The position numbers and the translations under genes were made by a program. The notes under the pieces were generated by a model, which saw nothing but the letters and a program-made list of their open reading frames with translations, was not told the origin of the DNA and did no database searches. DNA of 64,000 nucleotides from Eledone cirrhosa (lineage: Eukaryota): NCBI GenBank assembly GCA_964016885.1, contig OZ024755.1, positions 20,398,001-20,462,000 of the forward strand, read 5' to 3'. Shown piece after piece: positions 1 to 64,000 of this stretch (its first letter is position 1; each line of letters opens with the position of its first letter).

Positions 1-470
1 GTAATGACTTTGCTTATAATGACACAACTACAATTCTCAGACTTCACATCTGTTTGAACTTACCAATTAGTGTGACTACAAAGTAAATAAGGCTATTTCA
101 AAAATATATTATAGTAATAAGCAAAATGAATATTTAAACTAAACTTTTTCCTCTTAGCTCTTTATAAGTTCTAGAAGATGTACTTTTCGGATTTCTAAGA
201 TATTCCATACTAGATAACACATCAAATATATACTTAGAATAAAATTAAGAAATGTAGAAAATAAAAATAACGTTTATTGTTATGAGAAATATTCGAAAAC
301 TACATGAAAACCGCTTTCTTTTTGCAATATTGCTTCTAGCACTATGTTTAATTAAAAATCCGTAAGTACTATGTTCCTTTTTTTTATCATCTAAGACTTA
401 GAATCTAAGTACTCAACACATAAAATGTTTTTTTCTTTCATCTAAGTGCTCAACACTAGAAAGGAATACA

Positions 471-512
471 GTATGTTGTCCGACGCTCTGCCGATACTGA
501 CAATTCACCGCC
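471..512 (-). mobile_element. SINE family A, 5' head fragment
   Basis: Reverse complement reads ggcggtgaattgtcagtatcggcagagcgtcggacaacatac, matching the head of the full copies in this window. Confidence 0.7.
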
Positions 513-600
513 TTTAACTAAAATAAATAACACCATAAAAACCACAACTATCATTATCGAACATTTTACTTCCCTACTATTCTGATCAACCATTATTATC

Positions 601-1160
601 ATCCGACGCCATGCTTTCCAGCATAGTTACGTCCCTTTACGATCTGAGTTCAAGTCCCGCCGAGGTTGACTTTGCCTTTCATCCTTACGGAGTCGATGAA
701 ATAAAGTACCAGTAATACACTGGCATAATTGCTGGCCTTGTGCCAAAGGTAGAAGCAATTATTATCATCAATCATAGAGTTGCGTCTCTTTACGTTCTGA
801 TTTCAAATCTCGCCGATGTTGGATTTACTTTTCATCATTACGGGGTCGATAAAATAAAGTAGCAGTAATGCAATGGGGTTGATTTAATCGACTTTCAACA
901 AATTGTTAGCCTACGTTACTAAATCAGAAACCATAATTAAGCCAATGGATAGGGTGGTGGATCGTAAGAGCGTCGGACAACATGCTCTGCGGCATATAAT
1001 TTGCGGCCCTTTATGCTCTGCGTTCAAATCCCACCGAGGTTAGCTTTTTTTTTTCATCCGTATAAGTCAATAAAATAAAGTACCAGTAACGCACTGGGCG
1101 GTTTAATCGACTTTCCTCTTCCCCAAAATTGTTGGCCTTGTGCTAAATCAGACACAATTA
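601..1160 (+). mobile_element. Three adjacent SINE family A copies (about 601-764, 773-939, 951-1160; the last two diverged)
   Basis: Each carries versions of the B-box region (gttcaaatccc) and the core tttgcctttcatccttacggggtcgataaaataaagtaccag. Confidence 0.85.
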
Positions 1161-1950
1161 CTATCATCAATAACAATTTCTCGTAAGAACACTTTCCATT
1201 CAGCAAGACTGTATAACTAGGTTATAATCAAAATTGATAACAAGATATACCAGTTAATCATTCCTTCGATTCTCATGCTACAATGAGATGGTTCTGAAAT
1301 TGCTATAATTCCCAGAATTATTTTCATAAACTCATAAGTAGCATGCTGTTAATTGTTGCTAATTGCACAGAGTTTCAGGATGACTTAGTTTGAAATAATA
1401 AAGAGCATATAATTTGTTTCGGCAGCTTTAATTTTCTATCTGTGTTCGTAATTAGGATTAAATAAAAATAAATCTCTGGGTAAATTCCTTTGTTCGTTCT
1501 TGCTTGCAAATCAAATCAATGTTGTTTCATAATAACATATGGTATGGAGCTATGGATACATAAAGATGCAACGTTGTCTGCTTTCAGCAGCAGGTGTTGC
1601 GTTATATATTAATTAAAGTCGCAATGAAAGCCTAAAAGAAAAATGCATATCAAAACATCAGGATTCTTAATAGGATTATTCGGTGTGTGCGCGCGTGTGC
1701 GTGTGATGGACTCTCCCGTCGATATCCGACGGATGAGTGCCCAACAAAAGTTAAATGTGAGAAAGTGAACTGATGCTGAACTACCCACACAAAGTTTTGT
1801 TTTAAGGGGTGAAGGCTTGTGTAGGACAAACCATACTTTTGGGAACTGACGACACATATCCTCGGTGCAAATGTTTGCCACGGAAAATACCACAGCCCTC
1901 AGCTTTTTATGCCTCGGAGTTTAACCTCTCCGTATAAAAGAAAACACTAT

Positions 1951-2145
1951 TTGGATGGCCGTTGACTCTCTGCTGAATTCCTCCGCCCCTTGCCGGGTGT
2001 TCTATTTCATCCCGCAGGGTGTCCAAATATCACCATCCCCACCAAGCAAGCTTGGTGGGGTTGCCGGTTTAGTCGCTGACGACCCGACCATGAGACAGGT
2101 TGTACTGGGTTACATGTTACCAATAGCACTCGAGAGCGACCTGAC
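1951..2145 (-). mobile_element. Interspersed repeat family D, 5' head (probably RTE-related non-autonomous element; may extend left to about 1690)
   Basis: Reverse complement aligns by eye with 63808-63952, 63286-63410 and the 106-bp satellite unit at 54205. It contains the hairpin ccccaccaagc-aa-gcttggtgggg and abuts (TA)n. Confidence 0.7.
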
Positions 2146-2500
2146 ATTATATATATATATATAACTTTATTAGTGTGTGACTTTAGTATCACTCCTACAT
2201 AGTCAGCCTATGAACTTTCCAGCCCTCGTAATATTTTAATATTTAATGTAAAAGTAACAGAAAACATTTATGAAGTACTAATAAGAAATGTGCATATGTT
2301 CGACCAAGACTGGAATTTCAGGTTTAAACCGGCCATTGTTCGTGCACTTCCTTATATGGTTAACTGCATCAACAGTACTGTTAATAAAGTAGGATTCCCC
2401 AAGCAGCTAATCAAAATCATATAACATTAATGGAACAATGAATATATGTAAAATATTTCTAACATTTAGCCGCGCGCGTGTGTCTGTGTGTGCGTGTCTG

Positions 2501-2535
<35 letters not shown>

Positions 2536-2966
2536 CTGCGTGCGTGCGCATATATATATATAGACATGTACAAACGTATTCGTTCATATAGGTAAAGCAT
2601 TACATAATGATCTTCCCACGCACTGGAATATATGTTTACACACGTATGCATTTATCCATACATACATATATATATATACACACACACACATACATACATA
2701 CACACACACCATTTGGTTCTCTAGGAGATTACTTTGATGTTAGTCATTGCAGTTTCGATCGGATTCCGTCGAAAATATTTTTACCAAATCGATATTTCCT
2801 GCTTAGACTTTTACCCTGGCAGACTTTAACGAAACAATGGCGAAAATTTTCTTTGAATTTTCATTTCGTAGCTACAAACACAGCGTTTGTAAAGAATATC
2901 TTACTTTTATTTATTTTTATACAATTGTTACAATATTTTTACTAGAATAACTCCGTAATGGTGGCT

Positions 2967-3112
2967 ACTAGTTGGCTATATTTTAATATATTGTAAAGTT
3001 TAGGCCTGTGGACTAACCTGGTTATATTTTAATGTATTGTAGGTTTAGAGTTGTGAACTAATCTGGCTACATGTTACTGTATTGTAAAGTTTAGGGTTGT
3101 GAACTAATCTGG

Positions 3113-3115
<3 letters not shown>
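2967..3115. repeat. Degenerate tandem repeat of about 45 bp, just over 3 copies
   Basis: actaNNtggNta...tattgta..gtttag recurs at about 2967, 3012, 3057 and 3103. Confidence 0.65.
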
Positions 3116-3149
<34 letters not shown>

Positions 3150-3484
3150 GGCTGTCCGCTCGTTATCGAGTATGGCCATTGCACGATATAACATTAATTA
3201 TCAATTAATTTTATCGTGAAATGCCTGTGCGTGAAGATTATATTTAAAGTGAGGAAAGACTGCGCACCGAGCCAAACCCACTCTCTGAGCGACAGTAGCT
3301 ATAACCTTAAAAGAAGAAAAGATCAACATCATCGGTAACTACTGAGCCGCAGGTTTTATATCGGAGTTATCCCAGTTTCCTGGGTTGCCTTCTAGAAGAA
3401 TGCCCTGCCAAAAGCTAGGGTTCCTTCTCTCCCTGTGGTTTAACCGCGTGATCTGGTATTCAGTTCGATTATTTCTATTTCTAT

Positions 3485-3532
<48 letters not shown>

Positions 3533-4279
3533 GTGAGAGAAAGAAATGGAATTATAAATAATGAATTTATTTCCGATCTAATGTTTCTCTACGTTTATAA
3601 CGTTATAACATTTAGACTTTTATATCAAGTTTATAGATTATCTACAATATATGTAGAGAGAGATTATAATGAGTTTAAATCGAAGTACATATGTGTGTGT
3701 AAATATATAAATACGTCCTTGTTACAAATATAACTGCACTAGGAATATAGATTAAATTACAGGGCCCTTGTAAAGAACCTGAGCCCACGCATACAAGTGA
3801 TAATCAAATTTATTGTTTTGCATAAATTCACACACAGGGTACTTAGTTTTAAAACTAACTTCAGAGAAATAAGAAATCAATGCAGCTTATCTGACTTCAA
3901 AATATTTCATTCATTCTTTTGTGAAGAGTGAGCTGACCAAAATGCTAATTACTTCGTCAATGAATAGATTATCCTACTTTCTAACCGGAGAATTTGTCGA
4001 TAGTATCAATGAGTATAAATATTTTCTTTTGTCCCAATTAATATGTGTTCAGCCTCCGTTAAACTCTTATTATGCCGCATGTAATATTTTGCGGAGACGC
4101 GACGATCAGATCATAACAAATTTCAAAAGAATTTACGTCGATAGAAAGTATAGCTATTTTTCTACCTTATAAAAAGGTAACGACATAGCAAAGACTTAAG
4201 AATCAGATTAACATACGATGCAGTATTTTGCCCAGGTCTCTGTGCTCTAAGTTCAAATACCACTTGGGCCTACATTCAT

Positions 4280-4331
<52 letters not shown>

Positions 4332-4472
4332 AGTTTATGTTGGTTGTATACCAACACCTCAGTATGCAGGCTGGAGCACTCGACGAAGTGCGCAGGTTGG
4401 TTTGGTTACTCCGGAGTAGTGTAAAATAAAGTTAAATAAAAGTCAAATGATTAAAATTTAGCTTCGTTTATT

Positions 4473-4527
4473 ACTGCTATATATATTTCAGTGACAGCCA
4501 TCTTTGGCTGTGACCTCTTCAGGCAGT
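4473..4527 (-). ncRNA. Minimal type I hammerhead ribozyme motif (Penelope-like element type)
   Basis: Minus strand reads ACTGC-CTGAAGA-GGTCACAGCCA-AAGA-TGGCTGTCACT-GAAA-TATATA-TA-GCAGT. Stem I is ACTGC/GCAGT, the CUGANGA and GAAA core is intact, stem II is long, stem III is palindromic, and AATAAA follows immediately. Confidence 0.8.
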
Positions 4528-4633
4528 TTGAATTAGTATGGTATAGACAAGTACATATGTTGTTTAGGTGTATGATATTGTCAATACTCTGATATGCCCA
4601 GTTCCTTGTTGGGTTGTTAATTCACTGGGGAAC

Positions 4634-4847
4634 TAGGAAAAGATTCAGGACTCCAACGGCTGAGCTCCGGCCGTTTCGATAGCTAGATCCGAACCGAATT
4701 TTTCGGATCTAGCTGTCGAAAACGGCCGGAGCTCAGCTGTCGGAGTCCTGAATCTTTTTCCATTACCCACTCTACTACTCTATGTATTGAGTACTTTGGT
4801 GCGTTATGGTCCACCTGGTATCTTAGTATCTTACCATACCCTCTTTG

Positions 4848-4849
<2 letters not shown>
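4634..4849 (+). mobile_element. Fold-back element family C (long hairpin plus unique tail ending at (TA)n)
   Basis: Inverted arms ggaaaagattcaggac...gatccgaa / ttcggatc...gtcctgaatctttttcc, followed by a tail (ttacccactctacta...gttatggtccacctgg) shared with five other loci. Confidence 0.85.
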
Positions 4850-4892
<43 letters not shown>

Positions 4893-5600
4893 TATATATA
4901 TATACATATATATACATTATACACACAGACATATACATTATACAATTTATACACACACCTATACACACACTCATATGCTCTATGTATCTTTGAAAACTGA
5001 AGATGTCCAGCAAGCGAAAGAATCATATATTCTCCACATATTTTAAACAAGCTGCAATATTAACTCTGAAGTGTGTTGATTATGCTGAACAATTACTATT
5101 TCTATTTATTTAAATAATTATCTGTACCAATGAAAATATTATTGTTTGTTTGTTTTTCTCTAATAATATTTCGATTACTGTCCTCTTTGCTGCAGACTTC
5201 GCTTTGTGTTGTTGCTGCTGATTGCAATTCGTTATAAACCGTTAGCCTCAACATCCTAACTTCGAATTATATTCTCTAAATAAAGAAGGAAACGTTTTCT
5301 GAGAAGATTTAACCTTTTAATTGACACATGTCTTATTAGTATTCTCGTCTTTATTAAAGCTGTTAATTCGGCCAATATATTCTTGAAGTTGATCGCATCT
5401 TTGCTGTCGTTTTCTGTAGCTAGTTTATAGACAAGATCTTCGTAGATATTTTCTGAATGTTGTTGCTACTACCGTTTTGTACTATTCTGTTGGTTGACTA
5501 GCTATAATGGAAAGTATTCTGACAGCAGAATTTGTCGCTTTTGCTGCTGTTATAACAGCTATTTAGTCTTATGAAACTATCATTATTATTTTAGTTAATA

Positions 5601-5790
5601 GGGCGATGGATTGGCAGTATCGGTAGAGGGTCGGACGCCATGCTTTTCAGCACAGTTACGTCCCTTTACGGACTGAGTTCAAATCGCGCCGAGGTTGACT
5701 TTGCCTTTCATCCTTACGGGGTCGATAAAATAAAGTACCAGTAATACACTGGATTAATTGCTGGCCTTGTGCCAAAAGTAGAAACAATTA
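5601..5790 (+). mobile_element. Full-length SINE family A with 18-bp TSD
   Basis: A-box tggcagtatcgg and B-box gttcaaatc; direct repeat attattattttagttaat at 5582-5599 and 5787-5804. Confidence 0.95.
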
Positions 5791-6312
5791 TTATTTTAGT
5801 TAATTATACGCATGCCATTATATAGACGATAAAGGAAATCCGACTCATTTCTGGAAGTAACTTTTAAAATTGTTAAAATTATGTTTTGTTTCTTCTATTA
5901 TATGAGAACGATTTAATTAATCAGAACCAAAATAGACTATATAATTAGAGAATTGTTTCTATTAGATATCTTAGCGTTTACTTACTTGCTGTATTATTAT
6001 TGTCAGAAGATTATTCATTTTAAATATAATTTAGTTAAGGAAAACTAATATACCAATTTAATGTAGGCGTGGGTGGTTATAGATTATTCTGGGTTCGAAT
6101 GAAGCACTGTTTGTTGATGTTGAATTAGATTCTGAATGGAATTTAGATTGCTTTAGCAACATTGCCCGAAGTACAATCATCGTCAGCAAGTTTTTCTTAG
6201 AAGTTTCAAATTCCAGTCAAATTTGTTTGAAACCATCTTGGCACTTCAATTCGAATTGTAGCACAGATTGTATATCCACGGAAACCATAACAAAATAGAT
6301 TAGTCACTCATA

Positions 6313-6536
6313 TAATTGTTTCTTATATAGACACAAGGCCAGCAATTTTTTTTTTGGGGGGGGGGGGGGTCGCTTAAGTTGACCCCAGTGCCAGACTGGT
6401 ACTTTATTTTATCGACCCCGTAAGGATGAAAGGCAAAGTTAACCTCGGTGGGATTTGAACTCAGATCATAAAGGGCCGTAACTACGCTGCAAAGCATGGC
6501 GTCCGGCCCTCTATCGATACTGCCAATCCTCCGCCC
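6313..6536 (-). mobile_element. Full-length SINE family A, long variant with poly-C/poly-A segment, 16-bp TSD
   Basis: Flanking repeat tagtcact(c/a)atataat at 6301-6316 and 6537-6552 with one mismatch. Confidence 0.93.
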
Positions 6537-6840
6537 TAGTCACTAATATAATAATGCCCAAACCCATACATAATCCTTATTTCGAGTAATTGAGTGGAGT
6601 ATTTTAGTTTATCTAGTTCAGAACTAATTTTGTTTCGGAATTATTGAAAAGTTCTGTATTTTTTTGTATGGATCTTATAAGATAATTTTCCGCCTAGTAG
6701 AGTTTATCACTGTAGTACTATCCCTACCTATATTTTTCTGAAGTTCTGCAATGGAATAAAACCTTTATTTTTTTTATATTGACGTCAAAGCTATTTGCTT
6801 TTACATTAATTGTTTCTGCCCAATTTTTTTTTTTTTTTTA

Positions 6841-6956
6841 CGCTTACGGCACCTAGGGTCCCCAAGCGGTCACCCATCTAAGTACTAACTAGGCTCTACG
6901 TTGCTTAACTTCGGTGATCGAACGAGAACCGGTGTTTTCAGCGTGATATGGCCGTA
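6841..6956 (-). pseudogene. 5S rRNA retroposed pseudogene, about 3 nt 5'-truncated
   Basis: Minus strand tacggccatatcacgctgaaaacaccggttctcgttcgatcaccgaagttaagcaacg...ttagtacttagatgggtgaccgcttggg...gtgccgtaagc is a recognisable eukaryotic 5S sequence. It is followed by A16 and flanked by the 19-bp TSD tatttgcttttacattaat (6792-6810 and 6955-6973). Confidence 0.95.
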
Positions 6957-7084
6957 TTTGCTTTTACATTAATAAAGGGTAAAGAAACCGATCGTCATCA
7001 GATGGGACCGAGAAAATAATGTTTCCACTGATAAAATTATCTGTCGATTGGAACTTCTACCAAAAGAAGTGACGTGAACTAAGG

Positions 7085-7269
7085 CAGGCATGTCAAACAT
7101 GCGGCCCTTTACAAGCACACCTGCGGCTCGCACAAAGGTTTTTACAACGCGAGCATGTTTTATTTTCGTAAAATTAGTTGTAATGTGCGCAATTAGTTGT
7201 CATGTGTGGCCCTCAGACAACACATGTGACCCATGTGGCCCTCGGGAGACCCTCAGTTTGACATGCCTG
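7085..7269. mobile_element. hAT-type MITE
   Basis: 14-bp TIR caggcatgtcaaac / gtttgacatgcctg; 8-bp TSD aactaagg / aactaaag (7 of 8 match). Confidence 0.88.
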
Positions 7270-7284
7270 AACTAAAGTATTTTA

Positions 7285-7374
7285 CTAAACACAACGTGCT
7301 ACCCAGTCCAGTAATCGAATCCGGTGATCTTATGACTGTCAACCCAATACCCTAACCACTAGGCCACATGCCTT
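7285..7374 (-). mobile_element. SINE family B, tRNA-like head fragment
   Basis: Reverse complement ggcatgtggcctagtggttagggtattgg...ggattcgattactgg resembles the head of the copy at 48017. Confidence 0.6.
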
Positions 7375-8871
7375 CATGAATTTATAGATTAAATTTTGGA
7401 TTTTGTCGGTGTTATTTAAACATTTCTTTACACATAGATGCCCATTTTGATTTTCATCCTGCTCGTCTGGATAAAGCAATTGCTAGTCGTGTACAGATGT
7501 TAATTCAAACGGCTAATCTTTTCAAACATGTATAACCTTGTAGTAATGTCAGAAATACTTATTAGCTTGACGTTTCTTCGAATAAGCCAGAAAATAGATA
7601 CTCCTGGTATCAATGTGTAGACCTCATTAAGACTCTTGAGAAATAACTTATACTATGTAGATAAAACTATTGTGGCTTCATTTACATTACTATTGTATAA
7701 TATGGTTTGTCTATATCGTAATAAAGTCATGAAAAAGATGTATTTCCATTCTATTTTTTTAAAACTTTATGGGCTGGAGTCTGGAGAAACATCAGAGAAA
7801 TTTTCTCAAGGTTTAACAACAGTTTATATACAAATAAAATTTTATTCACTTTAGATTATTGAAAAGATAGCCACAGTAATTCAGTCTAGCTACAGTCTAT
7901 TTTATTCTCCCCTACAAACAACTAAAAGAGGCAACCATTGATTTTGAAGTCGTTATCTATTTTAATATATTTCTTTGTTCCCGTTAGGTTTCTAAATAAG
8001 GATGGTCTGACTATGTTTGGATGCTAGGGGTCAGATAATTGAAAGCAGTTTACATTAAAGCCACATTTATACACTTCCTGCTGTTTTATAACTACAATAA
8101 TAATGGACGTTTTGGAAGACATTTCGTAGAAATAAATTGCAAACAAACGTCTGCCAAAAGCCGTTCGTTGCAGAATATTGCCCATTAATTCATTGATTTC
8201 TCTACATTTATATAATTACCATTGTCTCTTAGACTTGCAAATGGTGATTAAATTACGATCAACTTCAAGAAAACTAGTTTTCATCTTGTCGTTAACTAAA
8301 AGTTTTCGCACCATTTTTCAAACTTTACTATTTAGAGCTTATTATAATGTCGTAAGTAACGAGTTGCAGTCAAGAATTTCAAATTGAATATACAACCATT
8401 TAACATTACTATTCAATATTTTAACAATGTGTTTGTTTTACTTTCTACGATTGCAGCATCCCGTATCGATTGGATGTCGGGTTGATAAACCGATGCAGAT
8501 AGCTAAGTTTTTCATTTCCTGGTGTTGCAAATGTGCATATTAGTACCCGATGATTAAAGGCTTACTATTCGTACATACAGACCAATGACAAAAGCAGTGA
8601 AAGCAGTGAAAGCATTGAATAAGTAATTAACTGTCTAGTTTCTAGTAATCCGTTCAGGGTCACGATAGAAACATTCTAAGTACGACGCTATTTCAACACA
8701 TCCTATAAAAACACACCACTATGGACATGCTATGATTTATTAAAGTGGTTTTAAATCCGAATTCTTGCTGTAAAAATACAAGAATCAGAATCGAAACAGT
8801 AATGATTATAGTGAAATATTCAGTTTATTAAATTACCTAAAAGAATTATTTCTCAGCCAGATTCATTACAA

Positions 8872-8998
8872 TTTATGATCTGAGTTCAAATCCCGCCGAG
8901 GTTAACTTTGCCTTTCATCCTTACGGGGTCGATAAAATAAAGTACCAGTAATACACTGGGATAATTGCTGGCATTGTGCCAAAAGTAGAAACAATTAT
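8872..8998 (+). mobile_element. SINE family A, 5'-truncated
   Basis: Runs from the B-box through the 3' tail ...agtagaaacaattatt. Confidence 0.9.
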
Positions 8999-9974
8999 TT
9001 GAAGAAAGGTATAAAGACAAAAGAAGATAGGAAAAGATAGGAAGAAGAATCTGAATCAAGGGAGAGAAAAATAGCAGACAAGTGCACATCTTAATAATTT
9101 CTGTAATCGTATTGTTGAAGACTTTCTTAGATATGAAATAATTTCATGTTCTTTGTTATATAAACGTATAAGATTCCTTATTGTTTCTGTTAACGACATA
9201 AATCCGATTGATTTTTAATGGTTCACGTAAATATTTTCTTTTCTAAGGCTTCAATACAATCGATCTAAATTCGATAGCTCTAACACAAGTTGTCTATCCA
9301 CTTACATCAATACACATTATAAAGCTCATATTCCATACGTAAGAAACAGTCTATTGGCAAACCAAGCCAAACACATACAGCTTCTACCATTACCTATACA
9401 ACCATCTCCAAACACTAGCAGACACGTTCAAAACAACACACAAGACTAATCTAAAACCAATCTAAGATATTATCTTTCCCATTCTCTCCAGACAAACACA
9501 AAAAAACAACATATACAAATCCATACAAATATAACAGCAACAGCAGCACCAATATTAAACTCTGTGCTGGGATACACAACAGGAACTGTACAGGAAAATA
9601 AGAGGTACATCAATTGTATCATTCCGTTCATCTTCATATTGGCAATCTCAGAAATGTCTATTTCTAAAGTCTACCTGTATACAGGAGACGATTAGTCAGT
9701 AGAGAACATTAGATATTAAATCGCTACAATATCAAGCTTCTTCAATTTAAAACATGTTGAAATATACAGTTTGGTTCTCAACTAATCGAAGACACCATTT
9801 CCTTGAGACAGTTTAACTGCATATTGGACCTAGTCCTTGATCTGCCGGTCAGCATTCATAATTCTACTCATCAATGACTAACATGATTTACACAATGAAA
9901 ACTACAATAAGATCGACGTCATTGGAGAGCTTTGTTTCAGAAATGTGTTACATCCTAAAGAGTATTGAGACTAG

Positions 9975-10058
9975 TGGAGGTACAAGGCCAGTGGTAAGGG
10001 TGTTGAAATTACGATCATAATGTCGTGGTTTCAATTCCTGGACTGGGTGATGCGTTGG
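9975..10058 (+). mobile_element. SINE family B, head fragment
   Basis: tggaggtacaaggccagtggtaagggtgttg...acgatcataatgtcgtggtttcaattcctgg is similar to 48017-48090. Confidence 0.6.
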
Positions 10059-10154
10059 TTTCTTGTTATATCATATATAGAAGCCAATAGTATAGTTATT
10101 GTAAATAATTTGATTCTAGGTAGCAGAACAGTGAAATATTTGTGTTCATTATAT

Positions 10155-10252
10155 GTTGACTTTGCCTTTCATCCTTATGGGGTCGATAAAATAAAGTACC
10201 AGTAATGTACTGGGTAATTGCTGGCCTTGTGCCAAAAGTAGAAACAATTATA
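10155..10252 (+). mobile_element. SINE family A, 3' half
   Basis: Core plus tail. Confidence 0.88.
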
Positions 10253-11752
10253 TTACTAGTTATTCACATCTTTATGAGGTTCAATTTATAGAATTATTGT
10301 TACTAAGAGCTTAAGTAAACCGGATAGACCAGATTGACTAACGTATCTTTGTTACGGGCGCGTCAACCATGGTTCATTTAAGGCCTAAGCAACTGTAGCT
10401 TTATAAATAGGATATTTATGGTCAGTTAAATTAGGGTCCTAAATCACAGAAGGAACCCCTACGTACGATTGAATTCACATTGTATTTATGAAATATATTT
10501 ATGGAGCAAAGCTATTTATACAAAAGCAAAAGACACTACGAAGGGGTACAAAAACGAAAGAGAAACGAAACGAAATGAAAAGAAGAATCAAGTAACGAAA
10601 GAAAATGAGAGGGGGGGAGACAGACATTAAACCCCAGTCTCAGCGGTATCTCAGCCATAATGTCAAAGGCAATACCGCGGAGAATGGCCAGAGGCACCTG
10701 CTGCCATCGCGGGTCTCTCTTCTCAAGCAAGCCACCGTTTTTCCCGAATAAAGCACCAGTAACGCACTGGGCTCGATTTAACCAACTTTACTCCCCCCCC
10801 CCCTCTCAAATCACAGGCTGTGTGCTGAGATTAAGCCATTATTATGAGAAAGAGTTAGACACTACAAACACACGCAAAAGTTCATTCTATTCTCGTATCG
10901 ATTTTCATAAATTAAATTACCCATGGGGCCTTTCGATCAATTACGACTTAAAAGGTCAGAATCTCATAGGCAAAATATACGATTAAAGTTTTAAATTAAT
11001 ATAAATATTTAAACATATATGATTCACGCGTGTGTTGGATAAAAGAGAAAAATTCGTTTTAGTTTTTCACATATATATATTATATATACATAATTCAATG
11101 AACTTTAACAATATGTTAAAAAATATATATACACTTACCTTAGATCTCTTCATTTTCCTTCCTTGTTCTTCTTTATAAAAAGTGAATCAAACGTGGAATA
11201 GTCCAATTAGGTTGAAGATTTCATTTATGAACACAACAGTGAAACACCTTTTACCGTATAATATTAGTTGACTCAATACTTATTGAAACGCAATAGCTCT
11301 TTAGAGTTTCTCTTTCGTGTATAATGGGCGAAGCTGATTTAACGTCTTGTAAACTATTATGTCGTCAAGTATGAAATTTGTAGAAAAAAACATGCTTCAC
11401 TACAAATTTCAAAATTGACGACCCAATACTTATTTATAAAATAAAATTTAAGTTTCTTAAAATATTGATTTTTCTCTGTATTGGTATAAGATCAACATTT
11501 ACAATAGAAGTTCAAAATCGATTAGTTCGTGTAATCCAAATACACAATGTATAGACTTCGTTTTCACCACAACAGAACAGTCAAACTACAGTAGAAAAGG
11601 CAGTTTCAAGAGGCAGAACATTGCAAATATTTGAGTGGGAAGGCGCGAGACGTAGTAGTTAGGGTATTGGCTTCAACTTCCAGACCATGTGCCTTTCTAT
11701 TCCCTTCAGCAAGGTCCTTCATATAATATTGCTGCAGTTCACTCAGCTAGAA

Positions 11753-12010
11753 AGTAGTACCATGGGTCGGCAGGTGGGCTTTACCTCCTCAACGGACTGA
11801 CATTCGGCCCCCAAAAGACTCTCGTGTTCTCTGTCAACAAAAGTAGTTCCACCGGCAGGTAGGAGTTACCTCCCAAATGGACTGACATCCGACCCCCAAA
11901 AGACTCTCGTGTTCTCCGTCAACAGAAGTAGTTCCATCGGCAGGTAAGAGTTACCTCCTCATCCGACTGACATCCGGTCAATAAGAGACTCTCACTCTCT
12001 CCGCCAACGC
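11753..12010. repeat. 85-bp tandem repeat, about 3 copies, following a diverged SINE B-like fragment (about 11637-11760)
   Basis: cggcaggt recurs at 11768, 11853 and 11938. Confidence 0.85.
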
Positions 12011-12136
12011 ACAGGAAACAAGAATAACTTTGATTTCATTTTTTTTTTTTAAGCAATGATTTCCTTTATTCCAAAGAGAAGAGAATGATAAGTTGTAGCC
12101 TTGACGTTTTTCCTACATCATTAATACTGAAAATGA

Positions 12137-12352
12137 GGGCAGTGGATTGTCAGTATCGGTAGAGCGTCGGACAACATACTTTGCGACATATAGTTACGTC
12201 TCTTTACGTTTTGAGTTCAAATCACGCCGAAGTTAGCCTTGCCTTTGATCCATTTTACGGGGTGTATAAAATAAAGTACCAGTAATGCATTGGGTAGATT
12301 TAATCGACCTTCTCCTCCTATAAATTGTTGGCAGTGTGCCTAAACCAGAAAC
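12137..12352 (+). mobile_element. SINE family A, diverged full-length copy
   Basis: Head, B-box, core and tail are all recognisable. Confidence 0.85.
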
Positions 12353-12978
12353 CCCTTACCATCCTCCGGGGAAACACCTTCTCCATTCTGTGGGGCGGGG
12401 CCAGCACGTGGGGCCCCATTTGCTGATAATAGAGAGAGATGCGGAGGGCGAGAGAGATGGCGAAGATGACAGTGGGAGTTCGGCTCTTCTGTGTTCGGAC
12501 CTGATGTGCAACGTCAGTGAACAGATTGTTGTTAAAGTTTGCAGTATTATTTATGTTGTTTGTGTGGTTGTACTAATAATTGTTCGTGGAAACCACCGCC
12601 TATTTTTTATGGCTTTTGTCATGGCAATATATATTTTTTTCACGTAAAAGGAAATGAATCGAAATAGCGTTGCAGATTAGTCTCACTGGAAGCTTATCTT
12701 TTTCTGAACGATGCTCACATGTGTTTTAATTAAAAACTGGAATTATTTTGATCAAATTCAAAAGCCAAATGTTTTTTTAGAGGAGAAGAGGGGAGGGACT
12801 GTGGGGATGGTGGAATATTAACACTTTCTATTAACGATTATTAAGTTAGCATATTTAATGCAGTGTGCTTTAAAGCATCTAATTAGAAATATTTGTGCAG
12901 TAATTAATCTCGGTGATTTAATTTTTTTTAAATATGCTAATTTTCCCGCCTCTCCGCGTAAATCATTATTAATGTACA

Positions 12979-13113
12979 TCCCTTGCCATTCTGAGTTCAA
13001 ATCCCGCCGAGGTTAACTTTGCCTTTCATCCTTACGGGGTCGATAAAATAAAGTCCCAGTAACACACTGGGATAATTGCTGGCCTTGTGCCAAAAGTAGA
13101 AACAATTATTATT
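12979..13113 (+). mobile_element. SINE family A, 5'-truncated
   Basis: B-box, core and tail. Confidence 0.9.
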
Positions 13114-13446
13114 GCACATATTGTATATTTATTTAGTAATTCTATCAATCTCATCACTACATCAGCAATTACAGCAAAGTCATGATTTGCTTAAAAGGTC
13201 TAATAAGACAGAAACATATTCAGAGTTGTCTTTCGAACATGCTGAGATGATTAAAATAGCATTAGTCAATCAGAAAATGCTGCATTTTCAACGCTGTATA
13301 AAATGAAGGAAAGGTGATATACGTTTTTTTTTAAGATGTGGATTAATAGGATATAAGTTAAACGCTCAACATGGACGTAAGGACACGTTCAAGCCATCAG
13401 TAAATGAGCGTTCTGCACAAACTTTCGAATTTCAGTAGACGTTGTA

Positions 13447-13608
13447 GTCGGACGTCATGCTTTCCAGCATAGTTACGTCCCTTTACGATCTGAGTTCAAA
13501 TCCCGCCGAGGTTGACTTTGCCTTTCATCCTTACGGGGGTCGATAAAATAAAGTACCAGTAATGCACTGGATAATTGCTGGCCTTGTGCCTAAAGTAGAA
13601 ACAATTAT
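13447..13608 (+). mobile_element. SINE family A, slightly 5'-truncated
   Basis: gtcggacgtcatgctttccagc through agtagaaacaatt. Confidence 0.9.
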
Positions 13609-13799
13609 CGCCAGTAATGGCCATATGAGAGACAACAATACCTCCTCATCCTTTTTGTATTTCATCTTCTATTCTTGTCATACATTGTTGTAGATTAATT
13701 ACAAACGGTATAACTGCTGTTAGGAGATGCTTAAAATTGCAATAAGTAGGAAAAGACAATTTTAGAAACACGAATAAAAATTAGAAAATAGAGACTTAC

Positions 13800-13982
13800 C
13801 TGCTTCTGTGGGTTGGGAACAACTTGAATACAATGATCAGATGGTGTTCGCCAACGACCAGCTCTTTCTCTAGATTTTCCAGCATCAAAGGTAAACATCT
13901 CCAATCGTGGGTTTTAACAATCGCAGCAATAAAATTATTTACTACTCGTAATATTTCGTGAGTTCTTTTTCTTTTTCTTTTG
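13800..13982 (-). other. Possible spliced exon of an unidentified minus-strand gene
   Basis: Acceptor ttgtttgttgtctttcag| and perfect donor CAG|GTAAGT bound 183 bp of sequence not repeated elsewhere in the window. One frame is open throughout; alternatively the ATG at 13898 gives MFTFDAGKSRERAGRWRTPSDHCIQVVPNPQKQ in phase 0. No homology recognised. Confidence 0.35.
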
Positions 13983-15095
13983 CTGAAAGACAACAAACAA
14001 AATTATTCAAAGATTGTATTTGTGTCAGTATTTGAAATGTCTACAAAAGGAAGTAAATTAAGTCTCTCGTTCGCAAAATAATCATTTGAAACATCAGATC
14101 AGTCTAACTTCTGATTGGTTGTCATCTAATCTATACCCCTTATTCTACCATCTCCATCGTTGCCTTAATTATTCTACTTTAAAATCAATATCATTGACAT
14201 AATATTATAAGATTGTACTAAGAAAAAAAGGATGAACACGAGAGGTAATTCTTTATCTCTAGCAATATCAGTAATCCTGAAACTTCATACAATTAACAAC
14301 TTGTATATTTCTGTTATGTAAATGTATACATATTTTTGTGCAACACTTATACAAGAAGTAGTTCAAAGAAAGTTCCATAAATTTCCATTCACTAAAAATC
14401 CATTTTTGAAGAGATGTTCTGTTATTTGAAAAGAAAGAGCAAGTATTTCTATCATTCTCAAAGAATGAATAAAAAATATTGTTTTATATTTTAAAAGGTA
14501 GTTATTTTTAAAAGACGTTCTCTTATCTTTTTGAAAAAAAATAATCGATGAGAATTGGTCTAGCAATCTACGATATTATAAGATCGGTAAAAAACACCTG
14601 CTAAAAATCATTCTTCACTCAGTTTTCAACAAATTCCTTTCGTGTCTCCCAGGAATATCTCAAATAAAATTATGTGCTGAAGCAGAAATACATTTTCATA
14701 AGGTTTTACCACTGTATGTATTTGATACTGAATTATCTACGCAAGCACGAAAACTAAAACATTAATATAACACGAAATACTTTTAGACATTTTAGAAGAA
14801 AAGTTTTCAGCTTTTCAACAAGTTTATTAGTTCTCTCTATATAATTTTATCATTGTAGCCTACATAGTTATTTTTATAGATAATCTGTTATCTCTTTCCT
14901 TCCATAGAAATCCTCTAATATTGGTGATGGCATTTATAACATACAATAGAAAAATAGAACTCGGAATGTCTTAAAGAGAATTACTGAGAAAAGGTTTCAA
15001 ATATAGTTAAACATCGACCGAATTTCCAACTCCAAATAACCATGTAATTGATTTCTATTCAGTTTACATTATAGATAGCCTTCATTATTCTATTT

Positions 15096-15200
15096 GCCGA
15101 GGTTGACTTTGCCTTTCATCCTTACGGGGGTCGATAAAATAAAGTACCAGTAATGAACTGGGTATTTGCTGGCCTTGTGCGAAACGTAGAAACAATTATT
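15096..15200 (+). mobile_element. SINE family A, 3' half
   Basis: Core plus tail. Confidence 0.88.
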
Positions 15201-15720
15201 CTATTTACACTTCATAGAACAAAGGTATACTCTCTAGACAAGCAGTCAAGAAGCCATATCTCTCTTCTTATCAATATGTATCTATTCAGATTCTTATTCA
15301 AATAACTGAATAATTTCAACATTTTTCTTCAAAAACTTAAATCTCTTGGGGATTGTCGATACCACACTTTTAGATACGCTGGCAAAGATTATTTTATATC
15401 GTTGATCATATGATTTAAATATATATGTATAAGTATAGCTGTAAAGAAAGTGCTCAAGCGCAGAGATTTTATAAACATAGCTTATAAAATAGGTTGAAGA
15501 CTTTTAAAAGACGGTATCTGGAAGATAGGAGGTTCAATACCTCATATGAATCATCAGCAAATTCTTTTTTATTCTTTTCAAAGTCTTCACTATTTTATAA
15601 GCTATATTTATAGCATTTTTGCACTTGAGCACTTTCTTTATACAAATATGTATATTTTCTCAGAGCTTCAACACCCTAAAGTTCGGCTTCGTACATTGTT
15701 TAAATATGTATATATATATA

Positions 15721-15900
15721 CGAAGGGGTGCTGAAACATTCCTGGCTTTAAGGGTCTCACAAATACCTGGTTGGAGGCCCAAACTTCCAAGTTCTTTTTA
15801 CATAGCTATAAAAACTGAATGGCCACTGCAATAAGTGTGTGAATCTGAGATAGGAATATGTTGAATAAAATCATCCTGAATTTGTCTGCACCCCCTCTCG
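15721..15900 (+). mobile_element. mariner-derived internally deleted element
   Basis: Imperfect TIRs cgaaggggtgc / gcaccccctctcg preceded by TA. Internal tgcaataagtgtgtgaatctgagataggaatatgttgaataa translates, with a frameshift, to CNKCVNLR..EYVE*, like the mariner transposase C-terminus (W.KC....G.YVE). Confidence 0.7.
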
Positions 15901-16198
15901 TGTGCGCGCGTGTGCGTGTGTATTATACACATACACACACACATACACACATACACACATATATATACATACACACATACATATATACATATACATACAC
16001 ACATACACATATATATATATATATATACATACATATACACAAAAATATATACATATATATACATACATATACACAAAAATATATACATATATATACACAT
16101 GCATACATACATACATACATACAGTAATAATAATAAATTTGAAGACTAAACTTTAATGTTATTTTAATACATACATACATACACACATACACACATAC

Positions 16199-16240
<42 letters not shown>

Positions 16241-16686
16241 ACATATACATATATACATTCCACTGTATGCTTTATCAGTACTAACATCATTCGTAATCTC
16301 TGATAGTATTAAAACTATTATAGTTATTCTCATTAATTAATCATTAATAGATACTGTAATATTATATTGATATATTATTTTAAAGAATCTGTAGTGGAAA
16401 TGGCTACTAGTTTTATAGATTTTTTATTTCTCCCAGAATTATAATATTTATGATAAAGTAGGGTTTTGTATAACGACTGGGCTGGAATATCCCTTTGGGT
16501 CAATAAGGCGCCATATCAACAATTCGCCTTTTTTAGAACAAGTAGTATCATATAAACAATCGATCCTTAGACCAGTATGTTAACGCTCTCCTGTTGGTAT
16601 CAACAAAAAAGTCTACAATAAGAGGGTCAACTGAAAGTTTCGTATGCTGAAAAGTTTATATTGTATAATAGATAGACAAGGAGAAA

Positions 16687-16932
16687 GTGACACAGAGGAG
16701 ACTGGGTTTAGCTGGACATGCTCACCGACATCCAGAGTTGACACTGCACTCAGTGCTCCTGTGGGAGCCCTTGCATGGACACACTGGAAGAGGAAGAGCG
16801 AGATTAACACATGTTGATGCCCTAAGGACAGACACTGGTCTCTTGGAGTCGCAGGACATGGCAGCGATAATGAGGGACAGAGACCCATGGAGAGAACTCG
16901 TCCATGGATCTCGGGAATGTTACCCGCCCTAG
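16687..16932 (+). mobile_element. 3' end of a non-LTR retrotransposon (RTE-like), 5'-truncated
   Basis: ORF ...RRLGLAGHAHRHPE...LLWEPLHGHTGRGR...DRDPWRELV matches the RTE C-terminal pattern (GH..R / W.P..G.R.RGRP / DR..W). It ends at (TA)n, and a second copy lies at 37631. Confidence 0.85.
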
Positions 16933-17021
16933 ATATATATATATATATAATATATATATATATATTATTGAGTAAAATAACAGGAGGCTGAATTGGTGAA
17001 ATTCCTTAAAGATTTAATATA

Positions 17022-17081
17022 AACACTATGTACATTTCAATGACCAGGTTCCGTAGGAACCTGGTGACATCATCAGGTGTT
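17022..17081 (-). ncRNA. Minimal type I hammerhead ribozyme motif (Penelope-like element type)
   Basis: Minus strand reads AACAC-CTGATGA-TGTC-ACCAGGTTCC-TAC-GGAACCTGGT-CATT-GAAA-TGTACA-TA-GTGTT. Stem I is a perfect 5 bp, stem II has a perfect 10-bp segment, and stem III is the palindrome ATGTACAT. The base of stem II is mismatched. Confidence 0.78.
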
Positions 17082-17683
17082 ACAAAATTTATCTAATAAA
17101 GGAATATAACAATGGTAGACACAATCCAAGGGGCTGAAAAGTAGAGAGATATGTTTAAGACTCGAAAGCGGTCAGAGCCAGTAGTTGTCAATATATATAA
17201 AAGGGGAGAAGGGAACTGAACGGTTTCGCAAATGGGAGACAGAATCTCAGACGGTTGAATAAATTGTCTAATTTGGTTTAGCAATATAAGGATAAACATT
17301 CCTTATCTTTGTCGCTTGAAGAGCAATGACATACCTGAGATTGTCTTATTTGATAACGATATATACGCATTGCTGAATTATTCTTGGTGCAGCCACTTGA
17401 CATGAAATCACATCTGACTGGTTTAAATAAAGAACTCATTTGAGAATGTCGTCCATAAGATTAGATATAAATACAAAACTGTCACGGCTGCAAGTTTTTT
17501 GTGGCATGTGACTAGGAACTAAGCAATAACTACGACATCAACAACATATACACTAATTACCAATATATATGCAAAATATATCTTGTTTAATTTTGAATTT
17601 AACTTTATAAATTAGAAATAATATACAGAGCTTGCCAGAAATATTTGGAATAATTTTAATGTGATGAGAGATATGTAGCTGTA

Positions 17684-17882
17684 CCAGGACCGACTGGGAA
17701 ATTCATAGGCTGACTATGCAGGAGTAATGCTAGAGCTGTGAAATCTTGCAAACATTACTGTCAACTCTTCTTATTAATACATGCATTGTTTCTTTCCAGG
17801 GACTATGTTGGAAAATAAATATCATTTGATCATTCCATGAGAGTATCTTGGTCAGTCTATGAACCTTTCAGCCGACGGCTAG
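17684..17882. mobile_element. Tc1/mariner-type MITE, diverged
   Basis: Imperfect TIRs ccgactgggaaattcataggctgac / gtcagtctatgaacctttcagccgac with TA on both flanks. Confidence 0.55.
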
Positions 17883-19494
17883 TATTTAACTGTAGTTTAC
17901 CTCTGTTTTATAGTAACTCGGCTACCTTCTGTTTTACGCCATTCACAATATATAACTTATATTGATGGCTTGTTGCATTGGAACACTGCCAGAAATATCG
18001 GGAGAGAGTGAATAATATGTCTACTCAATAGATAAGCACCTGATTGATATTTATTTTTATCGACTCCCTAAACGATGAAGAGCCGCTCCGTAGCCGATCA
18101 GGAGCGAATTTTACTAAATACATTAAAGGGAAAAACTAAATAACGTGATTCATTTCCTGTAGTATTCTGCCATTTCTGCTGCAAACCATGCATTTCAATA
18201 TCAGAGAATTTCTAGTAGAGAGAGGAAGGCACATGATGTGATACACATGACTTTTACAAGCCCGATAGTAACCTCAATTATATGATGTATCACTGCGATC
18301 TCGAATCCAATAGAGTTTATATTTACTCAATCTCTAGAAGCATAAATCTCCTACAAAACAAAATATTGTAAATTGTCTACTACGTGGTATAGATATTTAT
18401 CTATTTTACTATATATCGCAATTTATAAAGAAATATTTCCTTAGATACAGGTTTCCAGCGGGTGAATCACTCATTTATTGTGTTTCTAACGGTGAGTGAC
18501 AAGAGAAAAAACTTCCTTAATGCTGGACAAACTTCTCAAGGGAGTTTGTTTATAAAACATCCATTTTGCGTTTTGTCCACACATCAGCGATGACGCATCA
18601 CATCTGCTACTCTCATCTGGTGACCTGGTACTATTGATTTATAACTTATAACTTATAACGTACACCTCAAAATATAGTAACGTTTCAGTAGAACTGTGGT
18701 GAGATTGTTGGGTTAAGAAGTAGAACAGAGTAGAAGCTAGCAGTATCATTTAGTTTTAACATGAGGTTTGAAGCCATTTCTGTTCGTTTAGACAGATAAT
18801 GTTCTTTAAAAGGACATAAATGTCACATCTAAGTAGGCTTTAATTTAAGTACAACGACTTTTATATCTTCAATAACGTTTTATATTGAAGAAGAAACAAA
18901 TTAATGTTTTCATATTAAATTCATTGGTTGCTTTTTTTTTTTGTGGGGGGGGGGGGGGTAATCACAGATGTTGTTTTGAAGGTTTAATCACAGACGAAAT
19001 TGGTATCACAGTCTCTCTTATATTTCATAAGGGCAGATATATTTTCTGGAATTTACTACTTCTTTCATTCCGTTCTATAGATGATTAAGTTATTGAGGCA
19101 TGTATCGTAACCATGAGATCTAAAAACACAGTGTGTCATAAAAACAAATCTTAAACTATTACATGACACCTGTGTCTCTAATAGCAACGCTAACATCTCT
19201 ACTACTGTCTGATGGTGATGATGATAGTAGTAGTAGTAGTAGTAGTAGTAGAGGTAGATGTGGTGAATGCAGTGGAGGTGGTGATGGATTTTGCCGCTCG
19301 TATAGTTAATTACAGGTATCACTAGGATGTTAATAGACATAAAGAAGTGTGATTATTATCATCGATATCCTACAACTGGTGTGACTGGTCATGTAAAAAA
19401 GAATAATAAGCTCTTTTTCCTCTTCTCCTTTTCATTCTTCTCCTTCACCCCCTTATTCCTGGGAGGTTGGGGGGAGGGGCAGAATCCTCAAACA

Positions 19495-19958
19495 CTCCTT
19501 CCAGCGGGTTCTGTCAGATGCAACCGTCTATAACTGATCCGGCTGGATCCCCAACCAAGACAAGCCAAGTTCATGGATGTTATCCAACCATCTTGTTCAG
19601 GGTCTACCCCTGGGTCTCCTGCCAGTTGATTTTGCCCATAAAATCTGTCCAGTGATTCTTTCCTGCGACACTGAGACATTCTAACCACATGACCATAAGA
19701 AGACTCTGACAAGTCAGTCAATCATATTGGTGGCCTCCCCACAGCCCCGGCGGACAGAATGGAGAAGGCGTTTCCCCGGGGGACGGCAAGAGAGACGCGC
19801 TGGAAAAGTCATTCCAGCTCACGAGGCTCATACTTGCGGCTGGCCAGCCAGCACAGCGCCTATGGGGGTGAGTAGGGAGGTAGCCCTAGGGCCGAGGACA
19901 CCAGAAGTCTCCACTGCCAAGGGTACAACCGCAAACCTGTCGGAGAGCGCCGGTACTT
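19495..19958 (-). mobile_element. RTE-derived element: GC-rich 5' segment joined to a degenerate RTE ORF 3' end
   Basis: Minus strand gives YGHVVRM and, after a frameshift, LWAKSTGRRPRGRP*TRWLDNI...DRTRWK. Part of the GC-rich 5' segment (ccggggaaacRccttctccattctgt) recurs near 12365 on the plus strand. Confidence 0.75.
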
Positions 19959-20892
19959 AAAATGTATTTAAGCAAACAGAATCATGCAATTAGTTTCCAC
20001 CATGTTTAGACAGAGCATTGTGAGAGAGAAACGTTGGAATATACAATAGATATCTATATTAGGTTTTAATGAGAAAATTTGATAGTAGTAAATTCTAGAA
20101 TGTCATTATTCAGCTTCATTTAATAAGAGAGCAAAACTCTACAAGGTAAAATGGTGATGGGAAATTTATAATATTTGTATTCATTTATTTTATGAAGTGC
20201 TGGTTGTCAATTGTTAGCTGTAAACATTGAGAGAATCTTTGTTTGTTTTTTTGTTTTTCTTGTACTTGTTTTTGTTTTATTTTACGTTTGTTTTTTTTTT
20301 CTCAGGAAATTTCACCACGTATAATATGATTTTGTATCTTCACAACTTATCAGATGCTTTATTCCTGATGGAAATATAAAAATGGCGACAAACTGGCTGA
20401 AAAAACATCTTTCATTTTTATTATTAGTTTTTTTTCGGGGGAGGGGGGGGGGCTTTTTTTTTTTTTTTTTTTTTTTTTTTTGCGCAATAACAGACTCATT
20501 TTATACATAGTGATTATTTAATGTATATTTTTACATGAGATTAAGTGGATGAATAGCGAAATACATTAAACCGAGAGAGAGAGAGGGGGGGGGGGGTGAA
20601 TGACAGCAGAAGCAACTAACAGCACTGACGTAGAAGATACCTCGTTAGCTATAGATATTTATAATTGTTATTTTGGCACAGGTCAGCCTTGTCTGAGCAG
20701 GACGATGATTAGAACATTCCAGAAGTAACAGTATATATCACGGACTACATTTCCTAACTTTAGAAGGAATCTTTAAAATGCATAGATGTGTGTGTATATA
20801 TCGTTTTTAATAAAAGTATAAAAACTGGAAAGATGTAGGTGGAGAGGTTAAAAGAGTTCAAAATATGTTGAGGTATTATTTACCCATAAATG

Positions 20893-20940
20893 ATTAATTT
20901 TGATAAGTCCCGATAAGGGACGAAACAATTGTAAATCAAT
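20893..20940 (+). ncRNA. Minimal hammerhead ribozyme motif with variant core (U3/A8)
   Basis: ATTAATT-TTGATAA-GTCCC-GATAA-GGGAC-GAAA-CAATTG-TA-AATCAAT. Stem II is a perfect 5 bp, stem III is the palindrome ACAATTGT, the cleavage triplet is GUA, and stem I pairs at 6 of 7 positions. Confidence 0.65.
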
Positions 20941-21097
20941 ATTTAATGTGAAACCGTATTTGGTAATACTATGTATGTATGTATGTATATATGTATGTGT
21001 GTATGTGTGAATGTAAAAAGTAAACAGAAATAACAAAGCAAAAGACAGTACAATGAAAAAACATATTAGCTTAATGCTTAAAATAATAGGAAAATGG

Positions 21098-21133
21098 TCT
21101 TAACGTTTCGGACACTAGTCCTTCATCACAAGA
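21098..21133 (-). ncRNA. Degenerate minimal hammerhead motif (C3 replaced by G)
   Basis: Minus strand reads TCTT-GTGATGA-A-GGAC-TAGT-GTCC-GAAA-CG-TT-AAGA. Stems I and II are intact but the core is mutated. Confidence 0.55.
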
Positions 21134-21639
21134 TAGAAAGAGAAATAGAAGATGAAATAAAAAAGATAAAGAATTAGAAGGGGAAGAAACAGAGGGGAAA
21201 ATGAGGGAAAATAACACACGTGTGTATTCAGTCATCCATTTTGGAGAGATATAAACTTCTACAATATTCTCACATACAATAGAAACCGTTGTCCGAGATT
21301 CCACGCAATGGTATTGAACCGCGATGCAAGGAATTGTTTACGTGGATGTTTAATGTTTAATTTTTATAGAATAACAAATAAATATGCATAGTTAGCTACA
21401 GAACATCGATAATTTTGCAATATAGTAAATTTGTTGATCATTTTACAACGTTCTGTTCAGGCTGTTTAGAAAATATATATATCGTTCTATAGGATTGGTC
21501 TTCCTTGATGTGCTAGATTAGTTTGAATAATGAGGCTATCTGTATTTTTTCATAACAACCGGATTTCACAATTTCCGAAAAAAAAAAATATACAATATCT
21601 TGATAAAATTTGATTTGAAAACATTTTTAGTGCAATATT

Positions 21640-21872
21640 TCTTCCTAACATTGGCACATGGCCACAATTATTTTGGAAGTTGGTAGTAGTTGATTAAATC
21701 AATTAAATCGATCTCTGTGATAAAATGCTACCCAACTTTATAGACCCCGAAAGGAAATATAAAAATAAAATTAAATTTGGTCTCGGCGGTAGTTGAACTC
21801 AGAAAGTAAATGGATATAACATAATACCCAAAGACATTTTATATAACACTCTACCATCTCGGCCAATCCACT
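21640..21872 (-). mobile_element. Old, diverged SINE family A copy
   Basis: Remnants tagaccccgaaagga, tctcggcggtagttgaactcag and ctctaccatctcggccaatccac. Confidence 0.6.
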
Positions 21873-21911
21873 TCTTTTTAATGCAAATATAGATTCTAAA
21901 ATAAGCATTGG

Positions 21912-22823
21912 GTTAGTAATTGTAAGGGATTGCTATAGCTGATTCTAACATAAGGATGAGGCTAGAAATTGTAAGGGATTGCTATAGATGATTCTAACAT
22001 AAGGATGAGGCTAGTAATTGTAAGGGATTGCTATAGATGATTCTAACATAAGGATGAGGCTAGTAATTGTAAGGGATTGCTATAGCTGATTCTAACATAA
22101 GGATGAGGCTAGAAATTGTAAGGGATTGCTATAGCTGATTCTAACATAAGGATGAGGCTAGTAATTGTAAGGGATTGCTATAGCTGATTCTAACATAAGG
22201 ATGAGGCTAGAAATTGTAGGGGATTACTATAGATGATTCTAACATAAGGATGAGGCTAGAAATTGTAGGGGATTGCTATAGATGATTCTAACATAAGGAT
22301 GAGGTTAGAAATTGTAAGGGATTGCTATAGCTGATTCTAACATAAGGATGAGGCTAGAAATTGTAAGGGATTGCTATAGCTGATTCTAACATAAGGATGA
22401 GGCTAGAAATTGTAAGGGATTGCTATAGCTGATTCTAACATAAGGATGAGGCTAGAAATTGTAAGGGATTGCTATAGCTGATTCTAACATAAGGATGAGG
22501 CTAAAAATTGTAAGAGATTGCTATAGATGATTCTAACAGACATGAGGCTAGAAATTGTAGGGGATTGCTATAAATGATCGTAATATAGGGATTAAGCTTG
22601 AAATTGTAAGATATTGCTATAGCTGATTCTAACAGATATTAAGTTAGTAATTGTAAGGGGATTGCTATAAATTATTGTAATATAGAGATTAGGCTTGTAA
22701 TTGTAAGGGATTGCTATAGCTAATTCTAACAGATATTAAGTTAGTAATTGTAAGGGATTGCTATAGATGATTCTAACATAGACATTAGGTTAGAAATTGT
22801 AAGGGATTGCTATAGATGATTCT
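21912..22823. repeat. 49-bp minisatellite, about 18 copies
   Basis: Unit gctagaaattgtaagggattgctatagctgattctaacataaggatgag; homogeneous on the left and degenerate on the right. Confidence 0.95.
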
Positions 22824-23934
22824 GTTGACCCCAGTATTTACCTTCTAATCATCGTAGTGTGTAATCGTAAAGTCAACGTTTATGGGATTTGATCCCTGAG
22901 CAGTAATATTTGAAAATAATTTACACTGGTTAGAAGTAGGTGTTTGGTTGTCGATTGATACAAAAGGGGTGGACACAAAATAATTTACATTGGTAAGATC
23001 TAGGAGTTTAGTTGCCGCCTTAAAACAAAGGGGGTGGAGGAGTTTGGTTGTCGACTGGAGCAAAAAGGGGTGGAAGCATCATGGCCGAATATTTAAAGAG
23101 TTCACTTCGCAATTTGTATCCTATTACATGGCATCACCATGGGCTTGGGTCAATTAATGCATTGTGAGTAACATTGGGTAGACAGAAACTGTTTGGAGGC
23201 CCTCCTCGAATAGACTGCACCTTCTTCACACACTGTGTCACGCTGAATCTTCCTCGGAACTACGTTAAGGTACACGTGTCTGTGGAATGATCAGTTGATC
23301 AGTCATTTATACGATAATTTCACGAGCAACTTGTTCCATTAATCGACCAATTCAGCCATATTATCAAATTCATTCCAGCCATGACAAAACCAACATTCAT
23401 TAAAGCACAATTCAATATGTCTATGCTGTATTTAAGACAGTAAGGCATAGTTTGGGAGAGATTACGGTGTTATTTCCAGCAGGTGAACGACCATACAATG
23501 GCTAATTCACTCACTTGTCTTAGACAAGTAAATTTATTAAACATAGCCGTAAGTAAATGTGCAATGGTTGGACAGCAATACTGATAATGGTTGGTAGCAT
23601 TAATTAGAATTTCTAAGCACTATCAATAATCCATTGAAACATCTTCCTTGCCTCTATTTATACATCTCTGAGTATTCTGTCATCCAACACTAATAATAAT
23701 GATTTATGGCTGAATCAACCTCAGTACACGACTGTTTCGTATTTTATCAATACTGGACATATAGATAGCAAGGAGACGTGTACAGAGAAACAGACGGACA
23801 TATATAGTAACACGCAGGCAGAAATATCTGGAGAGAGAGAGGTGAGTCCCGGGTTTAATCGGGGTAACAACAGTAAATGAAGAACTCAATACATTAGTAA
23901 AGTATATACAAAATTTAATACATCTCTATATTAA

Positions 23935-23974
<40 letters not shown>

Positions 23975-24884
23975 ACTTCCTTCCGCACAGTTTGCGTCCA
24001 CCATATTCTTCCCACAGTCAATTAGTAACCCTGCTGGTTAGAATTAGCCCCTTTTCTAAGATACCAAAATACAGTGTAGTGTGGTCTGGCCTGGTTGCGA
24101 AACTAATTTCCGAACTACACGGGGATTTTTTTTTTTTTTTTATGAGGCTGTAGTGTAAAGTGTGTGTCTAGACTTCTTCGTGAAAATAAAATGATTAGAC
24201 TTAGTGACAATAACAGCTAAAACAGCAATGAAATAAAAAAAAAAAAAAGAAGAGGAGATAAATGCAACTAAAAAGAAGACATTACTATATTTCATCTACT
24301 TAGACCTATATCGGCATGTTTCACTCGAGAAAAATATAGTCAATACAAGTTGTGCAGGAAATGCTGGTGGCAGATATATTAGTCTGCCTGTCAGACTAAA
24401 GTCAATATGGTCGTTCATTTCTGAAGACAGAACAGCAGATAGTTCAATACTTCATTCAAATGTATCTGTCTTATTTTCCGTAATGCTAATAAATCATCTA
24501 GTGGATTGTTCAAAGATTTACTCTAACCGTATAGAAATTATATTACAGAGAAACTATATTACAGTTTCACGTTAAACAATCTTTATCGACATCAGAAGAA
24601 ACACTCTTGTTTCATACACATCAATAGATTAAATAATATTTCCATGAGCCGTCGACAATTTCTTTGTCTCTCTCGTTTTACGAAGTAGCGAATTCTTTCT
24701 CAAATAAGATTTAAAACACTAAAGATACATTGAACAATTTAGTCCTGTGTTAAGAGAGATAACTTGAAGTAATAACAATGAATATACTCACGTTTTAATT
24801 CATTTTGGGCTGAAGATTAGATTGAACTTACAAACGTTACCAAAACTGTGGTTAAATTTTTGTCAAATAAAGAGTCCTTAAATT

Positions 24885-25272
24885 TCAGGATGAGTGAAAA
24901 CAACCCCTGTCAAGCAAGCATGCAAAATAGAGAAAATGGCCGAAGACATGTTGGAAGTCCCCAGAAAACGTTGGAATGATAACTTAAAAGAAGATCTGTC
25001 AAGAAAGGGATTGACACAAGGGGATACTTTGGAAAGGGATTGACAGAGGGGGATACTTTGGAAAGGGATTGACACAGGGGGATTGCTGGAGAAGACATAT
25101 CAATTTATAAAGACCACGACCCAGCAAAGTTGCTGGATAAAGTGGCTGCTGATGATGATGGTGATGATGGTGATGATGGTGCTGATGATGATGATGATAA
25201 TGATGATGATGGTGGTGCTGCTGCTGATGATGATGATGGTGCTGATGATGATGATGATGATGGTGGTGCTGC

Positions 25273-25349
<77 letters not shown>

Positions 25350-25432
25350 GTGATGGTGATGATGGTGATGGTGGTGGTGGTGATGATGATGGTGGTGGTG
25401 GTGATGATGGTGCTGATGATGGGGGTGATGAT
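24885..25432 (+). mobile_element. Degenerate RTE-like LINE 3' end with an internal 29-bp tandem duplication and an expanded (GAT/GGT/GCT)n tail
   Basis: Translates in part to RKRWNDNLKEDLSRKGL; gaaagggattgacac... repeats about 2.6 times at 25003-25082; the trinucleotide tract spans 25148-25432. Confidence 0.6.
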
Positions 25433-26901
25433 TCTTTTTCAACACACATTCGTGTAAAGGAAGTAAAATTGCTCCAACCTTGTAATGAAACGTCGTCACA
25501 TTTTCAGCTTATCCCTTCATTATTCCACACTCCAAAGTTTAACGAATAGGCTTTGAAGACATCCTGTTATAACGATGTGACACACCTGTTTGTATATTTG
25601 TACGAAACGAGGGTAAAACCAAAGTATTCCCCAGACATAATTTCGAACTACCAATGAGAGACTACATGCACACACTCTTACTGACACTTCACATCAGTTA
25701 TTTATAGACATTTCGCCTAGTCCACTTTTAGTTATGCAGGGGTGTTCAGGGTTTTTTCCCTACAACACATCCACTGTCAGTAGTTTCTGTTTAAGTCTTT
25801 CTTTTATGTTTGTTTACTTTTTTGCATATCCAACTATCATATTAAAAGACGCCATCGGGAATTACGGACCTTCTCAACAAACAATATTAACGACCTCCAA
25901 TATACAAAGATACTAAGTTGAAGAGTAATCTGGTTAGTTGCTGAGTTAAAAATTAATTCCAAGAATATATCTTGGAATTAAGTTTGTACGGGTACGATGT
26001 GAACAACTTCTATACTGAAATATGGAAAGGGAAGTTGTTGTTGTTGTTTAACACCGGGTCAACCCTGGCAGGCAGACACATGAGGAAAGTCGGTCAAAGT
26101 ATGACTATACCATTTTGTTTCAAACATAATGTGCTTAAATTCCATTATCCAATGTGTGTTTCCTTTTAAAGACAGTGGTATATTATATGAAGAGGATTTA
26201 GTGGCTATTTCTCATGTAGTAACACTTCGAATAGATCTTTGTGCAATATAGAAAAGTTTGTTATCTCTGAACACCAGTATTTATATACAGGCTCCCTAGA
26301 TGTAAACACACTTGGAGAAGACCGCAATTTATCATTGTTAAAGTTTACATTATATTTACATTACAGACAGATAAAGTAATACAACTAAAGTAATTATCCT
26401 ACCCATTAACACAAGAAAAGTCTACAGTAAACCGAACATCACCAACCATAATTTCCCAGTCAACATTATTCATTAGAATAGTTTGCTACAGTGCAATGTT
26501 TAGATCAGATATTAAATGAGATAAGATACTGAATATGACTGAGTGTAGGGAGCCGATAGTCGGTATGCCTGAGATGGGCAGTGAGCTAAGATCCTGCTGG
26601 CCTACAAAATCGCTCAAATAGGTTGTGTTTATCACCTCTATTGGCCAAACTCCTTCAGATACACTAGCTCAGATACTAGCTGAGGCACTAGCTCAGACAA
26701 GCTCAACAATTGTCAACACAAAGGAGAAGAAGAAGTGTATAAAAGTGAAAAATGCAGGCGAGGAAAAGACAAGGCCAGACTTTCACCTGCTGAGGCCCTT
26801 AGATATATGAAATTTGAGGCCCTTCTCTAAAAGAATTTCGAGTAAAAACATTTTAAATAATTATACATTATTATTATTTTATATTAATATTAATGATAAA
26901 G

Positions 26902-26941
<40 letters not shown>

Positions 26942-26943
<2 letters not shown>

Positions 26944-27125
26944 CGAAGGAAGTGTGGTAAGGAACCAGATGGACCATAACGCACAAGAGTACTCAATACT
27001 TAGGGTAGTAGAGTGGGTAATAGGAAAATGTGGAGTGGGTCTAGAAATAGCCATTTCGACGGCTATTTCTAGACTGAGATAGCCGTCGAAACGGCTTGAG
27101 CTCTGCCGTCGGGGTTATACATTTT

Positions 27126-27129
<4 letters not shown>
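26942..27129 (-). mobile_element. Fold-back element family C, rearranged copy within (TA)n
   Basis: Reverse complement of the family C tail, with (TA)n on both sides and an extra internal hairpin gtctagaaatagcc / ggctatttctagac. Confidence 0.85.
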
Positions 27130-27166
<37 letters not shown>

Positions 27167-27270
27167 AGGGAGTGTAAGATGAAGTTACTGTAGGTTAACC
27201 CAGGTGAGCACTCGATGTTTAGATTCACGTCTGTAGCGAGGTGTAGAGCTAAATAGAGAGTAAATATAAT

Positions 27271-27458
27271 AATTGTTTCTACATTTGGCACAAGGCCAAC
27301 AATTATCCCATTGTATTACTGGTACTTTATTTTATCGACCCCGTAAGAATGAAAGGTAAAGTTAACCTCGGCGGGATTTGAACTCAGACCATAAAGGGCT
27401 GTAACTCTTTGCTGCAAAGCATGGCATCCGACCCTCTACCGATACTGCCAATCCACCG
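27271..27458 (-). mobile_element. Full-length SINE family A with 14-bp TSD
   Basis: gtaaatataataat at 27260-27273 and 27460-27473. Confidence 0.95.
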
Positions 27459-27713
27459 TGTAAATATAATAATACAAGGACGATGTGTTAAGGCCTTCAT
27501 TACGTTTATTGATTGGTAACGCGCGTTTTGCTATTGATCAGCTCAAGGTTCGATCTGTATCGAGCTGGCCCGACTCTGGAATCAAAAGCTCGTCGGACCT
27601 CGGCTGTTGTAATATATATATATATAATCTATTTTTATGATTTAGTGTTAAAGAATAAAAACTAATGATAAAATAAATATATATATTTTTTTAATGAGGT
27701 TGCTGATGGTGAC

Positions 27714-30700
27714 TGGTCATAAGTTACAGCTTATTGGTAGCTTATAGGCAAGTCCAACACTGACTACACTGATACTATGGATGGCGTGTGGTCATAAGCT
27801 ATAGCTTATAGGCAAGTCCAGCACTGACTACACTGATACTATGGATGGCGTGTGGTCATAAGCTATAGCTTATAGGCAAGTCCAGCACTGACTACACTGA
27901 TACTATGGATGGCGTGTGGTCATAAGCTATAGCTTATAGGCAAGTCCAACACTGACTACACTGATACTATGGATGGCGTGTGGTCATAAGCTATAGCTTA
28001 TAGGCAAGTCCAACACTGACTACACTGATACTATGGATGGCGTGTGGTCATAAGCTATAGCTTATAGGCAAGTCCAGCACTGACTACACTGATACTATGG
28101 ATGGCGTGTGGTCATAAGCTATAGCTTATAGGCAAGTCCAGCACTGGCTACACTGATACTATGGATGGCGTGTGGTCATAAGCTATAGCTTATAGGCAAG
28201 TCCAGCACTGACTACACTGATACTATGGATGGCGTGTGGTCATAAGCTATAGCTTATAGGCAAGTCCAGCACTGGCTACACTGATACTATGGATGGCGTG
28301 TGGTCATAAGCTATAGCTTATAGGCAAGTCCAGCACTGACTACACTGATACTATGGATGGCGTGTGGTCATAAGCTATAGCTTATAGGCAAGTCCAGCAC
28401 TGACTACACTGATACTATGGATGGCGTGTGGTCATAAGCTATAGCTTATAGGCAAGTCCAACACTGGCTACACTGATGCTATGGATGGCGTGTGGTCATA
28501 AGCTATAGCTTATAGGCAAGTCCAGGACTGACTACACTGATACTATGGATGGCGTGTGGTCATAAGCTATAGCGTATAGGCAAGTCCAACAATGGCTACA
28601 CTGATGCCGTGGATGGCGTGTGGTCATAAGCTATAGCTTATAGGCAAGTCCAGCACTGACTACACTGATACTATGGATGGCGTGTGGTCATAAGCTATAG
28701 CTTATAGGCAAGTCCAACACTGGCTACACTGATGCTATGGATGGCGTGTGGTCATAAGCTATAGCTTATAGGCAAGTCCAGCACTGACTACACTGATACT
28801 ATGGATGGCGTGTGGTCATAAGCTATAGCGTATAGGCAAGTCCAACAATGGCTACACTGATGCCGTGGATGGCGTGTGGTCATAAGCTATAGCTTATAGG
28901 CAAGTCCAGCACTGACTACACTGATACTATGGATGGCGTGTGGTCATAAGCTATAGCTTATAGGCAAGTCCAGCACTGACTACACTGATACTATGGATGG
29001 CGTGTGGTCATAAGCTATAGCTTATAGGCAAGTCCAGCACTGACTACACTGATACTATGGATGGCGTGTGGTCATAAGCTATAGCTTATAGGCAAGTCCA
29101 GCACTGACTACACTGATACCATGGATGGCGTGTGGTCATAAGCTATAGCTTATAGGCAAGTCCAGCACTGACTACACTGATACTATGGATGGCGTGTGGT
29201 CATAAGCTATAGCTTATAGGCAAGTCCAACACTGGCTACACTGATGCTATGGATGGCGTGTGGTCATAAGCTATAGCTTATAGGCAAGTCCAGCACTGAC
29301 TACACTGATACTATGGATGGCGTGTGGTCATAAGCTATAGCTTATAGGCAAGTCCAGCACTGACTACACTGATACTATGGATGGCGTGTGGTCATAAGCT
29401 ATAGCGTATAGGCAAGTCCAACAATGGCTACACTGATACTATGGATGGCGTGTGGTCATAAGCTATAGCTTATAGGCAAGTCCAACACTGGCTACACTGA
29501 TGCTATGGATGGCGTGTGGTCATAAGCTATAGCTTATAGGCAAGTCCAACACTGACTACACTGATACTATGGATGGCGTGTGGTCATAAGCTATAGCTTA
29601 TAGGCAAGTCCAGCACTGACTACACTGATACTATGGATGGCGTGTGGTCATAAGCTATAGCTTATAGGCAAGTCCAACACTGGCTACACTGATTCTATGG
29701 ATGGCGTGTGGTCATAAGCTATAGCTTATAGGCAAGTCCAACACTGACTACACTGATACTATGGATGGCGTGTGGTCATAAGCTATAGCTTATAGGCAAG
29801 TCCAGCACTGACTACACTGATACTATGGATGGCGTGTGGTCATAAGCTATAGCTTATAGGCAAGTCCAGCACTGACTACACTGATACTATGGATGGCGTG
29901 TGGTCATAAGCTATAGCTTATAGGCAAGTCCAGCACTGGCTACACTGATACTATGGATGGCGTGTGGTCATAAGCTATAGCTTATAGGCAAGTCCAGCAC
30001 TGACTACACTGATACTATGGATGGCGTGTGGTCATAAGCTATAGCTTATAGGCAAGTCCAACACTGGCTACACTGATACTATGGATGGCGTGTGGTCATA
30101 AGCTATAGCTTATAGGCAAGTCCAACACTGGCTACACTGATGCTATGGATGGCGTGTGGTCATAAGCTATAGCTTATAGGCAAGTCCAACACTGACTACA
30201 CTGATACTATGGATGGCGTGTGGTCATAAGCTATAGCTTATAGGCAAGTCCAGCACTGACTACACTGATACTATGGATGGCGTGTGGTCATAAGCTATAG
30301 CTTATAGGCAAGTCCAACACTGGCTACACTGATGCTATGGATGGCGTGTGGTCATAAGCTATAGCTTATAGGCAAGTCCAACACTGACTACACTGATACT
30401 ATGGATGGCGTGTGGTCATAAGCTATAGCTTATAGGCAAGTCCAGCACTGACTACACTGATACTATGGATGGCGTGTGGTCATAAGCTATAGCTTATAGG
30501 CAAGTCCAACACTGGCTACACTGATGCTATGGATGGCGTGTGGTCATAAGCTATAGCTTATAGGCAAGTCCAACACTGACTACACTGATACTATGGATGG
30601 CGTGTGGTCATAAGCTATAGCTTATAGGCAAGTCCAGCACTGACTACACTGATGCTATGGATGGCGTGTGGTCATAAGCTATAGCTTATAGGCAAGTCCA

Positions 30701-32371
30701 ACACTGGCTACACTGATGCTATGGATGGCGTGTGGTCATAAGCTATAGCTTATAGGCAAGTCCAGCACTGACTACACTGATACTATGGATGGCGTGTGGT
30801 CATAAGCTATAGCTTATAGGCAAGTCCAGCACTGACTACACTGATGCTATGGATGGCGTGTGGTCATAAGCTATAGCTTATAGGCAAGTCCAGCACTGAC
30901 TACACTGATGCCGTGGATGGCGTGTGGTCATAAGCTATAGCTTATAGGCAAGTCCAACACTGACTACACTGATGCTATGGATGGCGTGTGGTCATAAGCT
31001 ATAGCTTATAGGCAAGTCCAGCACTGACTACACTGATACTATGGATGGCGTGTGGTCATAAGCTATAGCTTATAGGCAAGTCCAGCACTGACTACACCGA
31101 TGCCATGGATAGCGTGTGGTCATAAGCTATAGCTTATAGGCAAGTCCAGCACTGACTACACTGATACCATGGATGGCGTGTGGTCATAAGCTATAGCTTA
31201 TAGGCAAGTCCAACAATGGCTACACTGATACTATGGATGGCGTGTGGTCATAAGCTATAGCTTATAGGCAAGTCCAACACTGACTACACTGATACTATGG
31301 ATGGCGTGTGGTCATAAGCTATAGCTTATAGGCAAGTCCAGCACTGACTACACTGATACTATGGATGGCGTGTGGTCATAAGCTATAGCTTATAGGCAAG
31401 TCCAACACTGACTACACTGATACTATGGATGGCGTGTGGTCATAAGCTATAGCTTATAGGCAAGTCCAACACTGACTACACTGATACTATGGATGGCGTG
31501 TGGTCATAAGCTATAGCTTATAGGCAAGTCCAGCACTGACTACACTGATACTATGGATGGCGTGTGGTTATAAGCTATAGCTTATAGGCAAGTCCAGCAC
31601 TGACTACACTGATACTATGGATGGCGTGTGGTCATAAGCTATAGCTTATAGGCAAGTCCAGCACTGACTACACTGATACTATGGATGGCGTGTGGTTATA
31701 AGCTATAGCTTATAGGCAAGTCCAGCACTGACTACACTGATACTATGGATGGCGTGTGGTCATAAGCTATAGCTTATAGGCAAGTCCAGCACTGGCTACA
31801 CTGATGCCGTGGATGGCGTGTGGTCATAAGCTATAGCTTATAGGCAAGTCCAACACTGACTACACTGATGCTATGGATGGCGTGTGGTCATAAGCTATAG
31901 CTTATAGGCAAGTCCAACACTGACTACACTGATACTATGGATGGCGTGTGGTCATAAGCTATAGCTTATAGGCAAGTCCAGCACTGGCTACACTGATACT
32001 ATGGATGGCGTGTGGTCATAAGCTATAGCTTATAGGCAAGTCCAGCACTGACTACACTGATACTATGGATGGCGTGTGGTCATAAGCTATAGCTTATAGG
32101 CAAGTCCAACACTGACTACACTGATACTATGGATGGCGTGTGGTCATAAGCTATAGCTTATAGGCAAGTCCAGCACTGACTACACTGATACTATGGATGG
32201 CGTGTGGTCATAAGCTATAGCTTATAGGCAAGTCCAGCACTGACTACACTGATACTATGGATGGCGTGTGGTCATAAGCTATAGCTTATAGGCAAGTCCA
32301 ACACTGACTACACTGATACTATGGATGGCGTGTGGTCATAAGCTATAGCTTATAGGCAAGTCCAGCACTGA
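27714..32371. repeat. 64-bp satellite array, about 73 copies
   Basis: Unit tggtcataagctatagcttataggcaagtccaRcactgRctacactgatRctatggatggcgtg; highly homogeneous; contains the 16-bp palindrome ataagctatagcttat. Confidence 0.98.
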
Positions 32372-32822
32372 GGAAAAGTAATGGCAAGTTCAATATTCGG
32401 AGCTAAATTTCTTAGCAGCCGATTAAAAACTAGATCTCATAAAAACAATCCATGTATAAAATCTTTAGAAAAGATTCAAGGTAAAAGTTTGAAAACTAGA
32501 AACGTTGAACCTAGAAATAAGAATATCCATCGGTGATTTTTGTATCAAATAATGGAAAGCACTTAGTTTGTAGAGTTGAAATTAACCACTGATCAACGGA
32601 ATAATTCACCGAACTTAAGAGAAACGACCGTTTCCACGTGATCAAACAGCTCAGATTTATCATTTTCGCTGATAATGATGTCACAAAGAAGTTGTCATCA
32701 GCAAAACTAAAAAGGTTAGACAGGATATCATCTGGAAAATCATGATATTATCCGGAAGATAATTAATAAAAAGTTAAAACAAAACCTATATATATATATA
32801 TATATATACATACATATACATA

Positions 32823-32901
32823 CAGGGTGTCCCAAACAAATGTATGCATATATTTATAAGAATGCTTTTGAAGTGTGAATACATTTTTTTAGCACACCCT
32901 G
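32823..32901. mobile_element. Very short Tc1/mariner-type MITE
   Basis: TIRs cagggtgtcccaaacaaatgtat / atacattttttagcacaccctg, preceded by TA and embedded in a microsatellite. Confidence 0.65.
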
Positions 32902-33129
32902 TGTGTACATATATACATGTGTGTGTGTATATATATATATATATGTGTGTATATATATATATATGTGTGTATATATATATATGTGTGTGTATATATATAT
33001 ATGTGTGTGTGTATATATATATATATATATGTGTGTATATATATATATGTGTGTATATATATGTATATATATATATATGTGTGTATATATATATATGTGT
33101 GTATATATATATATGTATATATATATATG

Positions 33130-33161
<32 letters not shown>

Positions 33162-33181
33162 TATATGTGTGTATGTATATG

Positions 33182-33214
<33 letters not shown>

Positions 33215-33265
33215 GTATATATATATATATATATATGTGTGTATATATATATGTGTGTATATATA

Positions 33266-33314
<49 letters not shown>

Positions 33315-33471
33315 ATATATATATATATGTATATATATGTGTGTGTGTATATATATATATATGTATATATATATATGTGTGTGTATATATATGTGTATAT
33401 ATATATATATGTGTGTATATATATATGTATATATATATATGTGTGTATATATATATGTATATATATATATA

Positions 33472-33506
<35 letters not shown>

Positions 33507-33597
33507 GTGTATATATATATATATATATGTGTGTGTATATATATATATATATATGTGTGTATATATATATATATATGTGTGTGTATATATATATATA

Positions 33598-33691
<94 letters not shown>

Positions 33692-33695
33692 CATA
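32902..33695. repeat. Compound (TA)n/(TG)n microsatellite
   Basis: Direct inspection. Confidence 0.98.
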
Positions 33696-33748
33696 TAAAC
33701 ATGTAGCTAGGTAGGTATACATAAATTTATATCGTAATTCTCAGGGCA

Positions 33749-33803
<55 letters not shown>

Positions 33804-34020
33804 ACATGAATATCGTATCCTCATCATCATCACCTCTTTTTTTTCCTTTCAGTATAATAGTAGAGCATCCATGAAGAACAAGGAGAAAGAATATATTGGT
33901 AAAGTCATAAGTGAGAGAATGAGAATTAGATATATAAACTATAATAAACGAAGGTCTGCGGGACTGCGTACAGTTTTTTTTTATCCCGTTAGTAAAATAA
34001 GTTGGATTACTTTGAATAAA

Positions 34021-34102
34021 TAATTGTTTCTACTTTAGGCACAAGGCCAGCAATTACCCAGTGCATTACTGGTACTTTATTTTGTCGACCCCGTAAGGAT
34101 GA
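34021..34102 (-). mobile_element. SINE family A, 3' fragment
   Basis: Tail and part of the core. Confidence 0.85.
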
Positions 34103-34612
34103 ATAAATAATGAATGAATATTACATAATTTATCTACTAAATTTCGTAAACAAAAATAATTTCGTAAAAATAAATAATTTAAAATTGACTTATTTTCAAA
34201 GTTGCACTTCCGGTATATCGTTGCCACCACCACCACTTCAACTACCATATATATATAGAAAGAGAGAGTGTGTGATGTAAGCACTTCCGGTGGCGATCAC
34301 TTAAATAAACATACTAATTTTCTCCTAATGCAGTTCATATATAATATCGTGTAACAACGTCTTCGTTCAATTTCTGTTTATATTGTCAATTACGATTTAA
34401 TTTAATGTATCATATGTACATGTATATATACTTGCGTGTAATATCAATATACACACTACACATGCTAGCAGAAAACCACCCGACTGTGGTTTTTCTGCTA
34501 GTATATATAAATATATATAGCAATAATAATAAATGTGAAGACTAAAATCCAAAGAGGGTTCGATAAGGATATATATATATCAAATATATAAAAACCATAG
34601 AGCAAATATTTA

Positions 34613-34768
34613 TTAAAATAACAGATTAAAGTTTAAGCAAAGAATCGCTGCTTTCACTCTTAACGGATCTTCTGAAACTAAAACAAAAAAATCAATTTTT
34701 AGTTTCAGAAGATCCCGTTAAGGGTGAATGCAACAATTCTTTGCTTAAACTTTAATCTGTCATTTTAA
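34613..34768. repeat. Inverted repeat (arms of about 70 bp) containing a decayed hammerhead-like motif
   Basis: Arms at 34613-34683 and 34697-34768. The right arm includes cagaaga-t-ccc-gttaa-ggg-t-gaat; the left arm's reverse complement has gaaa at the equivalent site. Confidence 0.75.
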
Positions 34769-34787
34769 TTTTTTTTTTTTAAATATG

Positions 34788-34825
<38 letters not shown>

Positions 34826-34828
<3 letters not shown>

Positions 34829-34925
34829 TCAGATCGCTGAAGCTCCCAGAGCAGATGACGAAGGACCGTGACGAATGGAGAGATGCTGTGCTGAAAAGGA
34901 CCCGTCCCACCCTTACAGGCAAGGA
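34826..34925 (+). mobile_element. Short LINE (RTE-like) 3' fragment
   Basis: Translates LRSLKLPEQMTKDRDEWRDAVLKRTRPT, containing the DR..WR motif. Confidence 0.55.
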
Positions 34926-34952
34926 AAGCGGACGTAAAACGATTATTATTGT

Positions 34953-35490
34953 GAATTGGCAGTATGAGTAGAGGGTTGGATGCCATGCTTTCTAGCATAG
35001 TTACGTCCGTTTACGGTCTGAGTTCAAATCCCGTCGAGGTTAACGTTGCCTTTCATCCTTATGGGGTCGATAAAATAAAGTACCAGTCACGCACTGGGGT
35101 CGATTTAATAGACTCCCCCCCCCCCCCCAAAAAAAAAAAATTGCTGGCCTTGTGTCTATATAAGAAACGAATTGGCAGTATCGGTAGAGGGTTGGACGCC
35201 ATGCTTTCTAGCATAGTTACGACCCTTGCCATTCTGAGTTCAAATCCCGCCGAGGTTAACTTTCATCGTTACGGGGTCGATAAAATAAAGTACCAGTAAT
35301 GTACTGTGTGATTGCTGGCCTTGTGCCAAAAGTAGAAACAATTATTATTACCTATGCACTGCATATAGTTGCATCCCTTTATGTTTTGAATTCAATTCCG
35401 CCAAGCGTAGCTTTGCCTTTCGTCCTTACGGGGTCGATAAAATAAGGTACCAGTAATGCACTGGGTTGATTTTATCGACATCTCCCTCCC
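34953..35490 (+). mobile_element. Three head-to-tail SINE family A copies
   Basis: Long variant at about 34953-35170, short variant at 35171-35348, and a diverged partial copy at 35355-35490. Confidence 0.9.
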
Positions 35491-36012
35491 ATTATTACGT
35501 ATGCATCTGGTTCAAACATTATTTAGCTGTAATTATTTCAAGTCTTCTTGTTGCTATTTTAAAATTTATTCTGTTTTATGTTCACCAATTCTTTGCTCTG
35601 CTCAGTTCGTGATTTTTATATGGTGAAGTTTCAGTCGATATCGGCCCATTTTATTTTCAATGCTTTTGCTCACACATTCCCAGAATCATCTCGTATATAA
35701 AATTGCTTGGACAACATAAAATCAATACAAAATCTTATCCAAATATATAATTCGATTTAGACTATGAGAAGATGAATCAATGAACTGAGGCAAAGACTTT
35801 AGTACAGAAATTAAGGCTCCAATTTCAATAATGTCTGGAAAATATATATTTTCAAAAATATGCAATTAATACAGATTCAAGCATTATCCTTATTTTCGCT
35901 ATTAATTCTGTCATTGTGTTCTTAATAAATCGAACCAAATTAATGTTCTCGTTAACTCTAAAAGGAAAACTGATACAGATTTGTATCTTCAGGCCTCTTT
36001 CTTCTTTCCATA

Positions 36013-36314
36013 TCCGTAACTCCTGAGGGAGTTATAGCGAAATTTGGCGAAACACATCTCCTCTCAGGGTCTGAATACAGCAGATTTCTTCAAAAGGAAG
36101 ACAGACGGAATGAGAAAATGAGAGAATGAAAGCGAGAAAGAGATATAGAAGAAGAATCGACTCCAATACTAAACTGGTCCTTTTTTTTATCGACCTCGAA
36201 AGAATGAAAGGCAAAATTGACCTTGACGGGATTTGAACTCAGAGAGTAGAGAGCTGAAATTAATACCACAAAGTATTCTATCCGACTTTCTAACACCTCT
36301 GCCAATTCGCCGCC
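36013..36314 (-). mobile_element. SINE with a family A-like head and core but a different, longer 3' tail
   Basis: Shares its tail (ccgtaac..ctg..ggagtt.tag and ggtctgaata..gcagatttcttc on the plus strand) with 62281-62630. Confidence 0.75.
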
Positions 36315-37387
36315 ACCTAAAGGAAAACTCAGAGATATACAACTTATAAATTTCTTTATCTTAAAATCCCCTTCGAGAAGATCCGTATTCCTTTGTATTC
36401 ATGACTATTACCATTATTGTTTAACTGTAGAAAATTGATGTTTCACATAAATTACTGTTAATTGAATGCTTAGGTTATTAGTTTTCCATTAAACTATTCA
36501 TGTAGTACAATATATCGTTTGTTTTAGAATACCTTCTGTAATATGTTAAACAAATGTAGATTTAGACAATATAATGTTAAAACTATATTACTGTCTGGTG
36601 TTCTTGTCTGGTAATTTTGATCGATTAAAGTAAAAGAAGAATTATTCTTAAGAATAACGTCTTGTTACCTTATTAATCGACTTGAATTCTTTACATCATG
36701 AAATACTTATGTTCAAATAACCACACACACCCTCAATTCATCGATCAGCTTTTGTAATTGTTAGCAGCTTTCCTGTGGGCAATTTCACTAATAAGTGAAC
36801 ACCAGGTTATTATGGCTAAAGGCAAAATTGCAGTCTGCGAATGATAAGTATATAGCTGAATTATATCGTTATAGCAAAAAGTATATTACACGGATATGAC
36901 AGATAAATAACTTCCATATAATTGATCATCATCAATCGTCTTGACCAATTCGAAATTTGATTTGTTACTAAACTTTATTATTAGAACGCCTTCCGAATAC
37001 CATCACGACAATATGTTATTTTCGTTCTGGTATCTTGCCTAACAGAAATAATATATTGTCCAGCATTCTGATAAACCTGTTCTCGCTTTATAAAACAATT
37101 TTAAATTGTTTCCTTGTATTTTTTTTTATATTAGATTCTGCATAGTAACTATCCAGAAGTCTCATTAATATTTCAAACTTTTACTGATTTCCGTTATTGA
37201 ACCGCGGCCATGTTGCGGCATTACTTTGAGTGCTTTAGTCGATCATATCGTCTGGAATACTTATTTTAGTCAAGTCCTATATCGGTCTTTATTTATTGAA
37301 TCACTAAGTTGTGTTATACAATTTATACCAGATCAGACACAGGCAAATAAACACATACACATATATATGTGTCTGTGTGCCTGTGTG

Positions 37388-37429
<42 letters not shown>

Positions 37430-37584
37430 TTATTATTATTATACGGGGCTAAACGACCAGGCTAGTGGAATGAGTAGGAAGAAAGCTATCTAGCCGTAAA
37501 CCTCAGCGAATATGTACCATGGAAATAAAAAGAAACCTGAATACAACTGCATATGGCCTTCGATCTATTTAATATACTCTCTCT

Positions 37585-37630
<46 letters not shown>

Positions 37631-37635
<5 letters not shown>

Positions 37636-37818
37636 TCAGTGCTCCTTTGGGAGCCCCTACATGGACACACTAGAAGAGGAAGACCAAGGTTAACATATGT
37701 TGATGCCCTAAGGACAGACACTGGTCTGTTGGAGACGCAGGACATGGCAGCGATAATGAGGGACAGAGACCGCTGGAGAGAACTCGTCCATGGATCTCGG
37801 GAATTTTACCCGCCTTAG
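37631..37818 (+). mobile_element. RTE-like LINE 3' end, same family as 16687
   Basis: Near-identical to 16746-16932; encodes ...RRGRPRLTYVDAL...DRDRWRELV; lies between (TA)n and (TG)n. Confidence 0.88.
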
Positions 37819-37882
<64 letters not shown>

Positions 37883-39020
37883 TTTTATAAAGTGATTCTT
37901 GTTGCGGTGGAGTTTCGCCTGTTTATCACAGAGTCATCAGAGACAGGCCCTTGGAATAACAACATCAAACGCAGGTCTGTCTCCATATCAATACATTACA
38001 GTGTCGTACAATTAGACTATCTGAAGACGTCGTGTCATGGATTGAGTCATTGTATCATGACGTAACCACTGCACCACAGAAATGCGTATTATGGTTAATT
38101 AAGTAATAAAAGAAATTATGAAATCTATCCTATTGTATTATTAATGTATTTAATCCCGCCCTGTACTTCCCATGCAATAACACGTCAAAAATTAGTAGAA
38201 TACACATGACACTGAGAGATGTTTCCTTATTACACCAAGGTTTTGCTGATTGGAGCGACATAATCACATCTCCAGCTAACAATTAGGAAACACTCTTTGA
38301 CAAAAGCATATACAACAGACTTCTTCACAGTACCTGTCTACTAAATTCCACTCATAAGACATTTGCCAAGCTGAATAGAAGAGAAACGAAATGAAAATCG
38401 GGAAGATTGGACGAAGGTTGGATGCAATTTACTTGTTTAATGCAGAATAGTAATAGCCGTAGAGTGGAATCTCAGCACGTATGTGCATCAGGTGAACTAG
38501 CTATGTTAACGTGCTAGGGGGTGAAAACTTGCCAACCAGATAGATGCAATTTTGGATAATGTCAGGTTGTTTATGTGAAGAGGACGGCAACTGATCAGAA
38601 CTGAATTATTTTCTCTCCTTTACAAGGAAACCATTTCTTTATATTGCCCCGATAAGCCATCAACAGATTCTCACGACTGGAATATGTTGAGGTTTTGAAG
38701 GTTTTATGTGTGTTGTTAAACTAGACGTTGTACAAATCTTGTTCTCTTGATGTGTGTCGGAGTTATTTATGTATTGTAATTATCAAAGGAGATGTTATTG
38801 TCATTGATGTCCAACATTGGGAAAAGTGCTAAGATTGCTGTTAATAGAATTAGTTGAAATCTAATGTGAAGTGTCTACCTTTACTGCACGTGAAAGATGT
38901 CCATATGTAGAATGTTAAGGATAAGTGAAAAGTGACATTTCATGAATAGTAAGTAATAAGTGTTGTAGAATTGAAAGTAACAACACCTTTATTTTTAATG
39001 TATACAGAATGAAGAATTGA

Positions 39021-39780
39021 AACAGCTCAATAGTGACCTAGTCCTACTAACACCAAATAATTTCAAAGATAAAAAAGACAACAACCAACAATAACAACAT
39101 ACTGATGTGATATGTGTAATTGCTGAGTAGAGATTCATGACTAATAATGGTTTCTTCTATAGGCACAAGCAAGAAATGTTTGGGGGAGGGAAAAGCCGAT
39201 GAAATTGACCCCAGTGCGTGACTGGTACTTTATTTTATCGGCCCCGTAAGGATGAAAGGCAAAGTCAACCTCGGCGGTATTTGAACTCAGATCATAAAGG
39301 GCCGTAACTCTATGCAGCAAAGCATGGCGTCCGACCCTCCACCGATACTGCCAATCTACCGCCCTAGATTAATGAAAAATAATAAAAGATTTGACAACAG
39401 CCATTTTTTATTTTATTATAAACAGCTCAAGAGTGACCTAATTCTACTAACTTGAGTTAATTTCAAATAAATTAATCTAATTTCAAAGATAAAACAACAA
39501 CTAACATCAACAACCAGCAACAACAACATACTGATGTGATATCTATAATTGTTGAGTGTAGATTAATGAAAAAGAATAAAAGATTTGACAACACCCATTT
39601 TTTTTTTAAATATAAACAGCTCAACGGTGACCTAATTCTACTAACTTGAGTTAATTTCAAATAAATTAACAATCTAATTTTAAAGATAAAAATACAACAA
39701 CCAACAATAATAACATACTGATGTGATATCTGTAATTGCTGAGTGTAGTAGATTCATGAAAAAAAAATGAAAGATTTAAA
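39021..39780. repeat. Local triplication of about 194 bp, interrupted by a SINE
   Basis: aacagctcaa..gtgaccta..ctactaac...catactgatgtgatat recurs at about 39022, 39421 and 39615. Confidence 0.85.
39143..39364 (-). mobile_element. Full-length SINE family A
   Basis: Complete reverse-complement copy from head to tail. Confidence 0.92.
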
Positions 39781-41204
39781 AGATAAAGTTATCAAAAGAG
39801 ACCAAATAATCAAGAGCAGCACAGTCGAGTGACGTTAGAAGTATCTACGTTGAAGCAATTATTCTCTTATTTTTTTCAAATATTTCATTGATGTTCAGAG
39901 CCTGTTGGTATCAAAACTAGGGAAAGAAATTTTCTGGTATAGAAAGTAATATATTAAAAATTATAAGAAATAATTACTTTCACTGTAATCTATCTCCATA
40001 GCAACCGACATAATGTTTACAAAGTGTTTCGTTAGTTTTTGTGTTGTCTTTTTTTTTTGGGGGGGGGGGGGGGTCTAAGCTTTTGTTTTTGCTTTTTTTT
40101 GTTTTTTGAGAGTTTTTTTTTGTTTCTTTGTTTGTTGTTGCTTTTTTTTTTAACTTTACACATTCCATTAATTTCTGTCGAACACCTCAAACACACACAC
40201 ACACATATGCACACACACACATACACTCACTCACACGTACACACACATGCACCCATACATACACACACGTACACACACATGCACCCATACATACACACAC
40301 GTTTATAACAATACTGGTCCAACAATGCTAGATATCTTTAACAGACGATCACACTATAAAAATTAATACTTGTAAATGAAAATATTTGCATGTATGTAGA
40401 TTGTGGTGTATATTGTGTACACTTACACACACTTACACCTACACACACTTACATACACTTACACACATACATACACTTACACATACACTTACACACACTT
40501 ACACACACACTTACACACACATAAACTTACATACACTTACACACACTTACACACACATACATATCCTGTTATTCATATATATATATGTTTACATGTGTGC
40601 TTGAGACGGGATATACAAATGTTCAGAAAGATCTTTTAACTCTGCGTGAGCGTATGTGTCTGTCTGTATGTGTTTGTGTGTGTACGTATGTGTGTGTGTA
40701 CGTATGTGTGCGTGTACGTATGTGTGTGTACGCCTGTGTGTGAGTGGATAGAGACATGTATTTTATGGTAGGCATGTGTATAAAATTGCAATTAGCAATA
40801 TATATCTATGTATGTATGTATGTATGTATGTTCTTCTGGTTTTATAATTTCACAAAGTTTTACCAATAGAGAGAGAGTCGGTTTCTAACAAAGACACAAG
40901 TCTCTCTCATTGGAATTTACACAACATCAACTAGGTAGATATGTATGTATGCATGCGTGTGTAGATATGGATGTTATTGTATGTGTGGATGTGGATGTTT
41001 TGAGTTGTATGTGTGCATGTGTATATGCTTTGCATCTGTACATGTGTATAAGCAGTTATTAGATGCAAATTTTTTGGAATGTTTTACATATTTTTACTGT
41101 TCCATTAATGGATTGTACTTTTAATTTCCTAACTAGTTGTGTTCTTTCTGTTCCTGTGAAGCCTAGCTTCGTATGTATGTATGTATGTATGCATGCATGC
41201 ATGA

Positions 41205-41235
<31 letters not shown>

Positions 41236-41369
41236 TGTATGTATGTATGTATGCATGTGTGTGTATGTATATATGTGTGCATGTATGTATGTGTGTGTAT
41301 GTATATATGTATGCATGTATGTATGTGTGTGTGTATATATATATATATATGTTTTATATATATATATAA

Positions 41370-41413
<44 letters not shown>

Positions 41414-41833
41414 ATATATATATATGTTTTATATAAATATATATATACATGTTTTATATATATATATATGTTTTATATATATATATATATATATGTGTTA
41501 TATATATATATACACATATATATACACATATGTATATATATATATATAATCAAGGTTTAGCAAATAAGAAAAAGTTTCAAAATAATTTTTTTCAAATTCA
41601 CTGTACTCACTATGGTTACCTTTACCGAATCGGTTTCGAGTCTCAAAAATAAATGGACAGTCCTTGCGGCCTTCCATTGCAAAGATAAACTCTTGTCAGA
41701 AGGATCTTTTCACTCGTAGAATATAAAATTCCCGAGTTCAAATTACGAACTGGCGCTATTCAAAATTGTTCCCGGGATGAGAATGAATGATGTGGAAGCA
41801 ATTCTGTCCAGTGCCGTTATATATATATATATA

Positions 41834-42098
<265 letters not shown>

Positions 42099-42461
42099 AA
42101 ATATATATATATATACATACGTATATCTGTGTGTATTTATACATACATCTACATATATATATATATACATACATGTACATGTATGTCAGAATATACATTA
42201 TAAATAACAGTAAAAAGCACGTCCTCTTTGTTTTTAATGATTGTCTTCCTATTTTTTATCTTACATTCTTAGTTATATATATTGCGTTTCTATTGACAGT
42301 TTGTATGTTACTGTTCTTAAGTCTATAATATCGACTAACAAAAACTAGATTAAAATTATTTTCAATATATCCAATCACTAACAATATGATTTGATAGCTA
42401 CGTATATATATTTTATTTGAATTGCTTATGTGTGTACATATATATGTCTATGTGTATTAAT

Positions 42462-42506
<45 letters not shown>

Positions 42507-42622
42507 AACATATATATATACACAAACATATATTTATGTATATGCGTCTCTGTGTCTGTGTGTGTGTGTGTGTATTAATATGTATACATATTTAAAATAT
42601 ATATATATATATACACAAACGT

Positions 42623-42666
<44 letters not shown>

Positions 42667-42765
42667 ATATATATATACATATATATAAATATATATGTAC
42701 GTATATGTGTGCATGTGTATATATATGTATGTATATATATATACACACACACACACACACATACA

Positions 42766-42805
<40 letters not shown>

Positions 42806-42872
42806 TATGTATATGTATATATATGTATGCACATGTGTATATGTATATTTATATATATATATGTATGCACAC

Positions 42873-42907
<35 letters not shown>

Positions 42908-43114
42908 TGTGTGTGTAAAAGTATTGTTAGTACGAGGAGTCCTGTGATTGGCAGAATGTCATTAATAGAGACATTTTAATGTATATAGTGTGTCAGGTCT
43001 GTGTGTTGATGTTTGAGGTGTGTATAATAGATATTAGCTATTGATTTTCGTTTTTTGCGTAGGCGTCGTTGCTTCTGTATTTTGTTAGGGGTTTTATGTA
43101 GAATAATCGTTCAA

Positions 43115-43287
43115 TAATTGTTGATAATTCAGGCACAAGGCCAGCAATTTGTATGGAAGGAGAAAGTTAATTAAATCGAACCCCCAACCTCACCCCAACC
43201 CCTAGTGCATTACTGGTACTTTATTTTATCGACCCCCGTAAGGATGAAAGGCAAAGTTAACCTCGGCGGGATTTGAACTCAGAACGT
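43115..43287 (-). mobile_element. SINE family A, head lost at a microsatellite
   Basis: Tail, core and B-box are present. Confidence 0.85.
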
Positions 43288-43292
43288 AATAT

Positions 43293-43334
<42 letters not shown>

Positions 43335-43409
43335 CATATATTTATATATATACATATATACATATATATATATATGTATATATATACATATATATATATA
43401 CATATAAAC

Positions 43410-43450
<41 letters not shown>

Positions 43451-43495
43451 CATATATACATATATATATATACATATATATATATACATATAAAC

Positions 43496-43536
<41 letters not shown>

Positions 43537-43615
43537 CATATATACATATATATATATACATATAAACATATATATATATATACATATAAACATATATATA
43601 TATATACATATAAAC

Positions 43616-43718
<103 letters not shown>

Positions 43719-44198
43719 TATACATACACACACTTTATGTTGGGTGGTTTATCTAATGAATAGATCTCGTCATTCCGATTAGCAAACTGTGATGCAATAA
43801 GCAAAAGAACTCAACAATATACGTATCATCCATCTTAGATTTGGTATCTCGTGGTTGGTGCAAGAACGGGGATAACTACCTCAATGAAAATAGAAAACCA
43901 TATTCCAATACATTCCTTTAACATACGTATTATGTAATCGTGCAACGTTAAAGGAATATATTGGAATCCGACCTTCTATCTATATATTACTTGCTTGTTT
44001 GTCTGTAATGTAATACAGCCGAAAGGGTGCATAATGGGAAAATACTTTGAAAGGAAGTTGCCCCTGAAATGCGAATACAAATGGAATAAAACAAGTTTCG
44101 CGTAAATCGAGGAACGGGTTCCCGGGATATGGGGTTTTTCCGGGCACCTTCATAAACAGGGAGAGAAGGATAGAGAGAAAAAGAGCTGGTGGTGGTGT

Positions 44199-44235
<37 letters not shown>

Positions 44236-44239
<4 letters not shown>

Positions 44240-44307
44240 TGTTGGTGTAAATGGTAGGACAGTGGTCCGGATAATCAGAGATGTGGGTTCGACTCCCATG
44301 TACGTCA
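44236..44307 (+). pseudogene. tRNA-like cloverleaf (pseudo-tRNA or SINE head)
   Basis: 72 nt; acceptor stem GATGTGT/GTACGTC+A (several GU pairs), A-box tggtgtaaatgg, T-arm GTGGG-TTCGACT-CCCAT. The D and anticodon arms are imperfect and the loop CCGGATA lacks U33. Confidence 0.6.
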
Positions 44308-44480
44308 ATACTCATCTTTTTCCATTTCTCCGAGGGTTCTTAACCCCACTATCAGGCTAAATAATTTCTTTAATTTCTTTAGTCAAAATACGGCGATAGC
44401 TTACATTTATAATAATTTCAAACCCACCCGCTGTTCCGAAAATATTCTTACATATATATATATATATGAGTGTCTGTGTA

Positions 44481-44512
44481 TCTATGACCAGTGTATATAG
44501 ATCATAGACACC

Positions 44513-44544
<32 letters not shown>

Positions 44545-44775
44545 CACACGCACACACATATATATATGTATACACACACACACATTTATATGTATACACA
44601 CACACACACATTTATATATATACATACACACACGTATATATGTGGCCTTCCAGTTTCATTTCACATTATATACATGTCTGAACATTTTAATTATTTAAAA
44701 TTTATTTTTAAGTGAACATGAGATTTTTAAAATATTTTGAAGTGAACGTGACCCAACGGGTCACGAGTGGTCTAG
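44481..44775 (+). mobile_element. Putative non-autonomous Helitron (3' end supported, 5' end tentative)
   Basis: Hairpin cgtgaccc-aac-gggtcacg (44747-44765), then 6 nt, then CTAG|T. Candidate start A|TCTAT at 44481. Confidence 0.5.
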
Positions 44776-44955
44776 TACTAATTAAATGCATGCCAAGTGT
44801 CAAGATTAAAAACATTCGATGTAAATATCATTATATGCAATGGAATAAGTGCTCAATATTTGAGAAATTATAGCACAGCCATCATGTGTGCGGCCAAAAT
44901 ATATATAAACATGGAAGTATATCTTCAGGGAAATAGGATTCTTGGAAAGTGAACA

Positions 44956-45131
44956 ATAATTGTTTCTACTTTTGGCACAAGGCCAGTACATTACTGGTAC
45001 TTTATTTTATCGACCCCGTAAGGATGAAAGGCAAAGTTGACCTCGGCGGGATTTGAACTCAGAATGGAAAGGGCCGTAACTATATGCGTCAAAGCATGAC
45101 GCCCGACTCGCTACCGATACTGCCAATCCAC
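44956..45131 (-). mobile_element. SINE family A, near full length
   Basis: Reverse-complement copy with a small internal deletion near the tail. Confidence 0.92.
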
Positions 45132-45250
45132 ATAATATATACATAATAGAAGGTAAGAGATTATCACCAATGGAACTTCATCACATGTAAATGATGGGTT
45201 TTCTTGTAGTAGCCATCTACCAAATACAACAGACATCGTATCGATTAACC

Positions 45251-45536
45251 CAGAGGTTCTCAAACTTTTTGGGTCACCACTCCCCTCCTCACGGCCACGT
45301 AGTATCCTCAGCGCCCGGCAACTCTATTTACAGATTGTAAATAATATATAATAAATAATATACTATGTATAAATAAATATTATATATTTTTTTTATTTTA
45401 CAAAATTTATATATAATATGTATCATTTGATATTTGATATACTATTATATCATCTCTACCGCCACCGCCACCAGGCCTCAGCACCCCTCTGGACCTTCTC
45501 AACGCCCCCTGGTAGCGCTCACTTTCAGAACCTCTG
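45251..45536. mobile_element. hAT-type MITE with perfect 8-bp TSD
   Basis: TIR cagaggttct / agaacctctg; TSD gattaacc at 45243-45250 and 45537-45544. Confidence 0.92.
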
Positions 45537-46468
45537 GATTAACCGAAAGTTTTGGTAAAAAGTTACGTTCCTAAACTGCTACACAGTCGGATCGAACCAT
45601 GAAACAGGAGATTGTGAAGTGAATTTCTATACAGCTATGCACCATCCACCGCGAATGTATTTATAATTTTTCTTACAGACCATTCGGCTACATTACCTCT
45701 TAGTATCAGTAAACCAAAGTAACGCGAATATTTTGATAATAGTATACCTATATGTATTTATGCATTAACCGTATTTTTTCATAGCAAACATATATTGAAT
45801 TCTGATAGCCAAGTATTGCATATATCAACGTGAGGAGTAAATAAGGACTTATGTTATGTTAATACTTTTTTTGTTTTTCCGAGAATTGCGACCTTCAGAT
45901 AGTATCAGCAATAGAAAGACCAATGGAGACATCGTTTCCATCGCCCGAGCTGACGTTCGACTAGTTTACGTTACTTTCTTCTACTTCGTTAGTTAAATCG
46001 ATATCCTGCAACTGGAAAGTAAGTCGGTGAATAAACAACTCTTGTCGGTGAATAAACAACTCTTGTCGAGTATATAACCTCTCTCGCCCTTGTTTAAGTG
46101 TCGCAACATGTCTTTCGCAGGAGGAGGCGGAGGAGGAGGAGAAACTATATACGAGTAAATCAACTCGGAAAATAGCGTTGCTAATAACTCGAATTTTGTT
46201 GTTTTGAATTTTGCAACAAACATTAATATCCTTTCATTTAGTATTACATTGTATGTCTTTATATCTGTCAAGAAAAATTATAATCAAAATTTAAACTATA
46301 ACCTAAAACGAACGTCTGTTATATTGAATATGTGTTATATTTAAATATTCCTGAAAATTAAGTTTGCAGCCATTGAAGGGAAACAACTTCAAATTTCTAA
46401 TGCTTATGCAACGGTAACATCCCTTGTATTTATAACTTACCAATCACTGTTATGCAAAAGTAACGTGG

Positions 46469-46653
46469 AATAATTATTTCTACTTTAGGCACAAGGCCAG
46501 CAAATCCCCCAGTACATTACTGGTACTTTATTTTATCGACCCCGTAAGGATGAAAGGCAAAGTTAATCTCGGCGGGATTTGAACTCAGACTGTAAAGGGA
46601 CGTAAGTATGCTAGAAAGCATGGCGTCCAACCTTCTACCGATACTGCCAATTC
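46469..46653 (-). mobile_element. SINE family A, near full length
   Basis: Reverse-complement copy. Confidence 0.92.
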
Positions 46654-46796
46654 ATGGTTGAGATTAATGCATAGAGATTAGATTTAATACATAATGCATG
46701 AAAAAGTTATTTATCGAGTTAGTGTCCACTTTATGATTAAATTATAAAGACGTGCGGAAAGAACGGTAATATTTTCCCTTGAATAATGTATATATA

Positions 46797-46992
46797 GCCA
46801 ACAGTGGCAAGATACCAGGTGGACCATAACGCACCAGAGTACTCAATACTTAGGAGAGTAGAGTGGGTAATATGAAAAAGAGTCAGGACCCCCGACGGCT
46901 GAGCTCCGGCCGTTTCGACAGCTAGATCCGCGTTCGGATCGAGCTGTCGAAACGGCCGGAGTTCAGCTGTCGGGGTCCTGACTCTTTTCATA
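46797..46992 (-). mobile_element. Fold-back element family C
   Basis: Reverse-complement tail, then arms tatgaaaaagagtcaggacccc...gatccg-cgtt-cggatc...ggggtcctgactcttttcata. Confidence 0.88.
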
Positions 46993-47164
46993 TCGTCAAC
47001 AGTAATGTCTAGTTATTTGCTAATGAAATAACTTCATATACTTCTATACTTCGGTAGCTCTTAATGTGAGGAAGGGAGTTAGGGCTAACTGTTGTTTTGC
47101 TGACGACGTGAGAGTGCCCTCTAGAGTCGACAAAAATAACTAATAGATTCTAATTGAGACAAAA

Positions 47165-47335
47165 AGGAAAGTCGATTATATCTACCCTTGTATGTGACTG
47201 GTACTTGATTTTATCGACCTTGTGAGGATGGAAGGCAAAGCTGACTACAGCGAAATTTGAACTCAGAAACTGAGTTGAAACAGTTGCTATTAAGCAATTT
47301 CCGACGCTCTAAAAATTCAGTCAACCCATTGCCCT
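47165..47335 (-). mobile_element. Diverged SINE family A copy
   Basis: Core remnants actggtacttgattttatcgacc and atttgaactcag. Confidence 0.7.
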
Positions 47336-47518
47336 TGACATCGATAAATAATTAATAACTTTCGATATTGTTGACTATATTCGTTTCATAAAATTTACAG
47401 CTTTTTGAAAATTCCGATTAAAGTTTTTCATTATTGTTGGGCCACGTTTTAGGGTGTTGCTTCGTGGTCGACACTTATCCGGGTATAAAACAAACTATAT
47501 TATTGAAATTGAGGACGT

Positions 47519-47706
47519 TGGATTGGCAGTATCGGTAGAGGGTCGGACACCATGCTTTGCAGCATGGAGTTACGGCCCTTTACGGTATGAGTGCAAATTC
47601 CGCCGGGGCGAATTTTGCCTTTCACCCTTACGAGGTCGATAAAATAAATTACCAGTAATGCACTGGGATAATTACTGGCCTTGTGCCAAAAGTAGAAACA
47701 ATTATT
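47519..47706 (+). mobile_element. SINE family A, near full length
   Basis: Head through tail. Confidence 0.9.
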
Positions 47707-48016
47707 GAAAGAAAATTACTGCAAACTAAGTGGGAAATATATGGTAAATTCGGGGCTAGCGCTACCCTTAAGGCTAAATTAGTGGCTACCGCTGGCCCCG
47801 ATATCAGAAAAGCGTATTACCGAACTTTCAAACTTTAAGTAGAATTGTATAATTAAATTAAATATGTAATAAATCGTTAAAATATCTTCGTCGTGTAGCA
47901 GCGCTGTGGACATACGGTGTTATGGCTTGTTATATTATTGGTATGGGTGGGCGTAAGATGTATAGGCTACTGTAAGGGCTATGGGATGGGCTACTGTATA
48001 GGCTACTGTGAGGGTT

Positions 48017-48304
48017 GTGGAGGCACATAGCCTCGTGGTTAGAGTGTTGGACTTACGATCATAATGTTGTAGGTTCGATTCCTGGGTTCCGTGTTGTGTT
48101 CTTGAGCAAAACACTTCATTTCACGTTGCTCCAGTATACTCAGCTGAAAATGAGTACCAGCAATAGCTGGAGGTTTAACCCTGCGTTGGACTGGCGTCCT
48201 GTCCAGGGGAAGTATTGTACTCTCAGTCGCTTCACGCCATGAAACTGGGATAACCACCGGCCAAATGAGCCTTCTGGCTTAAGACAGACTTTAGACTTTA
48301 GACT
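48017..48304 (+). mobile_element. Full-length SINE family B (tRNA-derived)
   Basis: A-box tagcctcgtgg, B-box ggttcgattcc, body tgtgttcttgagcaaaacactt...aaccctgcgttggactggcgtcctgtccagggg, and (agacttt)n tail. Confidence 0.85.
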
Positions 48305-51300
48305 GTGTGAGCTATAGTATAGACTACTCTATGTGTTGTAGTATAGTCTGTGTGGGCTATAGTATAGGCTACTCTACGGAATATAGTATAAGTTACTGTG
48401 TGGTTTATAGTATAGGCTGCTACTGTGTGGCTATAGTATAGGCTGCTACTGTGTGGTTTATAGTATAGGCTGCTACTGTGTGGTTTATAGTATAGGCTGC
48501 TACCGTGTAGTTTATAGTATCAGCTGCTACTGTGAGGTTTATAGTATAGGCTGCTAGTGTGTGTTTTATAGTATAGGCTGCAAGTGTGAGGTTTATAGTA
48601 TAGGCTGCTACTGTGTGGTTTATAGTATAAGCTGCTACTGTGAGGTTTATAGTATAGGCTGCTACTGTGAGGTTTATAGTATAGGCTGCTACTGTGTGGC
48701 TATAGTATAGGCTGCTACTCTGTCTTTTATAGTATAGGCTGCTACTGTGTGGCTATAGTATAGGCTGCTACTGTGTGGCTATAGTATAAGCTGCTACTGT
48801 GTGGTTTATAGTATAGGCTGCTATTGTGTGGTTTATAGTATAGGCTGCTATTGTGAGGTTTATAGTATATGCTGCTATTGTGTGGTTTATAGTATAGGCT
48901 ACTACTGTGTGGTTTATAGTATAGGCTGCTACTGTGAGGTTTATAGTATAGGCTGCTACTGTGAGGTTTATAGTATAGGCTGCTACTGTGTGGTTTATAG
49001 TATAAGCTGCTACTGTGAGGTTTATAGTATAGGCTGCTACTGTGAGGTTTATAGTATAGGCTGCTACTGTGTGGCTATAGTATAGGCACACAGTGTATTT
49101 TATAGTATAGGCTGCTACTGTGAGGTTTATAGTATAGGCTGCTACTGTGTGGCTATAGTATAGGCTGCTACTGTGTGGCTATAGTATAAGCTGCTACTGT
49201 GTGGTTTATAGTATAGGCTGCTATTGTGTGGTTTATAGTATAGGCTGCTATTGTGAGGTTTATAGTATAGGCTGCTATTGTGTGGTTTATAGTAAAAGCT
49301 GCTACTGTGAGCTTTATAGTATAGGCTGCAGCTATTGTGTGGTTTATAGTATAAGCTGCTACTGTGAGGTTTATAGTATAGGCTGCTATTGTGTGGTTTA
49401 TAGTATAGGCTACTATAGTGTGGTTTATAGTATAGGCTATATTGTGAGGTTTATAGTATAGGTTGCTACTGTGTGGTTTATAGTATAAGCTGCTACTGTG
49501 AGGTTTATAGTATAGGCTGCTATTGTGTGGTTTATAGTATAGGCTGCTACTGTGTGGTTTATAGTATAGGCTGCTACCGTGTAGTTTATAGTATAAGCTA
49601 CTACCGTGAGATTTATAGTATATGCTGCTATTGTGTGGTTTATAGTATAGGCTGCTATTGTGAGGTTTATAGTATAGGTTGCTACTGTGTGGTTTATAGT
49701 ATAAACTGCTACTGTGAGGTTTATAGTATAGGCTGCTGCTGTGTGGTTTATAGTATAGGCTGCTACTGTGTGGCTATAGTATAAGCTGCTACTGTGAGGT
49801 TTATAGTATAGGCTGCTACTGTGAGGTTTATAGTATAGGCTGCTACTGTGTGGTTTATAGTATAGGCTGCTACTGTGAGGTTTATAGTATAGGCTGCTAT
49901 TGTGTGGTTTATAGTATAGGCTGCTACTGTGAGGTTTATAGTATAGGCTTCTACAGTGTGGTTTATAGTATAGGCTGCTACTGTGAGGTTTATAGTATAG
50001 GCTGCTACTGTGTGGTTTATAGTATAAGCTGCTACTGTGAGGTTTATAGTATAGGTTGCTACTGTGAGGTTTATAGTATAGGCTGCTACTGTGAGGTTTA
50101 TAGTATAGGCTGCTATTGTGAAGTTTATAGTATAGGCTGCTACTGTGTGGTTTATAGTATAAGATGCTACTGTGAAGTTTATAGTATAGGCTGCTACTGT
50201 GAAGTTTATAGTATAGGCTGCTACTGTGAAGTTTATAGTATAGGCTGCTACTGTGTGGTTTATAGTATAGGCTGCTACTGTGTGGTTTATAGTATAGGCT
50301 GCTACCGTGTAGTTTATAGTATAAGCTGCTACTGTGAGGTTTATAGTATAGGCTGCTAGTGTGTATTTTATAGTATAGGCTGCTAGTGTGAGGTTTATAG
50401 TATAGGCTGCTACTTTGAGGTTTATAGTATAGGCTGCTACTGTGAGGTTTATAGTATAGGCTGCTACTGTGTGGCTATAGTATAGGCTGCTACTGTGTGG
50501 CTATAGTATAAGCTGCTACTGTGTGGTTTATAGTATAGGCTGCTATTGTGTGGTTTATAGTATAGGCTGCTATTGTGTGGTTTATAGTAAAAGCTGCTAC
50601 TGTGAGGTTTATAGTATAGGCTGCTGCTGTGTGGTTTATAGTATAAGCTGCTACTGTGAGGTTTATAGTATAGGCTGCTATTGTGTGGTTTATAGTATAG
50701 GCTGCTATTGTGAGGTTTATAGTATAGGCTGCTACTGTGTGGTTTATAGTATAGGCTGCTATTGTGAGGTTAATAGTATAGGCTGCTATTGTGTGGTTTA
50801 TAGTAAAAGCTGCTACTGTGAGGTTTATAGTATAGGCTGCTATTGTGTGGTTTATAGTATAGGCTGCTGCTGTGTGGTTTATAGTATAAGCTGCTACTGT
50901 GAGGTTTGTAGTATAGGCTGCTATTGTGTGGTTTATAGTATAGGCTACTATAGTGTGGTTTATAGTATAGGCTATATTGTGAGGTTTATAGTATAGGTTG
51001 CTACTGTGTGGTTTATAGTATAAGCTGCTACTGTGAGGTTTATAGTATAGGCTGCTACTGTGAGGTTTATAGTATAGGCTGCTATTGTGTGGTTTATAGT
51101 ATAGGCTGCTACTGTGTGGTTTATAGTATAGGCTGCTACCGTGTAGTTTATAGTATAAGCTACTACCGTGAGATTTATAGTATATGCTGCTATTGTGTGG
51201 TTTATAGTATAGGCTGCTATTGTGAGGTTTATAGTATAGGTTGCTACTGTGTGGTTTATAGTATAAGCTGCTACTGTGAGGTTTATAGTATAGGCTGCTG

Positions 51301-52732
51301 CTTTGTGGTTTATAGTATAGGCTGCTACTGTGTGGCTATAGTATAAGCTGCTACTGTGAGGTTTATAGTATAGGCTGCTACTGTGAGGTTTATAGTATAG
51401 GCTGCTACTGTGTGGTTTATAGTATAGGCTGCTACTGTAAGGTTTATAGTATAAGCTGCTACTGTGAGGTTTATAGTATAGGCTGCTATTGTGTGGTTTA
51501 TAGTATAGGCTGCTACTGTGAGGTTTATAGTATAGGCTTCTACAGTGTGGTTTATAGTATAGGCTGCTACTGTGAGGTTTATAGTATAGGCTGCTACTGT
51601 GTGGTTTATAGTATAAGCTGCTACTGTGAGGTTTATAGTATAGGCTGCTACCGTGTGGTTTATAGTATAGGCTGCTACCGTGTAGTTTATAGTATAAGCT
51701 GCTACTGTGAGGTTTATAGTATAGGCTGCTATTGTGAGGTTTATAGTATAGGTTGCTACTGTGAGGTTTATAGTATAGGCTGCTACTGTGTGGTTTATAG
51801 TATAAGCTGCTACTGTGTGGTTTATAGTATAGGCTGCTACCGTGTGGTTTATAGTATAAGCTGCTACTGTGAGGTTTATAGTATAGGCTGCTAGTGTGAG
51901 GTTTATAGTATAGGCTGCTACTGTGTGGTTTATAGTATAAGCTGCTACTTTGAGGTTTATAGTATAGGCTGCTACTGTGAGGTTTATAGTATAGGCTGCT
52001 ACTGTGTGGCTATAGTATAGGCTGCTACTGTGTGGCTATAGTATAAGCTGCTACTGTGTGGTTTATAGTATAGGCTGCTATTGTGTGGTTTATAGTATAG
52101 GCTGCTATTGTGTGGTTTATAGTAAAAGCTGCTACTGTGTGGTTTATAGTATAAGCTGCTACTGTGAGGTTTATAGTATAGGCTGCTATTGTGTGGTTTA
52201 TAGTATAGGCTGCTACTGTGAGGTTTATAGTATAGGCTGCTACTGTGTGGTTTATAGTATAGGCTGCTACTGTGAAGTTTATAGTATAGGGTGCTACTGT
52301 GAGGTTTATAGTATAGGCTGCTACTGTGTGGTTTATAGTATAAGCTGCTACTGTGAAGTTTATAGTATAGGCTGCTACTGTGAAGTTTATAGTATAGGCT
52401 GCTACTGTGAGGTTTATAGTATAGGCTGCTACTGTGTGGTTTATAGTATAAGCTGCTATTGTGTGGTTTATAGTATAGGCTGCTATTGTGTGGTTTATAG
52501 TATAGGCTGCTACTGTGAGGTTTATAGTATAGGCTGCTACTGTGAGGTTTATAGTATAAGCTGCTACTGTGAGGTTTATAGTATAGGCTGCTACTGTGTG
52601 GTTTATAGTATAGGCTGCTATTGTGTGGTTTATAGTATAGGCTGCTACTGTGAGGTTTATAGTATAGGCTGCTACTGTGAGGTTTATAGTATAGGCTGCT
52701 ACTGTGTGGTTTATAGTATAGGCTGCTATTGT
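48305..52732. repeat. 27-bp minisatellite array, about 160 copies
   Basis: Unit gtgWggtttatagtataggctgctact. Confidence 0.98.
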
Positions 52733-52956
52733 CGTAATGAAAATACTGAGCTTTAGAAAATGCCAACTGCAACCATCTTTTGATTGTTGAAGATCATATA
52801 TCACTAATGTTCATTTTTGTATTTTCCTGCTCACACCCACTTTTAATCTGTTTAGGGTGTCGTCTCCCTTGATTCAAACACGAGTGTTTCTTCTCAGTTA
52901 TGTCCCTTACATCCAAAGTTTTAAATTTTATTTGGAAATGGAATATATGTCTTCAT

Positions 52957-53128
52957 ATAATTGTTTCTACTTTTGGCACAAGGCCAGCAATTACTCAGTA
53001 CATTACTGGTACTTTATTTTATCGACCCCGTAAGGATGAAAGGCAAAGTTAACCTCGGCGGGATTTGAACTCAGATCATAAAGGGCCGGAACTCTATGCT
53101 GCGAAGCATGCCGTTCGACCTTCTACCG
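52957..53128 (-). mobile_element. SINE family A, slightly 5'-truncated
   Basis: Reverse-complement copy. Confidence 0.92.
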
Positions 53129-53584
53129 TACCAGCTGTAGTACAGGCTACTGTACCGGCTCTAGTACAGGCTACTGTATGGGTTATAGTAAAGAGACCAG
53201 CAGCCAGTGGTCGACAGAGAGACAATCACCGGGGTGGGTGACAGACATATGAAATATAGAAAAGATTGAAAGAGGAGGATGGGGGAGGGGACAAGGAGAA
53301 TCGGGTTGATGCATAGAAGTGACTGGAAGAAGAAAATAAAGGCACCTACGCATCCTCACCCTCATCAGCTCCCAAACCAGGTTTTGATGTGTGTGTTTCT
53401 GTGGAAGACGGTGAGATGGATCTAGAGTATCGAGACTAATAATGTGGGATTACATAAATACTATCAATTAGGCACTATATTGATTTATCAAGGTCAATCA
53501 ACCCTCTGAAACGATCGTAAAACAATGAACTGATTAATCTCCAATCTCAATATTCGCCTTTTGTTTTCATTGTTCAACACACCG

Positions 53585-53628
<44 letters not shown>

Positions 53629-54203
53629 AAGAAAGAAAGAGGGAGAGAAAGAAAGAAGGGGGGAGAGAAAGAAAGAAAAAGAGAGAGAGAAAGAGAAAGA
53701 GAGAAGGGAGAAAGAAAGAAAAAGAGATAGAGAAAATGTCCTTGTTGTGGTTGTTTAAAGCCCAAGTCAACTGTGAAACGAACACATTTATATTCAAAGG
53801 AATTCTTGTGATGACTATCCTGTGTTTTATTCAAGTATAATGCATCTATGACTATGTACACCTCGTCCTTTATGATGGTTGATTATTAATTAAGGTAGAT
53901 TTGAGAGTATATTCCAAGCAGGTGATGCAACCACTTAGAATACCATTGTAATCTCATTAGTTTTCAATAGGAATTTCAGCAGATTCATGTTCCCACATTG
54001 TTGATAATATATCAGATTACTTATTAAGTTACAAACAATAGAGACTTGTGGTGAATATCAAACAATGGATTATTTTAACCTACACTCACTGAGAATGTAT
54101 AAGTGTGTATAGTCATTATTCACAAAGTCTTTCTAATAAATGACTGGAGAATATATCTCTGTGTCACCTGCTACATGAAATATTAAGAATTAGTACGTGT
54201 CAA

Positions 54204-54795
54204 GTCAGGCTTCTGCCTGCTACTGGTTCCCTGTAACCTAGCGCAACCTGCTTAATGGTCGAGTTGTCGGCGACCTCACCGGCTCCCCACAAGACCCTGG
54301 TGTGGTCAGCTCAGGCTTCTGCCTGCTACTGGTTCCCTGTAACCTAGCGCAACCTGCTTAATGGTCGAGTTGTCGGCGACCTCACCGGCTCCCCACAAGA
54401 CCCTGGTGTGGTCAGCTCAGGCTTATGTCTGCTACTGGTACCATGTAACCTAGCGCAACCTGCTTAATGGTCGAGTTGTCGGCGACTTCACCGGCTCCCC
54501 ACAAGACCCTGGTGTGGTCAGCTCAGGCTTATGTCTGCTACTGGTACCATGTAACCTAGCGCAACCTGCTTAATGGTCGAGTTGTCGGCGACCTCACCGG
54601 CTCCCCACAAGACCCTGGTGTGGTCAGCTCAGGCTTATGTCTGCTACTGGTACCATGTAACCTAGCGCAACCTGCTTAATGGTCGAGTTGTCGGCGACTT
54701 CACCGGCTCCCCACAAGACCCTGGTGTGGTCAGCTCAGGCTTATGTCTGCTACTGGTACCATGTAACCTAGTACAACATGCTTTATAATCGAGTG
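54204..54795. repeat. 106-bp GC-rich tandem array, about 5.5 copies, homologous to the family D head
   Basis: tcaggctt recurs at 54205, 54311 and 54417; the unit aligns with the reverse complement of 2050-2145. Confidence 0.93.
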
Positions 54796-54869
54796 GCCAG
54801 TGACTAAGCCGGTTCCCCTACTAGACTGCTCAGTTGAGGAGAGTAAATGGAACTCCAGTAGCACAAAAC

Positions 54870-55053
54870 ATTATTGTTTCTACTTTTCGCACAAGGCCAG
54901 CAATTATCCCAATACATTACTGGTACTTTATTTTATCGACCCCGTAAGGATGAAAGGCAAAGTTAAACTCGGCGGGATTTGAACTCAGACCTTAAAGGGC
55001 CGTAACTCTACGCTGCAAAGCATGGCGTCCGACCCTCTACCGATACTGCCAAT
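54870..55053 (-). mobile_element. SINE family A inserted in a family D element
   Basis: Family D-like sequence on both sides (gtgactaagccggttcccc before; ctcagagtcaacggccatcc after). Confidence 0.9.
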
Positions 55054-55217
55054 CAATGGCTGATAAACGGTCGGATGAATTCCTCAGAGTCAACGGCCAT
55101 CCACCCCAACTATGGGTTAAATAGCGTCACTAACCGCAATTGGCCAAGCGTAGTGAGTCCGGCTACAACTCTGACATGACCAAAGCCAAACTGAAAGCAG
55201 TGGTCAAGCAGGGATCG

Positions 55218-56287
55218 GTTCCTCCAACAAGAGCTACAAAGACTTAGATTGGATTGGATGGAGGTCAACCAGGAAGAGGTTCCTCCAACAAGGGCTATAA
55301 AGCCATAGATTGGATTGGGTGAGGTCAATCAGGAAGAGGTTCCTCCAACGGGAGCTATAAAACCATAGATTGGATTGGATGGAGGTCAACCAAGATGGAG
55401 TTCCTCCAACAAGGGCTAGAAAGCCATAGATTGGATTGGATGGAGGTCAACCAAGATGCAGTTCCTCCAACAAGGGCTAGAAAGCCATAGATTGGATGGA
55501 GGTCAACCAAGATGGAGTTCCTCCAACAAGGGCTAGAAAGCCATAGATTGGATTGGATGGAGGTCAACCAAGATGGAGTTCCTCCAACAAGGGCTAGAAA
55601 GCCATAGATTGGATTGGATGGAGGTCAACCAAGATGCAGTTCCTCCAACAAGGGCTAGAAAGCCATAGATTGGATTGGATGGAGGTCAACCAAGATTGAG
55701 TTCCTCCAACAAGGGCTAGAAAGCCATAGATTGGATTGGATGGAGGTCAACCAAGATTGAGTTCCTCCAACAAGGGCTAGAAAGCCATAGATTGGATTGG
55801 ATGGAGGTCAACCAAGATTGAGTTCCTCCAACAAGGGCTATAAAGCCATAGATTGGATTGGATGGAGGTCAACCAAGATTGAGTTCCTCCAACAAGGGCT
55901 AGAAAGCCATAGATTGGATTGGATGGAGGTCAACCAAGATTGAGTTCCTCCAACAAGGGCTATAAAGCCATAGATTGGATTGGATGGAGGTCAACCAAGA
56001 TTGAATTCCTCCAACAAGGGCTATAAAACCATAGATTGGATTGTATGGAGGTCAACCAAGATTGAATTCCTCCAACAAGGGCTAGAAAGCCATAGATTGG
56101 ATGGAGGTCAACCAAGATTGAATTCCTCCAACAAGGGCTAGAAAGCCATAGATTGGATTGGGTGAGGTCAACCAGGAAGGGGTTCCTCCAACAGGGGCTA
56201 GAAAGCCCTGGATCCGATTGGATGGAGGTCAATCAGGATGGGGTTCCTCCAACAAGAGGTAGAAGGCCCTGGATCCGATTGGATGGA
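55218..56287. repeat. 61-bp tandem array, about 17 copies
   Basis: Unit gttcctccaacaagggctagaaagccatagattggattggatggaggtcaaccaagatKga; some units lack one 5-bp ttgga. Confidence 0.95.
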
Positions 56288-56630
56288 AGTGTGCGTTAAC
56301 ACGTTTTTACTGCAGTTGAGACCCACAGATAAAACATCAGCAATGGAAAAATCAATGGGAATATAGTTTCCTTGGTTCGATCTGGAAAATCAATTTGTTT
56401 CCTTTCTGTTTCTAAAATGATTGGTGTGAGTGAGCATAGGAAGTTTAATTGGTGGGTGTTGCACCTTTAGTAATGATGTGGGGGGGGGGGGGGTAGGAAA
56501 GGTGAGGACACATATCTAAGATATATCTTCAAATAGCTCAACCTTAGTATAAATGTCCTCAGTAATTTAACTGAAGTCGACTTCTTGGATTTCATCCAAT
56601 ACCTTGAGTAGCAACTGTAAAGTAGTTATC

Positions 56631-56664
56631 GAGAGAGAGGGGGTGGAGGAGGGAGAGGAGAAGA

Positions 56665-56723
<59 letters not shown>

Positions 56724-56824
56724 AGATGGAGGGAGAGAGAGAGAGATGGAGAGAGAGAGCGAGAGAGATGGGGAGAGAGAGATGGAGAGAGAGAGAGATG
56801 GAGAGAGAGAGAGCGAGAGAGATG

Positions 56825-56863
<39 letters not shown>

Positions 56864-56906
56864 ATGGAGAGAGAGAGATGGAGGGAGGGAGAGAGAGAGA
56901 TGGAGG

Positions 56907-56940
<34 letters not shown>

Positions 56941-57010
56941 TGGAGAGATGGAGAGATGGAGAGAGAGAGAGAGAGATGGAGAGAGAGAGATGGAGAGAGA
57001 GAGATGGAGG

Positions 57011-57041
<31 letters not shown>
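56631..57041. repeat. (GA)n / (GAGATG)n purine-rich microsatellite
   Basis: Direct inspection. Confidence 0.95.
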
Positions 57042-57078
57042 CTCGACGGCTGTGCTCTTATCGTTTCGACAGCGAATT

Positions 57079-57126
<48 letters not shown>

Positions 57127-57181
57127 CTTCTCGTATTTATAATTGTATATAGATTATATATATTAATATATATATATATAA

Positions 57182-57540
57182 AGGCGGTGGATTGGCAGTA
57201 TCGGTAGAGGGTCGAACGCCATGCTTTCCAGCATAGTTACGTCCCTTTACGGTCTGAGTTCAAATCCCGCCGAGGTTAACTTTGCCTTTCATCCTTACGG
57301 GGTCGATAAAATAAAGTACCAGTAATGCACTGGGTAATTTGCTGGCCTTGTGCCTAACGTAGAAACAATTATTAATATATATATGCTTTGACTCATAAAG
57401 TTACGGCCCTTGCCATTCTGAGTTCGAATCCCGCCGAGGTTAACTTTGTCTTTCATCCTTACGGGGGTCGATAAAATAAAGTACCAGTAATACCTGGGTA
57501 ATTTCTGGCCTTGTGCCAAAAAGTAGAAAACAATTATTAT
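57182..57540 (+). mobile_element. Full-length SINE family A (57182-57372) followed by a 5'-truncated copy (57398-57540)
   Basis: Both end in agaaa(a)caattattaatatatat-like sequence. Confidence 0.93.
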
Positions 57541-58245
57541 TAATATATATATATATTAGTGCGTGTGTTAGCCTCTATGTCAACAAATCGATTTAAATTC
57601 TCTACTACGTGTGTGTGTATGTATGTATGTGTGTATGTATAAATATATAGTGACAGACAGACGGACGGACAGATAATGAAAGAAAGGGGAAAAAACAGAG
57701 AAAGGTGTAATGGATGTGGAATAGTTATTTTAAATTAATGCATAAGTGCTTGCATGCTTATTTGTGTATATGTTTCCGGTGATGCATAATCATACGCCGC
57801 CGTTTAAAGGGAAATCCTTTCTTTCAATACGAATGAAGTCGATTACACCAATACAAAGTTATTTCCTGCGTCTATTCAGAGGTGATTCGTCAGATTTACC
57901 TATATAGCGGCCAAGAAGGTTTTGCGGAAACATAAATAGCTCCAGTGAAATATCCGAAAACGTGTAATATTCTTGCATAATTAAATCTATTCCAGTCAAT
58001 AACTTCATTGGGAAAGGAAAGGAATCTGTCCCATTTTAGAACTACCATCATTAAGTGACATTATCAAGATAGAATCTGACGAGAGGTTTCGTGAAGCAGT
58101 TGCCTGAAATGATCTAAAAGATTCGAGACAAAATAATTGGACCGAATAATATGGTTGGAAAATATTGCGCAAAATGTCCACGTTGGACGGACGGACGATT
58201 GGACAGGCATATGCGTTGGTGGGATATATGCCTCTTAATGTATTA

Positions 58246-58274
<29 letters not shown>

Positions 58275-58276
<2 letters not shown>

Positions 58277-58479
58277 GGAACGAGTAGGACCCCGACGGCT
58301 GAGCTCAAGCCGTTTCGACGGCTAATTCTGAACTCAATTCTGTCCAGAATTAGCCGTCGAAACGGCTTGAGCTCAGCCGTCGGGGTCCTACTCGTTCCTA
58401 TTACCCACTCTACTACCCTAAGTATTGAGTACTTTGGTGTGTTATGGTCCACCTGGTTCCTTACCACATTTCCTCCGTT
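58275..58479 (+). mobile_element. Fold-back element family C, complete, within (TA)n
   Basis: Perfect arms of about 56 bp, taggaacgagtaggacccc...aattctg / cagaatt...ggggtcctactcgttccta, followed by the tail. Confidence 0.92.
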
Positions 58480-58562
58480 ATATATATATATATATATAGT
58501 GGTGGAACACTGGAAGGTAATATCCGTAGTGGTAGAGCACTCAGTCCAAGGGACGAGTTAGG

Positions 58563-58782
58563 TAGAAGTGGTTACACAACAGTTAGTTCACCATACCGAG
58601 AACAATTGTTTCGCCTTCGCGGATCTTCAGCAATATTGCCTGTGTGAAGTGACCGAGTTTCTGCGCATGCGCGTTCGTACGGTTGTCCTTCCTGTTCCTA
58701 TAACCATATACATCCCGAGCTGAAGATCCGCGAAGGCGAAACAATTGTTCTCGCTATGGAGAACTAATTGTTGTGTAACCAC

Positions 58783-58787
<5 letters not shown>
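58563..58787 (+). mobile_element. Penelope-like element terminus with inverted duplication; hammerhead motif at 58716-58753
   Basis: 69-bp arms at 58563-58631 and 58719-58787. Plus strand reads CGAG-CTGAAGA-TCCGCGAAGGC-GAAA-CAATTG-TT-CTCG, with stem I CGAG/CTCG, palindromic stem III and a weak stem II. Ends at (TA)n. Confidence 0.75.
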
Positions 58788-58845
<58 letters not shown>

Positions 58846-58848
58846 CAC

Positions 58849-59036
58849 ATTGTTATACTTGGGGAGGGTCATAGTGTTATAATATTGCCAGAAATAATAA
58901 TAAAATACACTCACTGTGTGTTTTTTTTATTATTAAATAATACAGAAGCGAAAACGAACCCGAACCAAACAGTGAGTGTGTTTTATAATTATTTCTGGCA
59001 ATATTATAACAATATGACCCTCCCAAGTCTAACAAT
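58849..59036. repeat. Inverted repeat (arms of about 68 bp), MITE-like or fold-back element
   Basis: attgttatacttggggagggtcata...cactcactgt / acagtgagtg...tatgaccctcccaagtctaacaat. Confidence 0.8.
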
Positions 59037-59354
59037 ATTTGTTTCGACTCACTATTTCATATAAAAAACCTTGCAAAACAAATATGTATATACATATATA
59101 TATATATATATGTGTGTGTGTGCAACCGGTTCCAGCAGTGATGCTTACGCTAGTTCCTTCAACTTATATATATATATGTGAAAAATGGTCGTTTTGGAAG
59201 CCTTTACGATGCAGATGGGCAAATCTCCGGATAACAGAATCAGTTCGCATGAGGAAGAAGGAAGTGAAATGTAGAAAGAGGCGTAAAAAGAAAACCAGAG
59301 ATAGATTTCCTTTAGAATAGATTTATTCTTTCCTATATTTCGGATTATACACCC

Positions 59355-59790
59355 TTGGTTGGGGGTTTCCGAAGGAAAATAGATATGTCGGGAAAGGAAC
59401 TCAGGAGAGTCAACGGCCTTCCAATAAAGGTTTTTTTTTTTTTTTTTTTTTGTGGAGCGAGAGACTCCTTGTCTTCATTAAGACATCTCTCTAGGAAAAG
59501 GTCACTCAGATATAAAACCTGCGACTTCGTTTGCATCCAATGATGTAGACCAGTTCTTTTGGGACAAATGCATTCGAATATTCGGAGAGTGAGATTGGCT
59601 CCGTGCAAAGCCTTGCCTCACTTAAAAAAGCTCCAAGCGCAGGCATTGCTTGATATGTAACATGTTTTGGTTACGCACGTTACTGCTGGCCATAGGCAAG
59701 TTCCTTACAGGACTAAAACTCCCCGTCCGTGTTGGCCCAGGCTTAAATGTCAAGCGATGGCATTACTCGAAATTGAGTTGCAGCCATCAG
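59355..59790 (+). mobile_element. Family D element body
   Basis: Colinear with 63300-63770 over about 400 bp (ggaactcaggagagtcaacggc...ggtcactc.gatataaaacctgcgacttcgtttgcatccaatgatgtagacc...cattactcgaaat). Confidence 0.85.
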
Positions 59791-59995
59791 GTGTGTGTGG
59801 TGTGTGGTGTGTGGTGTGTGGTGTGTGGTGTGTGGTGTGTGTGTGTGTGTGTGTGTGTGCATCTTCAATGCAGCAAAGTAAAGATTTTCGTTGATCTGTC
59901 ATTCATCAATGATCATACGTCATAAGTCTGACGTCATTAATCAATACCCCATTTATCAATTACTGACGTCACCAACTCTCTGCTTCCTTCCCTCA

Positions 59996-60031
<36 letters not shown>

Positions 60032-60098
60032 CAAGTAAACTTCTAATTACTCTGTTTTACTTCATTGGACTATATAACACATTACATACATTAACGTC

Positions 60099-60134
<36 letters not shown>

Positions 60135-60194
60135 CAACACATTACATACATTAATGTTTGTGTGTGTATATATATATGTATAAATATATATGTG

Positions 60195-60303
<109 letters not shown>

Positions 60304-61558
60304 TGCTAGCGTGCGTGCGTGCTAGCGTGCGTGCGTGCTAGCGTGCGTGCGTGCGTGCGTGCGTGCGCGTGTGTGTGCGTCTATGTATGTATATATATAT
60401 ATATATGTATATATACTTCAGAAATTATTTAATAAGATCATGATAAAGGAAACCCTCTCAGACAGTTCCAGATTTGTTAATTTAATTCTGCCGCTCGACA
60501 TTTAGACGGAGATAACCGGAGAAGTTGGTCTGTCGTTGATTGATTTATCAGAAAAATTTAGTAAGAGTTTTAATGTAGTCGCAGACTGATAGGAGCAAAC
60601 ATTGTATTATAGCTGAGTATTTGACAACGGGAAATGTTTGGTGGATTTTTTAACATTTCTGCTAAATCTATATATTATATGTCCTGTGTGTAGGTGTATT
60701 GTTGCGTGCTTGTTAATGTTAGTGTGTAAGTGTGTGGAAATATGAGTGCGTGCGCCTGTGTGAGTGTGTGTTTGTGTGTGTGAGAGTATGTGTTGGTGTG
60801 TGTGTGTTTGTGTGTGTGAGAGTATGTGTTGGTGTGTGTGTGTGTGTGTTGGTGTGTGTGCGTGTGAGTGTTAGTGTGTCTGTTTATGTGCGTGTTAGTG
60901 TATGTTTGAGTCCGAGAGTGTGTGTGTGTGAGTTTTAGTCTATGTGTGAGTGTCAGTGCGTGTGTCCGTGTTAGTGTATGTGCGAGTGTCAATGTAGGGT
61001 GCGTGTGTGCTTGTACAATTTGGCGTCTATGTGTGTGTGTGTGTGTGTTTATATGCATCTATTTAAAACATAATATAGATGTGTGTATGTGTATATGTGT
61101 GCGTATGTGTATGTATATATGTGTGTGTATACGGGAGGAAAATATTATAGTGATTTTGTGATTTGTCTATATCGATTGTTGGTGCCCTTTGCATTTGTCC
61201 AGATCATACCGCGTAGTAAATTCAGCTCTCAGCAAAATAATAAATTCATGATACATTTATAAATAAGACACTTTTGAGAATGAATTTCTATGATGATCAT
61301 CATCAGCATGATCGTGCTGGTGATGGTGCTGGTGCTGGGACTGGTACTGATGGTTGTGGTGCTGACACTAATGGTGATGGTCCTGGTGATATATTATTTT
61401 AAGAAATGACAGCATCAATTTGTATAGAGTAAGAGTTACAGAGGGTCAGAAGATCGGATCAGTATATTATTCGCCCTTACAAGCCCAGGTTTATTGAAAG
61501 GTAAATCGACCCTACGTTGGATTTGAACTCAGGAAGCTAGTGCATATGCAGTACCGTA

Positions 61559-61608
<50 letters not shown>

Positions 61609-61622
61609 TATATATATATATA

Positions 61623-61788
61623 TAGGAAAAGAGTCAAAACCCCGACGGCTGAGCTCCGGCCATTTCGACAGCTAGATCTAGCTGTCGAAACGACCGCAGC
61701 TCAGCCGTCGGGGTCCTGACTCTTTTCCTATTACCCACTCTACTACCTTAAGTATCGAGTACTCTGATGCGTTATGGTCCACCTAGTA
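61623..61788 (+). mobile_element. Fold-back element family C with a loopless palindromic centre
   Basis: Centre tcgacagctagatctagctgtcga; tail truncated; (TA)n on the left. Confidence 0.88.
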
Positions 61789-62280
61789 TGGAAAATCGGT
61801 AATTTTTCTAGGTTTGCTCCGTTGATTTTTTTTAAAAACCAAAGTTTCGCCGGAGATATATAAGCAAAATTTAATAAGCTGCGGCAGAGGTGGAGGCTGA
61901 AAAATTAATAAGTAGGGTTAACGATTATTGGAGATCCGTGAGTATATATAGAGTCATATATACACATTAGATGAATAATTGGTCGAACATTGGAGGAAAT
62001 CTGATCCATTGACATAAAAACGAACAAACAAGAAGCTGACATTATTCACACAAAGTTCAGTGACATCGATCATGATGTTTACAAAAGAGACAGAATAAGA
62101 CTCACTTCGGCCTGGGGTCGGTTTAGATTCGTAATATTACACACATTTACTGAAATATTATCTAATAATTTACTAAGCTGAAACTTTAAACGTTCTGTTT
62201 TAGGCCGAACGATGTACCGTCATGTAGAGCGTAAACTTCCGCAGAAGTTAAATCTGCAATTCAGTTTCAGTACCCAATGT

Positions 62281-62630
62281 GGTATTGTATGGTATGGTAT
62301 GGTAAGGTCCCGTAACCCCTGGTGGAGTTGTAGGGGCGCAGTAATGACATAGGTTTCTTGGGCGTTCTTTAAATCCTGGCGGAGCCCAATCCCCTCTCCG
62401 GGTCTGAATAACGCAGATTTCTTCGAGGTTAGGATAAAAAGTGAGAGAACGGAATTAAGAAAGAAATATACAGGAAGAATCGACCCCAGAACTTGACTGG
62501 TATTTTTTTTATCGACCTCGAATTGATAAAAGGCAAAATTGACCTCGACGGTATTTGAACTCAGAGAGCAGAAAGCCGAAACAAATACTACAAATCATTT
62601 TATCCGACGATCTAACGACTCGGCTAATTC
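62281..62630 (-). mobile_element. Long-tail SINE variant ending in (ATACC)n
   Basis: Homologous to 36013-36314; ggtat repeats at 62281-62304. Confidence 0.75.
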
Positions 62631-63071
62631 CCAATATAGCGTATCATAATTCGCCATGACACTAGTGCATTTCAGAAAGGAATGAAAATCACAATTGTAT
62701 CTCTTTTCCTGAAATTAGAACATACTTAAGAATTCATAACATCACGTGTAAAACGATATACGTGGCATTTACTAACCTCTGAAATCAAATCAATATGACT
62801 GTTCTTATCATTATAAAGTACATTTCTGGACCTTTTCATATCACATGGAGATACACAGGCAACAGAAATGGAGATAAATAGCTGCCTATCTTTACAGATG
62901 TGTACACTTTAATGAGGAAAGTATTAAGCTATGATTCAGAGGCGAACTGGTCAAAAACATCTTTTAATTATATAGGATATATTTTTGATGAGATTTTTAA
63001 ATAATATATGTTATGGATGAATGTGACAACTGAAATGTGAAGATAACGCACCATCATTGTATATCGATTTT

Positions 63072-63263
63072 AGGCGGTGGATTGGCACTATCGGTAGAGG
63101 GTCGGACGCCATGCTTTGCAGCAAAGAGTTACGGCCCTTTATGGTCTGAGTTCAAATCCCGCCAAGGTTAACTTTGCCTTCCATCCTTACGGGGTCGATA
63201 AATTAAAGTACCAGTAATGTACTGCGATAATTGCTGGCCTTGTGCCAAAAGTAGAAATAATTA
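63072..63263 (+). mobile_element. Full-length SINE family A
   Basis: ggcggtggattggcactatcgg through agtagaaataatt. Confidence 0.93.
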
Positions 63264-63285
63264 TATATACATTTTATAAAATATG

Positions 63286-63952
63286 TGACTAAACCGGCAA
63301 CCCCACCAAGCTTGCCTGGTGAGGGGGGTGAACTTGCACACCCTGCAAGATGAAAAGCGAAACCCGTCAAAGGACAGAGGAACTCAGGAGAGTCAACGGC
63401 TATCCAATAAAGTTTTTTTTTTTTTTTTTTTTTTTTTTTTGTAGAGATTCCTAGTCTTCATTAAGACATCTCTCTAGAAGGTCACTCTGATATAAAACCT
63501 GCGACTTCGTTTGCATCCAATGATGTAGACCAGCTCTTCTTTTTGAGAAAATGCATTCGATGTTCAGAGAGTGGGAATGGCCTCGTGCAAAGCCTTTCGT
63601 CACTTAAAAAACTTTCAAGCCCAGGCATCACTTGATATGTGACATTTTTTGCGATATATGGTATTGCTGACTATAGGCAAGTCTCTAGCAGGACTAAAAA
63701 TACATACCCATGATGCTCATGCTTAAGTATCAAGCGATGCCATTACTCGAAATCGAGTTTCAAGCATTATGTATGAATGTAGCATGTATATATGTATGTA
63801 TTATATATGTCTCATGGTCGGGTCGTTGGCGACTAAACTGGCAACCCCACCAAGGTTTCTTGGTGAGGAGGGTGACTTTCGCCATCCTGCAGGACTAAAA
63901 ACAAAACCTGTCAAAGGGCAAAGGAGCTCTTAAGAGTCAATGGCCATCCAAA
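63286..63952 (+). mobile_element. Two family D copies (63286-63770 and 63808-63952)
   Basis: Both start with the gactaaac.ggcaaccccaccaag head and include gagtcaaYggcYatccaa. Confidence 0.85.
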
Positions 63953-64000
63953 ATCACCGGGAGAGATGACCCCTTAGCCTTTGTCAAAGCAGAATTCTAG

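Follow-up and report, generated by a model that had tools for sequence, protein, structure and literature searches.

Penelope-like elements (PLEs) are described, in the available portions of the reports cited here, as leaving inverted truncated copies with a one-sided tail and as using (TA)n targets (PMC8557442). The Hydra clade of PLEs is reported to insert into (TA)n, and its stated marks are RW(K/R), DKT, CxCx5C, CxxC and CxH together with the lack of CCHH (PMC8557442). Transcripts of PLEs start in the pseudo-LTR (PMC2377424), and a U3-A8 variant of the hammerhead ribozyme core has been reported for these elements (PMC4209133). In Anolis carolinensis the protein of the Poseidon PLE cuts and extends both target strands, and reverse transcription (RT) begins at two internal sites, which flank the tail and lie downstream of the hammerhead cut; no RNA-seq reads were found to end at the ribozyme cut (PMC11167929). 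Self-priming on an antisense template has been proposed for rotifer PLEs (PMC3846280). The origin of the inverted ends, tails and pseudo-LTRs, and the role of the hammerhead, are given as open questions (PMC8557442, PMC2377424).

The window analysed here is a stretch of 64,000 nt from the 3.0 Gb genome of Eledone cirrhosa (assembly GCA_964016885.1, contig OZ024755.1, positions 20,398,001 to 20,462,000, forward strand). An earlier sequence-only reading had listed six copies of a fold-back repeat and a fragment near 57042, and all were recovered at those positions by BLAST with the copy at 58275-58479. The copy at 41834 matched at 97 %, 4647-4825 at 81 %, 46804-46987 at 79 %, 26943-27129 at 78 % and 61639-61787 at 75 % (all E≤5e-32, well above chance), while the fragment, a decayed 36-nt piece of an arm at 57044-57079, matched weakly (E 8e-4). 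Subfamily A is represented by the copy at 58275 and by a solo arm with tail at 41833-41969 (plus strand), which starts at +1/+2 and has no inverted arm. The older subfamily B consists of hairpins with tails at 4634-4848 (plus strand), at 46797-46992 (minus strand; tail end altered) and at 61623-61790 (plus strand; tail shortened at about +120). The copy at 26942-27129 (minus strand) belongs to a third haplotype group (A3) and has an extra short inverted piece in its direct arm. The conserved tail, the solo copy, the extra inverted piece and the variable apex were therefore all as first described, and identity between the arms of one copy was high (55/55, 51/56, 51/54 and 49/54). The further claim that arms differ between copies applied across subfamilies, where differences are large (the 58275 arm is identical to arms of the other three hairpin copies at 43-44 of 52-55 positions), but hardly among 4634, 46797 and 61623, in which arms of different copies, identical at 46-51 of 54-55 positions, come close to the likeness seen within a copy. 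Contact with TA runs, claimed for every copy, was seen for some ends and not for others: 4634 and 61623 have a long TA run on one side only, and 46797 has short TA stretches with no long run. Five tandem arrays are also present in the window, at 21892-22823 (49 bp×19), 27738-32371 (64 bp×72), 48394-52732 (27 bp×161), 54205-54794 (106 bp×5.6) and 55218-56287 (61 bp×18). An Rfam scan of the window detected no hammerhead, and returned a single 5S rRNA-like sequence (6841-6959, minus strand, 99 bits), one marginal tRNA match and microsatellite noise.

Positions within the repeat are numbered from +1, the A of a TTAGT motif in the loop of hammerhead stem II (L096:4757, window position 58341). The copy at 58275 lies between a (TA)13 target run on the left (58251-58276) and a (TA)10 target run on the right (58479-58498). 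It consists of an inverted tail-less arm extending from +58 back to about +1/-4 (58275-58338, minus strand), which is read as cDNA from the proximal start site; a copy-specific apex joint between the arms (58339-58341); a direct arm corresponding to +2 to +58 of a PLE pseudo-LTR (58342-58398, plus strand); and an 80-nt tail between two fixed 3' ends (58399-58478, plus strand). The right-hand TA run is shared with a hairpin and tail of a second PLE family (F2; 58499-58787, minus strand). Longer genomic F2 copies continue into pieces of an ORF whose product shares about 26-43 % identity with the protein of the first family. A search for an empty (TA)n site among DNA contigs gave no contig spanning the locus.

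Within the direct arm, 58349-58386 (plus strand) is the 3' half of a type I hammerhead, recognized from the fold of the whole motif in L096 and in long copies. This half contains the 3' strand of stem II, GAAA (58359-58362), stem III, the GUC cut triplet (58379-58381) and the 3' strand of stem I; the 5' core half is missing from the 58275 copy. L096 gives a three-stem type I fold with GAAA and GUC, for which the predicted cut follows +41, and whole hammerheads are carried by long copies while short copies have the 3' half only. Fold stability did not exceed that of shuffled sequences (z -0.36), and the minimum-energy structures of subfamily B and F2 sequences were not hammerhead-shaped. Among 87 ribozyme cores of long arms, a sample biased by the query, 40 had the U3-A8 core and 38 a C-A mismatch at the 3-8 pair. 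The mismatch occurs in many long copies among L031-L060, and this haplotype is nonetheless widespread.

One of 30 close copies (L009) extended upstream, and a search with that stretch led to long copies, from these to ORF pieces, and from these to head-to-tail arrays in which the unit measures about 3.53 kb and open frames span 784 codons. The direct arm and tail at 58275 match the junction of these tandem units at 95-97 %. In whole units the tail continues into a 5' UTR and then a 717-aa ORF, and intact ORFs are present in young tandem arrays. For subfamily B, the tail could be followed into a homologous 5' UTR and the start of an ORF, with no whole ORF linked to it. The 717-aa ORF carries a YRDD motif, and the top Foldseek match for its model (99 homologues, pLDDT 92.8) was TERT (3du5, E 2.5e-8). 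In the C-terminal domain Y..YIG, R, H, E and N are invariant in 100 of 100 aligned sequences; fold matches to this domain were weak, the best being T4 EndoII, Hpy188I and I-TevI (E 0.13-2.2), which are GIY-YIG enzymes. Pfam gave nothing relevant for the ORF pieces, the whole ORF or six homologues, and the PDB, searched by sequence and by profile, gave no match to the ORF. The motifs RWR and DKT are present (K in 70 and R in 27 of 100 sequences at the alignment position, T in 93 of 100), the CxCx5C linker and the CxxC and CxH motifs around E and N are conserved in the alignment, and CCHH is absent.

A single ORF with a telomerase-like RT and, at its C-terminus, a GIY-YIG-like domain (on invariant residues and weak fold matches), tandem units with pseudo-LTRs, an inverted 5'-truncated copy, a one-sided tail and a type I hammerhead in the pseudo-LTR together correspond to an EN+ PLE. 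The Hydra clade is indicated by RW(K/R), DKT, CxCx5C, CxxC/CxH, the lack of CCHH and insertion into (TA)n; the Neptune and Nematis clades were considered and dropped, as DKT, CxCx5C and the missing CCHH fit Hydra. As judged from sequence, with the clade assignment resting on motifs, the repeats are the pseudo-LTR end plus tail of an autonomous Hydra-clade PLE. It adds a new, very abundant element to a clade that is already known, and its insertion layout is known too; it is not a new element class. The suggestion of an undescribed non-autonomous class does not stand, since the sequence is pseudo-LTR and tail of an autonomous element, while the lead towards Penelope or a hammerhead proved correct, as longer copies reach both the hammerhead and the PLE ORF.

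To what extent the two arms share a history can be read from their variants. In 45 subfamily A pairs, mismatch between the arms was 3.3 % within copies and 7.8 % once arms were shuffled; 60 variants were shared, where about 10 would be expected. In 28 subfamily B pairs, mismatch was 11.2 % within copies compared with 12.2 % for shuffled arms, with 11 shared and 148 unshared variants. The two arms carried the same five-site haplotype in 64 of 76 pairs (mean 30 and at most 40 on shuffling); among the 12 pairs that did not, 11 differed at one site. Both arms thus derive from a single source lineage and have since decayed independently of each other, with no upkeep of pairing. The proposal that both arms arise in one insertion event is supported by the haplotype agreement, but subfamilies active at different times would agree too, so this agreement is no proof of a single RNA molecule. 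Selection for pairing, put forward as an alternative, is not supported by the subfamily B mismatches, which indicate independent decay of the arms. The sequence-only reading had set against itself the case of a few fixed subfamilies with invariant apices. Part of this case describes the data, as most shared arm variants recur as subfamily haplotypes, and part does not, as the apices are private to their copies. Two further copies with hairpin and tail, L005:1183 and L114:1305, are 72-85 % like subfamilies A and B and probably represent a further, older subfamily.

In a 390-kb sample 20 clusters were detected, two of them forming one long pair, which scales to roughly 150,000 insertions genome-wide, and ORF-linked forms were far outnumbered by short forms. 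Such a uniform 200-bp form at very high copy number, with ORF-linked forms so much rarer, would be expected of a self-propagating non-autonomous hairpin element (MITE- or SINE-like), perhaps kept paired by selection. However, 34 different apices were present among 36 scorable short copies genome-wide, confirming that apices are not inherited, the arms decay independently, and every subfamily continues into a 5' UTR and ORF start of its own; this explanation is largely refuted and we give it very little credence. A MITE or other TIR element would have inverted repeats at both outer ends and inherited internal sequence. Here there is no terminal inverted repeat at both outer ends, the tail lies outside the inverted repeat and the sequence is continuous with an RT ORF, in agreement with the first judgement that this is not a TIR MITE. 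Non-LTR retrozymes consist of head-to-tail units each with a whole hammerhead, whereas the short copies are head-to-head and contain the 3' half only. The short copies are likely to be dead on arrival. As a repeat family this is an ordinary, if very abundant, Hydra-clade PLE that would probably be filed, wrongly, as a MITE in a repeat library.

The 3' ends of the copies lie at +58 or +138, with TA next at each. Genome-wide, exact matches to the tail end pass into (TA)n in 21,839 cases and on into the 5' UTR in 306. Exactly one tail was found in 103 of 109 head-to-head pairs (none in four, both in two) and in 16 of 16 unselected pairs, taken from 39 evenly chosen 10-kb stretches plus the window. 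There is a step in contig depth at +1 and a fall beyond the tail; this depth is not copy number and is inflated by other subfamilies. We consider it probable that the repeats are Hydra-clade PLE pseudo-LTR ends and tails inserted into (TA)n as head-to-head partial copies, likely as two cDNAs of one event. In the proposed mechanism, the nuclease of the element would cut both strands of (TA)n, and RT would be primed from each target 3' end, at either of two internal sites on the RNA that are separated by 80 nt. The two cDNAs would be extended over about 58 and 138 nt to the RNA 5' end, run off there, acquire a few bases, untemplated or from snap-back, and be joined 3' end to 3' end. Joining of this kind would produce a hairpin with a tail on one side and an apex private to the copy, and occasional jumps of RT from the run-off end to another RNA position would produce composites.

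A second route from the same PLE origin is that one cDNA is made first and the other arm is then synthesized by fold-back or self-priming of that cDNA, or on an antisense template. Templating by fold-back was also proposed in the sequence-only reading. The sharing of subfamily haplotypes between arms and the short inverted repeats within several apices would be explained in this way, and arm ends no more than 2 nt apart (39 of 73 short pairs) and a longer tail arm (21 of 73) are both allowed. The tail-less arm, however, extends upstream beyond the tail arm by 3 nt or more in 13 of the 73 short pairs, by about 1 kb in L062 and L063, and by about 85 nt in the F2 copy in the window. It thus holds upstream sequence that is missing from the tail arm, which means that neither arm is a copy of the other. 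Copy-back would also have to end exactly at +58, and the starts at the sense-strand ribozyme cut described below point to a sense template. Plain fold-back synthesis is contradicted by these longer tail-less arms and by the single tail in nearly all pairs, and we regard this route to the second arm as improbable. Fold-back may still contribute, as many short apices are snap-back-like. At L122:1314-1610 an arm of subfamily A is joined head to head to one of subfamily B, each with its tail, and this chimera does not fit a single template.

Joining of two run-off cDNAs places emphasis on the common 5' stop. Of 41 unselected arms, 34 stop in an interval that opens 5 nt upstream of +1 and closes 10 nt downstream, and the stop at +1 is seen in two subfamilies that differ in sequence there. 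Arms of 58 and 138 nt share this one stop, so it is not a length limit. Genome-wide, 18,187 arms exactly match the 35-mer from +2, and 3,597 of these have the commonest 8-nt upstream continuation, which is an undercount of extended arms given that 11 of 30 arms reaching +2 run on upstream by eye; an earlier count of 847 long arms rested on a minor upstream variant and was misleading. The A at +1 is kept in 52 of 75 hairpin arms and the T upstream of it in 33 of 75. A splice acceptor at +2/+3 was excluded from the retention of this A. There was no clear signature of a cap-derived G at +1, and no match to a DPE by eye. The TTAGT motif at +1 resembles an initiator. Judged on this motif, on the start of PLE transcripts in the pseudo-LTR and on the same behaviour of ends at +1 and +42, transcription most likely begins at +1 within the pseudo-LTR. 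Two cDNAs could also have been made from longer read-through transcripts in which +1 is a strong RT stall or a point of RNA breakage, and a stop that is spread over about 15 nt, the retention of the upstream T, the arms that run on and the position of +1 within a large structured RNA are all in keeping with this. A stall would nevertheless be expected at the paired strand of stem II and not beyond it in the loop, composites restart repeatedly at exactly +1/+2, like the +42 ends, and PLE transcripts are reported to start in the pseudo-LTR (PMC2377424); a stall or breakage is therefore considered unlikely, and transcription start is preferred.

Composite copies were sought at 59 loci with a tail that continues into the 5' UTR; 37 of these exceed the fetched stretch and 22 show an inner junction (counts from script and by-eye reading, with L258 and L329 dropped as duplicates of L257 and L328). 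The next module starts at +1 to +5 in 11 of the 22 (10 by script, L260 by eye), and at +42 in six; in L275 it starts at +1 following a detour, and the other four have different starting points. L257, for example, is an inverted arm followed by 1-254, 1-254 and 1-144. Among 14 distinct subfamily B loci, read by eye, restarts were at +1/+2 in five, at +42 in one and further upstream in four, with none in four. Of the 22 arm ends between +17 and +120 in composite loci, seven fall at +39 to +45 (nominal p 4e-4; ends not all independent), and at L153:2280-2429 both arms start at +42 and each then passes into sequence from the ORF start. This class is minor among ordinary copies, with starts at +39 to +45 for 0 of 14 random or window tails and 4 of 40 bystander tails. 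Ends at +42 are best read as cleaved RNA ends, as they are located at the cut site predicted from the ribozyme, which suggests that the ribozyme cleaves in vivo. An end at +42 requires a transcript with the whole ribozyme, and read-through RNAs must therefore coexist with +1 RNAs.

Landing points of jumps recur near unit positions 232-262, 355-358, 586 and 956-959 (L256, L278-L305, L310), some with short A runs; AATAAA was not found near these recurrent points. L275 (G000:C2:356029000-356033500) contains seven near-identical 299-bp units, each made of unit 1-262 and 3474-3512, and ends with an arm and tail. It is a young satellite-like array made of PLE pieces.

The +1 and +42 ends could be parts of one replication cycle, a tentative proposal. 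The mRNA would start at +1 inside its own hammerhead, leaving the front copy uncuttable, and the far-end hammerhead would cut at +41, creating a 41-nt terminal redundancy. RT would start near the 5' end and run off; this strong-stop product would normally fail, leaving a 200-bp hairpin, but could jump to the redundant 3' end and so regenerate pseudo-LTRs and tandem arrays. If such a cycle operates, the PLE ribozyme would have an in-vivo function. The natural insertions yield predictions at base level, namely RT starts at +58 and +138, RNA 5' ends lying at +1 and +42, and jumps between templates that set out from these ends. The run-off site, the jumps and the ribozyme-cut ends bear on PLE replication, and the jumps suggest a route to pseudo-LTRs. 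A search of the openly accessible literature found no paper on PLE template jumps, strong-stop products, a fixed run-off site or ribozyme-cut ends.

Comparison with described systems, as presented in the available portions of the reports, shows several partial parallels. Poseidon of Anolis carolinensis resembles the element described here in its two-start geometry and AT-rich target but belongs to another clade, and its starts are in the ORF rather than the 5' UTR (PMC11167929); the available part of that report describes neither template jumps nor a fixed 5' stop. Penelope of Drosophila virilis likewise has a transcript start inside the upstream pseudo-LTR, upstream of the tail repeat, as well as tandem and inverted structures (PMC2377424). 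Non-LTR retrozymes are, similarly, short non-coding sequences derived from PLE pseudo-LTRs with a type I hammerhead, but they form head-to-tail tandem units with whole ribozymes, in contrast to the dispersed head-to-head pairs with only the 3' half seen here (bioRxiv 10.64898/2026.07.22.740005). The closest agreement is with the Hydra clade, which shares the single ORF with RT followed by GIY-YIG, the hammerhead in the pseudo-LTR, insertion into (TA)n (26 of the 27 families listed), the occurrence of tandem copies and of inverted truncated ones, and the one-sided tail (PMC8557442). Compared by description, the unit here is larger (3.53 kb, against mostly under 3 kb in the families of that report), and the tail is longer (80 nt, against 30-40 bp). 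Unlike those families, the ribozyme here has long stems II and III with a U3-A8 or C-A core, and most copies are 200-bp run-offs with one 5' stop.
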